A stretch of 64,000 nt of DNA. Source: an uncultured delta proteobacterium (lineage in GTDB: Bacteria; Desulfobacterota; Desulfomonilia; Desulfomonilales; Desulfomonilaceae). Numbering within the stretch: the first letter of the stretch is position 1; every line of letters begins with the position of its first letter. This document shows positions 1 through 64,000 of this stretch, one piece after another. The stretch is from positions 1,184,001 through 1,248,000 of the forward strand of contig CAWBKB010000001.1 in the NCBI GenBank assembly GCA_963789265.1, written 5' to 3'. The translations under genes and the position numbers were made by a program. Below the pieces are notes generated by a model, which did no database searches, had not been told where the DNA came from, and worked only from the letters and a program-made list of their open reading frames with translations.

Positions 1-36
1 AAATCCGCGGAGCCGACTCCGGCTCCTCTCGACCCA

Positions 37-1194
37 ATGATGGAACCGCCCCCGAATTTCGAGACTACCCAGCTCCCGGATTCCAATGACTACGATAACA
101 GGCGTGGCGGGCTTTCTTTTCAGGCATCTAATCTGGAACCTCATTCCTTTGGCCAGTCGCTTGAGCCGCCGCCTGTACAGGACAAGAGCCGTCGGTGGAT
201 AGTTTTGTCGGGGGACATAGTCAAGGGGCCGTTTGTGGACGACGAGATAGTCGCCATGATACGCGACGGAGATATAACGGCTGATACGTCGCTCAGGATG
301 GGGGAGCGGCCATGGATCAAAGCCGCTGAAGTCGCCAACTTCCGAGACCTGTTTCCAAAAAGCGAAACAAGGTCGAAGAGAGGACCTCTCGCGTCCATTA
401 CTTTGGTCAAAGATACAGAGGTGGGTGAGGAGCATCTGTCTTCAGTACCACCTTTTTACAAGCAATTGTCCGCGGTCGTCCAGTATCCGATATCAGGGGG
501 AGCTTGGCAGCCTTTGGCGGTATTTATCGGTATTGCGTTTGTGCTTTGTACGGTTTTATCGTTTCAATTCCTGGTGGGGTTGCCGTTAAGCTTGATAGGT
601 TGGATACTACTCTACGGGTACCTGAGCGGTCTCATGCAGTTCAGCAGTCACTCTCCAGCCAGCCCTCCGCCTAATTGGGATTTTGGTGCCGCTAAAGAGA
701 TGGTGACCCAAGGAGGCAGAACTTTGCTCGTTCTGCTCGTGTGTTCTCTTCTACCCGTAGGCGTTCTTATCCTTGGCACGATAGCATGCTTTCTGAATTC
801 CGAGCCCCTGGTCGGGTACATCCTTATGGCTTTGGGCATTCTCGTTTATGTTGCGTCACTTTTCGTAGTGCCTGCATCTCTTGTTGTCCTGGGCAGCTCA
901 CAGAAGATAGGGACCGCATTCAGCCCCGGCAAGATTGTTGCTCTGATAAAGGGGGGTGGACGGCCCTACCGTATGTTGGCCGTTGTCTCTCTGGTCGCGG
1001 GGCTGATTTGCATGCTCACTGCGGTCGCCGCGATGTTCCTCGTTGACGTTCCGGACATAGGTTTCTTGGTGGCCGGTCTTGCCATGGCCCTGGTTCTTTC
1101 TTACGGCCATTTTGTCTGGTTTCACGTTCTTGGGAGATTTGCCGGGGAAAATGGGCAACTGACGCGTCAGGTTCTGTCTGCTAAGGCCGTTTGA
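37..1194 (+). CDS. Membrane protein with GYF_2/DUF4339-like domain and multi-TM DUF4013-like C-terminus (may begin before the window)
   Basis: W-x6-KGPF...IRDGDITADTSL...W motif followed by several hydrophobic helices. Confidence 0.65.
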   Translation: MMEPPPNFETTQLPDSNDYDNRRGGLSFQASNLEPHSFGQSLEPPPVQDKSRRWIVLSGDIVKGPFVDDEIVAMIRDGDITADTSLRMGERPWIKAAEVANFRDLFPKSETRSKRGPLASITLVKDTEVGEEHLSSVPPFYKQLSAVVQYPISGGAWQPLAVFIGIAFVLCTVLSFQFLVGLPLSLIGWILLYGYLSGLMQFSSHSPASPPPNWDFGAAKEMVTQGGRTLLVLLVCSLLPVGVLILGTIACFLNSEPLVGYILMALGILVYVASLFVVPASLVVLGSSQKIGTAFSPGKIVALIKGGGRPYRMLAVVSLVAGLICMLTAVAAMFLVDVPDIGFLVAGLAMALVLSYGHFVWFHVLGRFAGENGQLTRQVLSAKAV

Positions 1195-1195
1195 T

Positions 1196-2188
1196 ATGAA
1201 GAAGTCGATCCCGGAAATGAATCTGAATGGTCCCGGCGGAAACGCCCCGAGAATTGTGGCTATCCCCGCGCTTATTCTGTTGTTGTTGGTGCTTTGGTGC
1301 CAGGCTCATGCCTTTGATGTGTTCGACCTAGTTCCGGGTGTCATCGAGGCCCCGGAATTCAAAGGGAAAGACCCCATTCAGAAACTGCGTTTGGTCGCCG
1401 ATCTGCTGCGGACAAATAGGGTTAAGCAGTCTGATATAGCTTACGTCGCTCTGGATTGGGCGGACCAGTACGCGAGAGAACCATCGGACCAGCTTGAACG
1501 GTTGAAGAGATGGGCGGAATTGGCAAACGATGAGCAGTTGGGTCACATTAAGATCCCGAGAGATTTCTTGAACCGTGTTTTGGTCGCTGAGTATCTGGTA
1601 GGCCAAACACCCTACCTCAAGGGCTCACCTCGCAAGAAGCTGGAAATATTGGCTAAACTCGCGAAAAAGAATCTCGTGGACTGGTCGGTGGCCCTCGCCT
1701 ATGCCCGGCTTTACGCAGGCGGCTTAATCACAGGTGCGAAGAATTACGACGCCAGGTCTCCGCTTGAGGAGCTGAATGCTCTGAAGAAGCTGAAGGCCTC
1801 AGGATTGGTGGGATGGCATTACTGGATGCCAACCGAAGGAATCCTGGCCTCTGAAGTTTTGGCCATGGATCGGGATTATCGAAGGGCCGCCCCTTTCGAT
1901 CAATTGGTAGAGCTTAGAGAACTTAAGAGAAAAGGCCTAATTACAGTTCAAACCAAGAAGGAACTTGAGAAGCTGCCGGTATGGCGATTGCTGGTGTCCG
2001 ACTCCTCCTTCCTCAAGGCCGACCCTGCCACCAAGAAAGCCAGGTTGCTGAAGCTGAAGAATGAGGGCTTGGTTTCGGCTTCCACAAATTCCGATCTAAA
2101 TGAAGTATTCCACCCCATACCCCTGACCTTACCGTTGGAAACAAAACCTAACCCGCTCCCGCAAAAGATTAATCCCCCTGTAAAGTGA
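1196..2188 (+). CDS. Exported hypothetical protein with ~6 internal helical repeats
   Basis: 330-aa ORF coupled to the upstream gene; signal peptide ending AHA; repeated P..(K/Q)L..L..L...GLV motif. Confidence 0.7.
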   Translation: MKKSIPEMNLNGPGGNAPRIVAIPALILLLLVLWCQAHAFDVFDLVPGVIEAPEFKGKDPIQKLRLVADLLRTNRVKQSDIAYVALDWADQYAREPSDQLERLKRWAELANDEQLGHIKIPRDFLNRVLVAEYLVGQTPYLKGSPRKKLEILAKLAKKNLVDWSVALAYARLYAGGLITGAKNYDARSPLEELNALKKLKASGLVGWHYWMPTEGILASEVLAMDRDYRRAAPFDQLVELRELKRKGLITVQTKKELEKLPVWRLLVSDSSFLKADPATKKARLLKLKNEGLVSASTNSDLNEVFHPIPLTLPLETKPNPLPQKINPPVK

Positions 2189-2280
2189 CGGTACAATTTT
2201 TGGGGGGCAAAGATATGCTATATTTGCCAAGATTGTGATTGATAAGGGTGTCAGAGTATGTGACGTGAAAGGAACCTACT

Positions 2281-5200
2281 TTGTGTGGAATAGCAGGCTT
2301 TGTAAGCAACGGCCGATGGCAGGAAGTGCCCGATTTATCCTGGATAGACAGCATCCTCAACCAGATGGACGACCTTTGGACCGCTCCGGGTCGGCTGGAA
2401 GAATTTGACGGGCCTCTCAAAGAACTTGTCAGCAGATTCGATGACCTGATGTCATTCGGCTGTCACATGGCTCTCATTGAGGGTGAGAAGTCGGTCGTCC
2501 TACCGAAAATGGAACGCGTTGCGGATCTCCTTGGCCGCGTGCTCGAACGAACCGCGGATTTGACCGCGTCGCAAGGGCGCAGCGATGCCCTTGAACAACT
2601 TGAGGAGGACGCACGGGACTGTCTGTGGCAAATCAAGGAGGAAGTCCTTGGAAACGTGGTTAGGACCACGAATTTGCTGCCTGAAGGATTCGCGACACCC
2701 GATTCCGGGCATGCACGTCATTTTGTGGCGTGGGCGGTCGAGCAAGTGATGGAGAACATTGACCGCCTGGAGGTTCGCGGCCGAGATTCAGCGGGGATAG
2801 CAATTCAATGTTTGCTGTTCAAAGATGTCGACTTCGAGCCCATTTTAGGGCGGGATGCTCAAGATGACGGGCCCTGCGGCGAAACACTGAGAAGCGGAGT
2901 CCAGCGGATCATAAACACAACGAAACTGGCCGATGCCCGGATCTCTTACACATTTATATACAAGATTGCGAATCTGGTGGGCCGCCTTGGTGACAACACA
3001 AGTCGACTCCGCGAGGCCGTTCATGGCGACAAATTGCTGTGGCAAGCGGCAGCCTTTACAGAGCAGGTGAACATTATCGCACACACGCGGTGGGCTTCTA
3101 ATGGCATAATCAGCCTGTCGAACTGCCATCCCGTCGATGGCTGCCTGCGCGATCGAGATCACCTTGCCACACTTGACGACACAAGCGCGCAATTCGTTCT
3201 CAATGGAGACGTGGATAACTATCAGACTCTGATGGATGCGGTGGTGAGGGGTGAAGGATACGACATCGATCCTTTGGTCACCACGGACACAAAGATCTTG
3301 CCGCTGTTGTATCGTCTTGGCACAGATTCCGCCAAATTGCCTGAAGATCGGTTCGCAGCAGTTCTGAACGCGTGCGAAGGGTCGATGGCCGTTGTCATGC
3401 AGCATCCTCATCATCCGAGAACTTTGTTCCTCGGCCAGAAAGGGAGCGGACAAAGTCTATTTGTGGGTAAACTCAAGGATGGGTTTATGTTTGCCTCCGA
3501 GGTCTATGGGCTGGCCGCTCGCACCCGCTGGTCATACAGCCTCTCAGGTACCGAGCGCGGCGGGACTCAAGTAGTTCTAACCGTGGGAGCTTCACATCCG
3601 GACCGGATGACCGGCAGGTATTTGGAAGACGGCCGGCCCTTCGGCATCAAAGGCGAACCCATCTACATTCATTCCCGGGATATTTTCCGCGGCTCGTACA
3701 ACTATTATTTCGAAAAGGAGATACACGAGGCCCCATCCAGCATCAGAAAAACCATCAGACATAAGTACAGCAAGGTTGCCGGCAGAATAGACTTCTCCAA
3801 AGAGGGCGGCGGAAGCTTCGGTCCCCTTCTGGGGCGGCTGCGAGATCCTGTGTTGCCCCCTATAAGGAGGGTCACGGTTATCGGTCAAGGAACAGCGTCA
3901 GTTGCGGCTATGGGAGCCGCCTATCTGATCGAACGGGCGCTTAGGGGATCTCGTGTTTCAATAGACTGGCGGAAATCCTCGGAGATGTCGGGCTTCCTGT
4001 CTGAAGAGCCTCTCGCAGACATGCTGTTGATAGCGATTTCTCAGAGCGGGACTACCACAGACACCAATCGCACGGTGGATGTGGCTGGTTCACAGGGTGC
4101 GTGGGTTCATGCCATTGTGAACCGCCGCAACTCTCCTCTGGTGGCCAAGTCCAATTCTCATTTCTATACAAGCGACGGTCGCGACGTGGAAATGGCCGTA
4201 GCATCCACCAAGGCATTCTACTCACAGATCGCAGCCGCTAAAATCACGGCCCTCTTATTGGCCCAAGAATTCAACACCTTGGCAGGAGAAGAGATCTACG
4301 AAGAAATCCAGGAATTGGAGAAACTCCCCGGCGAAATTGAATCTGTGTTGAGGCAATGCGACACCATCAAGGAGTACGCGGAAAAGTACGGGCCGGCTAA
4401 CCGCAATTGGGCCGTGGTCGGAAACGGCCCCAACAAGATCGCGGCGGATGAAATCAGGATAAAGCTTAGCGAGCTCTGTTATAAGTCGATTCCTTGCGAT
4501 TTCACCGAGGATAAGAAGCACATTGATCTGTCAACCGAACCCCTGACATTGGTGGTGGCCAACGATCTGCCGGAACAACTCGTTCAGGACACCGTGAAAG
4601 AGGTCGCCATTTTCAAAGCCCATAACGGCAAGCCGCTCGTGTTATGTGCCCGCGGCGAAAAACGTTTTAAGGAGCATGCGGAGCACTTGATCGAACTGCC
4701 AACCATTGGGGCAGGATTAGGATTTGTCTTGGCCACGGTAGCGGGACATCTGTGGGGATTTTACGCGGCCAAGGCGATAGATGCTTCCGCTGAAGAACTT
4801 CGAAATGTCCGGACCCTGTTGGCGAAGGCCCTGGGAGAACCGGACGGTTGGGACCCGGACGCTTTGAGATCAAAGTTTGGCAAGGTGATGAAGCTCATAG
4901 GATCAGGAGAGATGAACGCTTCGCTCCCCGCATCTACGGTTGCAGCTATGGCCCTGTATGCCGCGCGCCTTGAGTACAGCCCACACGGACGCGAGGTAGC
5001 GAGAGTTGACATCGAGCAAGGTATAGCAATACTGAACAGTGCCATAGAAGATATGACTCGACCCATTGATACGATTCGACATCAGGCCAAGACTGTCACA
5101 GTGGGTATTTCTCGGCCGCAGGAAGTGTTGCCGCCGGTCTTGCTGAGTGCCCTTGAGCAATTATCCGTGCTTCCCGGCCACATCAGGGAGCAGGATCGCC

Positions 5201-5697
5201 GACTGTTGCGCACCGTGTCTCCTATCATTGTGGCGGTCCAGGGCGGCCTGCTTTACAAAATTGTGAAAGCGACACAGGCCGGGCAGGGCAGCGGCCACCC
5301 AGCGATTCAAGTGACCGGCCGATTCGGGGTCTGCGTAGGCAGGCCATCCCGATATGACCGACCCAAGCCGGCCGGTGGAAGTAAACGCACCACGTTAAGG
5401 GTTGAACGGGCTGTCTGGAGTTCCGGTCCGGACGGCTCTGAGAGCTTGTTGCTCCTTCCCTTGTTTGATGAGGAAGTGAGTGAGAGCAACGGTGTAATTC
5501 TTCTTCATCTCATTTTTGCGGAACAAGCTTCCATTCAACAAAAGATGGCAGTCCTCCGCGCTCTGGGAACGCGGTACCATGATGTAATGGAGTGGCTCGA
5601 GGAAATCTCTAATTCGCGGAGCCTGGAGGACGTGCTGTCAGTTGTCTCCCCACGGGACCTGGTTCTCGCTCCTGTAGAGGGTTTGGTGCCTCGGTAA
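2281..5697 (+). CDS. glmS: Oversized GlmS-like glutamine:fructose-6-P amidotransferase (GATase-II + SIS domains, with insertions)
   Basis: TTG start then CGIAG; LEVRGRDSAG, HTRWAS, NCHP, SQSGTT, VASTKAF, KLSEL and AKTVTV motifs. Confidence 0.8.
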   Translation: MCGIAGFVSNGRWQEVPDLSWIDSILNQMDDLWTAPGRLEEFDGPLKELVSRFDDLMSFGCHMALIEGEKSVVLPKMERVADLLGRVLERTADLTASQGRSDALEQLEEDARDCLWQIKEEVLGNVVRTTNLLPEGFATPDSGHARHFVAWAVEQVMENIDRLEVRGRDSAGIAIQCLLFKDVDFEPILGRDAQDDGPCGETLRSGVQRIINTTKLADARISYTFIYKIANLVGRLGDNTSRLREAVHGDKLLWQAAAFTEQVNIIAHTRWASNGIISLSNCHPVDGCLRDRDHLATLDDTSAQFVLNGDVDNYQTLMDAVVRGEGYDIDPLVTTDTKILPLLYRLGTDSAKLPEDRFAAVLNACEGSMAVVMQHPHHPRTLFLGQKGSGQSLFVGKLKDGFMFASEVYGLAARTRWSYSLSGTERGGTQVVLTVGASHPDRMTGRYLEDGRPFGIKGEPIYIHSRDIFRGSYNYYFEKEIHEAPSSIRKTIRHKYSKVAGRIDFSKEGGGSFGPLLGRLRDPVLPPIRRVTVIGQGTASVAAMGAAYLIERALRGSRVSIDWRKSSEMSGFLSEEPLADMLLIAISQSGTTTDTNRTVDVAGSQGAWVHAIVNRRNSPLVAKSNSHFYTSDGRDVEMAVASTKAFYSQIAAAKITALLLAQEFNTLAGEEIYEEIQELEKLPGEIESVLRQCDTIKEYAEKYGPANRNWAVVGNGPNKIAADEIRIKLSELCYKSIPCDFTEDKKHIDLSTEPLTLVVANDLPEQLVQDTVKEVAIFKAHNGKPLVLCARGEKRFKEHAEHLIELPTIGAGLGFVLATVAGHLWGFYAAKAIDASAEELRNVRTLLAKALGEPDGWDPDALRSKFGKVMKLIGSGEMNASLPASTVAAMALYAARLEYSPHGREVARVDIEQGIAILNSAIEDMTRPIDTIRHQAKTVTVGISRPQEVLPPVLLSALEQLSVLPGHIREQDRRLLRTVSPIIVAVQGGLLYKIVKATQAGQGSGHPAIQVTGRFGVCVGRPSRYDRPKPAGGSKRTTLRVERAVWSSGPDGSESLLLLPLFDEEVSESNGVILLHLIFAEQASIQQKMAVLRALGTRYHDVMEWLEEISNSRSLEDVLSVVSPRDLVLAPVEGLVPR

Positions 5698-5729
5698 AGC
5701 AAGTGATACCGGTTTGCGATTAAAGGCTA

Positions 5730-5930
5730 AGTGGAGCGGATCTCGAAAGTATCGTCGTAATGCGCAAGTGCGTTGGCCCCCAATTTAGACTGGTGGGACA
5801 GTCCCGCGAGGCGCGAGACAGCTTGTCGCCGATGGACGGGCAGGATGCCCATCCCCACTGCAACCCAGCGCGGAACGCGGGGCGTCGCCACCAAATGATT
5901 CCTTTTCCGAGATTACTTTTGAGAATTACC
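5730..5930. mobile_element. MITE-like repeat (family 3) carrying REP palindromes
   Basis: Inverted homolog of 48285..48467 over ~190 bp. Confidence 0.65.
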
Positions 5931-6034
5931 ACATTTGCCGATTCTCACTTTTTGAGAGCGAACGAGTGGGAGGCCGGTCACGATATTTTTCAACCGTTGT
6001 CAGTCGTTGATGGGAAAAAGGGACCGCGAATCCC

Positions 6035-7045
6035 TCACCTCGCGAGGTAGCCTTCATGGACTAGCGATTCCTTTATCTTGGGTCCCAAACCTTTCGGCAC
6101 CCTCAAAGGGAATCCCAGCGGACTACGCTTGTCCGCTTTGGGCAGGATTCCGGTCGATGGATCAACGCCGGGATTCAGTTCCCAGATGGCCCGGGCATTG
6201 GTTCGGCACCAATTTGCCACGACATAGAGAGGCAAATCCTTGAGTAGTTTCAATCGGCCCAGAAAGTCAAAAGACATCGGCGGCAGGGGAGAAATCGCTA
6301 CCCCGTAGAAACTCCGGTGGGTGTCGATAATCTTCAGCGCGACCAGCCGAGGGATGATCACTTCCGAGTAGCTCGGCATGACCATGCCCCAGTAGGAGAA
6401 GCCTTTAGACTTGCTCACGATCACGTCAATGTTGTCGATTCCATCCACGAAGGCGCAGATCGCCAACAGCCAGTCGGCACCCGACTTCCGGCGAAGGATT
6501 CCCCGAAGAATGGTGCTTGCAATTCTGGTGGAAAGGATAGGATCTCTGCGATCGTCCCAGTCATCAGTCACGAGCCACTGGCCCAATGAAGAATCTTTCT
6601 TGCCTTTGACGGACCCCAGGGCCCACCATCCCACCCCTCCCGCGCGGTTCCGAAAATTGGGGAGCAGGCCGCTGAGGATGGCCGGAAGATAGATCAGGTC
6701 ACTGGGGACTTTTTGCTCGGTCAATACCTGCCGAATCATAGGACCGTAAAGCCCCATCCTGTCGAACCACTCCATCATGCCGGCGCGTCGGTCCATCAGC
6801 AGGTAGTTTATCTGATCAACGACTCGCGTGGCGACTTCGTGGCGGTCGATGGGGATGCGTACCCCGGCAAAGGTGGCCCCTTGCTTCTGAACGTCAGGGG
6901 GTAGAACATAATTGGCCCGAGAATAACCGGGAGCTTCTGCCGCACAGCTCGGCTCGCAAAGGATACCCAGGAACAGTATCCCCGCCAGGATCCCCGTTCC
7001 GAGGTTGAAGAACAGACATGCGGGATTGCCGTACTTCCTGTTCAT
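6035..7045 (-). CDS. MltD-like lytic transglycosylase family protein, catalytic motif degenerate
   Basis: VPSDLIYLPAILSG, GGVGWWAL, DDRRDP and WELNP match the MltD/SLT architecture. Confidence 0.75.
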   Translation of the reverse strand: MNRKYGNPACLFFNLGTGILAGILFLGILCEPSCAAEAPGYSRANYVLPPDVQKQGATFAGVRIPIDRHEVATRVVDQINYLLMDRRAGMMEWFDRMGLYGPMIRQVLTEQKVPSDLIYLPAILSGLLPNFRNRAGGVGWWALGSVKGKKDSSLGQWLVTDDWDDRRDPILSTRIASTILRGILRRKSGADWLLAICAFVDGIDNIDVIVSKSKGFSYWGMVMPSYSEVIIPRLVALKIIDTHRSFYGVAISPLPPMSFDFLGRLKLLKDLPLYVVANWCRTNARAIWELNPGVDPSTGILPKADKRSPLGFPLRVPKGLGPKIKESLVHEGYLAR

Positions 7046-7135
7046 GCACCATTCAATTCGAATGACGGGAAAAAGCCCTTAACCTAACAAGAGATTTCAA
7101 ACATTGCTCCGATACATGGCATCGACGATTCCAAT

Positions 7136-7411
7136 TCAAGAATTGGCTCTTTCCTTGAGTTCTTTACCTGTCTTGAAAAAAGGTAAGTGTTTGCTTTTGA
7201 CGGTGATCTGTTCGCCCGTCTTGGGGTTCCTTCCTGTGTAACCTCCATAATTCTTGACCACGAACGAACCAAAGCCGCGTACCTCGATCCTATCGCCGGC
7301 TATCAGCGCGGTGGACATGGTGTTGAAGACCATATCCGCCACCTCTTCGGCCTTGCGAAGCGGCAGATCCATCTCTTTAGCCAAGGATTTTACCAGGTCG
7401 GATTTGTTCAT
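7136..7411 (-). CDS. ihfB: Integration host factor beta / HU family DNA-binding protein
   Basis: MNKSDL...IEVRGFGSF...GRNPKTG...PFFKTGKELKER; AGGAG RBS. Confidence 0.9.
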   Translation of the reverse strand: MNKSDLVKSLAKEMDLPLRKAEEVADMVFNTMSTALIAGDRIEVRGFGSFVVKNYGGYTGRNPKTGEQITVKSKHLPFFKTGKELKERANS

Positions 7412-7835
7412 TGCAAACTCCTGTCATGTCTCGAACTGTTGTCATTTGCGCGTCGGTTAGCAAACGCCCGGCAATTGAGGCCGACTGCGCGCGGCATAGT
7501 TTCATGTCGGCGCATTCAAGCCGGGAGTAAACTCCGCCCTCGGTTCCATTTATGCATTGACAGCCGCGCTGCCAGGTAGCTAAGGATCGGTACTCTCCCA
7601 ATAAAACAAAGTGAGACCCCGAAGAAGGTGAGAGCGCGAAAGCAAGGGTATACTTTTAGACGCGCCGGCAAATTCTTGTCAAGAGATTTTGGACAAACAG
7701 CTACAGCAGCGAGGTTGCGAGTGACGATTACAGGAAATGGAACTTGCGCAGCGAGGCCGCAGGATGCTTTTGCCCCGCAAGCGCCGACTTATACCAACCC
7801 CCATAGCTAGAGGCTACAACGACACAGGAAAACGT

Positions 7836-7957
7836 GTAACCATTCAGTCTTGTGAGGCAGGCTTTCCAGCCTGCCGGGGAAAGCCCTGTTCAATGGCGGG
7901 CTAGAAAGCCCACCCCACGAAGCCATCCGCAAATTCCGGCTGTTACTGAATGTATAC
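7836..7957. mobile_element. MITE family 1 copy with REP cargo
   Basis: Termini GTAACCATTCAG / CTGAATGTATAC; perfect 8-bp flanking duplication GAAAACGT. Confidence 0.8.
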
Positions 7958-8073
7958 GAAAACGTCAGCAGGACCGTCCCGCGCAGAACGCGGGATTGCC
8001 GGTCGGTAACAGGGCGTTTTCCTGTGAATTCGTATTCAAAATCCCCCCTTATCCCCATCTCGGCTGTTAGTTC

Positions 8074-8616
8074 TTAGCGATACCTGATATTGGATGGCTG
8101 GTTCGCTTCATAACCGGGCGAAACCGGCGTAGCCGGGGCTCGATGATTCTTGTACTGGATGTAGGCCTCGTCCAATAGAAGGTCTTTCAGTTCGGCGATT
8201 AACCGGTTTCTTTCTCGGGATATGCTCTTAAAGTTGGCGGTAGAGGAGTTGCCACGCCTTCTGCTCCCTATTGTAGCGCAGCGCTGCAAGTCTTTGAAAC
8301 AAGACTGTTCCTGGTCCGCCAAGTCGCGGCATCTCTCACCCGCTTCAGCCATCCTCTCTCTACGGTCCTTGAGAGCAGCCCGAACGATCCGCGATATTGG
8401 CTTCCGGCTTCCACGCGTCGCTATTTCCTGTGTAATTTGCGGAGCAATCGATTCATACTTGACCTTCCGATAACTCTCCATGCCGGCTCGGAGCGACTCA
8501 TAGGCATTGGACCATTTGGTCTGCTCGCCGTCACACCAGCCGGAGACAGTTTCCGACAAGAGAGGCGTTCCTGTGAGAAGAAGTGTAAGAGCGAGGAGGA
8601 CAAATACGCGAGTCAT
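8074..8616 (-). CDS. Exported coiled-coil hypothetical protein
   Basis: Signal peptide; start overlaps the stop of the upstream gene. Confidence 0.65.
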   Translation of the reverse strand: MTRVFVLLALTLLLTGTPLLSETVSGWCDGEQTKWSNAYESLRAGMESYRKVKYESIAPQITQEIATRGSRKPISRIVRAALKDRRERMAEAGERCRDLADQEQSCFKDLQRCATIGSRRRGNSSTANFKSISRERNRLIAELKDLLLDEAYIQYKNHRAPATPVSPGYEANQPSNIRYR

Positions 8617-10130
8617 AACGGATTCCCCTCCTCACGTTTCAGGAAAAAGCCAAAAAAGTCACTGGTGTAGCTCCGGTCGTACCTGTCAAGGGTGTAGGTT
8701 TTCTGTTCGGGAGAGAGCTTGACCCTCTTGACGATTTCTCCTCCACTGTTGCCATAGTACAGATTCCCCACCACGTTGTGAGGATTGGCATCTCCGTGAA
8801 TAGCCCTCTCACATCCGGCCAGTACGAGAGCCTTGGCCAGGTCCTTAGTGCTGATATGGTAACCCACCGCAAATACCAGGTTACCGTCCTTTCGGATGCC
8901 GAAGGCGCTGCGAGTGGCAATGAACCATCCTTCACCATAGCTCGTTGTGGGCTCGCCGCCTCCGTAACCGCCCCAATACCCGCTCCAATAAGAATTTGAA
9001 TTCGACTCGACTTCCGAAAGGAGGAAACCCAGGCCGATCTCAGAATCGGCTCTCTTTCCCCCCTTCATCACCGAGTCGACCACTTTTCCGTCCTTCACTA
9101 TCAAGTGCCTGAGCTGGCGAGCATCACGAACAAGAGATGTAGGTATGCCTTCATTCCATTCAAGGATGTCCACGGAATCATCGTTGTACGCAACGATAGT
9201 GGCCACCCCCGGGGTCAGGTTCCTTAAGACAGTCCCGCGAAAGATACCTCCCGCTTCGCCCGAATGCTTCTGTTTCCAGAGAGCGTTGGTTATGGCCACA
9301 AGCCGCGGCTTATCTGCGGGGTCGACAGAAGCGGTTTTGCTCGATCCGCCCGGTTCGGCCGACCCTATGTAAAGCCTCATGGATAGCTGCTTCATGTCGA
9401 GCGCCAGCATATACACGATGGCGTTGGGGTACTCGGCACTCGGTCTGTAAATGGTTCTATAAACTACCGGTATTCCGTCTTTCCCTGTAGGTAGGCCGGC
9501 CGACTGCCATACACCTTCTCCGGGCAATGGAGGGGTGACGTACAGTGGCGGAATATTCTTCAAAGATATCGACCTGAAAGGCGCCCCGGAGTAATCGCCG
9601 GGCATCTCGATGATAGGCTTCAACAGGATCGACGAGCTCCTCGGCGAAGAAAGCATGGTGCTAAACCGTTTGCCAAGGCGGTCGCCCCAGGATTCGGGGG
9701 TCTCGGTCCTCCCTGGTGAGAGCGGCTTGGCGTCGGTGGTCTGCTTTGTCCCGGCACCGAGGACCTGCGAATCACGGTTCGCCTTCCCCTGGGTGCGCTC
9801 GTCTTGAGGAAGCCGATGCCGCTTCTCTTTTCCCTGTTTCGTGGCCGGTGCGCTTTCCCTCAGTAGGACCTCCCAAGGAGGCGGGGATTCCTCGAAATCG
9901 TCGGCCCACACTACCGGAATGAAATGAAAAGCTGTCATAAACATGAGGACAATAAGAAGAGAGTAGAACTTATTAACAGTGTTAGTACGACAGAGCCGGA
10001 CTTCAATGTCCTTTGCCGTTAGTATACCGACCGGTGATGCCCTACGCGGGCGAATCCCTCGCAAAGCCCATGACCGGGTCCTCGGCTCCGCGCATGCAAG
10101 CCGCCTGCCGATTGACAATATTTTCCTCAT
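8613..10130 (-). CDS. Phosphodiester glycosidase (NAGPA/DUF2233-like) family protein; start uncertain
   Basis: LPGEGVW, ATRSAFGIRKDGNLVF, LAKALVLAGCERAIHGDAN. Confidence 0.7.
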   Translation of the reverse strand: MRKILSIGRRLACAEPRTRSWALRGIRPRRASPVGILTAKDIEVRLCRTNTVNKFYSLLIVLMFMTAFHFIPVVWADDFEESPPPWEVLLRESAPATKQGKEKRHRLPQDERTQGKANRDSQVLGAGTKQTTDAKPLSPGRTETPESWGDRLGKRFSTMLSSPRSSSILLKPIIEMPGDYSGAPFRSISLKNIPPLYVTPPLPGEGVWQSAGLPTGKDGIPVVYRTIYRPSAEYPNAIVYMLALDMKQLSMRLYIGSAEPGGSSKTASVDPADKPRLVAITNALWKQKHSGEAGGIFRGTVLRNLTPGVATIVAYNDDSVDILEWNEGIPTSLVRDARQLRHLIVKDGKVVDSVMKGGKRADSEIGLGFLLSEVESNSNSYWSGYWGGYGGGEPTTSYGEGWFIATRSAFGIRKDGNLVFAVGYHISTKDLAKALVLAGCERAIHGDANPHNVVGNLYYGNSGGEIVKRVKLSPEQKTYTLDRYDRSYTSDFFGFFLKREEGNPL

Positions 10131-10365
10131 CAGCTATGGATACCCCAACCCTCAATTACCTAAAGCAGGTGTAGTGGTGCTGCCTGATTAATTTGAAATC
10201 CTCAGATGCCGGCCCGGGTTTGTTGACGGGGTTCCGAGCGAGGAATCTGAACGACGTCTCTGCTTTTACCAATTCCGCCCCTGCCCGTCAAGAAACCGCG
10301 GTTTCGGCAGTGCAAGAAAGGCGCAAAAATCTTCGGAACTATTCACTTGACAAAGAAGTTTGACT

Positions 10366-10499
10366 GTCATTGCGAGGGCGCCAGCCCGTGGCAATCTCTC
10401 ATCCGGGTGAGCATTAATTGCCGGTGGGACGGGCATCTTGCCCGTCATCCCTAATAGACAGGCTAGAAGCCTGTCCCACCATCCACTCCTCGCAATGAC
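10366..10499. repeat. Composite REP element (outer GTCATTGCGAG...CTCGCAATGAC, inner GTGGGAC-type palindromes)
   Basis: Homologous to 31538..31680, 36267..36399 and 46357..46497. Confidence 0.8.
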
Positions 10500-10585
10500 A
10501 TTGGTCTCTCAAGGGGTTCTTTGACAACGCCACAATTCCGAAAATCTTCAATCAGAGGGATCGTGTTGAACGGCAGGGTGAAACA

Positions 10586-12058
10586 ATGACCAGAAGTGGA
10601 ATTGCCCTTGCCGCAACGTTTGTGCTGATGCTCCTTCTCTGCGGCCAAGTGATCGGGGATTCGGCGGAGAAGTTGTTCAGCCAGGCGGTTGCGGCTGAAC
10701 GTTCGGGGAATCTAGACGCGTCAATAGAATTATTCAGTCAGGCCACGAAGTTAGCTCCGGAAAATGGGGCCATCTACAACAATCGGGGGATCGTTTACGT
10801 GCGAAAGAAAGACCTTGATCCGGCGATAGAAGATTTCGATCAAGCTATAAGACTCGATCCTGACAATGCTGGAGCGTACAACAACAGGGGGATGGCTTTC
10901 GAAGAAAAAGGAGACCTTCATCAGGCGGCTGAGGACTACGACAAGGCCCTGGATATTGATCGAGAACACGTTCAGGCACTGCTTAACCGGGCCCTTCTGT
11001 CGGCACGGACTGGTGCTCCTGAGAGAGCTTTCGCAGACCTGAAAGAACTCGTTCGAATCGACGAGCGCAATGCCAAGGCCCGCGTGCTATTGGGGAAACT
11101 CTATTTGGCCGACGGTTCGCCTGACAGGGCCCTGAAAGAGTTCTCCACGGCCTTGCGTCCGGAGCCTCGAAATCTTGGGGCCTTAGCGGGGATCGGCGAT
11201 GCGAACTTTGTCAAAGGTCGATTCAGTAAGGCCATCGAAGCCTATACCGAAGCCCTTGCCGACGGCCCAAGCGACCCCATAATCCTTGCGAATCGCTGCT
11301 CCGCGTTCATCCGGACCAAAGATTTCGACAAGGCCGTGCCGGATTGTAAGGAGGCGGTGAAGCTGAAGCCGTCTTACGCAGAAGGATTTTACAACCTGGG
11401 TAATGCTTTGACGGCTCTGGCACGCGATCGTGAGGCGATTGAGGCTTACAATCATGCCATAGCGTTGCAGGCGGATCGCGCCGATTATTTTTATAACAGA
11501 GGAACAACCTTCGAGAAGCTTGGCGAAGACGAGAATGCGCTGGCCGATTTCAATCGCTCCTTGGAGCTTGATCCGAAGCACGCTGATGCCCTCAACAACA
11601 GAGGGTCCATTTTCCTTTCGAGAGGCAAGGTTCAGCGGGCTCAGGAGGATTTTGAGCGTGCCGCGCGCGAAGATCGGCGCAGTGTGCCGGCGTGGACGAA
11701 CCTTGCTGCCGCTTATTTGGCTGGTAATGCTCCTGAAAAGGCTGTTCCGATGCTGCAACGCGCCCTCAAGCTGGCTCCCAAAAATCCCGAAGTCCTGGCA
11801 CGCTTCGGTGACGCATGGGCAGCCAAGAACCGAATCGACAAGGCAGCAGCCGCTTACAGGAGAGCGTTGGATAGAGCGTCCACCCCGGATCAACGGACCC
11901 AAATCAATTTTCGGATGGGCCTTCTTTGGGAACGCTCCGGCAGCACTGGGAAGGCGGTGCAGTCTTACACGAAGGCTCTGGAAACAGCCGAGGATACATC
12001 CATGAAGAAAGGGCTGAAGGCAAAGATTGATGAATTAACGCTCCGAATGAAGAGATGA
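10586..12058 (+). CDS. Exported tetratricopeptide repeat protein
   Basis: Signal peptide; ~12 TPR motifs (AYNNRG...A..DF..AI.LDP). Confidence 0.9.
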   Translation: MTRSGIALAATFVLMLLLCGQVIGDSAEKLFSQAVAAERSGNLDASIELFSQATKLAPENGAIYNNRGIVYVRKKDLDPAIEDFDQAIRLDPDNAGAYNNRGMAFEEKGDLHQAAEDYDKALDIDREHVQALLNRALLSARTGAPERAFADLKELVRIDERNAKARVLLGKLYLADGSPDRALKEFSTALRPEPRNLGALAGIGDANFVKGRFSKAIEAYTEALADGPSDPIILANRCSAFIRTKDFDKAVPDCKEAVKLKPSYAEGFYNLGNALTALARDREAIEAYNHAIALQADRADYFYNRGTTFEKLGEDENALADFNRSLELDPKHADALNNRGSIFLSRGKVQRAQEDFERAAREDRRSVPAWTNLAAAYLAGNAPEKAVPMLQRALKLAPKNPEVLARFGDAWAAKNRIDKAAAAYRRALDRASTPDQRTQINFRMGLLWERSGSTGKAVQSYTKALETAEDTSMKKGLKAKIDELTLRMKR

Positions 12059-12120
12059 TAGTGAGTTTCTTCCCCAATCGATTGAAAGCTGTGATCCGCA
12101 CGGAAAGATAATTGGGAATC

Positions 12121-12253
12121 GTAAGCGTTCACAAGGAACTTCGTAATCGGCATCCCGCGTCGCGGGACCGATCCTACCGAGATCATAGTCGGGCCGGCGT
12201 CCCTGCCGGTTAATCCTGGTACCCGGTAAACCGCTTTCTCGCTGAACAGTTAC
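12121..12253. mobile_element. MITE family 1 copy
   Basis: GTAAGCGTTCA...TGAACAGTTAC termini; flanks TGGGAATC/CAGGAATC; homologous to 22262..22406. Confidence 0.8.
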
Positions 12254-12316
12254 CAGGAATCCTTCCGGCAATCTCGGAATTTACGGTCTTGGTTTGCTGA
12301 GGCACAGGAGTTTTAG

Positions 12317-15300
12317 ATGCTCTATTTCGCGGATCTTCATGTCCATTCCAAATACTCGCGAGCTACCTCCAAGGATTGCAATCTCATGGAACTGGCCAAA
12401 TGGGCGGCTCTTAAAGGAATCCGAGTCCTGGCCACAGGGGATTTCACTCACCCCGAATGGAGCCGGGAAATTCGCGAAATGCTGACCGAAGGCGAAAGGG
12501 GTTTATTACGTCTGAAGAAGGATCATCTTCCAAAGGTCATTGTCGTCCCCGACGGTTTTGGACCGGAGGACGTGCGCTTCATCCTAAATGTTGAAATAAG
12601 CTCCATTTACAAAAAACACGGAGCTACGAGAAAGGTACACAATCTCGTTTTTATGCCTGACCTGAACGCAATGGAGCGCTTCAACGCCAGGCTCGAGCGC
12701 ATTGGAAACATCAAGTCCGACGGCAGACCGATTCTCGGCCTGGACAGCAGGGATCTTCTCGAAATCGCTCTCGAAATCACGCCTGAATCTTTTCTTATCC
12801 CGGCGCACGTCTGGACTCCTTGGTTCTCGATGCTTGGATCTAAGTCCGGATTCAACTCCGTGGAAGAATGCTTCGACGACCTTTCCTCTCACATATTTGC
12901 ACTCGAAACCGGTCTCTCGTCAGATCCGGCAATGAATCACATGGTAAGTTCGCTGGACAAATACACCCTAATATCGAACTCGGATACGCATTCTCCTGCC
13001 AGGCTCGGTCGTGAAGCCAATATCTTTTCGGGAGATCCCGGATATGTTGCCATTCGCGAGGCCATACGCGAGGGCGGACGGGCGCTATCAGGCGGACCGG
13101 CGAGTAAAGGGGCTCTTGAACGTTATGATGTTTCGGACTGGACTGCGAAAGCAGAGGCAATATCAGGGGACTGCTTTATCGGCACAATAGAATTCTTTCC
13201 GGAGGAAGGGAAATACCACCTCGACGGACATAGGAAGTGCTCTGCCCGTTTGAGCCCGGAAGAAACTGAAAGGCTGAAGGGTCATTGTCCCGTGTGCGGA
13301 CGGCCGGTGACTGTAGGGGTCGTGAACCGCGTAAATGAACTCTCCGATCGGCCGGCGGGGTCGGCCCCGGAAGGCGCCACTCCATTCTGGAGAATGCTGC
13401 CGCTGGTAGAGATCATAGGTCAGGCCCTGGACGTGGGCCCCCAATCCAAGAAGGTCGGTGCCAGCTATGATGATCTTCTCCGGAAATTGGGACCGGAATT
13501 GATGATCCTATGGTCACACCCTCTGGAACAGATCGGCCGCCATGCGCCTGAAATAGTAGTCGAGGCAATACGCAGGGTCCGCAAGGGAGAGGTGTCGATC
13601 AAAGCTGGTTACGATGGTGAGTACGGCTCGGTTCAACTCTTTGGGCCGGGTGAACGCGAGCATTTTGGCGGACAGCAGGCTTTGGTTCCGGTTCATAAAC
13701 TTGAGGTGACCAGGCGTAGAAATGATGGATCCAAACTCGTGCGAAAAAAAAAAGCCGGCAACCAGTCTCAAATGATCCCTCCGGAAAAAAAAGATCGACC
13801 GCTGAATGAAGAGCAGCAGCAGGCCATAGAGACTATTGACCTGCCGGTCCTGGTCCAGGCTGGGCCAGGCACCGGAAAGACCAGGACTTTAACACACCGC
13901 ATCGCAAGCCTTATCAAAAGCGGGCGAGTCCGTCCGGAGAAGATCACCGCCGTAACATTCACCCGCAAGGCGGCCGCAGAAATGCGGCAGCGCCTCGGGG
14001 ATTTGCTTTCGCAGGAGTGCCTTCAGGGATGCTGGGTGGGGACATTCCACCAACTTGGAGCCCGGATTCTGGACTTCTGTAAGGAAAAGACCGGACTTGA
14101 CCGCAGAGAGCGGATACTGGGCGAGGACGAGGCTTTGACCATATTCAGGCAGGCCGTCAAGTCTACGGGTTTGGATCTGGCCCCTGCGCAGGTTCCTCCG
14201 CTTTTCAAGGAAGTGAGCCTCCTCAAACAGTCAACCGTGGATTCCTCGGATGCAAATGTCAATTCCGCGGTTCGACGGGCCTACGTTGCGTACCGAGGAG
14301 CAACTGAAAAGTGCAGGAGCCTATGACCTCGACGATCTTCTTGTCGTGCCGGTCCGACTCCTACGCGATCGCCCTTCTGCGGCCGTCGAACTAAGAGAAG
14401 CCATTGCCGAACACCTACTGGTGGATGAATTTCAAGATGTTAATAGAGCCCAGTACGAGATGGTCCGCCTGCTGGCGAGCCCGGTTGGGGAGGGACTATT
14501 TGTTATAGGCGACCCCGAACAGGCCATTTACGGCTTTCGCGGTTCGGACAGAAGATTCTTTCTTCGATTCGCTGAGGATTACCCGTCAGTGCATCAAGTA
14601 AGGCTGGCCAGGAATTATCGATCACAGGCGCCGATTCTCAAGGGGGCCTCGGATGTTCTTAATGGTGGACGGAGCGGGAACCTCCTCAAAGCCGAAAGAG
14701 CCGGAGCCAATCCCATCAAGATCGTTCAGATGCCTAATTCGGCTACGGAAGGAGAATTCATTGTTCGCACCATCGACGCGGCAATGGGCGGCGCGTCGTT
14801 CTTTTCTCTTGATTCCGGACAACTAACGCTTCAGGAGCGAGACCTCGGATTCAGGGATTTCGCGGTGCTATTCCGACTGAATGCGGTAGGGGATGCTATG
14901 GAAGAGGCCTTCAAGTCTTCAGGAATTCCGTACCAGCGAGCACGCAGAACCAGTCCGGCAGAGGAGGCCGAAGCACTGGATCCGCGTGCTGAAGCGGTCA
15001 CCTTGATGACAATTCATGCTTCCAAGGGCCTGGAGTTTCCGATAGTATTCATAGCCGGATGCGAAGAAGGCATAATTCCTTACGATCCGCCGGGTGGATC
15101 CGATCGCCGCCCGCCTGACGCGGATGAAGAATGTCGGCTTCTGTATGTCGCCATGACCAGAGCAGAAGATGAACTGTTCATAACGAGGGCGCGAAACAGA
15201 TTCGTTTACGGCCTCAAGGTCGAGAAACCCTCGATCCAGTTTTCTGAAGGCAATCGACCCTTCGATTTGCGAGTTCGTAGACCCGTTGGGCGGCCGACGT

Positions 15301-15336
15301 CGGCCGCGGTCCATTCAGTATGAGCTGTTCAAATGA
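12317..15336 (+). CDS. Endonuclease Q (PHP-like) - UvrD/Rep helicase fusion; frameshifts near 14293 and ~15232, probably artefactual
   Basis: ADLHVHSKYSRATS, PAHVWTPW, NSDTHS, GKYHLDGHRKC; AGPGTGKT, VDEFQD, GDPEQAIYGFRG, TIHASKGLEF, LYVAMTRA; reconstructed end QYELFK-stop. Confidence 0.85.
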
Positions 15337-15363
15337 GCGGAAGGGAGAATGCCCTCCTTGGGG

Positions 15364-15614
15364 GTAAGCATTCAGTTTTCAGCAAGAAAGTGTCATTAAA
15401 CCCGTGGGTCAGGCTTTCCGAAACTGTCTCAAAACCCCCTGAACAGGACGAAATCGTAACACGAAATGCCCTCACCCCAACCCTCTCCCTCTGGGAGAGG
15501 GTTGGGGTGAGGGCAACAACTATGCGAATGAGGCCCAATAGTGCCACGATTTTGGGCATCAAAATAGTTTTGAGACACTTTCGGAAAGCCTGCCCCACAT
15601 GAATGAACGCTTGC
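15364..15614. mobile_element. MITE family 1 copy containing a REP interrupted by a MITE family 2 copy (15420..15582)
   Basis: Outer GTAAGCATTCAG/TGAACGCTTGC; inner GAAACTGTCTCAAAA/TTTTGAGACACTTTC between GGCTTTCC and GGAAAGCC. Confidence 0.7.
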
Positions 15615-15631
15615 ATTTGGGTAAAAGGCTC

Positions 15632-15665
15632 TTGACAAAAAGAGGATATTCAGATATTTAAATAT
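15632..15665 (+). promoter_or_regulatory. Sigma70 -35 (TTGACA) with an imperfect palindromic operator ATATTCAGAT|ATTTAAATAT, probably for ArsR
   Basis: TTGACA at 15632; 20-bp palindrome at 15646..15665 (8/10) over the -10 region; arsR lies downstream in the same orientation. Confidence 0.55.
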
Positions 15666-15674
15666 AAAAGGAGA

Positions 15675-16448
15675 ATGACTGTGCCTGGAGGGAAATTGCT
15701 GCTCTTCACTGATAATCGTGTCATTTCGGTGAGCTTGATAATCATTGTGGTCTTAATCGGACTTTTCGGTGGCTCCTATTCGGCCGGTGCAGCCGGAGCC
15801 CCGGAAGGAGCTGCATTCCAGGTTCTTAGGAATCCTCCGCTAGCCGGCGATCTCAAGATGGCCATGTTGGACGGCAGGATCGGCAGTCTGTCCGGTTTTA
15901 GAGGAAAGGTGGTCATTCTGAATTTCTGGAGAAACAAGTGCCACTACTGTGCCATGGAAAAAGGGTTCCTGAAAGACATGCTGGGATCCATGAATACGAA
16001 TGATCTTAAGGTCGTTTGCGCCGACTTTTGGGACCCGCCTTCCTGGGTCAGGGCTTACGGCAAGTCCGGCACGGGGGGTCTGATTATTACCTCCGGCCCG
16101 GCGGGACGGCAGGCGGTCATGCAAAACGTGGTCAGGGGACGTCTCATGGGTTATTACATTGTCAATGAGCAAAATGAGGCGATTTACGAGATAAAAGGCT
16201 TTCCATCAAGCTATGTCATCAATAAAGAAGGACAGGTCGTCGCGGTGCATCTGGGATTGGCTCGTTGGAACAGCCCTCCGGTTCGGAAGTGGCTCGCGGC
16301 TCTTGTGGGAACGAAACGGCCCGGGAAAGCCGGCGACTCGGAATATGAACCGCCAGGCTGGCTTGACCGCCTCCTGACCAACCCGATTAGCAGAAGCCTG
16401 CCGGTTTATGGTCCGAGTAAGACCGCGCGGGCCACTGTGAGTCATTAG
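15675..16448 (+). CDS. TlpA/redoxin family thiol-disulfide oxidoreductase
   Basis: RGKVVILNFWRNKCHYC, GFPSSYVINKEG; N-terminal membrane anchor. Confidence 0.85.
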   Translation: MTVPGGKLLLFTDNRVISVSLIIIVVLIGLFGGSYSAGAAGAPEGAAFQVLRNPPLAGDLKMAMLDGRIGSLSGFRGKVVILNFWRNKCHYCAMEKGFLKDMLGSMNTNDLKVVCADFWDPPSWVRAYGKSGTGGLIITSGPAGRQAVMQNVVRGRLMGYYIVNEQNEAIYEIKGFPSSYVINKEGQVVAVHLGLARWNSPPVRKWLAALVGTKRPGKAGDSEYEPPGWLDRLLTNPISRSLPVYGPSKTARATVSH

Positions 16449-16501
16449 CCGGTGGCTCTGGACGAAAAGAGATCCGGCAGCTCGAAGTTAGTGAGGAACA
16501 C

Positions 16502-16642
16502 ATGGACCTATGGCTTTTGATAGCGATGTTGGTAGGGTGGTTCGCATTGAACAAATGGGTACTACCTCGCTTTGGGGTTTCCACATGAATGTCCCAGGAA
16601 TGTTCATCCGGGGACCGGGTGAAGGAAAAAGCAAAAGAGTAA
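16502..16642 (+). CDS. Candidate 46-aa single-TM selenoprotein (UxxxxC), absent from the ORF track
   Basis: GAGGA RBS; MDLWLLIAMLVGWFALNKWVLPRFGVST-TGA(16586)-MSQECSSGDRVKEKAKE-TAA; hairpin 16591..16615 right after the UGA. Confidence 0.6.
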
Positions 16643-16683
16643 AGCTCGAAGAAGTTGCAACTTTTTGATCGAAGGTGGGACCA

Positions 16684-17043
16684 ATGAACCTCTCAGCAGA
16701 AACGGCAAGAGAGAACGAACATGACCTCGATGAACTTTTCCGGGAGATCAAGACGAAGGAGTTCTCCAGGGAAGCTGAAATTCTTAAGGCGCTTGGGCAT
16801 CCAATCAGGTTGAAGATTGTGTATGGTTTACTCAAAGTGGGGGGATGCAACGTCAAGCACATGCAGGAGTGCTTGGGACTGCACCAGGCTACTGTGTCAC
16901 AACACCTGATTCATCTCAAAAGCCGCGGCATTATCACATCTACCCGCCAGGGCCTTGAAATGGTGTACAGAGTCACTGACCCGTGGGCCAAGTGCATTAT
17001 CGACAATATCGAAAAGAAACTAAGAGAAGAAGAGGGCGATTAG
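16684..17043 (+). CDS. ArsR/SmtB family transcriptional regulator
   Basis: LKALGHPIRLKIV...QATVSQHL..LKSRGII...R.G..MVYRV. Confidence 0.9.
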   Translation: MNLSAETARENEHDLDELFREIKTKEFSREAEILKALGHPIRLKIVYGLLKVGGCNVKHMQECLGLHQATVSQHLIHLKSRGIITSTRQGLEMVYRVTDPWAKCIIDNIEKKLREEEGD

Positions 17044-17234
17044 GCGCGGCTTCCTCCTGTACTTGCTTGACCTTCCTTAAGGGCCTACCACAGGCTTGGC
17101 CTTTTTGTGCTCGACGATACCTCCAACCATTTCTTACTCTCGCAATCGGCTCTCGGTGGTGTATACTATATTTTTAGCATCCTATGCACACGATGTTCGC
17201 GAATTCGTCTGCCAATTGTGAGAGGGGTGACCAG

Positions 17235-17655
17235 ATGGCTGATCTCGTGAGATTCGGGGTATCCATCCCTGACGATCTGCTGGAGAAGTTCGACATCCTC
17301 ATCGCGGAACAAGGCTATACTAACCGGTCCGAGGCTATCAGAGATCTCATACGGAATCGCTTTGTCGAGGACGAGTGGAGCCGCTCGGAAGAGGACGTCG
17401 TCGGCACTGTGACAGTCGTCTATAACCACGAACAGAGCGATCTGGCCCAGAAGCTAACCGAAATCCAGCACAGAAAGCACGATCTCATCATTTCCTCGGT
17501 TCACGTGCATCTGGATAAGCATAATTGCCTGGAAGGTACTTATTATGAGGGGAGCGCCCGCTGAGGTGAAAAAGGCAGGGGAGCTTCTCATCTCCACTCG
17601 CGGTGTGAAGCACGGCAAAATCACTATGACCACCACCGGAAAAGAATTGGATTAG
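17235..17655 (+). CDS. nikR: Nickel-responsive regulator NikR (single extra G near 17536)
   Basis: VRFGVS...[11 protein letters not shown]...[11 protein letters not shown]; continues VLIMRG...GVKHGK in the shifted frame. Confidence 0.88.
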
Positions 17656-17672
17656 CAGAAGCCCTTCCGTAA

Positions 17673-18258
<586 letters not shown>

Positions 18259-18295
18259 GGTGCGGTCACTGAGTCCGCCGGCGCAGACAGTCGAT

Positions 18296-18324
18296 TTGAC
18301 GTCAAGACGTTTAAACGTTATATT
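18296..18324 (+). promoter_or_regulatory. Sigma70 promoter TTGACG-N17-TATATT with three ACGT-core boxes; probably leaderless
   Basis: GACGTC-AA-GACGTT-TA-AACGTT; ATG is 7 nt after the -10 and has no SD. Confidence 0.65.
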
Positions 18325-18330
18325 AGCTGT

Positions 18331-18564
18331 ATGAAGACGTCACACAAAAGAGCCACCATCTATCTCGATCCGGATCTTCATCGGGCCCTTCGGGTGAAAG
18401 CCGTGGAGACGGACAGGACCATCTCCGATCTGGTAAACGAGGCAGTGAGGCTGAGACTTGCTGAAGATGCCGAAGACCTTGCAGCGTTTGACGACCGCGC
18501 GCGCGAACCTGACCTGCACTTCGAAGACGTTTTGAAAGATCTTAAGCGGCGTGCCAAAATATAG
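18331..18564 (+). CDS. CopG/RHH antitoxin
   Basis: KRATIYLDPDLHRALRVKA...ISDLVNEAVR..LAEDAEDL. Confidence 0.85.
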   Translation: MKTSHKRATIYLDPDLHRALRVKAVETDRTISDLVNEAVRLRLAEDAEDLAAFDDRAREPDLHFEDVLKDLKRRAKI

Positions 18565-18811
18565 CATTCTCATCAAACCGTCTGCGGTCAAAGAAATTGA
18601 GACTATTGGCACGAAAAAGGATCGTCAGCGCATCGTTGCTCAGATAAGAAAACTCGGCTACGATCCGCGTCCGTGTGGATGCGAAAAGCTGTCCGGCCAT
18701 GATAAGTACCGCATCCGGCAAGGGCGCTTTAGAATTGTCTATTCAATTGAAGATCGGGAATTGGCGGTCTACGTGGTCAAGGTTGGGCACCGGAGAGAAG
18801 TGTACCGGTAG
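18551..18811 (+). CDS. relE: RelE/ParE family toxin
   Basis: DPRPCGCEKLSGHDKYRIRQGRFRIVYSI...VVKVGHRREVYR. Confidence 0.9.
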   Translation: MPKYSILIKPSAVKEIETIGTKKDRQRIVAQIRKLGYDPRPCGCEKLSGHDKYRIRQGRFRIVYSIEDRELAVYVVKVGHRREVYR

Positions 18812-18891
18812 AGTTCGAGACTGCAGATTGTTGCCGAACTTTTCCTCAGGGTAGTAGTCCAACCAGCATATTGCTTATAAAGGGGGAAAAG

Positions 18892-19295
18892 ATGGCCGAC
18901 GATTTCAAAGGACATGGGGACTTTATCAAGCAGCACGGCGCTTTTTGCTGGTCCGAATTGATGACGACCGATGTGCCGGCCGCGCTCGGAATTCTACACT
19001 AAGCTTTTCGGATGGACCACCCAGCAACTCGAAGAAGAATTCGGATCGTACGTATTGGTAAAGGTGGGCGAAAACGAAGTCGGTGGCGTCATGGCAACGC
19101 CTCCTGAAGCCCAAGGCATGCCGCCGATGTGGGGCGTGTACGTGACGGTCGACGACGTAGATGCAACGGCCAAAATGGCTGGCCGAGCTTGGCGGAAAAA
19201 TATTGGTTCCGCCAAGAGACATTCCGAACGTGGGGCGTTTTTGCGTAATTCAGGATCCTCAGGGGGCAGTGATCTCAGCGATCACAACCAAGTAG
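18892..19295 (+). CDS. VOC/glyoxalase family protein (two frameshifts)
   Basis: HGAFCWSELMTTD / FYTKLFGW...WGVYVTVDDVDA / LGGKILVPPRDIPNVGRFCVIQDPQGA in successive frames. Confidence 0.8.
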
Positions 19296-19338
19296 GGTAT
19301 GTAGGGCGTACCTGGTGTCCGCGCAGGGCAGCCACACA

Positions 19339-19600
19339 GAGACTGTCTCAAAAGTGCGGATCGAGTCGAGACCGTGACACGAAAGTCGCTAGAGTTCTGG
19401 TTCCCAATCCCGTGTGTCGCGGGACTGGGAACCAGAAAACTTTGGTGTGCATTTCGTTGCCCTCACCCCAACCCTCTCCCAGAGGGAGAGGGAGCCATTC
19501 CAGAGTGGCTATTAGAGTCACCTCGCCCTTTGGGAGAGGGTCAGGGTGAGGGGATTACGTGTTACGATGTCCTCCCGTTCAAGAGTTTTGCAACAGTTTC
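19339..19600. mobile_element. MITE family 2 inserted into a REP palindrome
   Basis: GAGACTGTCTCAAAA...TTTTGCAACAGTTTC; 4-bp duplication CACA; internal CCCTCACCC...GGGTGAGGG palindromes. Confidence 0.8.
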
Positions 19601-19631
19601 CACAGGTTTGCCCCTGCATTCCAAACCGGGG

Positions 19632-19865
19632 TCAGTGCAGCATGCGATCGCCCTTGACCTTAACCAGATCGAGCAGATCGCGCACGCCTATAGAAACTGG
19701 AGGCGCTCCTTCAAAGCCAAATGCACACTTGCCGCTGTCGGTAACAGTTAAAGCAAAATAGCCTTCTGGAAATTGCGCTATCAAGGTAGCGCCGGTGCAA
19801 GGTTTGTCGGTTACCACCATATCTTTATCTAAAATCAGGGTTGCCAGGATTTTCTCGTCTGTCAT
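19632..19865 (-). CDS. Small hypothetical protein
   Basis: 77-aa ORF with AAGGA RBS and protein-like composition. Confidence 0.5.
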   Translation of the reverse strand: MTDEKILATLILDKDMVVTDKPCTGATLIAQFPEGYFALTVTDSGKCAFGFEGAPPVSIGVRDLLDLVKVKGDRMLH

Positions 19866-19941
19866 GTTTTTTCGTTTTCCTTCTATTGTTCCAATCCCCT
19901 ACCTTCCATAGTATTAGCGGTATAAATGAAACATGCAAGAT

Positions 19942-20380
19942 GAAACTGTCTCAAAGTAGCGGTTTGTGAGAGAAAATTGGAGGACGATTCTCGAAATACG
20001 GCGGGCATCCTGCCCGTCGATTAGTAGGATGGGCATCCTGCCCGTCGATTAGTAGAATGCGGACCCGATTCGTGCTCAAAGTCCCCCTTTTCTAAAGGAG
20101 GATTTATACCGATTCTCTTTCAAGCAAGTGACACCGTGTTTCCAGTAGGGGCGGGTTTCAAACCCGCCCGCCCCTACATGTCGTCGTGCCCGTGTACGCG
20201 GGGCAATGTAGGGGCGACCGGCGGGTCGCCCAGGGCGAATGCCATTCGCCCCTACCATGCCCAGATCCGAGTCCGGGGCGAGACGGATGGCGGGAAGTCC
20301 CGCGTTCCGTGTGGAGTGCCCCCACATTTTGCCCAAGATTGTCACCTCTTTGACGGTGCATTGGCATTAGGGGGATTTTC
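19942..20380. repeat. Cluster of mixed REP palindromes
   Basis: Tandem GGGCATCCTGCCCGTCGATTAGTAG x2; GTAGGGGCGGGTTTCAAACCCGCCC; GTAGGGGCGACCGGCGGGTCGCCC...GGGCGAATGCCATTCGCCCCTAC. Confidence 0.75.
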
Positions 20381-20509
20381 AACGGGTCATCAAAAAGAAC
20401 CTTCCTTTCGGAAAGGAGAAAAATTCGCCCTTCGCAAACCTATTTGAATGCTTGTGGGCAGGATCCCACCCTTCACCGCAAAATACCCCTCCTCGCCAGT
20501 GGATCCGCA

Positions 20510-21082
20510 TCAATTCGACACATGCTTGAGGACCGCCGATTCCACCACCAGATTCCCCTGGTTCCTGCTACTGTAGCCGTCCCCCGTCCAGTACTCCATG
20601 TGATATCCGGTGCCGCCGGAGCCCGTACCTGCCTCCCAACCGGGCTGACTCTTGTTGCTGTCGTCATAGCCCTGAATCCACTCATTAACGTAATACTTCC
20701 CGATGCTTGGACCGGTTGACGAAGGGGTTAGCCCATTTACACCTTCTTTTCCCGGAAACGGGTATTGGCTGGGGTTGGGGACTGGGCTCGTGCTGTCCGC
20801 ATCACTTGTGTTAGTCGTTGGAATCGACCTTACCTGAGGGCCGGAATTCAAAGGCCCGGCGCCGGTGTAGCTCGGAGGATCCGGAACATTGCTATTCTTC
20901 AGATCGTTGAAAGCTATGCCGCATGCCCCATCTGCGAGGTTGAACAGCTTGTTGTAGTTCTTTATCGCTCCGGTGAATTGCAGGTCCAGCCGGGACATTT
21001 GCATAAGACCGACCCCGAGCAAGCTGATCACGCCAAGAAACAAGAGAACTATGACAACTGCATATCCTTGGTTGTTATTCAT
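20510..21082 (-). CDS. pilX: Type IV minor pilin, PilX-like
   Basis: NNQG|YAVVIVLLFL hydrophobic N-terminus lacking Glu5; last gene of the minor pilin operon. Confidence 0.75.
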   Translation of the reverse strand: MNNNQGYAVVIVLLFLGVISLLGVGLMQMSRLDLQFTGAIKNYNKLFNLADGACGIAFNDLKNSNVPDPPSYTGAGPLNSGPQVRSIPTTNTSDADSTSPVPNPSQYPFPGKEGVNGLTPSSTGPSIGKYYVNEWIQGYDDSNKSQPGWEAGTGSGGTGYHMEYWTGDGYSSRNQGNLVVESAVLKHVSN

Positions 21083-21097
21083 CTGTCATCCCTCTTC

Positions 21098-22433
21098 TCA
21101 ATCGTTTGGATACTGGGCAAGGACCAACGTCCGCGGATTGACTCGTATGATTCTCGTGGCTCTTTTCGTTGTGATGGCATTACCTGCCTGAACCTGCTGG
21201 TTCGGGGAATTACTGTAATTGATCGTGTACACGATCGTTATCTCCACGTACCTCAGAGCGTAGGTAGTGGCAGCCTGCGGATTGGTAAGGTTGCAGAAAG
21301 TATCATCGGTGGGAGCCCATTTTTGGGACGATTGAGGGGTCAATGTGCTCGTTGGTATAAACAGGCCCTTGACTTGAAAATCTTGAACGCTGAAGAACGA
21401 ATCTTGAACTGTTGCGGTAGTATTTCCGCTTGTGCCCCCAAGGAATGACTGGCCGCTTTGCCCGCTTAGCCCGTTTCTCAGAATCTGCCCGGGTACTAAA
21501 ATCTTTCCTCCTGTAGAATCTGTTTGCGGAGGTTGGAAGCTGTAAACCACAGCCGGAGTGAAATAATAATTCCCGGCGGGGGCAGGTACTGCACGCGATA
21601 GGAGAACCCGTAAGGGTAAACTGCGTAACCCAGCCGCTCGGCGGGTTTGCCATAGTCTGACCTACAGTGGTTGGCGTGGCCGTGGGTGTAGTGACGCGCT
21701 GGGCACTGGGCCTTGCGGTCAAAGGAGTTGTAGGGTTGGTCAAATAAATGACCCCGCCTATATTATACTGGTTTGCCTGGGCTTCAGCCTGCGAGGGGGC
21801 CGGAATGCTGAATTTCTGTGAGATTATGTTTGACGAGGTTATAGGAGTGGCAGTGTACAAGTTGTACACAAGCGCAGGCCACATCGCGAAAGGCTTTGTG
21901 AGATTTTGCCCGACCCCGACAATGTCGCCTGTCGTGGGGACCGTGCTCTTCAGAAACTGGCCGTAGTTCACGTAGAGAGTATCGTAATAAGGCTTGTTTG
22001 CCTCGGGATAGGTTGTGTTTTCCGTGTCGAAATAATAGGCCATCTGCGGATAAGCCGATACACCGTAGCCCATCTGAATCACATCCCGCTGTATCTGCAT
22101 CAGGGCAAGTTCAACGCTGTGGCGGGTGGAAAGCTCCTTTGCACTCTGGCCTCCTCTCTTACTTTGAAAGAGATAGAAGCCGATCACGATGCTGAAGATG
22201 AGCGCGACTATGAACAGGGCCACCATCATCTCCACTATGGTAAACCCTCTTGAGTTATTTCGTAAGCGTTCGACGGTAACTCTGAGATCGGCATCCCGTA
22301 TCGCGGGACCATAGTAGGACCGGCATCTTGCCGGTTGATAGTGGTACCGGCGTCCCTGCCGGTTGAGCCTGATATCCAGTGGGCCGCTTTCTTGCTGAAC
22401 GGTTACGTTCTTTCTTTCCAAGTGCGCCTCCAT
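21098..22433 (-). CDS. pilW: Type IV minor pilin, PilW-like (extra C near 21580; MITE in the leader)
   Basis: RG|FTIVEMMVAL; IQRDVIQMGYG; ATG overlaps the pilV stop. Confidence 0.75.
22262..22406. mobile_element. MITE family 1 inserted in-frame in the pilW prepilin leader
   Basis: GTAAGCGTTC...GAACGGTTAC; flanks GTTATTTC/GTTCTTTC; 145+8=153 nt (51 codons). Confidence 0.85.
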
Positions 22434-23086
22434 CAAGGCTTCGCCGATGCCTGGTTGTTCCCCGGTACCAGGAAATTGGTCAGTTCGGTCCGAAATGGAC
22501 AATCCCACGGGTCCTGCCCCGAGCAAAGGCCGTGCCAGTCTCCTTGCGGATCCCGCCATCCTGATGACCATCCCACTGCCACGTAAATCTTCCATGTATT
22601 CCCGCCACAAGGCTTGATTATGCTATTGACTTCCTGAGAATCGCTAACGATCCATCTATAGAAAATGCCGGCATAATTCTGGCCGTCCGGTTGAGAGTTC
22701 GTACCATAGTACCCGATGCCTTCAACGCAACTGCCCACGCAATTGGGAGGGGACGTGTCCCTGGAGACCTCATTAAACGGCCAGTCCGGGCCCCAAAAAT
22801 CTGTGGTAAAGTTGGAAGCCAGGGGGTCCGGAACCAAAGTGAAATTGGTAGTGTTGTTAAGGTCCGAAACTTTTTTTATGGAATTTGCGGAGGACAGTGC
22901 GCCTTTTAATTGCTCAAATATTTCCTGAGCAACAACGTCCGCAGATTGCTGCTGAACTGAAACCGCGTTGTAATTCAGAGACACCTGGAGCAGCTTTGAA
23001 AGCGCAAATATGCCTACGGTGAGAATGAACAGAGCCACCATGGCTTCAACTAAGCTGAATCCTCTATTTCCTGGAGCTTCTCGCAT
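22433..23086 (-). CDS. pilV: Type IV minor pilin, PilV-like (alternative start 23146)
   Basis: NRG|FSLVEAMVALFILTVGIFAL. Confidence 0.78.
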   Translation of the reverse strand: MREAPGNRGFSLVEAMVALFILTVGIFALSKLLQVSLNYNAVSVQQQSADVVAQEIFEQLKGALSSANSIKKVSDLNNTTNFTLVPDPLASNFTTDFWGPDWPFNEVSRDTSPPNCVGSCVEGIGYYGTNSQPDGQNYAGIFYRWIVSDSQEVNSIIKPCGGNTWKIYVAVGWSSGWRDPQGDWHGLCSGQDPWDCPFRTELTNFLVPGNNQASAKP

Positions 23087-23151
23087 GTTGGACCGATCCT
23101 TGAAAAAGTATCCGTGACTATTGAGACGGATATGCCTTCGTTGCATTGCCT

Positions 23152-23237
23152 GTCATTGCGAGGAGTGTAGCGACGAAGCAATCTCTGTTTTGGGGCCGGT
23201 GAAGCCGATGAGATTGCTTCGCTGCGCTCGCAATGAC
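23152..23237. repeat. REP pair GTCATTGCGAG...CTCGCAATGAC
   Basis: Inverted repeat, same family as 10366 and 31538. Confidence 0.8.
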
Positions 23238-23325
23238 AATTCTTTCCTCAACTCCGCGTTCTCTGCTGACTCCGCGGTGAATATCGATTGCCCGGTCAAC
23301 CTTAATGATTTTTCTCCGTCTATCC

Positions 23326-24171
23326 TCACTGCGCAGCCCCTTGCAGGATTTTCCCCATATAAGTGAGGGTGAACTGGACCTTTCCTGCGTCTTTCGCCAT
23401 GCTGATTATCTTCAGCGTGTGGTTGGTGGGTTGCCCGTAGGTGTACGGAGGTACACTGGCCGACGTAAAGGACGACGACACCGGAACTCCCATCCAGTTG
23501 AACGGGACGAACACTGCCGGATTCGTCGAGTTGTACGGCGAAGCGTCAACCGCTGATCCGGTGGTCCAATCCTGGATGTCGAACTTTCCATCATTGTACT
23601 GATATTCGGAAATCTCCACCCAATATTGTTTCCAGGCGCAATTGTAGGGGGACTGGTTACAACTGGAATCTCCCAACGGACAAGGGTAGGTGGAAACGGT
23701 ACAAGTTGGTGCGGCTGACCCCCCGCCGACTCCGGGTTCATTCCCCGTTGGGTTATAATTTTCACCTGACACAGCCACGGATGAGGTATGAGCCAGAATG
23801 CAATAGTAAGTCGACCGGCCGTCGTTTACGATATCGCCGACATTGTATGATGTGTTCGGCTGCCAGAGCGGGTTTTGCTGGGCCAGGGCAGCGGACAACG
23901 CCGGTCTGATCAAAACCCATGTTGTGCTCTGAGACTGAATAGCTCTAACCTGGGCCAAGGAAATGGCATGGTTGAACTCGCGAACCGTATTGCTGAAAGC
24001 ATACTCGTCCTTGTAATCCATCAATCCCTTTGCCATGATGACTAATATTATCGCGACAACAGTGAGAACCACCATCAGCTCAACCATCGTAAACCCCCGG
24101 ACCGGCCAGGGGTCGGGGCGGGTTTCAAACCCGGCCCCTCTCTTTTTCCGGGATTGCCAGACCCTCGTCAT
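23326..24171 (-). CDS. FimT/FimU-like minor pilin with a CBM5/12-like insert
   Basis: GGAG RBS before ATG 24171; RG|FTMVELMVVL; ISLAQVRAI; WQPNTSYNVGDIV.DGRSTYYC..AHTS. Confidence 0.72.
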   Translation of the reverse strand: MTRVWQSRKKRGAGFETRPDPWPVRGFTMVELMVVLTVVAIILVIMAKGLMDYKDEYAFSNTVREFNHAISLAQVRAIQSQSTTWVLIRPALSAALAQQNPLWQPNTSYNVGDIVNDGRSTYYCILAHTSSVAVSGENYNPTGNEPGVGGGSAAPTCTVSTYPCPLGDSSCNQSPYNCAWKQYWVEISEYQYNDGKFDIQDWTTGSAVDASPYNSTNPAVFVPFNWMGVPVSSSFTSASVPPYTYGQPTNHTLKIISMAKDAGKVQFTLTYMGKILQGAAQ

Positions 24172-24190
24172 CCGTTTACTCCAATCCGAA

Positions 24191-24495
24191 GGTAGCGCAG
24201 GCGTCCCTGCCGGTGGTTCATGAACGACCGGCACGGAGGCCGGTCCTGGTGGGACAGGCTTCCAGCCTGTCGCTGATAGATGGGCAGTATGCTCATCCCC
24301 ACCGGAGGAATCCAGATTAAGAAAGGGCAATAAGTTCATGCGGATCTTTCCTTTGGAGGCCGCCTTCTTCTTAGACTGCGGTAGCGCCGGCGTCCCTGCC
24401 GGCGGTTCATGAATAACCGGCACGGAGGCCGGTCCTGGTGGGACAGGCTTCCAGCCTGTCGCTTAATGACGGGCAAGATGCCCGTCGCCACCAAA
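24191..24495. repeat. Tandem REP array (~84-bp unit x2 at 24191 and 24380)
   Basis: GGTAGCGC.GGCGTCCCTGCCGG...ACCGGCACGGAGGCCGGTCCTGGTGGGACAGGCTTCCAGCCTGTCGCT repeated. Confidence 0.8.
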
Positions 24496-24551
24496 TGGTC
24501 CTCCATATTCGGTAATTACCTTTGAGAACCGCCTATATTTCTCTCTCGCGA

Positions 24552-27500
24552 TCACTGCTGCGGCCCTGTTTCCCGCCACCCCTGAACCTGGAACGTCCCC
24601 GGGATGTTCACCTTTGTGACCGAGATGTTTCCCAAGCTCGTCTGAACCGCAACCTGGTTTCCGTTAAGGAGCACGGGCGAACTCGGTACTCCGCTCCCCA
24701 GATTCACCTTCTGCCCGTATAAGAGGGCGCCGTGAGTACCCGTTGTATTGAAGTTCTCCACAACCAGCGTTTGGTCTGCGATCGGGTAGAACCCGGCCGT
24801 AAACGGCTGACACATATAGTCGAGCACGTACAAGTATCCCGTCCCACCGGCCTGGCAAAGGTCGTTCTGATTGGCACCGGGATTGGCAGCCGTGGGGCTG
24901 AATGAGGTGAAAAATACCAGCCCTCCGGCAATCAGCGGTTTTCCAATGACCCTCTCACCGGGAGTTGTCAGATCGAAAATGCAATCCCAGCAGGCGGGGC
25001 CGTTCGGATCGCGGATGGACCCGGTGCATAAGGGGTTATTCGCGTCACAACAATCCGGCACGGCATTGCCGCTCGAATCCGTTGTTTGTTGCACCCAGGT
25101 GCACCCGGAATGCGAAACTGTTGCACCGGAATTAGGATCGATTGCCGTCCACGAGCACCCCGAATCCATCGAATAAGGGGTACTCGTAGAAGAAGCCGGG
25201 TTGGGGGTCGTACTATCCGTAGCTCCTATGCACCTGAACGTGGTGGCATCACAGTCCGGTTTTACATAGATGTTCAGATTCGAACCCGACACAGTGCCTT
25301 TAAGCACGGTTGACGCGGTCCAGTCGGTCGACACTCCTAGTTGGCTGAAGTCTATGGGGTCCCGCAGATTGTACAAAGACATCTGGGCCGTGTCCGTAGC
25401 ATCACTGTTGGTCCCGTTTATGTTCTCGTATTTCCCTCCGGCTATGAGCACGCGCATGGCATTCCCGTTATTTCGCTCCCAGCTTGCCGCAGGTTGAATT
25501 TGGAACGGCTGGCGGCCGGAACGATACCAGTCGGAAGCGTACTGTTGGGCTCCGGAAGTATTCCAGGGTATGGGTTTGGTCCTCCAGATATCCACGTATA
25601 TTCCGTCATTGGAACCGGAACCCAGGCTTACAAGGGGATCGAAGTTCAACTTTATTCCATAGAACACGCCGTTCATATCACCAATGTAGATGGAATCTAC
25701 GTATCCGTCTTCACCCTGTGTGGCGCCTACCCGGTTGGTGCCCTGATATGTGCCCAGATTCCACAAATCCAGGGCCAACGGATCGGACATGGCGTACGGG
25801 ACCTCGGCCTGGCAATTCTGACCGTTACTGTCGCAACCCCTGTCCTGCACCGGGAACAAAGTCTTACTGATATTGTATATGCTGGGCCATACGTATTTGA
25901 ACGCATTCATGCCCGTTTCAATGTCCAATGCCAGAAGAAACGTTCCGTTCAGGGAATGCTTGAATCCGTCAACATAGAACTGCGGCCAGGTCGTTGGAAA
26001 AATCTCGGGGATGAGAGTGGGGTCGTAAATGTGAGCGCCGCCTCCGACGAAGGCCAGATTCCGGACACCGCTCACATTAAGGTTGGCCGTGCTGCAATTG
26101 CTTGGCGCACAGATTTGGGTCTGTCCTGTTCCGAGGCCCAGAGGGCAATTAGACAACGTGAGGCCGCTGGGGAGCCCCACCCGGCCCACATAAGGCCTCG
26201 ACCACGAAACTGGTACGTTCTTCACCATGTTGTAAGCGTAATCGGTAGCACTGAACGGCTCCCACGGCGCAGTTAGCACAGCATCGCCACCGAGGACCGA
26301 CTTAAGCTCAGACTGGCAGCTCTGCACACACGCGGAGGTAAGGGTCGTGCCTACACACGCCGCGCAGCATCCGCTACACGAATTGCTTGGTGCCTGTTTG
26401 TTCCAATACGAGGGCGGAAATGTGGGGGCCACACATTTTGAGATGTCTCCGGGATTGGTGGCGTTACCCGTCTGGCAGGATGCCGCGAAGGATTTCGCTG
26501 CCGCGTTCAAATCGAACGTGACGACCATGTTCTTGAACACCGAGTATTCCCACTGAAGCTTGGGCGTATAGTTGCCCGAAGAATCCTTGTGTCGCGGGTC
26601 CGTGACATCCAGGCAGAAATACGTGTCCCCGCCCTCACGCTCGCCCCCCAGTATTACGGTGTGCCAGGGCCAAACGGAGGACGCGGCAGAGCTGTTGGCC
26701 GTGTACTCATTGTCAAAGAATACGGTCCATGCTGTGGGCGCCAGGTCCACCATGAAGCGGTGTTGGCAACCATTTGAGCTGGGACAGTCAGGACCTGTAG
26801 TGGCACCGTAACTCGAAGCAGCCAGGTACTGGAGTTGATCCAGAAGATTGGTCGGAATGTAAGCCCACTGTTCCCGACCGATTTGTGCTATCCGCAGAGC
26901 ATCTGCTGGACTGGTGCTGCTTTGCACATCGGTCGGTTTTATTGCCCACGTCTGGTTAACAGTGTCATAAACGGACACCAGAATCGCATGGACCATGCCG
27001 TCGTTTGCGCCCACATACACCATCTTGTCCCTATACCGAATTTGTGGGTCGGTGCTGCTGTGAGCCGGTGGCGCGGGATTGCAACTCCCGGAGTTGGAGC
27101 TGGTATTGTTGGGATCCAATTGACGCCAGTTCAGGAAGTACTTATTAAATCCTACCGATTCAGCAGCAGAGTTGCATTGAACCACCCCCACCTCTTTGCT
27201 TTGGACAAGTGCCTTGGTCTGAGACGGGACTGCGCCCAGAGAAGGAGGCCCGACTATCACGGGCGTGGAATAGACGACATCACCCAGTATCCAGTAGGAG
27301 CCTGCCCCCCCTTCCTGCCTCGATCTGTACCCGGATTGATCTAGTCCGAGGACCCAGTTCACGATTGCATCTCGCGTGGTCGTGTCCGGCACCCCAAGAA
27401 CAGTGGGGGAGATATTGTTAGTGTTGAATAACATGAGCTGAGGGTTCCCATTGGCGTCCAGCACAGGGTTCCCGTTTGAGTCCAGCTTCTCGGTATAGAC

Positions 27501-30003
27501 CAGTCTCGTCGTGGGGGCCGGAGGCTGCAACGGAGGTTGCATAGCCGAGTCCCAACAGTTTCCGGGGGGATGGCCGCTGATGATTTGCTCGCAGAGCGTG
27601 TCCCCGGGATAATTGAGGAAATCATAATTTCCGTTTCTTGTCCGGCCAATAAGATTCCAGATGGCCGAACCACAGAAAACGGCACGCATCGGCGGTATCC
27701 GTACTTGGGGCCCGGGCTTCGAATGCTCCCCGTATTATGAGGTCACCTTCAGCGCTTTGCTGCGCGACCGTCGCGACAGCACTGGACGCCGCAGTCTGCT
27801 GGGTGATATTGGTCAGTATGTTCTGCAATGCCTGCTCTATTAGCTCGCCGTTTGAAGCATTAAAAAAGTGGTCCGGTACGCCTTTGCAACCGGAAGTAAA
27901 GTTGCTGGTACAGACCGTAGTGCCGAGGTCCCATTCCTCACAGCACGGTTTGTTTGGGGACGATGAAGTTGGACACTGGGATATGCTGAAAGTTTTTGTA
28001 GCGCTGTTAAAGCTCGTGCCGGTCATAGGCCACGGATAATTCGAGGGCGTGCAGTTTGGTAATGCATTGAACCCCCCGAACATGGCCTCCCATTGCAACG
28101 AGTTGACCCCGTAGTTGTAATCCGGGTCACTTGTGCTGGCGAAGCAGAATATCGCGAATATGTTAGCGAAAATGGGGGTTCCCCCGGAACCGCTGACATC
28201 GGTCCTGAGGCCCTTGCCGTTATTGGCGCCCGCGTGTAGTGTCCACACATTCGGCACCGGATCTACAGTACTGCCCGAATTGTCGTACCAGTTGCCGTCC
28301 GTGAGGTGGATTACATACGTCTGCCGACAGGAAACAGCCTTCTGCACGCCGCCTACCACCGCGTAATATGGATCGTTCGGGGCGTGCTGGTAGTTCATGA
28401 GACCTGAGTTTATGCCATTCCCGTTCTGCTCCAGATAATTTATTACCTCCCCGAATGCCTCGCCGGTCGGAGTGCCGGAGTACGGCCAGGGCTGCTGGTA
28501 AAGGCTCCCGGGTGGATCGCCTTGGTCCTCTGGAGTTTCACCTTGGATGGTCCTGATAAATTGGTGCATGTCCGTGTACTGGCCGCAGTAAGCCAGGAGT
28601 TTCCCTTTATGGTCATCGGTGTCACCCTTATAGTACATGAATCCGAATCTACCCTGGGTCCAACTTTTTCTGACCACTCCTTGGTTATCAAGATCGGTGG
28701 GAGCGATCTTGATACGTACCCGCGGATAAGGAATGGACCCGATGCTGCTATTCGTCTGACCGGCGTTATTGCTTGATGCCGGGCTCAAGTTGACATTGGA
28801 GGTAATTTGATACGTACCGGTTGCCTCTTTGCTGTTCATATCGAAAGCGTAAACGTAATATGTCGTGCCGCCGGAGGCTCCGGGGAGCTGAAGCTGGGCC
28901 CTTGCGGGACTCCCGCTCACCGTTTTCAAGGTTGTTTGAGTGGGGTTGGAAGATGTTGACACTCGCAGTTGCACATTCGATGAGGGGGTCCATGTTCCGG
29001 TCAAGCTTATGTCTACGTTTGTGGTCTGGGTCAGGGTGAAGGTCCAAGCATCGTAGTAGTTATTGTTCGAAATGCCGGACTTGCCCTTGGTCAGTGCTCC
29101 CTTGTAAATTCCCCTTATACTTATGACAAGGTCTTTCTGGGAATAGGACGGGTCTGTTTGGGTGCCGGTCGCGCTGGAGTAGTCGTTCGGATAATCGACA
29201 TTCACCCCACCAGGCGCTGCCTGGGTCCATGTGGCAGGGCGGATGTAAAATCGCGCCCAGAGCTTGTTCGTCTCGTAAACGCTTCGCCTTGCCCCCTGTG
29301 CCGTCTTATAGCAACTGCCGCTGGCGTCGGTGCAATTCAGCTCATTGTTGTTGGAATCAAATCCGGTGGCATTTGTGTCGGTTGAATCATAAGTCTTCCC
29401 ACCGATAAGCGCTTGCAACGCGGCGTCAATCCTGCAGGTGACCGCCCAATTCAGCACCGCTCCGCTGAGGCCTGCTTGTACAGAACCAATGTTTGGCGTT
29501 GTTCCAGTCGGCGTTGTGGAACCAATTGGATAGAAATATCCGCCACCGGGAATACCGCATGGGTTGGTGGGGTCAGAGCCGTCGTCGTATTTGTAATACT
29601 GAGTATTGTCAAATAAGCCATAGTAGTACGGACTGTATGTGGTTTGGTTTGTAGGATCGTAGGCCGCGGCATTTACTGCGGACATCCCGCTCGTGCTGTC
29701 TGTAGAATCTTCGTCCAGGACCTGACTGGAGCCGTAGGTCCAGCAGCAGCCGCACGAGCATCGGCTGCAATTGCTGGTGCATGCAGTCATGGTGGCGGGG
29801 AGCCCGTAATAGGTCTGCTCCTGCATGCTTCCAGAAAAATCCATTAGGAGCAAGAGGTTTGGGTCGGTGGAAAAGGCAATCTGCGGCGGCACCTGGCATT
29901 GAGGAGTGTAAGTCTGGGAGAAAGCCCCTTGAGGGCAAAGAAGTACGAGCATCGCTGTCGCGAATACTGATAGCAAAACGGCCTTCCTGATTCTATCTGA
30001 CAT
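24552..30003 (-). CDS. pilY1: PilY1-like type IV pilus adhesin, ~1800 aa (one extra base near 27635)
   Basis: Signal peptide; vWA-like LLMDFSGSM; LGDVVYSTPVIVG, VYVGANDGMVHA, DGYVDSIYIGDMNG, GGLVFFTSFSP. Confidence 0.85.
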
Positions 30004-30457
30004 GGCCAACCCCTGTACCAGACTGAACATTGCCAACCCCCGTACCACCAGACTGAAGTGCAAAAATTACAACACTGTCGTTCTTGTAACAGACGATTAC
30101 GTTAGTCCCGGGTCCAAGTATACTGAACGGCACACTGGCGCCTGCTTCATTCAGCACCGAGACAGTCTTATTGGAAAGAGTTACCGTGAGACCCGGGGTG
30201 CCGAATTCTCCGGGGAACACAAGGCTTGAGGAGGTTACCGAAGCCAGTTGGGCCGGCCCGAAAATTGAATACCCCGCGGCAATGTAGTAACCAATTTGCG
30301 TCTGGACAGTGGTGGATGTCTGGACCGATTGCCCCAGCCCCGGGATCGCGCTGGATTGCGTGCCCGCAGCCCAGCACGGGAGCACCAGGGCAATCAACAG
30401 CCCCAGAACCGGCAGTGCCAGGCGGCACAAACTACGTGATGTTTTGAGTGTTCCCAA
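29993..30457 (-). CDS. Exported hypothetical protein, first gene of the pilY1 operon
   Basis: AGGAGG RBS then TTG at 30457; signal peptide; overlaps the pilY1 start. Confidence 0.65.
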   Translation of the reverse strand: MGTLKTSRSLCRLALPVLGLLIALVLPCWAAGTQSSAIPGLGQSVQTSTTVQTQIGYYIAAGYSIFGPAQLASVTSSSLVFPGEFGTPGLTVTLSNKTVSVLNEAGASVPFSILGPGTNVIVCYKNDSVVIFALQSGGTGVGNVQSGTGVGHVR

Positions 30458-31537
30458 GAAACAACCTCCTTGCTCACAGTAGGGTGTCCCGCGAAGCGCG
30501 GGACTGCCCGCCGATTTATAGTGGGGTGGGCATCCTGCCCGCCGATTGATCATCGTAATGGCCATTTCGCCGGCGATTCGTAACCCTGGACTCCGAACCG
30601 GGCTCCCGTCTTGCTTCCTGGTGGGACAGGCATCTTGCCTGTCACTTGATGACGGGCAAGATGCCCGTCCCACTGCAGGATGCCCATCCCCACTGAAAGA
30701 TGCCCGAATGAAAACTCTCAAAAACTCATGCGATGGGATAGGTGTAAGGGCGCCACGGACCGGCACCCGATTGCGAATCTGGACTTGCGAATCGAAGAAG
30801 GGCGAAATAGATGCACGACGTTGGAGTACAGCAACGACAGGTGATCTGTGATTGCCGGCAACGGATTGACATGCGCAATTGGAGCGAAAGTCAGATAATA
30901 GCTATGGAAAAGGGTCAGGAGGCAGGTGAAGTCCACCAGGAAGCTTGGCCTCCATGCCCAGAACAAACCAAAATCCAGCCCGAATAGCTCCGAATCTAAT
31001 CCGCCATCCGAGTACTGAGAAATTCCAATGACAAAATTTATAAACGACTCCATCGGTTGAGTCCTCAGTGATCCCATTTGCGAAAGTTGCCAATCAACGA
31101 CATCACCGTTGCTTCGCGCGTCCGGCTGCTTTCACGCGGAAACGCCCTTGGGCTCTGGGGTGGATCGCAGCAACAATTGTGCCAACGCCAAACTTAGAAG
31201 CTCTGAGACGATTCGAAGCGCTGGGCCTCATGTTACGCGGATACAATTCGGCCACCCTAATGTGACAAAATGCGACATCTTTTCGCGGTGGCAGACTTAT
31301 GAGCGTGATATCACACGACATAAAGCCGTCAACAAAGTGGACAGATTTTCAAAGACTATTAAATTATTTTATAGGGAAAACAGGAGTTGAAAAAATGAGG
31401 GGTGATATTATGAGCATAGCCGCGTCTCGGTCATCGAGGGACCCTTCGGCAAGATTTTCAGTGATCCATGCGGTTCCACGCTGTCGCGGTGTTCACCGCA
31501 TCTTACAGGAACTTACGCGAGGAATATTGTGTTCCTT

Positions 31538-31680
31538 GTCATTGCGAGGAGTGAATGGTGGGACAGGCTTCCAGCCTGTCTATTAGGGATGACGGGCAAG
31601 ATGCCCGTCCCACCGGCAATGTAAGCGACGTTTAAAGGAAAAGATTGCTTCGTCCCGCGAGACGCGGGACTCGCAATGAC
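31538..31680. repeat. Composite REP element
   Basis: Near-identical inverted copy of 46357..46497. Confidence 0.85.
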
Positions 31681-31802
31681 AATCTCTTCCCCCGCGCAAA
31701 CGAACGATTAGTCCCAAAACTTCTTTCCGATTGACACCTTGCCGGCCAGACACTAATCTTTGGCCGCGCCTCACTTAAGTGGATATGCGAGGAGGTCAGG
31801 CA

Positions 31803-32588
31803 ATGGCAGAATCGGTAAAGGCTAGTATATGCGGTGAAATCGCCGTGGTATCGTTCAATCGGCCAAAGGCTTTCAACGCTTTTGATCTGGACGCGATCGT
31901 GACCTTTGCGGAGCATCTCATCAACCTGTCAGGAGACGATACCGTGCGCGGGGTCGTCGTTACAGGAGAAGGAACGGCATTCTGTGCCGGGGGCGATCTG
32001 AAATGGGTTGCCGGCTGGCCGAATGGGTATGCTTCAGCATTTCACAACCTTGCGGCATACTACCATCAGGCGGTCCTGGAAATTCGCCGCATGCGAAAAC
32101 CGGTGATTGCCGCAATCAACGGAATCGCGGCCGGGGGAGGGTTCTCGTTGGCGCTCGCGTGCGATTTCCGTATCATGGCGAAGTCTGCGGTTATGAGGCA
32201 GGCATATACCTCCAACGGATTATCCATTGACGGCGGAGGGACTTTCACTCTCCCAAGACTCGTCGGGTTGGCCCGTGCCATGGAAATAGCGGCTTTCGAC
32301 AAACCCATCACTGCAAAGCAAGCTCTGAAGTGGGGCCTGATAACCAGAATCGTAGAAGACGGGGAAGCTCGGCAAGAAGCCATAAAGATGGCCGAAGACT
32401 TGGCCCGGGGCTCGTTGCAGTCTTTTGGGGCTTCCAAGCAGCTTCTAACAGATTCATTCAGCAATTCTTTGGAGACTCACCTCGAGTTGGAGAGGAGCGC
32501 GCTGCGATCGTGTGCGGCGCATCCCGGCGGGAAAGAAGGCCTGGCAGCGTTCGTGGAAAAGCGCAAGCCTGTATTCGGTCGGCTGTGA
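31803..32588 (+). CDS. Enoyl-CoA hydratase/isomerase (PaaG-like)
   Basis: NRPKAFNA, AFCAGGDL, KPVIAAINGIAAGGGFSLALACD, AFVEKRKP. Confidence 0.9.
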   Translation: MAESVKASICGEIAVVSFNRPKAFNAFDLDAIVTFAEHLINLSGDDTVRGVVVTGEGTAFCAGGDLKWVAGWPNGYASAFHNLAAYYHQAVLEIRRMRKPVIAAINGIAAGGGFSLALACDFRIMAKSAVMRQAYTSNGLSIDGGGTFTLPRLVGLARAMEIAAFDKPITAKQALKWGLITRIVEDGEARQEAIKMAEDLARGSLQSFGASKQLLTDSFSNSLETHLELERSALRSCAAHPGGKEGLAAFVEKRKPVFGRL

Positions 32589-32911
32589 GGGATCCCGGAG
32601 TTGTGGCAGTTTGGTGGGACAGACAAGATGTTGGGATCACAGTAGGGTGGGCATCTTGCCCGCCATTAAATGACAGGCAGGATGCCTGTCCCACCAGATC
32701 ATTAGTTGTCTACACGAGAATCCTTTAGGTAGTTGCGTAGGATGTGGTGAACCCCGCTGGGCGCGGGGGAACCGCATCTGTCAAGAAATGACAGCGAATC
32801 CACTATTCCGCGCGGCAAGGCAGTACCTTCTTCAGCGGCGACGGGCATCTTGCCCGTCATTAAATGACAGGCTATCCCGCGCCTCGCGGGGCCGTCCCAC
32901 CAATCGCGTCA

Positions 32912-33514
32912 TCACCTTTCCCGCTCCTGACCCCACTTGAACGGATGTGATGTATTGCCGGTTCCATGATCGGTTGTCTGAGGTGCCGGACGACTTATTG
33001 CCCGTGGCGGCTTCAGGCTATTGGCGTTAGAAAGCGACTGACCGGCTTCAGGGGGAGGGGAAGTGATGCTCGCGGGAATCCCCGTGCGGTTAGTACTGGG
33101 TGACCGGGAAACGCTGAGTTCAGAAGCCTGTGGTCTGCTCTCCTTCAGTCGAGGCTTCGGAGCTATCGAAGCGGCGGGTCTGCTCTCTCTCAGCCGTGGC
33201 ACCGGGGCCATCGAGGACGCGGGCCTGCTTGCGCGACGCCGCAGTCGGATTTTGTGTGGATAGGGTGCGGGCTGCCCGCAGTTGAGGCACGGCCCCACAT
33301 CATGGCTGGGAATAGGTGGGTTGGGCGACTCATACTGCGGTAGGAAATCCATCGGGCCGAAACAGTAGCCGCAGCAGCAATCGTCAGGCGGGAAATAGTA
33401 AGGTGCGAAGTATACCCAGGGCCCGAATCTTGGCTCCGGGTACGACGCGGATTGTGCAGGAACCGCATAAACTATCATGAAAACGCATAGTAAAAGGATT
33501 TTACTTGTCCTCAT
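32912..33514 (-). CDS. Exported Pro/Cys-rich hypothetical protein
   Basis: Signal peptide; consensus promoter upstream; internal repeat RPA.S.AP.PRL.ES. Confidence 0.6.
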   Translation of the reverse strand: MRTSKILLLCVFMIVYAVPAQSASYPEPRFGPWVYFAPYYFPPDDCCCGYCFGPMDFLPQYESPNPPIPSHDVGPCLNCGQPAPYPHKIRLRRRASRPASSMAPVPRLRESRPAASIAPKPRLKESRPQASELSVSRSPSTNRTGIPASITSPPPEAGQSLSNANSLKPPRAISRPAPQTTDHGTGNTSHPFKWGQERER

Positions 33515-33568
33515 AAGCGTATCCTTACTTTATATACCGAAATACTTGTAAAAAATAACTACAGCTTT

Positions 33569-33598
33569 ATTATATCAATTATATCTTGACATTGTCAA
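33569..33598 (-). promoter_or_regulatory. Consensus sigma70 promoter TTGACA-N18-TATAAT with extended -10 TG
   Basis: Reverse complement of ATTATA (33569) and TGTCAA (33593). Confidence 0.7.
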
Positions 33599-33789
33599 CG
33601 TTTTATTAACAAAGTAAGTATCTATTTAAGTATCCATTCGCCCACGCGAGGATCCAGCCTGTAGAGGCACGGCATGGCGGCTGTCTCTAAAGTGCAGGCC
33701 GAGTCGAGATCGTGACACGAAAGTGGCGAGAGTTCTGGTTCCCAATCTCGCGTGTCACGGGACTGGGAACGAGAAAATGTTTTTTCCTC

Positions 33790-33956
33790 GTAACCATTCA
33801 TTTACCGGCGGGAAAATGTCATTGCGAGGAGCAAAGCGACGAAGCAATCTCGGTTTTGGACGCTCTCCAGAAAAGAGATTGCTTTCCCGCGTTCCGCTGG
33901 ACTCGCAATGACACCGGTCGGAACAGATCGATGCCCCCAAATAACTGAAAGGATGC
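33790..33956. mobile_element. MITE family 1 copy with GTCATTGCGAG-type REP cargo
   Basis: GTAACCATTCA left end; perfect 8-bp duplication TTTTCCTC. Confidence 0.8.
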
Positions 33957-34072
33957 TTTTCCTCGCTTTTGAAGCTTGACTCACGGGGAGATATTATGAT
34001 TTAGTAAATAATTTATGAGCACAAGTTCGGACGTCGGAAGTCGTCCGGTGTCCCGTTTCCCAAGGGGTTCCA

Positions 34073-36157
34073 ATGAAGCAGTACAAAACCGAGGACGTGC
34101 GTAATGTTGCGGTCGTTTCCCACGCCGGTTCAGGGAAGACGACACTGTGTGAAGCCATGCTCTTTGATGCCGGAGCAGTTGATCGTCTGGCCAAGGTCAC
34201 CGACGGGTCTTCAAATTTCGATTTCGAACCTGAAGAGGTGAAGCGAGGTCTCACGATAAGTACTGCACTGTTCACGGCTGAATGGAAGAAAAAAAAGATC
34301 AACATCCTGGACACTCCCGGTGACCCGAATTTTGCCGCTGAGGTAACTGCTGCACTGCAGGCAGCAGACATAGCCATCCTGGCGGTGGATGCAGTGGATG
34401 CGGTCAAACCGCTGACCGAAAAAGTATGGGCAGGGATTGAGGCCGCCGGCTGTCCCAGGCTCCTTGTCATAACTAAGATGGACAGAGACAGAGCTGACTT
34501 CGATAATGTGGTCAACAACGTCAAAGAGACTTTCAAAGTAAAGCCTCTAGTTTTACAGGTTCCTATTGGTAGGGAAAGCGCGTTCCAAGGAGTAATCGAC
34601 CTGCTTTCCATGAAAGCTGTGACGTTCGATGGAGATGGCAGGAACCCATCCAAAGTCGATATCCCGGACGAGTTGAAAGATGAAGCCGGATCAAGGCGCG
34701 AAGTCCTCATCGAAGACCTCGCCGAGGTTGATGACGCGCTTATGGAACGCTATCTGGAAGGGGACGAACTTGGGCCGGAAGAACTTGCAGCGGCTCTTCG
34801 AGAGGGGATACTCCGCAGAGTCTTTTTGCCGGTGCTCGCATGTTCCGGGTCTTTGAACAAGGGCATCCAACCGGTTCTGGACATTATAGCCGATGCGTGC
34901 CCTTCGCCCGCGGAAATGCCGGCCGTCGTCGGAATCACTCCAGCGGGTGAGGAAGCGTCGCGGGCTCCATCGCCTGACGAACCCTTCTGCGGGTACGTGT
35001 TCAAAACTCTCGCCGACCCCTACGCCGGAAGGCTCTCCCTCTTTCGTATTTTCTCCGGAACACTTACTGCTGATTCGAACTTCCTCAATGCAAGCCGAGG
35101 AGTCAAAGAGAGATTCGGCCAACTTCTAACTGTTCAGGGGAAGCACCAGAAACCGCTGGAATCGGCTCAAGCAGGAGACATTGTGGCGGTGGCGAAACTG
35201 AAAGAGACACTTAGCGGGGACACGCTGACGGACGAAAAAGCTCCGATAAAGATCCCGGTTGTCGCCCTTCCTCAAGCAGTTATATCCTTTGCCATAGAGC
35301 CCAAAGCGAAAGGGGATGAAGAAAAGATCACCCAGAGCCTTGCCAAGCTCGTGGAGGAAGACCCCACTCTAACCATAAGCAGAGATCCTCGGACTAATGA
35401 GTTTCTTATCTCAGGAATGGGGCAGGTGCATATTGAGGTAGTTGTAGAAAAACTGAAGCGAAAATTCGGTGTGGATGTAAACCTCAATACTCCGAAGATT
35501 CCTTATAAGGAGACAATCAAGGGGAAGGCCAAGGTCGAAGGCAAACTCAAGAAGCAGACCGGTGGCCGGGGTCAATTCGCCGTGGCCTGGCTTGAGCTAG
35601 AACCGCTCGGCCGCGGCCAGGGCTTTGAGTTTGTGGACAAAATAGTGGGTGGCGTCATTCCTCGCCAGTACATCCCGGCTGTGGAAAAAGGGGTGATCGA
35701 GGCCATGCAAGGGGGCGCATTGGCCGGGTATCCTGTCATTGATGTCAGAGTGACGGTCTTTGACGGGAAGTACCATGATGTGGATTCCTCGGAGCAAGCG
35801 TTCAAGATTGCCGCATCCAAAGGATTCAAGAAGGGCGTGCTTCAATCCACTCCGGTGCTGTTGGAACCCATCATGAACATGGAGATCATCGTGCCTGAAG
35901 ACTGCATGGGCGACGTGATGGGGGACTTAAATCCGCGGCGGGGCCGAATCAGCGGCATGGACGCGAGAGGAGGCAGCCAGGTTATCAAGGCCCAGGTGCC
36001 GATGTCTGAAGTTCTGAAGTACGCTTCGGATCTGACGTCCATGACTTCGGGGCGTGGCATCTTTTCGATGGAATTTTCGCATTACGAAGAGGTTCCCGCA
36101 CACATCACAGAGAAGATAGTGGAAGCCTCCGGCAAGACAGCGGAAGAAGAGGACTGA
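34073..36157 (+). CDS. fusA: Elongation factor G paralogue (EF-G2-like)
   Basis: SHAGSGKTT, RGLTI, DTPG, TKMDR, KKQTGGRGQFA, YHDVDSSE; outside the str operon. Confidence 0.88.
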   Translation: MKQYKTEDVRNVAVVSHAGSGKTTLCEAMLFDAGAVDRLAKVTDGSSNFDFEPEEVKRGLTISTALFTAEWKKKKINILDTPGDPNFAAEVTAALQAADIAILAVDAVDAVKPLTEKVWAGIEAAGCPRLLVITKMDRDRADFDNVVNNVKETFKVKPLVLQVPIGRESAFQGVIDLLSMKAVTFDGDGRNPSKVDIPDELKDEAGSRREVLIEDLAEVDDALMERYLEGDELGPEELAAALREGILRRVFLPVLACSGSLNKGIQPVLDIIADACPSPAEMPAVVGITPAGEEASRAPSPDEPFCGYVFKTLADPYAGRLSLFRIFSGTLTADSNFLNASRGVKERFGQLLTVQGKHQKPLESAQAGDIVAVAKLKETLSGDTLTDEKAPIKIPVVALPQAVISFAIEPKAKGDEEKITQSLAKLVEEDPTLTISRDPRTNEFLISGMGQVHIEVVVEKLKRKFGVDVNLNTPKIPYKETIKGKAKVEGKLKKQTGGRGQFAVAWLELEPLGRGQGFEFVDKIVGGVIPRQYIPAVEKGVIEAMQGGALAGYPVIDVRVTVFDGKYHDVDSSEQAFKIAASKGFKKGVLQSTPVLLEPIMNMEIIVPEDCMGDVMGDLNPRRGRISGMDARGGSQVIKAQVPMSEVLKYASDLTSMTSGRGIFSMEFSHYEEVPAHITEKIVEASGKTAEEED

Positions 36158-36266
36158 GAAAAGTGTAAGGGCCGAGGGACGTGAAGCAAGTAGAGCCGGG
36201 GAACACTTTTCTACACAAAAGATTATGCCTTTAGCTCCGTTTGAGGATACGAGGGGCGACGAATAT

Positions 36267-36399
36267 GTCATTGCGAGGGCTCTAGCCCGAAGCAATCTCA
36301 TCTTCGGTAGGACCGGCATCTTGCCGGTCATTCTAATAGACAGGCTGGAGCCTGTCCCACCAATGGAGATTGCTTCGTCGTTTCACTCCTCGCAATGAC
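36267..36399. repeat. Composite REP element
   Basis: Same family as 10366..10499. Confidence 0.8.
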
Positions 36400-36537
36400 A
36401 ATACTGGACGACCGCATCCTGAAACAAAGCTTGCGCGCCACAATTCCACAAAATCAGCAAAGTCTGCGGAGCAAAGGAAACAGTCTATTACACAAAAAAG
36501 GGTTCCCTGGTAACTTTCCTAGAAATCGAGGTATTGA

Positions 36538-36975
36538 ATGTCTGTAGGAACTATAGTAGCGGTATGCACGAGCAAGAAGAAGGGGACGCCTAAAGCTGAT
36601 GCGGGATCCGGCCTCCTGGAAGAGGGGTTTGGGCTGAAAGGCGATGCTCACGGCGGCGACTGGCACCGGCAGGTTTCTTTGCTTTCCATTGAACAGATCG
36701 AGACCATGAAAGCCAAAGGGCTTGACGTCAAACCCGGGAGCTTTGCGGAGAATTTCACGACGAGCGGCTTTGACCTAGCGTCAGTCAAAGTTGGGGATCG
36801 ATTAAAAATAGGTGAAGAGGCCCTGATAGAGGTCACGCAGATTGGAAAGGAATGTCACACTCGCTGCGCGATCTACAATAAAATAGGGGAATGCATCATG
36901 CCGGAGCAGGGGGTTTTTGCCAAGGTGATCAACGGCGGGACTGTGAGGCGCGGTGATTCTATCGGTTTTGCCTGA
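36538..36975 (+). CDS. MOSC domain protein
   Basis: GLKGDAHGGDWHRQVSLL, FAENFTT, QIGKECHTRC, GVFAKV. Confidence 0.88.
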   Translation: MSVGTIVAVCTSKKKGTPKADAGSGLLEEGFGLKGDAHGGDWHRQVSLLSIEQIETMKAKGLDVKPGSFAENFTTSGFDLASVKVGDRLKIGEEALIEVTQIGKECHTRCAIYNKIGECIMPEQGVFAKVINGGTVRRGDSIGFA

Positions 36976-37054
36976 CGAAGAAGATCTTCCCGAATTGCCG
37001 CCCGGACAACGGGGTTGACACATTTGCCGTCCTTGTAGTATATGTTTCGATGAT

Positions 37055-37129
<75 letters not shown>

Positions 37130-37246
37130 CTAACTGACTAATATCATTAAGAGCGACCCCCGAAAAAGTGAGCAGCAAATGGGCAGCTACTTTGACGGGG
37201 GTTCTTGGTATCGGACCGGCCGAACTAGTCACTTTAGCTCAGAATA

Positions 37247-38131
37247 TTAAGGCCGGGTTCGCTTATTGGCTCGAAGAGCATTCTTCAGTATAGTCACCCA
37301 CTGCCAAACATCCAGGCCGATCAGGATTGAGGCTCGGTGTATCGGCCCCATGTCCGCAAAATGGATCTTTCGATAGAACAGCTTTGTTGACTTGAACATT
37401 TCCCGGATCATGGCGGAACTTTTCTGGTTCCCGCTCTGCCCTTTCAAGTGAACAGTAGTTGCTTCGGGGTGGTAAACAATTTTCCAGCCGGCCTTCCCGA
37501 AACGATAGCACCAGTCCAGGTCTTCGCAGTACATGAAGTAGTCCTCATCTAGGAGGCCGACTTCCTCAACGGCTTCACGTCGCGCGAACATAAAAGCTCC
37601 GTTGATTGCATCCACCGGACAGGTTTCATGGTCGTCCAAGTACGTGAGATTGTATCTAGCCAGCAGGCGGCTGTTGGGAAACCAGTGGCTCAGGCCGGAC
37701 GCGCGGCAAAAGCCGTCCCACAATGATGGAAATGCACGGCGACAGGCGAGGTCGAGCGATCCATCGCCGGTGACGAGCCTGCAAGAGACCATGCCCACAT
37801 CTTTTTGCCGGTTCATAAAGCTGACCATTTTAGACAATACATCCGGTTCAACGACGGTATCCGGATTCAGGAGAAGAATGTACCTGCCGGTGCACAGTCG
37901 GATCGCCTGATTATTGGCCCGGCTGAATCCGGCGTTAGTCTTATTCGCCAGGACCCTGCATTGCGGGAACTCTCGCCGTATTGCATCAACTGTTCCGTCG
38001 ATGGACGCGTTGTCCACGACGAAACCTTCAACTTCGACATCTCCTGTAGAAGAATATACGGAGCGAAGGCAATTAATCAGTATATTCCTAGTGTTATAAC
38101 TCACTATAATAACGGAGATTCTAGTCATCAC
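37247..38131 (-). CDS. GT2 glycosyltransferase (WbbL/rhamnosyltransferase-like)
   Basis: ISVIIVSYN, VDNASIDGT, LLLNPD, FMYCEDLDWC. Confidence 0.9.
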   Translation of the reverse strand: MMTRISVIIVSYNTRNILINCLRSVYSSTGDVEVEGFVVDNASIDGTVDAIRREFPQCRVLANKTNAGFSRANNQAIRLCTGRYILLLNPDTVVEPDVLSKMVSFMNRQKDVGMVSCRLVTGDGSLDLACRRAFPSLWDGFCRASGLSHWFPNSRLLARYNLTYLDDHETCPVDAINGAFMFARREAVEEVGLLDEDYFMYCEDLDWCYRFGKAGWKIVYHPEATTVHLKGQSGNQKSSAMIREMFKSTKLFYRKIHFADMGPIHRASILIGLDVWQWVTILKNALRANKRTRP

Positions 38132-38132
38132 T

Positions 38133-39323
38133 CTATTTGGCTGGCCTCCGAGAGGACAAAAGCTCTTCTATGATTTTCTTGTGTTCAGGCCACAGTCGGT
38201 CGCGAGTGAACCGTGCGGCCCGTTCTTTACCTCGTCTGACCAATTCGTTAGCAAGTTCTTGGTCCCTCAGAATACGAACGACTGCCGCACCAAGCTCCTT
38301 GGGATTGCCGGGCGTATGGAGTAATGCCGCCGGCGGGTTTCCCACAATTTCAAGTGGTCCGCCAATTGCCGGGGCAACTAGAGGCGTACCGTACCACAGC
38401 GCCTCAAGCACGGTAAACCCAAAAGCTTCCGGTACGGTAGAGCAGCAAACAACGGTGCTGGCGGCCCGCACAAGCGAGCCCAGGTCTTCCGCGTGCCCCG
38501 CGAAAAATACTCTTTCTGACAGGCCGGCCTTGTGGATTCGAGCACGGAGTTGCTCGGGATATTTTTCCCGGCCCCTACCCTTTACTACGTCACCCACAAA
38601 AAGAATGGTTGCCTCGGGAAGCTCCTTCAGGATCTTCGGGGCGGCCTCCACCAGGACGTGCTGCCCTTTCAGGGGCTCCATACGAGCCGGCATGAGCACA
38701 ACCCGGGCAGATGTATCAATGCCGAAACGTTTGAATGGATTGGCGCCGCCATTATGCGTGCCGGGGCCTATGTTGTCCTCGTGCCAGTCGTACACGGTAA
38801 GAACTCGATCTTGAAAACGTGGCAAATCACTGAAATCTGCACGTCGAACTGCTTCGGATACGCATAGCACCCTATCCGAGGCCCAGGCAAGCAAGGTCAT
38901 GTACTGACGTCGAATCCATGCGGGGAGCCTGAAAACAAAGCGCATGCGCATGAATCGTGGCAAGCCGAGAAAGCGTCCTGCCAGCATAGCAGGCAATTCA
39001 TTAAAATCGTTGGCAACCACCAGATCGGCCCTCTCGCGGGAGAACAGTCGTACCAGGCGCACCGTAGTTACAAAGAGAGCCAGCACCCATTTGGGATAAA
39101 AGAACGGGTTTAGAGAGCGAGAGAGGCGAGGCATGGGGACCTGATGAACCGTGACATTCTCTCTTTCATATCGTTCACTGATAAGATTGTCTCGCGAAAT
39201 CACTACCACAGGATCGTAACCTTCGTCCCTGCAAGCACGCACAACGCGCCACATGGCGACATCCGATCCGCCCACGTCGTCGTTGTTGCTGTGTACAAAC
39301 GCAATCTTAGGCATATAACGCAT
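38133..39323 (-). CDS. GT4 glycosyltransferase
   Basis: ARMEPLKGQ, EAFGFTVLEA...G.P.VA...GG. Confidence 0.88.
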   Translation of the reverse strand: MRYMPKIAFVHSNNDDVGGSDVAMWRVVRACRDEGYDPVVVISRDNLISERYERENVTVHQVPMPRLSRSLNPFFYPKWVLALFVTTVRLVRLFSRERADLVVANDFNELPAMLAGRFLGLPRFMRMRFVFRLPAWIRRQYMTLLAWASDRVLCVSEAVRRADFSDLPRFQDRVLTVYDWHEDNIGPGTHNGGANPFKRFGIDTSARVVLMPARMEPLKGQHVLVEAAPKILKELPEATILFVGDVVKGRGREKYPEQLRARIHKAGLSERVFFAGHAEDLGSLVRAASTVVCCSTVPEAFGFTVLEALWYGTPLVAPAIGGPLEIVGNPPAALLHTPGNPKELGAAVVRILRDQELANELVRRGKERAARFTRDRLWPEHKKIIEELLSSRRPAK

Positions 39324-39372
39324 GTACCGGGGATCTAGGGTTTGGGAAGCCCCTACGACCCTCGTCTTCTCC

Positions 39373-40284
39373 TCACATCCTGGTCCACACGGGTGGTCGC
39401 CCGGTTAGTTGACGGTAGAAATCACCGATTCGACAGAACGCCTCGTGTCCCACGCATCGCTGGATTGAGTATCTGGCCAATGCCTTCGTAAACACCCAAA
39501 GCCAGGCTGGAGGATGAACCGGGAAACCGTTCAGCTTTCTGGCGCGAGCTTCTTCCATTGGAACATGAAGCGCTTCAGCCGGCTTCGAACTGGCCCCACC
39601 CAACTGAATCGCAGCCACGATTATATCTGCCATAAACCTAGCGGGCCGATCTTTCAACTCACGAAGCAGCATCTCGTAATCGCCCGACACGCGAAAGGAC
39701 TCGTCGAAGCCGCCGCGACTTTCGAAAAGAGAGCGCTTATGGAATATACCCTGATGACAGATCGGCATTACTTTGTGGAGCTTGCGCCTCGTTAGCTCAT
39801 AGTTTTCACCTTGAATGGCCAGCACCTGACCGGTACGCGACACTATTGCCACTTTACCGTAGACGATCCTTATCTCGGGTTCACAAGTCATCAGATTCTC
39901 GGCTACACGGCTCAAGACCTCGAGGTCCATAAGATAGTCGTCCGCCCCCAGGAAGTAGATCCACTCGCCCCCGGCATGGGCGATCCCTTTGTTAAAGGCG
40001 TGGTAAATTCCGCGATCGGGACAGGATTCCCAGTAAGATAGTTGACCAGCGTTCGTCTGCAGAATATCTACAGTGCCGTCGGTAGAGCCACCGTCGATAA
40101 TGATGAGTTCCTTGCGTGGATATGTCTGGTTGGCAACGCTGTCAATACAGCGTTGTAGCGTAGCCTCCCGATTGTATACCGCCACGATTGTCGAAATTTG
40201 CGGTTGCAAGAGCATGAAAGGCCGCCTCGCTACTTCGAAGGAAATTCGATTGGCGCAGGACCAATTACTGGTTTTCGCAAACAC
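39373..40284 (-). CDS. GT2 glycosyltransferase (WcaE-like); start probably 40215
   Basis: IDGGSTDGT, DRGIYHAFNKG, FLGADD, CHQGIF. Confidence 0.88.
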   Translation of the reverse strand: MFAKTSNWSCANRISFEVARRPFMLLQPQISTIVAVYNREATLQRCIDSVANQTYPRKELIIIDGGSTDGTVDILQTNAGQLSYWESCPDRGIYHAFNKGIAHAGGEWIYFLGADDYLMDLEVLSRVAENLMTCEPEIRIVYGKVAIVSRTGQVLAIQGENYELTRRKLHKVMPICHQGIFHKRSLFESRGGFDESFRVSGDYEMLLRELKDRPARFMADIIVAAIQLGGASSKPAEALHVPMEEARARKLNGFPVHPPAWLWVFTKALARYSIQRCVGHEAFCRIGDFYRQLTGRPPVWTRM

Positions 40285-40365
40285 CGTCGCGTATTCAGAA
40301 CCCTCTTTCGGTGGGACCGGCCTCCCCCGCGGGACGCGGGGACAATTACGGTCCGCCGGCAGGGA

Positions 40366-40575
40366 GAAAGTGTCTCAAAACTAATTTGATGCCCAGAATC
40401 GTGCCACGATTAAGCCTGGTCAGCATTTTCGGTGCCCTCACCCCAGCCCTCTCCCAGAGGGAGAGGGAGCTGATCCAAGGGCTCTATTAGCGTCCCCTCG
40501 CCCTTTGGGAGAGGGTTAGGGTGAGGGAATTTCGTGTTACGATTGCGTCCAGTTCAAGAATTTTGAGACAGTTTC
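40366..40575. mobile_element. MITE family 2 inserted into a REP
   Basis: GAAAGTGTCTCAAAA...TTTTGAGACAGTTTC; 4-bp duplication GGGA; inverted homolog of 15420..15582. Confidence 0.82.
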
Positions 40576-40797
40576 GGGACGCGGGCGCTACCGTACAATT
40601 GGCACTGTACTTGTGAAACTCTGAACTAAGTCCTTAAAAAGTTAACCGTAGCACAAACCCCTCCAAAAGTCATTTAAGAGACGAGTCCCAGGGGCTCGGG
40701 AAAAGGGCCGATTCTTGACTGGATTGTCTCATCGTGTTATTTGTAGGCTGCTTATCGTCTGACGAGAACGCGTTGATACAATTTGGAAAGTTTCCTG

Positions 40798-41881
40798 ATG
40801 AATTTGGCTTCGGATAAACGAGCACTTGTAACAGGAGTCACTGGTCAAGACGGTGCCTATCTCTTAGAGTTCCTGCTCAAGAAGGGGTACCAGGTCTGTG
40901 GAGTCAAACGGCGTGCATCTCTGATCAATACCCAGCGGATTGATGGATTATACCAGGATCCTCATGTAGATGATCGGCATCTTATTCTCGAATACGGCGA
41001 TATGACCGATTCCACCAATCTTATTCGCATAATCCAACAGTTTCAGCCGACCGAAATCTACAATCTTGCCGCACAGAGTCATGTGAAGGTATCATTTGAG
41101 ACTGCCGAATATACCGCAAATGCGGATGCGTTAGGAACATTGCGTCTCTTGGAAGCTATCCGCATTCTGGACCTCGGGAAGAGGGTTCGCTTTTACCAGG
41201 CCTCAACGAGCGAACTCTTCGGCCTCGTGCAAGAGAGCCCTCAGCGAGAAACCACGCCATTTTATCCAAGAAGCCCATACGCGGTGGCGAAACTGTACGG
41301 ATACTGGATAGCTCGTAACTACAGAGAAGCTTACGGTTTCTTTACCTGCAATGGAATACTTTTCAATCACGAATCTCCCATGCGCGGGGAGACCTTTGTA
41401 ACCCGAAAGATCACCCGTGCGGTGGCTCGCATCAAGCTCGAAATGCAAGACAGCCTCTACCTCGGAAATCTGAACGCTCGACGCGACTGGGGATATGCCG
41501 CGGACTATGTCGAGGCTATGTGGCTTATCGTACAGCATCATGAACCGGACGATTTCGTTGTGGCTACCGGAGAAAACCATTCTGTCAGGGAATTTGTGGA
41601 ACGTGCCTTCAAGGAAGTCGGGATCAAGATTGCCTGGCAGGGGGAGGGGATAGACGAAAAAGGCATTGACGCGGGAAACCGGCCGCACACTAGTGGCTGT
41701 AGATCCCCGATACTTCCGTCCCACCGAGGTGAATGAATTGCTCGGAGACGCGACAAAAGCCCGAGATGTGCTTGGCTGGAAACCAAGGGTCACTTTCTCC
41801 GAGCTTGTCAGACGTATGGTAGTGGCTGATCTCCGAGAGGCCGAAAAGGAACAGCTCTGTCGAACTGCGGGCTTCCAATAA
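40798..41881 (+). CDS. gmd: GDP-mannose 4,6-dehydratase (extra G near 41673)
   Basis: [35 protein letters not shown]-terminus [11 protein letters not shown] in the shifted frame. Confidence 0.92.
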
Positions 41882-42828
41882 TGATACTCAGCAAGCCTTC
41901 ACTTAGAATCTATGTGGCCGGTCACACGGGGATGGTAGGATCCGCCATTTGCAGACGCCTCGCCCGGTCCGGCTACTCGGTCATGAAACCTGCCTCCCGG
42001 GTGGATCTGTGCGATCAGCAGGCTACTCAGAAGTTGCTCGGCGAATTGAAGCCCGACTGGATATTTTTGGCCGCGGCCAAGGTCGGAGGCATTCATGCCA
42101 ACAATACGTACCCGGCTCAATTCATCTATCAAAACCTGACCATTCAAACCAATGTCATTCATGCGGCATACGTGAACAAGGTCAAGAAGCTCCTTTTCCT
42201 CGGCAGTTCGTGCATCTACCCCAAGCTGGCACCGCAGCCCATCAAGGAAGAATATCTGTTGAGCGGTTACCTGGAGCCCACCAACGAAGCGTATTCGATT
42301 GCCAAGATAGCCGGCATCATCATGTGCCAATCATATAACAGGGAGTACGGAACAAATTTCATTTCCCTAATGCCGACCAACTTGTACGGCCCGGGAGACA
42401 ATTTCGATCTGCAGAACGCCCATGTCATCCCCGCATTACTTCGGAAGACCCATGAGGCTCACGAATCGGGAGCGGAATACGTGGAGATCTGGGGGAGCGG
42501 CAGGCCGCGTCGGGAGTTCCTGCATGTGGATGATCTCGCAGATGCCTGTGTGTTCATGATGGAAAATTATGATTCGCATGAAATTGTCAACATAGGAGCC
42601 GGTATTGACATTACTATCCACGATCTGGCTCTGCTTATTAAGGACGTAGTTGGGTACAAGGGAGATATCCGGTTCAACTCAAATATGCCCGACGGCACTC
42701 CACAAAAGCTTCTTAATGTGAGCCGAATATCTGAACTCGGTTGGAAGCCCTCAATACCATTGAGAGAAGGACTGGGGGCCACGTACAGGTGGTTCATTGC
42801 TAATCGGCAAAGTGTGCGGGAAATTTGA
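41881..42828 (+). CDS. fcl: GDP-L-fucose synthase
   Basis: AGHTGMVGSA, AAAKVGGI, GSSCIYP, YSIAK, MPTNLYGPGDNF. Confidence 0.93.
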   Translation: MILSKPSLRIYVAGHTGMVGSAICRRLARSGYSVMKPASRVDLCDQQATQKLLGELKPDWIFLAAAKVGGIHANNTYPAQFIYQNLTIQTNVIHAAYVNKVKKLLFLGSSCIYPKLAPQPIKEEYLLSGYLEPTNEAYSIAKIAGIIMCQSYNREYGTNFISLMPTNLYGPGDNFDLQNAHVIPALLRKTHEAHESGAEYVEIWGSGRPRREFLHVDDLADACVFMMENYDSHEIVNIGAGIDITIHDLALLIKDVVGYKGDIRFNSNMPDGTPQKLLNVSRISELGWKPSIPLREGLGATYRWFIANRQSVREI

Positions 42829-43020
42829 CATCAACGCGGGAATGCCTTTGCATTGAGCAAAATAGGGATTCCACCCATAGGCGTTAAAATAACGAACCTA
42901 TGCCCTCTAACCCCCCTTTAGTAAAGGAGGGAAGGGGGGATTTTGAATGCGAATTGGTTTGAGTCACCGGTGGGCAGTTCAGGCGACGGTGTCGTCTTCG
43001 GCCGTATGGAGGTGGTCACC

Positions 43021-43287
43021 ATGCAGAAAGAGGTTACATGTTGCGATTCTTGTGAGAAGATCCTCACCCGAGGCGGTATCAGGATGCATACCGGGACAGA
43101 TGGAGAAACGGTTGACTTCTGCCCTGATTGCATTGCTGCACTTCTACCCGATTACGCCGCTCGAACAAAGACCAGCTTCTTGACAGTTCAGATCTCGCGA
43201 AACGATTACGTAGTTCTTGCGGCAAAAGGCCGGGAAGACCAGGCATCGGAAGATGACGCCGAAAACGGAGGAGAAGGGGTTGCCTAG
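43021..43287 (+). CDS. Small zinc-ribbon-like hypothetical protein
   Basis: GGAGGT RBS; CDSC...CPDC. Confidence 0.55.
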   Translation: MQKEVTCCDSCEKILTRGGIRMHTGTDGETVDFCPDCIAALLPDYAARTKTSFLTVQISRNDYVVLAAKGREDQASEDDAENGGEGVA

Positions 43288-43311
43288 CCAAGCTCAGGGG
43301 GGCCTTACGGC

Positions 43312-43343
43312 AAAAAAAAAGCAATCCAAGTAGGAGGATTGCT
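43312..43343 (-). terminator. Intrinsic terminator (minus strand)
   Basis: 7-8 bp stem, 8-nt loop, then T9 on the minus strand. Confidence 0.8.
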
Positions 43344-43373
43344 AAAGGGTATGGTTTAGGAGTCGTTGTTGCC
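43312..43373 (-). ncRNA. Candidate sigma54-dependent small RNA (~62 nt)
   Basis: Predicted +1 at 43373 from the -24/-12 promoter; ends in a GCAATCC/GGATTGC hairpin plus 9 U. Confidence 0.6.
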
Positions 43374-43383
43374 TATTGTTGTT

Positions 43384-43399
43384 AGCAACTACCGTGCCA
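43384..43399 (-). promoter_or_regulatory. Sigma54 promoter TGGCACG-GTAG-TTGCT
   Basis: Exact TGGCACG-N4-TTGC consensus. Confidence 0.75.
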
Positions 43400-43607
43400 A
43401 GGCATAGAACATGCTGTTATTGTTGGGTCTGCCGGCAAATCAGGGCTTGCCGCGAGTCTGCTGGATGGTTAATTATTTCTCACCTTACAGGCAGGTTTCT
43501 CCTGCAGTGCGCAAAGTTTTCCCAGGTTGCCCCCGTACCGGGTAACCGAAGTGTTGCTTGCCAAAGCAAACAATTCACGGAGGTTGCGAACACGATGAGA
43601 ATGCAGT

Positions 43608-43817
43608 CTATCCACAGGTGTTTATAACTTCACTGGCTCTGAGCTTACTCAGAACCATGCTCTCCGGATTTCGAATAGTTATGCTTATCGTTTGATATTG
43701 CTGATTAAACCTAACTGTCCCGGTTTGGAGCAGATCGGTCCGAATCTTGAAACTCCGCTGAGTTATCAAAATTATCCACAACTCTACCATCAAGTTATCC
43801 ACAGGCTCTGTGGACCC
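43608..43817. other. DnaA-box cluster (candidate oriC or DnaA-titration site)
   Basis: TTATCCACA at 43772 and 43795; CTATCCACA at 43608; weaker boxes at 43619, 43763 and 43809; AT-rich stretch between. Confidence 0.55.
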
Positions 43818-44100
43818 CCCGCGCAAATTGGATGTCAAGAATTAATTTTTCTTCGGAACCTTGGACGAGGCTGAGTGTCCTAACCAACAAGCCCATGTGC
43901 GAAAGGCATCTACATGCCTGTTTCCGGGTGCTGCGGAAGGAATCCCCCGAATATACTATCATTCGTCTTTAGGCGAGATTCCTTCGAGGCAGAATGCGCG
44001 CATGGGCTTTCGACGTTCTTGGGTGGGTGTCCCGGGAGGATTAATCTGAAAATGTGATATAGTGGCAAACTGATACAGGCTTCTTAGTTCAGAGGTTTTC

Positions 44101-46230
44101 ATGGGAAATTGCCGGCCCCCACGCGGAGATTCTTTTGAGAGCACGGAATCAATCGACGTGGGCGATTTGTTGATCGAAGACGTAACCTCGTCCGGCAGCT
44201 TCGACTTAATGCAATTTGGCACCACTCCTTTCGGGAAATTGCTCCAAGCTTTGCCCGTTCCCGTCCTGTTGATCGACCGGTCCTTTCGCATAATCTTTGC
44301 CAACCGAGCATGTGGCAAAATAAACGCGGAATATGAAAGATTTGTGAGCGGCCCCGTCGACGTAATATCTTCCGATACGCACTCGATAAAGATCGTCCGA
44401 TCCCATTTAAAGGAAGTTTTTTCCACCAGAAAACCGCAGACTTGTGAAGCCGTGCTCCGGACGGGAAGAATCGGCGTCTGGGGTCGCTTATCTTTCCGGT
44501 CTATTAGGAGTGAAGATGAGCGCCTGATACTATTGGTTGTCGAAGATCTTACCGCCGAGAAGAAACAGCTCATTATAAGTGAGAGATACCAGGATGAATT
44601 GCAGAAGGAAGTCGTCGAGCGCAAGAAGGCGGAACGGGCGCTTGAGCAAGCGAATCGGGAACTGGAAGATCGGATAGAACAACGCACATTGGAGTTACTG
44701 AAACTAAACGACCAGATGGAGCAGGAAATCGCTGAACGAGAGCGTGCCCAGAGGCTATTGTACGAGAGTCAGGAGAGGCTCGAGTTGGCGCTGAAAGGAG
44801 CGGATCTTGGGTTATGGGACTACGACATAGAAAAGAATGTGGGATTCGTTGATCAAGTCTGGGCGGATATTTTCGGTTACTCCCTCGAAGACCTGCCGCC
44901 GGACATAAACTTGTGGAGAAGCTTGCTTCATCCGGAAGATAGACCCGCCGTAATTGAAGCATGGAATGCCCACCTGGAAGGCCGTAAGCCTTTTTACGAG
45001 GCGGAGCATAGGGTAAAGGCCAAGTCGGGAGAATGGAATTGGGTCCTGTCCCGGGGGAAGGTTGTAGAACGAGACAGGCACGGCAAGCCTTTACGAGTCT
45101 CCGGAACAGCCTATAACATCTCGGATCGCAAGCTCGCGGAAGAAAAACTTTTGCAAATGTCCAAGGTCTTCATGGAATCGATAGACCCGATCTTCATTAG
45201 AGACCTGGAAGGCAACATAATCGATCTGAACAAGGCGGCTGAAGATACTTACGGATGGTCTCGGGACGAGTTGATCGGCAAGTCTGTCAAGACAATCGTA
45301 TCCGCCACTCGGCACGACGTAGTGGACGAGTTACATGAGAGATGCAAGCGCGGAGATAAAGTGGAAAACGTGGAAGCGCTCCACCGAAATAAGTCGGGTG
45401 ATGTCATACCTGTCCTGGTAAGCCTTTCTCTCTTGACGAACAAGAAAGGTGAGCCGGTGGGCATTGCAAGCATTGCCAAAAACCTGAGCGATCTCAAGCG
45501 GACCGAGGAAATGCTTCGAGCCAAGACCGACGCGTTGGTGCGCAGCAACAAGGATTTGGAGGAGTTTGCTTATGTTGCAGCGCATGACCTGAGGGAACCA
45601 CTTGTCGGAATCGCCGCTTATTTAAAGGTCCTGGAGAAGCGCTTCAAAGCCAGACTCGACCCGGAGGCTCACAAATTTGTCTCCCGTGCACTGGAAATAA
45701 CTATCCGAATGGACTCCCTGGTGCAAAGCCTTCTGTCTTATGCGCGTTTGGGGACTGGGACAAAGTCGTTTCAGCCGACTGACTGTACGGTGGCGCTGGA
45801 GCGAGCCCTATCTAACTTGAGGTCTGCGCTGGAGGAAATCCACGTCAAAGTCAGCAGAGGGCCACTCCCGACCGTGATGGGAAATCTTTCGCAAATGGTC
45901 CAATTATTTCAGAATCTTGTTAGCAATGCCATCAAGTTTGCCGGAGACAGACCTCTTGAGATTCATATCGGCGCGCTGCCGGATGAATCCCAGTGGAAGT
46001 TCTATGTGAAGGATAATGGAATTGGCATCGAACCACCATATTTCGACAGGATCTTTAGAATCTTTCAACGGCTTGAAGCGACTCAGGAACGCGCAGGAAC
46101 GGGTATTGGCCTGGCTAGTTGCAAAAGGATTGTGGAGAGCCACGGTGGGCGAATTTGGGTGGAATCCGAACCCGGCAAGGGCTCGACCTTCTTCTTTACC
46201 ATACCGCGCTCCAAGGAATCCGTGACTTGA
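44101..46230 (+). CDS. Multi-PAS sensor histidine kinase
   Basis: PAS/PAC domains; FAYVAAHDLREPL; QNLVSNAIKF; DNGIGI; GTGIGLA. Confidence 0.92.
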   Translation: MGNCRPPRGDSFESTESIDVGDLLIEDVTSSGSFDLMQFGTTPFGKLLQALPVPVLLIDRSFRIIFANRACGKINAEYERFVSGPVDVISSDTHSIKIVRSHLKEVFSTRKPQTCEAVLRTGRIGVWGRLSFRSIRSEDERLILLVVEDLTAEKKQLIISERYQDELQKEVVERKKAERALEQANRELEDRIEQRTLELLKLNDQMEQEIAERERAQRLLYESQERLELALKGADLGLWDYDIEKNVGFVDQVWADIFGYSLEDLPPDINLWRSLLHPEDRPAVIEAWNAHLEGRKPFYEAEHRVKAKSGEWNWVLSRGKVVERDRHGKPLRVSGTAYNISDRKLAEEKLLQMSKVFMESIDPIFIRDLEGNIIDLNKAAEDTYGWSRDELIGKSVKTIVSATRHDVVDELHERCKRGDKVENVEALHRNKSGDVIPVLVSLSLLTNKKGEPVGIASIAKNLSDLKRTEEMLRAKTDALVRSNKDLEEFAYVAAHDLREPLVGIAAYLKVLEKRFKARLDPEAHKFVSRALEITIRMDSLVQSLLSYARLGTGTKSFQPTDCTVALERALSNLRSALEEIHVKVSRGPLPTVMGNLSQMVQLFQNLVSNAIKFAGDRPLEIHIGALPDESQWKFYVKDNGIGIEPPYFDRIFRIFQRLEATQERAGTGIGLASCKRIVESHGGRIWVESEPGKGSTFFFTIPRSKESVT

Positions 46231-46356
46231 GCTTTCGGCAGCCCAGCCTTTTCATCCTCAACATCGCACGGATTGATCCATCCCAATTTTGAAGCGACTA
46301 AACACTTGTCGAGTATCCTTCCAGTTATCCGGGGTCAGCGATCCGTTCCAACCGGT

Positions 46357-46497
46357 ATCATTGCGAGTCCCGCGGAACGCGGGAAAGCAATCTTTTCCTT
46401 TAAACGCCGCTTAGATTGCCGGTGGGACGGGCATCTTGCCCGTCATCCCTAATAGACAGGCTGGAAGCCTGTCCCACCATGCACTCCTCGCAATGAC
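46357..46497. repeat. Composite REP element
   Basis: Inverted near-copy of 31538..31680. Confidence 0.85.
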
Positions 46498-46644
46498 AAT
46501 TTCCCGTCCGTAAGTGAATGGTAACGTTGTCGATCAAAAACTCCTTTGCATTGTCTAATCGAATGTGCTACGGCTCCTGTCATTGGATCCTCGCTGCCGG
46601 GGATTTTATGCTTATGTGAGTAGTGAGGTAGGAGTCGAGTAGTT

Positions 46645-46953
46645 ATGCTGAAATACAAATGCCTGTTGTGCGGAATCGAGTGGGGCGACCCAAGAGCGTC
46701 GGAATCCGACATCTCCCACGGATACTGCCCTACCTGCATACGAAAACAGTACACGAGTAGGATTCATAGGGCCCAGCGAGAAGCCGGGTACTCTGATTGT
46801 TTCAACCGCGGGCACAATGACTGCGCGGAACATGCTTGCTGCTTCAGAACAGCATGTCAAGAGGATTTGGTAAAAAGCTGGAAAAGGGCAATCATTCAAG
46901 GAGACGCAGGGGTGGAACCCGAAGGATTGATCTGCGATGCTGCGACCGCATAA
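46645..46953 (+). CDS. Small Cys-rich metal-binding protein
   Basis: AGGAG RBS; CLLC...SHGYCPTC; IHRAQREAGYSDCF...C...CCFRTAC. Confidence 0.65.
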   Translation: MLKYKCLLCGIEWGDPRASESDISHGYCPTCIRKQYTSRIHRAQREAGYSDCFNRGHNDCAEHACCFRTACQEDLVKSWKRAIIQGDAGVEPEGLICDAATA

Positions 46954-47040
46954 GTATTGCTTGATCTCTCTGTCCATGACTGATCTCATCACTCCGGAGC
47001 GCCGTAGTTGGAACTGCGTGCTTCGTATTCCGATGGCGGG

Positions 47041-48211
47041 TCAAAGAGAAGGACTCTGTTCCCATCGCAGCGTCAGGATATAGTCGTCACTCACTTCGAC
47101 GTGGGTCCCAAAGGCAGCACCTTCCCGATTCAACATGGCGCTCAACCACAGTGCATCGGCCCTCGAAGCCAAGTCTACCTTGAAGCGTCTGATCTGTGTG
47201 GGTACCATCCGTAGAAGGACGAGTTCCCCGGTCGGGGGATTCAAGCTGACAAAATACATTAGACCCAGGTCTCCCCGAAACCCCTCATGGCCGCCGATGC
47301 CCTCGTAGTCATCCAGGAAATCACCACAACCGTAGATGACAAGTTTGCTTTTGTAGACTTCTATCCCTTTCACATGGTGTGAAGAATGCCCGTGGATTAG
47401 GTCAATCCCGGCGCGGTCGATTAGATTGTGAGCAAAATCGACTTGCTCACCAGCGATTCCATAACCCCAATTGCCGCCCCAGTGGACTGAGGCAATGACC
47501 GCGTCTCCCGGCCGCTTGACTTCTTTGACCCTCGTTTGAATAGCTCTTATCGCTTTCTCCGAAAGATCGTTCAAGAGATTTACCCCGGGTCTACTTGGCG
47601 AAGCTGCCCAGGAAGGGGGAATTCCACTTGTTGGTGACCCGAAGGAGAATACTATCACTCTCCCCTTACCCCGGGCTTCCAATACTGCCGGGGATGTAGC
47701 CTCTTCCAGGTTCCGGCCTGCTCCGGCGCTCTGTACCTTTCGCGGTCTTTAGGGTTTCCAATGTCTCGATGAGACCGGCGAATCCCCAGTCCAGAACATG
47801 ATTGTTGGCTAGAACGCAAAGGTCCGTCTTGGCCGCGGTTATGCAAGGCGCATTCTGTGGATGCATTCTGTAGTTTATTCCCTTGCCTCTCCAGTAGTCC
47901 TCACTGGTGGTTATACTCGTTTCAAGATTAATGATCCTGAGGTCCGGCGCCATTCTTTCCAGTACGTCAAGTGCATCTCCCCAAATGTAAGAATGACTCA
48001 CAGGTTTGGGAATGGGACCGTTCGCCCTTTCAGCCAGGTGCACGTAGTCTACGGCATCTTTTACGTAAGGCTCATAAAGGACAGGCTTGCTAGGGTGAGG
48101 CAACACCTGATCAATGCCTCTGCCTGTCATGACATCACCGCAGAGGAAAATCGTGATCATGCGGGCCGTGTCCGATGATCCGACAAAGGGTTTTGATTCA
48201 ACGTTATTCAT
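47041..48211 (-). CDS. CapA/PgsA family metallophosphoesterase (extra base near 47738)
   Basis: GDVMTGRG, INLET, LANNHVLDWG; SVHWGGNW, HGHSSHH, YGCGDF. Confidence 0.88.
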
Positions 48212-48284
48212 CTTGGGATATAACCCCTCAGCAGCGATCTCGCTTCACCGCGGAGGGCGCCAAGAACGCAGAGAAAAGAAGATT

Positions 48285-48467
48285 TAGAGATTCCCAAAAG
48301 TAATCACGGGAAAAGAAAATGATTGGGTGGTGACGCCCCGCGCTGAACGCGGGGCTGCCCGTCCATCAGCGACAGTTTGTCCCGCGCCTCGCGGGAGTGT
48401 CCCAACCAGCATAAGTTAAGTGCCAAGACGCATCCAAACACGACGACAATTCTTTCGGAGACCCACT
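48285..48467. mobile_element. MITE family 3 copy nested in a CACCGCGGAG...CTCCGCGGTG repeat pair
   Basis: Inverted homolog of 5730..5930. Confidence 0.65.
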
Positions 48468-48556
48468 GTGGACGTACGGAGAAGACAGAATTCTCCGCGG
48501 TCTCTGCGTCCTCCGCGGTGAACTTTTACTTTGAATTATAAGTCCTCTCCCGCACT

Positions 48557-49012
48557 TCAGCCTTTGTTTTTTACCTCTTGAGGCAATAATTCCGAAAGCA
48601 ATCCGCTCCAGGGCAGAATAACCTTTTCAACGATAATGGAGATCGACAGGCCGTTTCGTCCCTGACGTTGGAGTTTTCCCTCCAGAGTCAGCAATTCGCT
48701 CGTATAAATGACGCGTGCAGAATCTTTCTGAGCTTTGGGAAATACCGCGGCGTCCCACAACCCTGTCTCATCCTCTAAGGTTAGGAATATCACTCGCTTA
48801 CCACTTTTAGTGGGCGGAGTATGTGCGATTACGAGTAGACCACTAACCCGCACCCTTCGTCCTGAAGGGATTTTACGTAGCTGGCGAGCCGTAACAACCC
48901 CTTGCTCCCTTAGCTTGCGTCTCAGCACCGCCAGAGGATGCGTACGACAAAAGACGCTCATTGATCCGGCTTCTCTCAAAGCTGCAGCGGCATCCGACAT
49001 TTTATCCTGCAT
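48557..49012 (-). CDS. Stand-alone OB-fold domain of DNA polymerase III alpha/DnaE2
   Basis: HPLAVLR...VRVSGL....TPPTKSGKRVIFLTLEDETG; own GGGAGG RBS. Confidence 0.85.
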   Translation of the reverse strand: MQDKMSDAAAALREAGSMSVFCRTHPLAVLRRKLREQGVVTARQLRKIPSGRRVRVSGLLVIAHTPPTKSGKRVIFLTLEDETGLWDAAVFPKAQKDSARVIYTSELLTLEGKLQRQGRNGLSISIIVEKVILPWSGLLSELLPQEVKNKG

Positions 49013-51617
49013 CGCAGACCTCCCGAATCAGCGTCCATTCTTCATCCAGCCGTTCCAATGCACCTGCCGCGGAAAGAGGACCGAGTATCCTTTTCGGCGG
49101 AGAGAAACGAACTAAAAAGTCTTGCAGACTGCTGAACAGTCCCCTTCTTTCGCGCTCGGCTATTATTCTCCGAGCTGTTGCCTCGCCCACTCCGTTTATC
49201 ACTCGGAGAGGAACTCTGATGCCCCGACCTTCAGCCTCATACTGCAAGCCGCTGTAATTCACATGGGGAGGATACACAGGGATCCCTTTTCTTCTCGCTT
49301 CATTCAAAATCACATACGGTGGATACGAGCCGACCTGACCCGCATTGAGCAAGCCTATGTAGAATGCCTGGGGATGGTGGGCCTTCAGGTATGCGCTCTG
49401 GTACGTGATGTGGGCAAAGCTGGCGGCATGAGCTTTACAGAACCCAAAACTGGCGAACGCGGCGATTCTGTTGAAGATCTGTTCGGCAAGTCTTCGACTA
49501 TACCCCCCCTTAGTAGCCCCCTCAATGAATTGGTGTTTTAGGGATTCCATCGCGCCCGACTTGCGATCCTTCGTCATAGCCCTACGGAACAAGTCTGCGT
49601 CGCTATACGGCAAGCCAGCGAAGGTATGTACGATACGCAACACCTGCTCCTGGAAGAGAATCACTCCATACGTATCGAAAAGAATGGGAACGAGGTCGTT
49701 GTGAGGGATTTTGACAGGTTCCTGCCTGTTCCTTCTTTTCACATACACCTGAACCATGTCCCCCTCAACAGGCCCAGGTCTGAAAAGGCTGATCTCATCT
49801 ATCAGATCGCCGAAGCGTCTCGGCTGTAGGTGACCGAGCAAGTTTCTCTGGCCCGGTGATTCGAGCTGGAAAACTCCGAGAGTCTCAGTAGTGCGGAGAA
49901 GGGCATAGGTCTTTTTGTCATCCAGGGGCATTCGATCGAGGTCCAAGAATATCCCCTTATTCTTAAGCAGTTTCAATGCCTTCCGAATAGCTGTGTGCGT
50001 CCTTAGACCTAAGATGTCCAATTTCAACAACCCCAGAACATCAACATCGTCCTTATCCAATTGCCCAACAGGGAGTTCGTGCGGTGACAGCCCCACCGGA
50101 GTCCAATCCTTCACATCCCTCGGTGCGATGACTACCCCGCCGAGATGTGTCGAGCACTGGAACGGGAGACCGGTCAGTTTCGCGGCAATCTGAATGAGTC
50201 GGTCTTCTTTCTTGAGCGGTGAGTCCTTTAATTCAGGCAGATTTCCAAGTGCTTCATTCAGATCGTGGCCTCGGAGCGACCAGGGAAGGCATGTGGCAAG
50301 GCGATCTATTTCGGTCAAGGAATAGCCGAGGGAACGAGCCGCCAGTCGCACGGCGCTCCGTACCTTGAACGTATGAATGGTACAAACCATTGCCGTTTGC
50401 CTGGGGAACAAATTCATGAGGTGGCGGATAACCTCGTCCCGCCGATCGGAGTCAAAGTCCACGTCAATGTCCGGTAGATCGCGCCTGCCTTCGTTGATAA
50501 AGCGTTCAAACAAAAGATTGTGGCGTATCGGGTCCACTCCGCCCAACAGGAGATGAATCACCAAACTACCGGCTGCGGATCCGCGAACGCTGTGGCGAAT
50601 GCCTTGTTTGCGAGCGAATTTAACTACTTTTCGGATCAAGAGGAAAAAGTCGGCCAACTTCAACTGGTTTATGACGGTTAATTCATGGTCTATCTGCCGT
50701 AGATAATGAGTCGGAATGGGGCGATAACGTTTGGCCGCCTCTTTATAGGTCAGAATTGTGAGATCCTTTGATGCTTCACCGGAACGACGAAACGACGGCG
50801 GATGGAGCCGTCCTATAGGAAATGAGAAGCCGCGGCAGAGTTCCGCGATAAGGGATGTATTCTCAAGAGCCTCAGTATATGGAACACGTCGCTTCATCTC
50901 CGAACCTGAAGCCAAAAAGTAGCGATCGTTGGGTAGTGGTTCAATAAAGCGGTGATGATGATGGTTTTGAATTCCCACAAGAGTTTGATGAATTATGTAA
51001 TCTTCAGGCTTGAGAAAAGCCACGTCATTGGTCGCGACAGTCGGGATACCCAGGCTCCCGGATATTTCCAGGGCCTGTTCCATGACCGAATATGCTTCCT
51101 TCGCCGGTTCTTCAGGCTGAGCGTGGTTTTGGAGAATCAGAAACAGCGACTGCTTCTCATGCAGAACTTTCCTTATTTCAATTAAGGACTGCCTTGCAGC
51201 ATCAATCCTACCTTTTTCCAACAAGTTTTTAATGATCGAGCCCCTGCCGCCGGCGAGGCATATCAATCCCTCGCTCCAGTGGGACAAGTCCTGTTTGGTT
51301 ATGAAGTTTGTCTGAGATGTTCCGCCTTCCAGGGCAAGGGAGAGAAGACGGCAGAGATTTCCATACCCTTGGAAGTCTGATGCCAGAAGAATCACCGGGG
51401 AGCCGTCCCATATCGAAATCTTAGCTCCAACAATAGGTTGTATTCCGGCAGCGATGGCAGCCTTATAAAACCTGATTGCCCCGTGAACGCCGTCATCCGT
51501 GAGGGCCACTGCCCTTTGACCGAGGGCAATCGTCTCTTCAACCAGTGCTTCCGGTGTAAAAGTTCCCCAGAGGAAAGAGAAGGCGCTTTGAACTTCAAGA
51601 TGTACGAAATTATCCAT
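49002..51617 (-). CDS. dnaE2: Error-prone DNA polymerase DnaE2-like (PHP + Pol + HhH, OB domain separate)
   Basis: RGSAAGS, PDIDVDFD, KLDILGL, GVFQLESPGQ, FGFCKAHAASFA; degenerate PHP motifs. Confidence 0.85.
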   Translation of the reverse strand: MDNFVHLEVQSAFSFLWGTFTPEALVEETIALGQRAVALTDDGVHGAIRFYKAAIAAGIQPIVGAKISIWDGSPVILLASDFQGYGNLCRLLSLALEGGTSQTNFITKQDLSHWSEGLICLAGGRGSIIKNLLEKGRIDAARQSLIEIRKVLHEKQSLFLILQNHAQPEEPAKEAYSVMEQALEISGSLGIPTVATNDVAFLKPEDYIIHQTLVGIQNHHHHRFIEPLPNDRYFLASGSEMKRRVPYTEALENTSLIAELCRGFSFPIGRLHPPSFRRSGEASKDLTILTYKEAAKRYRPIPTHYLRQIDHELTVINQLKLADFFLLIRKVVKFARKQGIRHSVRGSAAGSLVIHLLLGGVDPIRHNLLFERFINEGRRDLPDIDVDFDSDRRDEVIRHLMNLFPRQTAMVCTIHTFKVRSAVRLAARSLGYSLTEIDRLATCLPWSLRGHDLNEALGNLPELKDSPLKKEDRLIQIAAKLTGLPFQCSTHLGGVVIAPRDVKDWTPVGLSPHELPVGQLDKDDVDVLGLLKLDILGLRTHTAIRKALKLLKNKGIFLDLDRMPLDDKKTYALLRTTETLGVFQLESPGQRNLLGHLQPRRFGDLIDEISLFRPGPVEGDMVQVYVKRRNRQEPVKIPHNDLVPILFDTYGVILFQEQVLRIVHTFAGLPYSDADLFRRAMTKDRKSGAMESLKHQFIEGATKGGYSRRLAEQIFNRIAAFASFGFCKAHAASFAHITYQSAYLKAHHPQAFYIGLLNAGQVGSYPPYVILNEARRKGIPVYPPHVNYSGLQYEAEGRGIRVPLRVINGVGEATARRIIAERERRGLFSSLQDFLVRFSPPKRILGPLSAAGALERLDEEWTLIREVCDAG

Positions 51618-51632
51618 TTAAGAGCCTCTTGA

Positions 51633-51722
51633 TCACGGTTTAAGGCGAACCACCCCGATCAGTTTCCCAAGGATTCTGATCCTGGCTCGATCCTTGCCTT
51701 TGAAAGCTGTGATGATGCTCAT
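51633..51722 (-). pseudogene. lexA: Probable lexA remnant (29 aa)
   Basis: MSIITAFKGKDRARIRILGKLIGVVRLKP resembles the LexA C-terminal I(L)GKV.GV.R strand. Confidence 0.55.
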
Positions 51723-51753
51723 GAGACACCGCAGAACAAATATTTTCATTCAC

Positions 51754-51782
51754 AATATGGAGAACATTTGTTCTGGTGTCAA
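51754..51782 (-). promoter_or_regulatory. Promoter TTGACA-N17-CATATT with a GAAC-N4-GTTC (LexA-type) box in the spacer
   Basis: AGAACATTTGTTCT at 51761..51774. Confidence 0.7.
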
Positions 51783-51962
51783 GAAAAATGCTGTCCTTAA
51801 CAGAGGTAATCATTCTCACAGGCAGCAAAAGCTTGTCATTGTGAGGCCGCGTCTCGCAAGATGAACCCATCAGTAGGATGGGCGTCCCGCCCGTCGATTT
51901 GTGATAGGATGGGCCAAACTGTCGCTGAAATTTTCAGATCCGCCGGATAGAAGGAAATCGTC

Positions 51963-52886
51963 ATGGACACTCGTCTGCAACGATCCCTGTTGATATTGCC
52001 GGTCAATGTCCCTCGCTTCGTTGAAAAGGCATACCTGCGCGGAGCGGACGCGATTGTGCTCGACCTGGAAGACTCAATACCCCCAGGAACAAAAGCAGAA
52101 TCCCGCAAGCTCGTGAAGCAATCAATCGAACTCGCGGGGCGTGGCGGGGCTGATGTCTTTGTCCGGGTCAATAATGAACCGTCGCTCCTCGACGATGATG
52201 TGGAAGCATCAGTCCATCCGGGTCTGCATGGGATCTTCATGCCCAAGGTCGAATCACAAAGGGATGTGAGTCGTCTTGAGGCTCACGTACTTAAGCTGGA
52301 ATCTGCGCGAGGAATGGAGCCGGGCCGAATAAAGTTATCTTTGCATATCGAGAGCCCGACCGGTCTTCTCAGACTCGAAGAAATCGCGGCAGCGAGTCCC
52401 CGCATCGAATCCATAAGCCTGGGCATGGATGACTACTGTTTGAGCCTCAGCGTTGAACCATCCCCGGGGGGAAGTGAACTGTTCTTCCCGCTCTGCATGA
52501 TAGTCACGGTTTGCAAGGCAGCGGGCATAGGAGCGATCGGGATACTGGGCAGCGTAGCGGAATTTCGCGATCTGGGAGTTTTTCAGAAAGCCGCGGAAGC
52601 AGGGCGACAACTTGGCTGTTCCGGAGCCTATTGCATTCATCCGCATCAGGTGCAAATACTGAACCGTGTGTTCTCTCCTTCCGCGGAAAAGATTGAATAT
52701 GCACGCAGGGTGGTCGAAGTATTCGAAGAAGGGCTGAGAAGAGGCAGAGCTTCGATGACTCTGGACGACCGGATGGTGGACACACCTATCTACAAACAGG
52801 CAAAAGTCGTGCTTGAACGCGCTGAAGCAGTGGCTGCGGTTGAGCGCAGGAAAGCGGACGCCATGAAACTTCTTCAGAATTGCTAA
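51963..52886 (+). CDS. CitE/HpcH-HpaI family CoA-ester lyase
   Basis: RSLLILP, DAIVLDLEDS, FVRVN, IHPHQV, MVDTP. Confidence 0.88.
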   Translation: MDTRLQRSLLILPVNVPRFVEKAYLRGADAIVLDLEDSIPPGTKAESRKLVKQSIELAGRGGADVFVRVNNEPSLLDDDVEASVHPGLHGIFMPKVESQRDVSRLEAHVLKLESARGMEPGRIKLSLHIESPTGLLRLEEIAAASPRIESISLGMDDYCLSLSVEPSPGGSELFFPLCMIVTVCKAAGIGAIGILGSVAEFRDLGVFQKAAEAGRQLGCSGAYCIHPHQVQILNRVFSPSAEKIEYARRVVEVFEEGLRRGRASMTLDDRMVDTPIYKQAKVVLERAEAVAAVERRKADAMKLLQNC

Positions 52887-53166
52887 ATGGAGTAAAATAG
52901 GGCGGGCTCTACGTATTGCAAAAATTTTTTTCCGATTTGTGGAATTACACCGTCACCCCGGACTTTGATCCGGGGTCCAGCCTGGATTCCCGCGTGCACG
53001 GGAATGACGGCGAAGCGCCCATCACGGTTCGCCTTGAGGATTCTATGCTTGGTACGGCCAAACGGACATTATTTTTGGCAGACGCTATAATTGCGGAAAA
53101 CAGGGCAACCTCTGGCGTAATGAGCGGTTGATAGAAGCTATTTCCTGGGAGTTTCACGAGGAACCA

Positions 53167-54714
53167 ATGGTAAAATCAGTCAATGCTTCGTGGTGGGTGC
53201 AGCGTTGGAGCGAGCTTCAGCCGGAAAAGACGGCAATCGTTTTCGAAGGCCGGCGCATATCATATAGGGAGCTGAATGCTCGGGCTAACCGAACGGCCTG
53301 CTGGTTGCAATCTTTAGGGATCGAAAAGGGGGACCGTACCGCTGTTTTTTTGCAGAACGGTCCTGAATTTGTAGAGCTGTATCTCGCATGCTCGCGGCTC
53401 GGGGCTATCTTCGTCCCTCTGAACTTCAGGCTTGCCCCGCCCGAGGTGGATTACCTGATCAAGCACTGTCGCCCCAGGTTGCTTGTTTTTAGCCGGCTCT
53501 TTGAAAAGACCGTCCGCGCCTTGAACCTGGGCCACTACAGGCCGCCACTCCTTGCCGCGGTTGTCGGAAATAGCGGGAAGACTGAGGGTATTCTGGACTA
53601 TCGAACAGAGACAGAATTATTCAGCGGCCAAACTCCGTTCATAACACCTTCGCTCGGCCCAGCAGATCCGGAGGAACCCCATGTGATCATGTACACTTCC
53701 GGGACTACCGGTCGCCCAAAAGGTGCGGTTTTGAGCCATCGCAAAACCTTCTTCAACTGTCTGAATGCCGAGGTCTTCTTTCAATTGTCCTTTGACGACC
53801 GGATGCTTATCTTGTTGCCGTTGTTTCATTCCGGCGGGCTCTTCATTCAGGCTTCACCCTGTCTCTACAAGGGGGCCACTCTGATCATTCATCGCCGCTT
53901 CGACGCAATAAAGGCATATCAGGATATCGAAGAATTCGAGGTGACAAAATTCCTGGGAGTGCCGACGGTTTTTCGCTCTTTGCTTCAGGTGGAGGCGGAA
54001 CGACGCGGAGATGTAGCTTCTCTCGCGGTCTGTGCCATCGGCGGAGAAAAGGTGACTGCCGAGCTTCTGTCCGAATGCAGACAAAACGGCTTTCCGTTGC
54101 GGCAGATCATGGGCCAGACCGAGACCTCGATCTTGCTGTGGGCTTCCGAAGAGGAATCTCTCCAGAGGCCCGGTACAGTGGGGCGGCCTGTCTTCCATGC
54201 GGAGGTAAAGCTTGTCGACCGGCAGGGGCGTCGAGTGAGACCCGGGCACATAGGTGAAATAGTGGTCCGAGGCTCAATCATGATGAAGGAGTATTGGCAA
54301 GATCCGGTGCAGACCGAGCAAGTTCTCGAAGGGGGATGGCTGCGCACCGGAGACCTGGCTCGAATGGATGAGGATGGCTATTACTATCTGGTAGATAGAG
54401 CAAAGGACATGTACATATCGGGAGGAGAGAACGTCTACCCCGCGGAAATCGAAAGAGTTTTGAGCGAACATCCCGGCATTGCGGATGTGGCGGTGATAGG
54501 TATACCGGACGAGACCTACGGCGAGGTGGGGCATGCGTTCATAATTGCCGAGGATCAGGCCGAGCTGTCCGAGGACGATGTGATTCTGTACTGTAAGGGA
54601 AGACTGGCGGGTTACAAGCTGCCCCGAAAGGTGACTTTTTGCCGGGACTTCCCGAGAACTCCACTTGGCAAGGTTCGCAAGTTTTTATTGAATGGGAAGA
54701 GCAAAGAAGATTGA
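53167..54714 (+). CDS. Acyl-CoA synthetase / AMP-binding enzyme
   Basis: YTSGTTGRPKG, GQTET, WLRTGD, DRAKDMYISGGENVYP. Confidence 0.92.
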   Translation: MVKSVNASWWVQRWSELQPEKTAIVFEGRRISYRELNARANRTACWLQSLGIEKGDRTAVFLQNGPEFVELYLACSRLGAIFVPLNFRLAPPEVDYLIKHCRPRLLVFSRLFEKTVRALNLGHYRPPLLAAVVGNSGKTEGILDYRTETELFSGQTPFITPSLGPADPEEPHVIMYTSGTTGRPKGAVLSHRKTFFNCLNAEVFFQLSFDDRMLILLPLFHSGGLFIQASPCLYKGATLIIHRRFDAIKAYQDIEEFEVTKFLGVPTVFRSLLQVEAERRGDVASLAVCAIGGEKVTAELLSECRQNGFPLRQIMGQTETSILLWASEEESLQRPGTVGRPVFHAEVKLVDRQGRRVRPGHIGEIVVRGSIMMKEYWQDPVQTEQVLEGGWLRTGDLARMDEDGYYYLVDRAKDMYISGGENVYPAEIERVLSEHPGIADVAVIGIPDETYGEVGHAFIIAEDQAELSEDDVILYCKGRLAGYKLPRKVTFCRDFPRTPLGKVRKFLLNGKSKED

Positions 54715-54738
54715 CGGGTTCGTTGGCGACGAAGGGGG

Positions 54739-54984
54739 TCAGTGCCATCCCTTAGTGGGCTTTTTCATCTCCACAAATGCTTCCGACACTTGGCTCTTGG
54801 TCACACATAGCCTCTGGGCCAATTCCATGGGGCCGATGAAGCCGCCGACTATGATTTTTCGGAAGACACGTTGTAATTGCCTGAAGGATAGCCTGTACTT
54901 GGTCATCAAGGCTTCGTCATCCATTCCCGATCTGATGTCCTGAACTACATCATGCGCGCTTACGACTACGCGGCGTCTTCTCAT
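54739..54984 (-). CDS. Small helical protein of a Desulfomonile-type repeated domain
   Basis: GGAG RBS; VSAHDVVQDIRSGMDDEALMTKYRLS...L..VFRK. Confidence 0.6.
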   Translation of the reverse strand: MRRRRVVVSAHDVVQDIRSGMDDEALMTKYRLSFRQLQRVFRKIIVGGFIGPMELAQRLCVTKSQVSEAFVEMKKPTKGWH

Positions 54985-55247
54985 GCCAAACACTCCAGCT
55001 TCTACGTGGTTCTTAGCATACTTCTTTTCTGAGCCGGAGGGAAGATAGGAGAGAACCTCTTTGTCGGAGTAATCAAGAAAAATCTGGAAATCCCGGGACA
55101 CCTCGCCTAGTTCTCGAATCAGCTCCTGTCCGCCGTCTGGCATTTTTCAGTTCTGCTTTATCGCGAATGTTGCAGAAAATTTCGTGATGACGATAATGGT
55201 ATCACAATTTGTTGCGGCCCTGAGATGGCAAAAGGCTGAAGGAGAGT

Positions 55248-55499
55248 ATGATGGAAATTTGCAAACTCTATACGCTGAGCACTTGCAGTCACTGCAAATC
55301 GTGCAAAAGATTTCTCGGTGAGTGCGGAATTGAATATGAATTTACGGATGTCGATCTCCTGCCGGAAGCCGACAAAGCCGAAGTCATGGACGAGATCAAA
55401 CGGCTTACCTCCCGGTGCGCATTCCCAACCATCATTATCGGGGAGAAAGTCATCGTAGGGTTCCGGGAACCGGAACTCAGGCAAGCTCTGGGCCTATAA
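55248..55499 (+). CDS. Glutaredoxin/NrdH-like redoxin
   Basis: LYTLSTCSHC...FPTIIIG..VIVGF. Confidence 0.88.
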   Translation: MMEICKLYTLSTCSHCKSCKRFLGECGIEYEFTDVDLLPEADKAEVMDEIKRLTSRCAFPTIIIGEKVIVGFREPELRQALGL

Positions 55500-55761
55500 T
55501 GCGCCATAAGAGCTGCCAAGATGTCCAGCCCAATTTGGAATACACACGGGGTCACCCCAAACTTGATCCGGGATGGTAGTGGCGACCGGTGGTCGCCCTG
55601 GGCGAATGCCATTCGCCCCTACAAATTCCTGCCTTCACAGGAATAACTGTGAAACGTCTATGACGATTACCCCTGAGGATTCTGTAAGTAGACCACCAAC
55701 ATGTCACTATCCTCGCCACCCGTTCCACAGCCCTAGATTTATTGGCTATCAATCGCGAAAG

Positions 55762-55905
55762 CTACAATCTCTTGCCCAATAGGCCCAAAATTCCTATCAC
55801 GATTAGGTACACGGCTACAATTGTTGCTAATAAGCCGGGATAGATCAGGATCAATATGCCGGCAATTAGCGCGACGATGGCTTGAAATCTCGAGTGCGAG
55901 AACAT
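55762..55905 (-). CDS. 47-aa membrane protein, DUF3096-like (absent from the ORF track)
   Basis: GGGAG RBS; MFSHSRFQAIVALIAGILILIYPGLLATIVAVYLIVIGILGLLGKRL. Confidence 0.75.
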   Translation of the reverse strand: MFSHSRFQAIVALIAGILILIYPGLLATIVAVYLIVIGILGLLGKRL

Positions 55906-56039
55906 ACCAGACTCCCTTCATGGTTGATCTTCCATCAACAAGTTACTGTTATTCGCAAAGTACGTACCGCTTCCTCGATTGTCAAATTCTCTATTAGAGC
56001 TTTAGTACCAAAATTGTACCGATCCGACACCGGCCCTGT

Positions 56040-57156
56040 TCAACAAGTCGTGGGTTCGTTTTCGTGGGCCTCCATCAACAGATACTCCTGAATCAGCCTG
56101 TTCAAGTCACCGTCCAGGACAGCACTCACGTTGCCAATTTCAATGTTGGTGCGGTGGTCCTTAACCATCTGATAGGGCTGCAGAACATACGAGCGGATCT
56201 GTGAGCCCCATGCAATATCCTTCTGTGTTTTGTGGAGAGTGTCCTTCTCTTCCTGTTTCTTCTTTAACTCAAGATCGTACAGCCTCGACTTGAGAATCTT
56301 CATGGCCATAGCCTTGTTCTTGTGCTGGGATCTCTCGTTTTGACATTGCGCGACTATGCCGGTGGGCAGATGTGTGATCCTGACGGCTGAATCGGTCTTG
56401 TTCACATGCTGGCCGCCCGCGCCCGAAGACCGATAGGTGTCTATTTTCAGGTCCGCGTCATTGACTTGAATATCTACCGAGTCGTCCGCGCTTGGGAAGA
56501 CGAAGAAGGCAGCAAAAGAGGTATGCCGCCGCGCGTTTGCGTCAAACGGGGAAATCCGGACCAACCTGTGTATGCCAACTTCGGCCTTGAGTCGGCCGTA
56601 GGCATATTCGCCGTCTACGGAGAATGTGGCAGACTTTACACCTGCTTCTTCACCGGGCAAGGTGTCCAGAATCTCCGATTTGTAGCCTTCGCGCTCTGCC
56701 CAGCGGAGGTACATCCTGAGGAGCATCTCGGCCCAATCTTGAGCTTCCGTGCCGCCAGCCCCCGCGTGGATCTCCACAATCGCGTCGCCGATGTCCTCCG
56801 GTCTCGAGAAAAGCCTCTGGATCTGCAAGCCGCGAATATGCTCCTCCAGGGAGTCCAGTTTCTCTTCTACTTCCTTGATAACAGAATGGTCCTCCTCCTC
56901 CAATGCAAGTTGTAGGAGAATGGCTGTTTCGTCGAGTTCCTTGTCAAGACCTAAAAAATTCTCAACCAAGACTGAAATCTGCTTCTGTTCCTTGAGTAGT
57001 GTCTTGGCGGCGGTGGGATCGTTCCAGAATTCCGAGTTTTCCTGGGTCTTTTCCAGTTCGGTCAGGCGGGATATCTTGGCGTCGAGGTCAAAGATAACCT
57101 CGAAGTTCACTGGATTTTTGCCGAATTTCGGCCAGTCTTTCTTCAATCTCCAACAT
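56040..57156 (-). CDS. prfB: Peptide chain release factor 2 with programmed +1 frameshift
   Basis: MLEIEERLAEIRQKSSELRGYL, then CTT TGA C at 57093..57087 preceded by GAGGT; SPF and GGQ motifs. Confidence 0.95.
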
Positions 57157-58213
57157 CATTGTCCTCCTCGGTAATGGACTGGCTTCCGGCGAAAGCCCGT
57201 CCTTCCAACCATTTATTGTAAGCTGTGAAGCCGTCGAGTTCCACGGATTCAAGTGCTTCATTGATTATTTTGAGTTTGGCATCCAAGTCGTCGATGCAAT
57301 GCACCAGGATTGCCTCCCTCGTCAAGGGCTTTACCGGTGAACCGAATTGGGTCTCTCCGTGATGCGACAGCAGAACATGTTCCACTTCGCGAAGCCAGGG
57401 TTGATCGACAATGCCCTTTTCCGAGGCCGCGTCTCGAACCATACTAAGGCCCAGAATCAGGTGCCCAATCAGCCTGCCCTCGGTGGTTCGACCTCCACCG
57501 GTAGGGCTGAGTTCGTATACCTTTCCTATATCATGGAGTATCGCGCCTGCCAGCGCAATACCCCTGTTTATGTTTTTCTCCAGCTTGAGAATCGCCTCCA
57601 TCTTCCTAGTGACTGTGGCAATGTGTTCGATCAGCCCCCCCCGGTAGGCGTGATGAACCATTCTGGCAGCGGGAAATGTTTTGACGGCATCCGCGTGACG
57701 ATCCAGAATCTCGGTCACCAATTCTGCTAATTCAGGTGGATCCAGACTGCCGGCCGTTACCTTCAACTCTTCGAACAGAGATTCGGAGTCGTATGGACTC
57801 ATTCGTAACAAAGCAGAAAGATCCGGCACATCCGAAGGGTCCGAGCGTCGGATTTTGCTGACCACAAGCTGAAGATGGTCCCGGTAGGTCTCTACGCCGC
57901 CCTCAATTTTCACTACGTCGCCGGGGCTGAAATCTTGGCCCCACTTGCGGATGGACTCCGGCCACATCTTCGCTGAAATCGCGCCAGTGGCGTCTCCCAC
58001 CACAAGGTCGAGGTAAGCTTGGCCGGAGCGTGTTTTGCGTGGCTCTTTCGACCTCAACTCGAAATACTGGAGTAAATTATCGCCGGCCTTGAGGTCCTTG
58101 ACGCAAATTAGGACGCTATTTGTGTCGTCACCATTCATTTGTGGGCTTCTTTCGCCGCGAGCGGTCTTCGCCTCGTACCTGGGGTGCAAGCGAAACCGAG
58201 TCCGCTCTGTCAA
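57143..58213 (-). CDS. OB-fold + HD 3'-5' exoribonuclease (YhaM/Cbf1-like)
   Basis: GDATGAISAKMW, HHAYRGGLIEH, HDIGK, SHHG, DDLDAK. Confidence 0.87.
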   Translation of the reverse strand: MTERTRFRLHPRYEAKTARGERSPQMNGDDTNSVLICVKDLKAGDNLLQYFELRSKEPRKTRSGQAYLDLVVGDATGAISAKMWPESIRKWGQDFSPGDVVKIEGGVETYRDHLQLVVSKIRRSDPSDVPDLSALLRMSPYDSESLFEELKVTAGSLDPPELAELVTEILDRHADAVKTFPAARMVHHAYRGGLIEHIATVTRKMEAILKLEKNINRGIALAGAILHDIGKVYELSPTGGGRTTEGRLIGHLILGLSMVRDAASEKGIVDQPWLREVEHVLLSHHGETQFGSPVKPLTREAILVHCIDDLDAKLKIINEALESVELDGFTAYNKWLEGRAFAGSQSITEEDNDVGD

Positions 58214-60592
58214 AATAGATGGGATCTGGATCTAATAGTGGAAGGTAAGGGATGGTTGAACTTTTCGGTCAAAGCGTCCAGGCATTTTTCGATAAATCCG
58301 TCCACGTCTACCCGTTTGCCGCCGTGCAGGATGGCGTAGATCTCACCTAGAATCGGGGGATAAAAGCCTCGCTGTGAGGCTATTCGCTGAGCGAAGCGCG
58401 ACGCCTCAAAGCCTTCGATGGCTATCATTTTCTTGCGATACTGTTCGAGAAGAACGCGGGCCGGTATGGATTTGAGGTTTTTTTCGTCCATCTGGGCAAG
58501 GTCCCGGCCAAAGCTGGCGGATCGGCCCCCTCGGCATGTGGCGAGCAGGTCGGCCATCCACACTTGGCTTTCCGCGTCGAAGGTGTCGGGAGATGCTCCC
58601 AGGAGAATTCCGAATTGGCGTATCTCGGCCGTTACCAGAGTGGCATAAGTGGCCAAGAAATTTTCAGGGGCGCGCTTTGAGCCTTCCAGTATCCCGAATC
58701 CGATAGCGTACACATTCTTCAAAGCCGCTGATATTGTTGTGCCGATCACGTCGCCGGAGTAGACGACGCGAAACCGGGAGGTCTCTATAAGAGGCCTGAG
58801 GCGTTCGAAGGTCTCATAGTGCTCGCATGCGATTTGCGTAACCCCAGCCCCTCCATACACTATCTCGTGGGCAAGATTGGCCCCGGAAAGGACAGAGACC
58901 CTCATCCTTTTCCCCAGGCGTTCCATCTCCTGGTGTGTGGTTTGACACGGGAGCAACCCTGTTTCAGGGATAAAACCTTTGGTGGCGATTACAAAGTCGC
59001 TTCCATCCGGAGCGAGTTCCAAAACTTTTACGAGCGTCGAATAGAAGTATTTACTCGGCGTCACGATCAGAACAAGCGAAGTGTCACCAACCGCGGCGAT
59101 AAGGTCCGCCTCGGGTCTAACCGATCTCGGAAGAGAAATATCTCTGTAGTGCCACGGGTGCTTCCCTTCGACCGTGAGCTTCTCGATAAGGTCCTCTCGC
59201 GAATCATACAGGATCAGCGAATGCTCTGATAGTTCCTCCTTCTTCAATAGATTCATGCCGATATGAAGCGCAAGAGTGTATCCCCAAGCCCCGGCATTCA
59301 CCACGGTCATGGTGTTGCGCCCACTCAGGGGATAAATTCTCCTATCTGCATGATACGCGTAGAATCTCAATAGGGGAATATTCCGAGGGGCGTATGCGCG
59401 CCTGAGCAGGGGCTTGGAGATGGCCCTGCGGCTTGTTAATAGCTTGAGACCGATCTTTATCGCTTCCGGCAAGTCAGACGTAATCAAAGGGTGAAAAGGC
59501 GGCTCTCTCCGATATCTCATTCGGAAAAAAGACGTGGTATTCGAAACCTCCTCATCGACGTTTTCACGAAGCGCCTTCATGTTGAGTCGCTCCAAACCCT
59601 GCATGGCTTTAGCTACCAACTGAGTCGGGTGAATAGTCTTGTTGCGCGCGATCTCCTCGATCGCCCGGTGCGAAATTCTCTGAAGAGTGAGAGAGTTGTC
59701 GTTCGTAAGTTCAAACGGCTCGCCCACGTTCGTCACTTACGTCGCCAAATGCCCGATCCAGCCCCTTAAAGATTTTGTCCGGATTCCCCAGTCCCAACAG
59801 CATCGAAAGAAGCACTGTCCAACCTCTGGGAAACATTGACATAATTGGGAAGAACCCGGACGCCGTCAGATAGGTGTCTTCCGGAATGACCGAATAAGAA
59901 ATCGCTACCGGAACCACCAGCGCCCGACCCGCAGCCTTTACTGAGGCCAAAACTCCATGGGGAACATACGGCTCTCGAAGGATGCCGTCTCTCGAGCGCA
60001 CGGCATATCTGCTGGTTCTCGCAAATAGCGCCTGAACTTCTCCCGCTTCCGCCAAAGCCGCACAATACCAGGAATAGCCGCGGTGCTGAACCCCGGCGAA
60101 GCTCTTTGGCACGATGACTCTGCGGAAGCCCTTAAGCCAATGGGACATCCAGCCCTTGGTAAGACTTCCGGTGACGTGAACGATCGGAGTGCGGAGGAAG
60201 AGGTGATGGATCAGTTGCGCGGTCAGGAGATAATCAAAGTACGACGTGTGGCCGACGAAGAAGAACACCGGACCGTCAAACTCCGCTATCCTGCGCCTGA
60301 TCTCTACGGGAACCGGGCTGGACACATCCTTGAACAGCGTCTTGCCCAGAAATGCAAGCATAGCCCAAGTCTTGTGGAACTCATTCAAATCGAATGAAAC
60401 TGCGAGTTCCGACAATGCTCGCTGTAGCTCGCTGCGATCGCCTTTCGGCTCGTACGTTTCCGCCAGCTTTAGGGCCCGTTCGCGTAAAAATCTCTGATCC
60501 AGAGCCACGGGAGGGATCACTGACAGAGACTTCTTGAATTGTCTGAATCCCTCGTGGGACTCGAAGAGCTCTAGTGTGCGACGGAGATACAT
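58210..60592 (-). CDS. Glycerol-3-P acyltransferase (PlsB-like) fused to NAD(P)H glycerol-3-P dehydrogenase (GpsA-like); frameshift near 59735
   Basis: GHTSYFD (HxxxxD), RSRDG, VPVAISY, GDVS/NVGEPF; then NAGAWG, ATKG, SGANLA, ALKNVYAI, DLLATC. Confidence 0.75.
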
Positions 60593-60642
60593 CTTTTCCT
60601 GACCCCATCAAGGCGGTTGTCACAATGGCAGAACCGATTCAG

Positions 60643-61564
60643 TCAGTTCACGATACCGGTCGCGGGCTTCTCGGGTTCCCTCACAGGTGCCCTGGGACCG
60701 TGGCGAGGGGATGGAGGCGGTTGCAATTGCCGCGCGGGCTGCTCTTGCTGAACCGCGGGCCCTGATCGTGGGGCCGCGGAAGGGGGAGCCGGAAGGCTTT
60801 GCGGCTGGGGCGAGACCGCCGGCGGCTGAGTCGGCTGAACCTGAGGTTGTATTGGCCCGGTAGTTGGCAGGGACGGCTGAACCTGAGGTTGTATTGGCCC
60901 GGTAGTTGGCGGGGACGGCTGAACCCGGGTGGGAGGGGCCTCCAGCGCGGGTGCCGGAACGGCTTGAGGTGTCGAGGGCTTAGTCCCGGCTTCAGCTCCC
61001 GTGAACTTGACCGATACGAGGACATTATTAAATATGTCGTGATATTTTTCCATAGCCTTGGAAGGTGCCAGACAAGCGATCCGGAGAAGAGTCTGGTCGT
61101 GCTTATAATACACTATGACGACGTCCATCCAGATCTTGGGCTTGTTCTCAGGGGCCTGAACATAGAAATAGTACGCGTCCGGGACATCACACTTGAACTT
61201 TCCCTCGTCGATAATCCGGACTTCCTGTTTGTCCTTTGTCCGTGTTCTCTTTTGTAAGTCTTTGATACCGTTGCGTAGTTCCTGCAAGTAGAGAACTCAA
61301 GGGATCTTTTGAAGGTTTGTGCGCGGCAATCTGAATACGATCTCTGAAGCCATCAGTCAGATCAGGAGCTTGAAAGACCACATAATAATTTCCTATTGGC
61401 CTGTCCAGCTTGACCCACGACGCGGGATATTTCATGGTGAATCCATATTCTTCACTGGTAAAAACTTTGTAATCTTCGGCTGAAGAGATCGCCGGAATTA
61501 CAAGGATCACCATAGCGAAAAACAAGGGGATTCTCCAAGAGAACCCTATCCTCGGAAAGTGCAT
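60643..61564 (-). CDS. Exported PsbP-like protein with Pro/Gln-rich tail (frameshift near 61295)
   Basis: Signal peptide; YGFTMKYPASW; tail with tandem PTTGPIQPQVQP repeats. Confidence 0.65.
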
Positions 61565-61728
61565 CTAACCGTCTCCTTTCGAGCCAGGCCTCGCATAATC
61601 AAGATCGCATAATATCAGGAAAACCTCAACAGGGTCAACGCTTTTCTCTCGCTATGTCTCGATATCTAATGCAGATTCCAGGAGACAAATTATTCGAGCC
61701 ACGTGCACCAACACGTGGTCGAGCGATT

Positions 61729-62905
61729 TCACCGATAGCGTGATCCTCGCCACAGAATTTCTCTGTCCATCAGTACGGTCCCTAGCGTGCTCGCCGCTAC
61801 CCAGGCCCCCACGAGGATGCCTGCGGGTGCCAGGAGGCCATACAGCCAGTTCCCATGTTCCAGCTTTATAAACAGACTGTATGGAATGATTACTGCGGCC
61901 ATGGCAACGGTCGACATGACGAAAAGCTCCGGAATAGGTGTGGTGATGTTTCCAACGAGCAACAGAGCCCCGGAGAACACAAAGAACACAGTAAGAAGAA
62001 ACTAGCGAAACATAATTAACAATCAATCTCATAATCTTGGGTATGCTCCGCTCCAGAGCCCCATAAAAGGTTCTCCTCCAAAAGCTGCACACTTCAGACA
62101 GGCTTTCAAACGGTCTGGTTCGAATCAGGTCGCCACCGCGCATCAAGCCCATCTTCAACCCGTTTGCCTTGACGGCCTTGGCCAAAGCCACGTCCTCAGT
62201 CAGTTGATCCTTGAATGTTTCCCACGTACCAACCGTGTGGTAGGCCGACCGGCTGATCATGATAAAACAACCCGAAGCCACGGCTGCCGGTTTAGTCGAG
62301 TCGTTCACCTCCGTCAATGGATAAAAATAGGATAGGCCCAGAGCCAAATGAGGATATATCGCATCCTCGAGAAGCCCCCTATTTGTGAAGCCCGGCAAAA
62401 GACTTATCATATCAAAATTATTAGCTAAGAAAAACTCCAGAGCTTTCGATATAGTATCCGGCCGAAAGACTGCGTCCGCATCGCTGAAAAGCAACACGCC
62501 CTCCGACGCGTGCCCTGCAGCCTGGAAAATAGCGTGCGTTTTTCCAGTCCAGCCCTGGGGAAGCTCTCGGATGGAAAGAACAGTTATTCTAGTATCTTCC
62601 CTGGCCAAACGCTCCATGATTTCAAAGGTCCGGTCTTTACTGCGATCGTTTATAAGTATCAAGTGGATGGCAGGATGGTTGGATGCCAGCACGGACCGAA
62701 CGGATTCTTCAAGGTGACGTTCTTCATCCTTGGCAGCAACGATCACCGTCACCAAAGGAAGGAGGATAGGCGTACTCCCGGTCTTTCCATCTGTCAGGCT
62801 AGGCTCTTTCCTCAGCACCCATACCAACAGAAGATTCATGTAAAGCAACTTAAGTAAGACTAAGAGGACGAAAACAATTCCCGCCCACGCTATCCATATT
62901 GTCAA
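61729..62905 (-). CDS. Membrane GT2 glycosyltransferase (HpnB/CrtQ-like; frameshift near 61995)
   Basis: VIVAAKDEE, NDRSKDRT, GWTGK, FSDAD, TEDVALA; C-terminus ILWRGSRY in the shifted frame. Confidence 0.82.
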
Positions 62906-63616
62906 TATTCAAATCCCTTTCTTCGGCCCTGTGAGCCGGCGGTCAGAAACGAAGCCGGGCGATTATGGGAACGAGCTCCTCAAGGCGGTGTCAAAACAAG
63001 GCCTTGCCCGAAAATAGTAGCACGTTGCCTACTTTCCCGGCAATACCGTGTTCCACGCGGGACCACGGTACCTATCGACCGTCCCCCCGGGGCTCCTGCC
63101 ATTCGAGCTCAGCGGGGCCATTGAAAGTGGGCCGCTGCTGCGGCGCGGCTATCATCGCGGCGCGATTATCGGAATCATAGTATTCGCAAGGATTCTAAAG
63201 GCCAGGCAGCACCGAACCAACCGTCGCTCGGCAAAGAAACGATGCCGGAAGATGCTGATCCAGCTCTAGTGAGACGCATCATATTTCGCTCTTTTCCTTC
63301 GTTCTTGATCGGCCGCGGCATGTTGCACACAAATGCAAAGCGGTATTCGATGCAGCTTGCCAAAAGTGGACGCACTCTATTCGGTTAGCTATGTTTGTCC
63401 GCAGGAAAGTTGGCTGTCGGGAGCTCTTTTTCGGTCCCGGACAAGCCTGAAGAAGATGTATTTTCTCGGGCCTAATCTCGGGACACGCGGGTGCGTCGTC
63501 TCAAGGGGCTCAAACCGACACCGCTCCGGTTCCACAGCCGTCATGATTCCCTACGGCCTCGGTAGAAAGTGGCATAACGGCGTAACGGGCCCTCAAGTGC
63601 GGTCCAATCCCTCGGC

Positions 63617-64000
63617 CTAGCGGAGCGTAATGCGCTGCTCTCTGAAGAGTTTCTCTGCAGTAGCGCGATCTTGCCGGGCCAAGTCAGGTCTGTGTATCTT
63701 CTCTTGGAGCAAGGCCCGATTTTGATATGCACGAAGATTCCGGGGATCGAGCCTTATAGCAGCGGAGAAATAAGCGCTAGCGGCCATATACTCCCCCTTG
63801 TTCATCAAATCTTTGCCTTCAGCCAGATAGATTTCGGGGCGTGCCGATCCATCGTCGTAGACTAATGCCTGTTCCCCTGAAAATCCGCTTTCTCCTCGCG
63901 GATTCCAGGCCGTAACGGCAAAGAAATACAGCTTCTCATTTTTCAAACCGCGAAGCACTAATGCAGATCTGTCACAGTTAACCAAACCCCTGTAGTCTTC
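63617..64000 (-). CDS. Fibronectin type III + TPR protein (5'-truncated by the window edge)
   Basis: GLKNEKLYFFAVTAWNPRGESGFS followed by a TPR motif. Confidence 0.75.
   Translation of the reverse strand, partial: EDYRGLVNCDRSALVLRGLKNEKLYFFAVTAWNPRGESGFSGEQALVYDDGSARPEIYLAEGKDLMNKGEYMAASAYFSAAIRLDPRNLRAYQNRALLQEKIHRPDLARQDRATAEKLFREQRITLR

Follow-up and report, generated by a model that had tools for sequence, protein, structure and literature searches.

Within the window, the whole 64,000-nucleotide stretch of DNA that was analysed, a small ORF interrupted by an in-frame TGA lies between a gene for a TlpA-like thioredoxin-fold protein and a gene for an ArsR/SmtB-family regulator. The features of this locus, all on the forward strand, are as follows.

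15632..15637, + strand: −35-like hexamer TTGACA; TTGAC stands ~8 nt before the palindromic box in 33 of 34 host-family loci, the 34th locus being too short
15646..15665, + strand: imperfect palindrome (the box), a predicted ArsR operator; 8/10 pairs, conserved
15675..16448, + strand: TlpA-like thioredoxin-fold protein with CHYC (15939-15950) and a predicted export signal (AhpC-TSA match)
16493..16497, + strand: ribosome-binding site GAGGA (from the sequence)
16502..16642, + strand: TGA-containing small ORF, 46 aa, single helix (homologues and AlphaFold2)
16586..16588, + strand: in-frame TGA, predicted selenocysteine (Sec) U29 (conserved codon, Cys homologues, Sec machinery)
16601..16603, + strand: Cys34 codon, 5 codons 3′ of the UGA (homologue alignment)
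16603..16623, + strand: predicted bacterial SECIS hairpin, 9-bp stem with loop GGA at 16612-16614 (covariation, bSECIS model)
16684..17043, + strand: ArsR/SmtB-family regulator with conserved C55 and C63, predicted operon repressor (NF033788)
17081..17097, + strand: weak terminator-like hairpin 3′ of arsR

The sequence-only reading of this stretch had picked out 16502..16642 as an uncalled ORF with a GAGGA ribosome-binding site, an in-frame TGA at 16586 and a terminal TAA, and both the sequence and its homologues bear this out. The TGA is codon 29, a Cys is codon 34, and a Shine-Dalgarno-like word precedes the start codon in 49/55 homologues. A genome search found the ORF in single copy in the source genome. 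The hydrophobic helix noted in the same reading was returned by AlphaFold2 as one helix over residues 2–23, followed by a low-confidence coil tail (mean pLDDT 70.7), and this hydrophobic segment is not long (in the query peptide its best hydropathy over 17 residues is 1.8). W13, P22, G25, T28 and U29 are invariant across the alignment and C34 almost invariant, and the motif after the hydrophobic helix, W-x8-P-x2-G-x2-T-U-x4-C, keeps a fixed spacing.

The in-frame TGA, its cysteine forms and the SECIS hairpin

Matches to the peptide were found in 55/61 related genomes (source genome included), and every match (56/56) carried exactly one TGA. Codon 29 was TGA in all 55 loci from the protein search and TAA or TAG in none. 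A further 20 loci, comprising matches that ended before codon 29 and those from genomes without selA, included 19 that read TGA and one in which the codon was not resolved. Conservation continued past this codon, with a Cys at +5 in 53/55 loci (TGC 36, TGT 17) and at +6 in the other two, and a Ser at +2 in 50/55 (TCN 34, AGY 16). The use of both Cys codons and of both Ser codon families points to selection on the protein beyond the UGA.

A profile was built from 46 of the 55 extracted loci after near-duplicates were dropped (alignment A1) and run against 1.84 billion representative proteins, giving 1,284 hits. Among the best 150 of these, position 29 was Cys in 121, Trp in nine and another residue in five, and 15 ended at Thr28; Cys forms are over-represented in this list because forms that end early score lower, and the Trp is probably TGA read under another code. 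The homologues with Cys at the UGA position that the sequence-only reading had suggested looking for are the majority of these best hits, and an hhalign comparison of the Sec alignment with the mostly-Cys alignment gave a probability of 99.9. Many of the Cys homologues carry additional cysteines in the tail. A pattern scan of GTDB genomes, blind to TAA, TAG and TGG, yielded at least 120 stretches, and of the 80 loci examined 70 had TGA and 10 had TGC or TGT at the Sec codon.

The machinery for selenocysteine, named in the sequence-only reading as a point to confirm, is complete in the source genome, where selA, selB, selD and tRNA-Sec (selC) all score above cut-offs. The selD gene of this genome itself contains one TGA. 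Across 50 of the 80 GTDB genomes, selA or selB was present in all 40 TGA-form genomes (selA 36, selB 38) and in two of the 10 Cys-form genomes. Within the phylum, 129 of the 137 carriers of the small gene have selA and the remaining eight have selB and tRNA-Sec, a consistency check only, since selA is near-universal there (279/301). The second Cys is less constant than the first position. It is missing from the first 8 codons after the TGA in 4/70 GTDB TGA genes and displaced or absent in 9/15 divergent members, which suggests that Sec alone may be the essential residue.

A stem conserved among the homologues lies at 16603–16623, with a loop that starts 23 nt after the UGA (−11.4 kcal/mol). 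It conforms in distance and G position to the bSECIS model, in which, in the passages of PMC13188914 drawn on here, the loop lies 16–37 nt after the UGA and a G occupies one of its first two positions. Over 48 of the 55 loci (near-duplicates and two loci with an extra codon dropped), 69.2% of positions in the stem were paired, with 87 two-sided changes and 0/500 shuffles as high; the stem outscored every slid register, and RNAalifold independently predicted four of its pairs. This hairpin is the minimum-energy fold in two short folding windows. In a 91-nt context the minimum-energy fold is a different one that buries the UGA, and folding of the single sequence gives z-scores short of significance (−0.62, −1.16). 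A hairpin conforming to the loop rules in those passages of PMC13188914, at −5 kcal/mol or better, was found in 47/55 and 56/70 TGA genes (two sets that overlap slightly) versus 1/10 Cys genes, with synonymously recoded controls averaging 6.8/55 and 9.4/70 (~12–13%). The contrast between TGA and Cys genes is the better test of a SECIS because relatedness inflates covariation counts. On this basis 16603–16623 is predicted to be the SECIS of the small gene, and the hairpin to have been lost in Cys-form genes.

The sequence-only reading had instead placed the SECIS at 16591..16615. The letters of that hairpin are present, but its pairing over the 48 homologues (50.8%) is at the level of shuffled alignments (149/500 as high), and the conserved stem is the overlapping 16603–16623. 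The loop at 16591–16615 also starts 11 nt after the UGA and has its G at the third position, outside the bSECIS model as those passages give it, and this candidate was rejected.

Taken with the conserved TGA, the Cys homologues and the Sec machinery, the SECIS strongly supports the earlier proposal of a ~46-aa, single-helix U-x4-C selenoprotein. From these comparisons of sequence, the small gene almost certainly encodes a selenoprotein, with Sec presumably inserted at the UGA in a SelB-dependent manner.

Breadth of the family and earlier records

Profile matches occurred in 137/301 genomes of the phylum. By record title, carriers in GTDB also include Planctomycetota, Acidobacteriota, Deltaproteobacteria, Verrucomicrobia and Obscuribacterales, and further Spirochaetes, Rokubacteria, Deferribacteres and Fibrobacteraceae. 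None of 46 members scored above a curated Pfam or NCBIfam cut-off, the NCBIfam selenoprotein models included, and the hits obtained were weak membrane-helix matches (E 0.008 or worse). The ESM Atlas, searched with a Cys homologue, returned only one unnamed 123-member cluster (0.87), and tblastn against plasmids gave a single chance hit (E 0.6).

The sequence-only reading recognised no characterised family, and the family is indeed uncharacterised, but it had already been catalogued as a predicted selenoprotein. Six entries in the deep-Sep supplement, in a file headed 'known selenoprotein sequences', share the N-terminal helix, the W, P, G, T, U and C spacing and a short charged tail, a likeness judged by eye against the invariant positions of alignment A1 with no score computed. 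These entries rule out an uncatalogued family. Table S3 of Peng et al. 2016 (PMC5029168) lists 5 genes under 'Unknown (Geobacter lovleyi)'; this entry gives no sequence, so it is linked to the present family through its name. Neither the nine 'hypothetical protein' rows of deep-Sep file 3 nor the 119-family table of a 2026 review (PMC13188914) includes the family, and it was looked for without success in the main texts of PMC2398784, PMC9312934 and PMC13326102. Function, topology, regulon and a link to Cys forms or thioredoxin were not found in the catalogue passages of deep-Sep and PMC5029168, and the literature search found no paper giving a function, the families of Haft and Tolstoy 2025 being covered through the review table and NCBIfam. 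The family has thus been predicted before, without a function, in supplementary catalogues, and is far more widespread than recorded: the 2016 catalogue lists 5 genes, compared with 137/301 genomes of one phylum and about nine other lineages (by record title) here. What is new is how widely the family occurs, the SECIS at its corrected position, the Sec/Cys switch, the predicted topology and a candidate ArsR regulon with a link to sulfur.

Topology, the ArsR operon and its candidate regulon

Net charge is negative at the N-terminus in 40/46 members and +2 after the helix in 41/46. Under the positive-inside rule a positively charged flank predicts the cytoplasmic side, so this distribution places the N-terminus outside and the C-terminus inside, U29 and C34 lying immediately below the cytoplasmic surface of the membrane. 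This modelled N-out/C-in topology, with Sec29 and Cys34 facing the cytoplasm, is likely. Two Cys-form proteins (P0065, P0080) carry a fused thioredoxin domain and lack a second export signal, which fits a cytoplasmic Sec/Cys tail; each comes from the record of a single contig, in one case with a frameshift at the end, and the search of longer proteins recovered only P0065.

The ORF at 15675–16448 passes the AhpC-TSA cut-off (30.9 bits) and falls under the ResA and TlpA equivalog cut-offs, hence the name TlpA-like. Its homologues have a CxxC in 26/26 cases and a hydrophobic, export-signal-like N-terminal stretch in 25/26. It adjoins the small gene in 26/31 host-family loci (four of the five misses are long enough to judge, one is short) and in none of 24 other phylum loci or 77 other GTDB loci, the two sets that make up the comparison outside the host family. 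The gene for ArsR adjoins the small gene in 31/31 host-family loci, followed by nikR in 27/31; outside the family ArsR homologues lie near it in 1/24 phylum and 7/77 GTDB loci, and nikR beside it in none of the 101. In the window, too, nikR is present. Where tlpA is absent, the box stands directly upstream of the small gene, at −144 to −250 from the TGA. The conserved core is the predicted operator, small gene and arsR, with tlpA accessory.

Palindromes with 8/10 pairs are by themselves common (0.55 per kb on contig C1). A strict box pattern, partly built from a second site in the source genome described below, occurs in 35/37 host-family genomes and 0 times in the reversed control. SqrR and YgaV recognise ATTC-N8-GAAT according to the passages used from PMC9774250, and the conserved box at 15648–15663 is one mismatch from that site. 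The palindrome at 15646–15665, proposed earlier as an ArsR binding site, is on these grounds a plausible predicted operator. No canonical −35/−10 pair emerged from a sigma-70 scan of 15300–17400, so the −10 of the operon promoter would be non-canonical. Rfam gave chance hits on a repeat hairpin at 15461–15521 and a single weak match to an lncRNA, all of them short of the gathering score. The hairpin after arsR is called weak because four terminator-like sites were found and 2.3 expected by chance.

ArsR passes NF033788 (74.2 bits; cut-off 55) and falls below the cut-off of the BigR model NF040642 (46.2 bits; cut-off 155). Passages of PMC9774250 describe BigR, SqrR and YgaV as sensors in which a Cys in helix 2 and a near-C-terminal Cys form a tetrasulfide. 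By that description the defining pair is absent here, with Tyr in helix 2 at the position of YgaV Cys31. With C55 and C63 but without the BigR/SqrR pair, ArsR may act in the manner of those sensors while not belonging to them.

Of the next best box sites in the source genome, one precedes an operon for a PsrA/PhsA-like molybdoenzyme, an Fe-S protein and NrfD with two YeeE genes. The reductase scores 452.6 bits with the PhsA model, below its cut-off of 694, and its best solved match is 2vpw. Another site, at which the TTGAC spacing differs, precedes a gene for a HesB-like selenoprotein. Ten other genomes have a box away from the small gene, nine of them before the same reductase and one before the HesB-like gene; the strict pattern, for which the source genome's own psr site was partly used, finds the psr site in only 9/36 other host-family genomes. 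ArsR would repress the operon through the box and be relieved by a sulfur or oxidant signal acting on its conserved cysteines.

In other phyla the small gene often stands among genes for thioredoxin, rhodanese, TauE and DUF302 proteins. In several planctomycete loci genes for a rhodanese and a metallo-beta-lactamase come before the small gene and one for TauE or an RND pump comes after it, and three loci (L117, L150, L122) form islands of rhodanese, persulfide-dioxygenase-like protein and TauE or RND genes. DsbD_TM/CcdA genes adjoin it in L162 (in the order trx, small gene, ccdA) and L065. Genes for ECF sigma factors, zf-HC2 anti-sigma factors and MerR also recur beside it, and metal transport genes are single occurrences (ZnuA, cation efflux). 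A neighbour scan covered the first 260 residues of 111 of the 116 nearest same-strand ORFs (five overlapping or duplicate ORFs dropped) and 121 control ORFs from 20 arbitrary 6-kb stretches, both sets including spurious frames. Thiol/sulfur Pfam hits (thioredoxin-fold, DsbD_TM, YgaP-like, TauE, DUF302, CMD, MsrA, rubrerythrin, ArsR) were found in 19/111 adjacent ORFs versus 1/121 controls (Fisher's p 6e-4 without the two own-family TlpAs and with the control count set generously at 3), for a gene set chosen after the data were seen and loci that are non-independent kin. The other 92/111 adjacent ORFs fall outside the set, and most neighbours are unrelated.

Candidate functions and relation to known systems

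We give about an even chance to the best explanation, drawn from sequence comparisons, in which the protein takes part in the handling of reactive sulfur as a Se/S redox centre that is tethered to the membrane and recycled by thioredoxin. The small selenoprotein would be induced together with the sulfur-handling genes, the selenol of Sec29 would attack a persulfide, polysulfide or oxidant, Cys34 would resolve the selenol adduct, and a cytoplasmic thioredoxin would re-reduce the Sec/Cys centre. Here we infer the selenol chemistry, the resolving role of Cys34 and thioredoxin as the reductant.

It is possible, and in our view unlikely, that the protein is a signalling component whose Sec/Cys redox state, or UGA read-through itself, reports sulfur, oxidant or selenium status to an adjacent regulator, which would be ArsR here and an ECF/anti-sigma pair or MerR elsewhere. 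The constant presence of arsR in the host family (31/31), the ArsR homologues near 1/24 and 7/77 other loci and the recurrent ECF sigma, zf-HC2 and MerR genes fit such a role, but most loci outside the host family are without an adjacent regulator of this kind. The occurrence of Cys forms in genomes without Sec machinery means that read-through sensing cannot be the general role.

The sequence-only reading had the small protein acting with TlpA. As a rival explanation, this would make it the direct redox partner of TlpA, whether within the periplasm or as the adaptor of a Trx-CcdA-TlpA relay that crosses the membrane. The CHYC motif and the thioredoxin-like fold of TlpA stand, and tlpA adjoins the small gene in 26/31 host-family loci, with CxxC in 26/26 and DsbD_TM/CcdA beside the small gene in L162 and L065. 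The proposed joint action finds weak support, since TlpA is missing from four sufficiently long host-family loci in which box and arsR persist and from all loci outside the family (0/24, 0/77), and a TlpA export signal and a cytoplasmic Sec tail, both predicted, would set the two on opposite sides of the membrane, making direct partnership doubtful. TlpA is likely a co-regulated periplasmic passenger and not a direct partner, and the partnership itself we judge improbable.

The Sec and Cys could also serve as ligands in a membrane-bound binder or chaperone of soft metals (Ni, Cu, Hg). ArsR/SmtB and MerR families include metal sensors, nikR follows arsR in 27/31 host-family loci, and many Cys homologues have extra tail cysteines. 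The shared box, however, precedes a sulfur reductase operon and a HesB-like gene and not metal efflux, metal transport genes are only single neighbours, and nikR is found in 0/101 outside loci, so that metal binding seems quite improbable. That the TGA is an ordinary stop, leaving a 28-aa membrane peptide and a downstream ATG that is incidental or restarts a separate peptide, would account for the ATG that follows the TGA in 47/55 loci and for the 15 of the best 150 hits that gene callers end at Thr28, but is scarcely tenable when TAA and TAG occur in none of 55 loci and 19/20 further loci also read TGA, Cys homologues join both halves, and hairpin and Sec machinery track the TGA form.

Building on the Se/S redox centre in sulfur handling, a broader joint reading can be offered tentatively. 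The family may rank among the most common bacterial selenoprotein families to have been overlooked, a membrane tether of ~45 residues with a Sec/Cys pair that would carry or sense sulfane sulfur on the cytoplasmic side, in design a bacterial counterpart of SelK/SelS. In this lineage it might be central to an ArsR regulon not described before, in which a Cys pair other than that of BigR acts as the sensor and which couples the small protein to a polysulfide/thiosulfate reductase, to YeeE transporters and to a HesB-like selenoprotein.

Counts of selenoproteomes miss the family because supplements alone list it, Pfam and NCBIfam have no model for it and gene callers end it at the UGA, and yet nearly half of the sampled phylum genomes carry it, as do several other phyla. 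The correct SECIS, a Sec/Cys switch that tracks the machinery, the predicted topology and a candidate sulfur-reduction ArsR regulon make its role testable. A membrane micro-selenoprotein without a thioredoxin fold would broaden the known uses of bacterial selenium.

Eukaryotic SelK and SelS have a single membrane helix and a disordered cytosolic tail that bears Sec. The likeness to the present protein is one of design only, with no homology implied; SelK and SelS are larger and carry Sec near the C-terminus, whereas here Sec stands six residues past the helix. The KCU-star, UXX-star and thioredoxin-fold UxxC selenoproteins, as described in passages of PMC13188914, share with it the UGA, an in-frame bSECIS, Sec/Cys interchange and a nearby Cys, but it differs in having no thioredoxin fold, a U-x4-C spacing and a membrane anchor. 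On the regulatory side, the locus resembles the SqrR, BigR and YgaV regulons, so far as the passages of PMC9774250 describe them, in its ArsR within the operon, in a box one mismatch from ATTC-N8-GAAT and in having YgaP-like, rhodanese, TauE, YeeE and DUF302 genes among the neighbours or predicted targets, and differs in an ArsR that has C55/C63 in place of the defining pair and a PsrA/PhsA-like reductase as its predicted target.

Genes behind other box copies in the source genome

Copies of the box, the conserved imperfect palindrome predicted to be the ArsR operator, precede other genes in the source genome, including:

Contig C1, about 2144974-2145261 (locus L247, 175-462): gene for a HesB-like selenoprotein, containing a TGA in frame, box copy upstream
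Contig C3, 111300-118500 (locus L246): PsrA/PhsA-like, Fe-S, NrfD, two YeeE, Rieske and cytochrome b (ExtP-like) genes, on a single strand behind a box

The HesB-like gene is followed by a gene for an FmdB-family zinc ribbon, and this arrangement recurs in L238. A weaker box, downstream of TTGACA, lies ahead of a gene for an unknown protein of 174 aa on contig C1 (466500-469100; L248), with the SynChlorMet cassette genes scmD and scmE downstream.

Reading frames and repeats in the window

The nikR gene (window 17235-17654) changes reading frame at about codon 100, from frame 0 to frame 1, reflecting either an assembly error or a frameshift; nikR ORFs of intact length occur downstream of arsR in relatives. 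After nikR (window 17733-18811) stand two small gene pairs, putatively toxin-antitoxin-like. Upstream, a helicase-like gene (window 12317-15323) is apparently broken into one ORF at 12317-14326 and a second, overlapping it, at 14250-15323; another frameshift is the likely cause. Between this gene and the box copy at 15646-15665 is a repeat:

Window 15420-15590: palindromic repeat element with inverted ends and, at 15468-15514, a perfect stem of 20 bp

Its 21-base core has 33 exact copies genome-wide, and similar text appears at about 19350-19550.

Akkermansiaceae homologues and genomes with two selB-like genes

Two Akkermansiaceae TGA forms of the small gene (L103, L140) lie immediately downstream of a bacterial globin gene; that of L103 has a 7-residue tail without the second Cys. 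Three genomes (G068, G178, G196) each carry two selB-like genes, one adjoined by a second, weaker tRNA-Sec-family match, and selA had no match in these three genomes. The extra selB-like and tRNA-Sec-family pairs are possibly tRNA-Sec-like systems that insert other residues.

Follow-up and report, generated by a model that had tools for sequence, protein, structure and literature searches.

The minus strand of the window, the 64,000-nt stretch of DNA analysed here, carries at 43312..43415 what we consider, at roughly 65%, to be one of four paralogous, Desulfomonilaceae-specific genes for a ~62-nt trans-acting sRNA, Qrr-like and activator-dependent, that would block translation of a small set of target genes (P genes) encoding exported proteins. 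The computation shows a gene family, conservation of its promoter, enhancer and terminator, and complementarity between the RNA and the P-gene start regions. An initial annotation of this stretch had proposed a sigma-54-driven, uncatalogued sRNA acting on ribosome-binding sites, a proposal that the conservation of promoter, enhancer and terminator and the blank Rfam search support at the level of sequence. The sRNA gene itself appears real, and the locus belongs to a multi-copy family and is no singleton.

A sigma-54 promoter and an intrinsic terminator delimit a predicted 62-nt RNA

The features of the locus are as follows.

43384..43399, minus strand: sigma-54 promoter TGGCACGGTAGTTGCT, with -24 TGGCAC and -12 TTGC
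43312..43373, minus strand: predicted 62-nt sRNA GGCAACAACGACUCCUAAACCAUACCCUUUAGCAAUCCUCCUACUUGGAUUGCUUUUUUUUU, with its +1 placed by promoter geometry
43358..43370, minus strand: 5′ unpaired A/C-rich tract AACAACGACUCCU (RNA nt 4-16), kept in the copy alignment
43346..43356, minus strand: core seed AACCAUACCCU (RNA nt 18-28), complementary to AGGGUAUGGUU
43332..43341, minus strand: CAAUCCUCCU (RNA nt 33-42), the terminator 5′ arm plus the first four loop bases, complementary to AGGAGGAUUG
43312..43343, minus strand: intrinsic terminator, with an 8-bp stem, an 8-nt loop and a U9 tail
43507..43525, no strand: distal enhancer-like palindrome (site 1), plus strand GTGCGCAAAGTTTTCCCAG, 13/16 matches
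43465..43483, no strand: proximal enhancer-like palindrome (site 2), 11/16 matches, 42 bp from site 1

The exact sigma-54 consensus that had been reported on the minus strand at 43399..43384 is present, and is followed by eleven bases and then by the RNA start; the predicted +1 at G 43373, also proposed initially, agrees with the geometry of the promoter, in which the C of the -12 GC lies at 43385. The exact pattern TGGCACG-N4-TTGCW occurs twice in the 64-kb window, and with at most one mismatch it occurs three times versus 0.57 expected, a count reached in 3 of 100 shuffles. A second, divergent GG-N10-GC site described on the plus strand at 43400..43415 does exist, but is not conserved in an alignment of four orthologous copies, and we take it to be a chance occurrence.

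The ~62-nt product lacking an open reading frame was reproduced as originally quoted, and contains neither AUG nor GUG. The 62-mer forms only the hairpin AGCAAUCC/GGAUUGCU followed by U9 (-11.9 kcal/mol, z -3.9, equalled by 0/200 shuffles), with the stem pairing 43343..43336 with 43327..43320 and the U tail at 43319..43312. A separate terminator scan recovered the identical hairpin (43343..43320), terminator-like sites per se being common (2 found versus 2.7 expected in the 2 kb scanned). As had been noted, no protein gene explains this terminator, because the downstream neighbour (43021..43287, plus strand, 88 aa, with a GGAGG ribosome site) is convergent and the upstream neighbour, a PAS histidine kinase gene ~700 bp away (44101..46230, plus strand), is divergent. 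A leader or micropeptide reading of the locus was ruled out by the absence of a start codon in the RNA and by the convergent downstream gene. Both of the CUCCU motifs described initially were located, one unpaired at RNA nt 12-16 and the other at the hairpin loop, within a CCUCCU at nt 37-42 that spans the stem edge and the loop.

The Rfam/Infernal comparison gave no match to the RNA. At gathering threshold, Rfam 15 returned only tRNA from the whole window, and between 42800 and 44300, with E values up to 10, it returned three noise matches to eukaryotic families, none of which overlaps 43312..43415; the window RNA belongs to no family in Rfam 15, including Qrr, Pxr, GlmY/Z and CrcZ. The second regulon locus likewise gave no Rfam match.

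The gene is present in multiple copies across most of its bacterial family

In order to determine the distribution of the locus, two sets of genomes were used: 69 from the window's own bacterial family (records named Desulfomonile or Desulfomonilaceae) and 52 from the sister family. BLAST with 43300..43450 found two further copies in the same genome and multiple copies in 24/24 sampled genomes of the own family, with no convincing match in the sister family. A covariance model built from 47 distinct copies (62 positions, 8 pairs) identified four copies in the genome, namely the window copy (77.3 bits, E 3e-13), C3:702961-703023, C1:1544574-1544635 and C5:316522-316582. Conservation in relatives, proposed initially as a check, is extensive, with model matches in 66/69 genomes of the own family at 1-7 copies per genome; the three genomes without a match are 73-85% complete. 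In the sister family, 2/52 genomes gave a match, both weak (E 0.004 and 0.009).

Across 185,579 species, each represented by one genome, a pattern scan returned 94 stretches. The model confirmed 74 of the 80 that were listed, and every one of these 74 carries a delta-lineage or unclassified MAG label, the most frequent being Desulfomonile, Desulfomonilaceae, Desulfomonilales, older Syntrophaceae, delta proteobacterium and Thermodesulfobacteriota. The six unconfirmed stretches among the 80 are from other phyla and were discarded as chance matches to a short pattern. Six MAGs whose records bear the title Desulfomonile tiedjei are among the carriers of the gene, and the genus Desulfomonile has cultured members. 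Judged by its homologues, the window locus is a member of a gene family rather than a product of chance, and the family appears to be specific to Desulfomonilaceae and essentially absent from the sister family.

In alignments of ten and then 51 copies, TGGCAC and TTGC are kept while the spacer and the 11-14 bases before the RNA vary. The RNA itself is near-invariant and can be written as AACAACGACUCCU-(A)AACCAUACCCU-YUUAGCAAUCCUCCU-loop-GGAUUGCU8-10, and the flanks are unrelated. A search of sequencing runs with 16 words from the locus found no RNA run containing it; a single run (X1), labelled as possibly RNA, contained 4/16 words. Three contigs from X1 match the window over 43309..43373 only; beyond this they run into dissimilar flanks, and one of these flanks has a sigma-54 promoter of its own. 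The run was rejected as RNA support, the contigs being attributed to the DNA of relatives.

Promoter, enhancer-like sites and terminator are conserved across copies

Promoter conservation was one of the points on which the initial annotation had been prepared to be refuted, and the promoter is retained: TGGYAY-N5-TTGC is found in 97/110 distinct copies and GG-N10-GC in 108/110, within the 45 nt before the RNA. In 88/97 copies AACAACG follows the C of the -12 GC at a distance of 13-14 nt, although the intervening bases vary, and this fixed distance would place the +1 ~3 nt before AACAACG, which is G 43373 in the window.

Two blocks common to orthologous upstream regions yielded an enhancer consensus, the palindrome GTGCGAAA-N3-TTTCGCAC. 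Using a threshold of >=11/16 matches and the 52 copies with enough upstream sequence, at least one palindrome site was found in 45/52 copies versus 33/1040 shuffles, and two sites were found in 27/52 copies versus 1/1040 shuffles. Site centres fall near -145 and -104, with a spacing of 39-43 bp in 26 of the 27 two-site copies, and the centre of the distal site in the window lies ~145 nt upstream of AACAACG, as in other copies. These enhancer-like palindromes are candidate upstream activator sites of an enhancer-binding protein.

The terminator is conserved as a structure. In the alignment 97.3% of cells are paired, compared with 29-52% in slid controls, and three of the eight pairs show compensatory double substitutions (two of AU to CG, one of UA to CG), giving a covariation score that was reached by 0/500 shuffles. 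RNAalifold independently recovered the terminator hairpin only, leaving the 5′ 35 columns unpaired.

Paralogue types and the search for an activator

At least four paralogue types can be distinguished, and each occupies a conserved location of its own. Downstream of the window type there is often a convergent lipid-kinase-like gene, and a convergent downstream gene is also seen at many other loci. The best-conserved type follows rsmB in 10 loci from different genera, and the third type has GUAUAUA in place of GACUCCU. The fourth type was found after mdh in 4 loci, two of which have a miaB-like gene on the downstream side, and has a different yet compensated terminator (AGCCCUCCUGC...GGCGGGCU). 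This mdh-linked type keeps the sigma-54 promoter and has no palindromes, so that the family probably answers to more than one activator.

The genome encodes one rpoN (one Sigma54_DBD match), one hfq, and ~38 genes for enhancer-binding proteins (43 PF00158 matches). None of the four copies has an enhancer-binding-protein gene closer than about 25 kb; the closest PF00158 gene to the window copy is ~26 kb away, and none is nearer at the other three. Nor was an enhancer-binding protein found among the neighbours of 44 flanking ORFs in other genomes. Many copies have a large ORF upstream on the same strand; considered as activators, these ORFs were identified instead as rsmB, an aminotransferase, mdh and similar genes. 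Two candidate activators have a palindrome-like site of their own: a PilS/PilR-like pair (G000 C3:788948..792050; site 100 nt upstream) and a PAS-containing enhancer-binding protein (C6:196782..198431; site 53 nt upstream). Neither found support in the best-matching genes in other genera, examined in five genomes for the PilS/PilR-like pair (one of them having no clear orthologue) and at two loci for the PAS protein, as these have no >=11/16 site at the matching position; the only nearby site scored 11/16, at one locus and at another position.

The RNA core is complementary to the start regions of genes for small exported proteins

The core of the RNA is the reverse complement of the stretch from Shine-Dalgarno sequence to start codon in a set of four to six genes that encode small, exported proteins rich in Cys and Pro. 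The set emerged from a search for exact 10-mer complements, which exposed start regions of the form gaaAGGAGGAU(U)GAGGGUAUGGUUaa. In the predicted pairing, AGGGUAUGGUU, which consists of the start codon with the 5 nt before it and the 3 nt after it, is bound by AACCAUACCCU (nt 18-28), and AGGAGGAUUG, the Shine-Dalgarno region of the P genes, is bound by CAAUCCUCCU (nt 33-42), with the RNA bases UUAG forming a 4-base bulge between the two helices. Ten of the 21 predicted pairs require an opened terminator stem. For the fourth paralogue type, the predicted duplex with this stretch is nearly free of a bulge (D_C5/P3 structure), and codons 6-8 of P1 and P2 (AGUCGUU, CGUUGU) are, in many genera, complementary to AACGACU/ACAACG at the 5′ end of the RNA.

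P1 (156 aa) and P2 (130 aa) form a tandem pair on contig C3, and P3 (165 aa) and P4 (124 aa) form a tandem pair on contig C7. All four proteins start with MVK[RK]; a hydrophobic stretch resembling a signal peptide comes next, and the remainder is Cys- and Pro-rich. Their signal peptides suggest a location in the envelope. There are no matches to the P proteins in Pfam or NCBIfam, and in the protein atlas only unnamed clusters were found, with scores <=0.88. Upstream of the P genes are TTGACA-type promoters with A-tracts, and a sigma-54 site is absent. An ECF sigma gene adjoins P2 downstream.

A target scan was performed in which RNA nt 17-43 were scored by two-block exact complementarity against 28,592 candidate initiation regions of the same genome. 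The maximum, 21/21 nt, was at P3, with seven regions scoring >=18 and 20 regions scoring >=16. The top six rows represent five genes (P3, P4, P2, an MVK-type ORF on C7 that appears twice through alternative starts, and P1), and all of the encoded proteins begin with MVK and a signal peptide. With fully shuffled RNAs, 1/150 reached 21 and a mean of 4.9 regions scored >=16; with shuffles that keep CCTCCT, 2/150 reached >=21 and the mean was 6.5 regions; the empirical p of the best target match in one genome is only ~0.01. Cofolding of the four paralogues with P1-P4 gave a gain of -20 to -30 kcal/mol, relative to shuffle means of -10 to -18 kcal/mol, shuffled C-rich RNAs likewise pairing well with purine-rich initiation regions. 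There was no excess in genome-wide duplex energies from 7-mer seeds (1677 sites at <=-20 kcal/mol versus 2111 for reversed seeds), a measure that was then dropped, and no enrichment in the counts of exact 10-mer complements (204, versus 293 and 204 in two controls); among the 10-mer complements, only the position and collinearity of the hits are informative.

The complementary stretch was also followed on the mRNA side in other genomes. The motif GGAGGAW-N1-2-AGGGTATGGT is present in 68/69 genomes of the own family, mostly with four occurrences that form two pairs 570-750 bp apart, and in 1/52 genomes of the sister family, with 0 for the reversed-pattern control; matches to the antisense strand of the fourth sRNA type, which a looser pattern had also caught, were excluded from these counts. 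In 30 retrieved loci, each of the 55 motif hits is followed by an ORF whose product begins with MVK or MVR and a hydrophobic stretch. The mRNA bases that vary between GGAGGA and AGGG (UUG, UG, UUA, UUU) lie opposite the bulge in the RNA. The P2 protein family occurs in 63/69 genomes of the own family and 0/52 of the sister family, a co-occurrence with the sRNA that adds little, since both are lineage-specific and phylogeny explains it. As the P genes are paralogous, their shared initiation region counts as one evolutionary event, not four, and the per-column conservation of the initiation regions was set aside as circular, the regions having been chosen by motif.

The strongest conservation and the best predicted pairing coincide in CCAUACCCU together with the loop-side CCUCCU, antisense to one stretch from Shine-Dalgarno sequence to AUG. 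The anti-Shine-Dalgarno role that had been assigned to both CUCCU motifs is predicted here for the loop-side CCUCCU in combination with CCAUACCCU; the 5′ CUCCU matters less than had been claimed, as it is missing in one of the four paralogue types.

It is unlikely, on the balance of these results, that the RNA is a genuine sigma-54-dependent sRNA that acts on other mRNAs through CUCCU/CCUCCU or AACAACGACUCCU, with the match to the P genes a fossil of its birth from an inverted fragment of a P-gene 5′ end. Such an origin would fit the antisense strand of the sRNA genes, which resembles a P-gene start in having a Shine-Dalgarno sequence, ATGGTT and then AAAGGAGTCGTT (mdh-linked type). Plain duplex energies over the 28,592 regions do not single out the P genes (P1 ranks 10th and P3 14th), and the conserved 5′ tract is only partly accounted for by its pairing with P1 and P2. 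A relic should decay, however, and CCATA in the seed (CCAUA in the RNA) is invariant in 47/47 aligned copies, while the P-gene start stretch is invariant over ~26 genera and its neighbours vary. Only one substitution is frequent in the seed, the C of CCAUAUCC becoming U; it faces a G and preserves a G-U pair. Current pairing with the P mRNAs is the reading that we prefer.

Other explanations for the conserved locus

It is improbable that the RNA, instead of base pairing, binds or sequesters a protein with affinity for C/A-rich single strands, such as an RNA chaperone, a ribosomal protein or a translational regulator. In favour of this, its single-stranded motifs combine very short length with high conservation, and the gene is multi-copy, as is the case for CsrB/RsmY-type sponges; but repeated GGA or other known sponge motifs are absent, there is one hairpin per RNA, and the 21-nt complementarity to a conserved initiation region would be left unexplained.

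It is still more improbable that the locus is a conserved DNA element (a sigma-54 roadblock or insulator) or the leader or attenuator of a neighbouring gene, with no free-standing RNA gene. No transcript was seen, and the sigma-54 holoenzyme of E. coli occupies many non-productive sites, according to the available part of PMC4591121. Against these readings, conservation is stronger over the transcribed 60 nt than over the promoter, the hairpin covaries as RNA, the enhancer sites are held at a fixed geometry, and the downstream genes vary by locus and are often convergent. The chance pairing of a promoter-like word with a terminator-like hairpin, each motif being common alone, is refuted for practical purposes by the ~110 distinct conserved copies in 66/69 related genomes.

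Proposed mechanism and origin

In the preferred reading, that of a trans-acting repressor of the P genes, an NtrC-type enhancer-binding protein responding to some signal would occupy the two palindromes ~100 and 140 bp upstream and activate the sigma-54 promoter, from which transcription would start at G 43373 and end at the hairpin and U-tail. The 5′ half of the RNA would remain unpaired, and its core, 5′-AACCAUACCCU-(UUAG)-CAAUCCUCCU-3′, would meet 5′-AGGAGGAUUG-AGGGUAUGGUU-3′ of the P mRNAs, which would be expressed elsewhere in the genome from two tandem pairs, P1-P4, each with a sigma-70-like promoter. Pairing may nucleate at the free seed and the loop bases UCCU, after which the terminator stem would open. 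The resulting duplex would cover the Shine-Dalgarno sequence and AUG and block ribosome loading; it is from this position of the pairing that we infer repression as the direction of regulation. Hfq probably assists. A Rho-independent terminator with a long U tail and an unstructured seed, as in Hfq-type sRNAs, are present, as is hfq in the genome, and AACAACGACUCCU may serve as an (AAN)n tract for Hfq binding and as a secondary pairing site.

A more tentative proposal concerns the origin of the family. The sRNA may have been born when the 5′ end of a target gene (Shine-Dalgarno sequence, start codon and first signal-peptide codons) was duplicated in inverted orientation and captured by a sigma-54 promoter firing in the antisense direction. 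Later multiplication would have produced a Qrr-like hub, with three to seven paralogues controlled by at least two activators, that sets the output of a lineage-specific set of abundant secreted Cys/Pro-rich proteins; we hold this scenario to be doubtful, if attractive. If it is true, the sequence of a bacterial sRNA would still show legibly that it was born from its own target. As a point against the preferred reading, the complementarity could be a relic of the origin of the gene and not a present function.

Comparison with known systems

Desulfomonilaceae are widespread anaerobes that include dehalogenating organisms, and to our knowledge no riboregulator has been described in them. A literature search for Desulfomonile together with sRNA found no paper, and the sRNA family, the enhancer motif and the target set were not found in print. 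The present analysis supplies a covariance model, ~110 distinct copies, a defined enhancer motif and a specific set of predicted targets, and with these an entry point to post-transcriptional control in the family and to the function of the secreted Cys/Pro-rich proteins. It also provides a case of sigma-54 sRNA paralogues that have a common enhancer type, with one paralogue lacking it.

The closest analogy is to Qrr1-5 of Vibrionaceae, which are transcribed with sigma-54 and LuxO, are Hfq-dependent, and are ~100 nt long with four hairpins. As with Qrr1-5, there are several near-identical paralogues per genome with their own sigma-54 promoters and shared upstream activator sites, the seed is invariant and the flanks are variable, pairing is predicted at translation start regions, and at least one paralogue type (mdh-linked, palindromes absent) seems to be under different upstream control. 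Unlike Qrr, the RNA described here is ~62 nt long with one hairpin, has no sequence or Rfam relationship to Qrr, has another enhancer motif, belongs to another phylum and has no adjacent activator gene, and its predicted targets are exported, structural-looking proteins, those of Qrr being master regulators.

The sigma-E-dependent MicA, RybB and MicL of enterobacteria are short sRNAs that shut off abundant envelope proteins. They resemble the present RNA in being short, driven by an alternative sigma factor and equipped with a 5′ seed, with a predicted shut-off of abundant exported or envelope proteins, and differ from it in the sigma factor and in the lack of homology. The blank Rfam search, the one hairpin in place of four and the different enhancer motif place the RNA in neither the Qrr nor the sigma-E sRNA families. 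RsaE/RoxS of Firmicutes are C-rich anti-Shine-Dalgarno sRNAs, and share with it unpaired C-rich motifs directed at Shine-Dalgarno sequences; here, in the absence of homology, the predicted pairing also takes in the start codon and, at 21 nt, comes close to being gene-specific. Pxr of Myxococcus is a sigma-54-dependent sRNA of different size and structure, without an Rfam match at the present locus; common to the two are control by sigma-54 and an enhancer-binding protein and an origin in a former deltaproteobacterium.

The nearest systems by lineage are the sigma-54-dependent ncRNAs of Desulfovibrio vulgaris Hildenborough, of which the available parts of PMC3333781 and PMC4641369 describe Dv_sRNA2 under DVU0679 and others under DVU0653, DVU1419 and DVU2359. 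In the table of PMC4641369, three of these four ncRNAs adjoin their own activator gene, unlike the copies studied here, which have no activator gene within about 25 kb. The accessible text of PMC4641369 also ranks Desulfomonile tiedjei first in sigma-54 activators relative to genome size. As they are described there, the D. vulgaris ncRNAs and the present family have in common a sulfate-reducer-type lineage rich in enhancer-binding proteins and ORF-less sigma-54 units with activator sites, and, given that sigma-54-dependent ncRNAs are known in Desulfovibrio (PMC3333781 and PMC4641369, as available), the RNA predicted here would be of a kind already known.

Further sites resembling the sRNA promoter region

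Tandem palindromes like those upstream of the 62-nt sigma-54 sRNA were also seen on contig C3 of the window's own genome (G000) at 655900..656041 (about 4901..5042 of fetched locus L154), where they match 13 and 15 of the 16 consensus positions and are spaced 42 bp apart. They lie 89 and 131 bp from a minus-strand sigma-54 promoter, TGGCACGACCATTGC, a distance that matches the sRNA copies, and downstream of this promoter are a 114-aa ORF without a family assignment and a gene for an M3 peptidase. The locus is probably a further member of the regulon of the activator serving the sRNA palindromes. One candidate considered for such an activator is the PilR-like sigma-54 activator of an operon at C3:788849..792050 (locus L197), which also encodes a PilS-like kinase; the single palindrome-like site 100 nt upstream of this operon is not conserved at the orthologous loci examined in four further genera.

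Upstream of the sRNA itself, the approximately 570 bp that separate the enhancer sites from the PAS histidine kinase gene (window 43530..44100) contain no convincing ORF, and similarity to the orthologous locus of the same genus extends at least 330 bp upstream of the sRNA. In a different genus of the same family (locus L035, also L126), two tandem sRNA copies lie approximately 210 bp apart, the second having a degenerate promoter, TGGTAC-N5-TGTGC. Further features of the window are listed below; the first of the two additional sigma-54 words may lie inside an ORF.

Additional features of the window
22522..22537 and 31169..31184, both minus strand: words matching the sigma-54 consensus, one of them exactly (TGGCACGGCCTTTGCT), the other except at one position
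37055..37126, plus strand: tRNA gene (Rfam, gathering score), the only such match in the window
43747..43775, plus strand: sigma-70-like site, within 43530..44100

Sequences complementary to the sRNA and its predicted targets

An element repeated at nine G000 sites (for example C1:834724, C1:1437077, C5:370930 and C8:121716) contains an 11-mer that is exactly complementary to sRNA nt 3-13 and is located approximately 12 nt 5′ of a codon at which a 78-aa ORF may start. The element is probably an insertion sequence, and its complementarity to the sRNA may be due to chance.

The predicted targets, the P genes, form two tandem pairs with strong sigma-70-like promoters and A-tracts, encoding small exported Cys/Pro-rich proteins that matched no Pfam or NCBIfam family.

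P genes and relatives in G000
C3:881873..882976 (locus L156): first tandem pair, with an ECF sigma gene downstream
C7:65537..66485 (locus L157): second tandem pair
C8:84901 and about C7:389987: additional relatives of the MVK type

The P protein family is restricted to the bacterial family that carries the sRNA.
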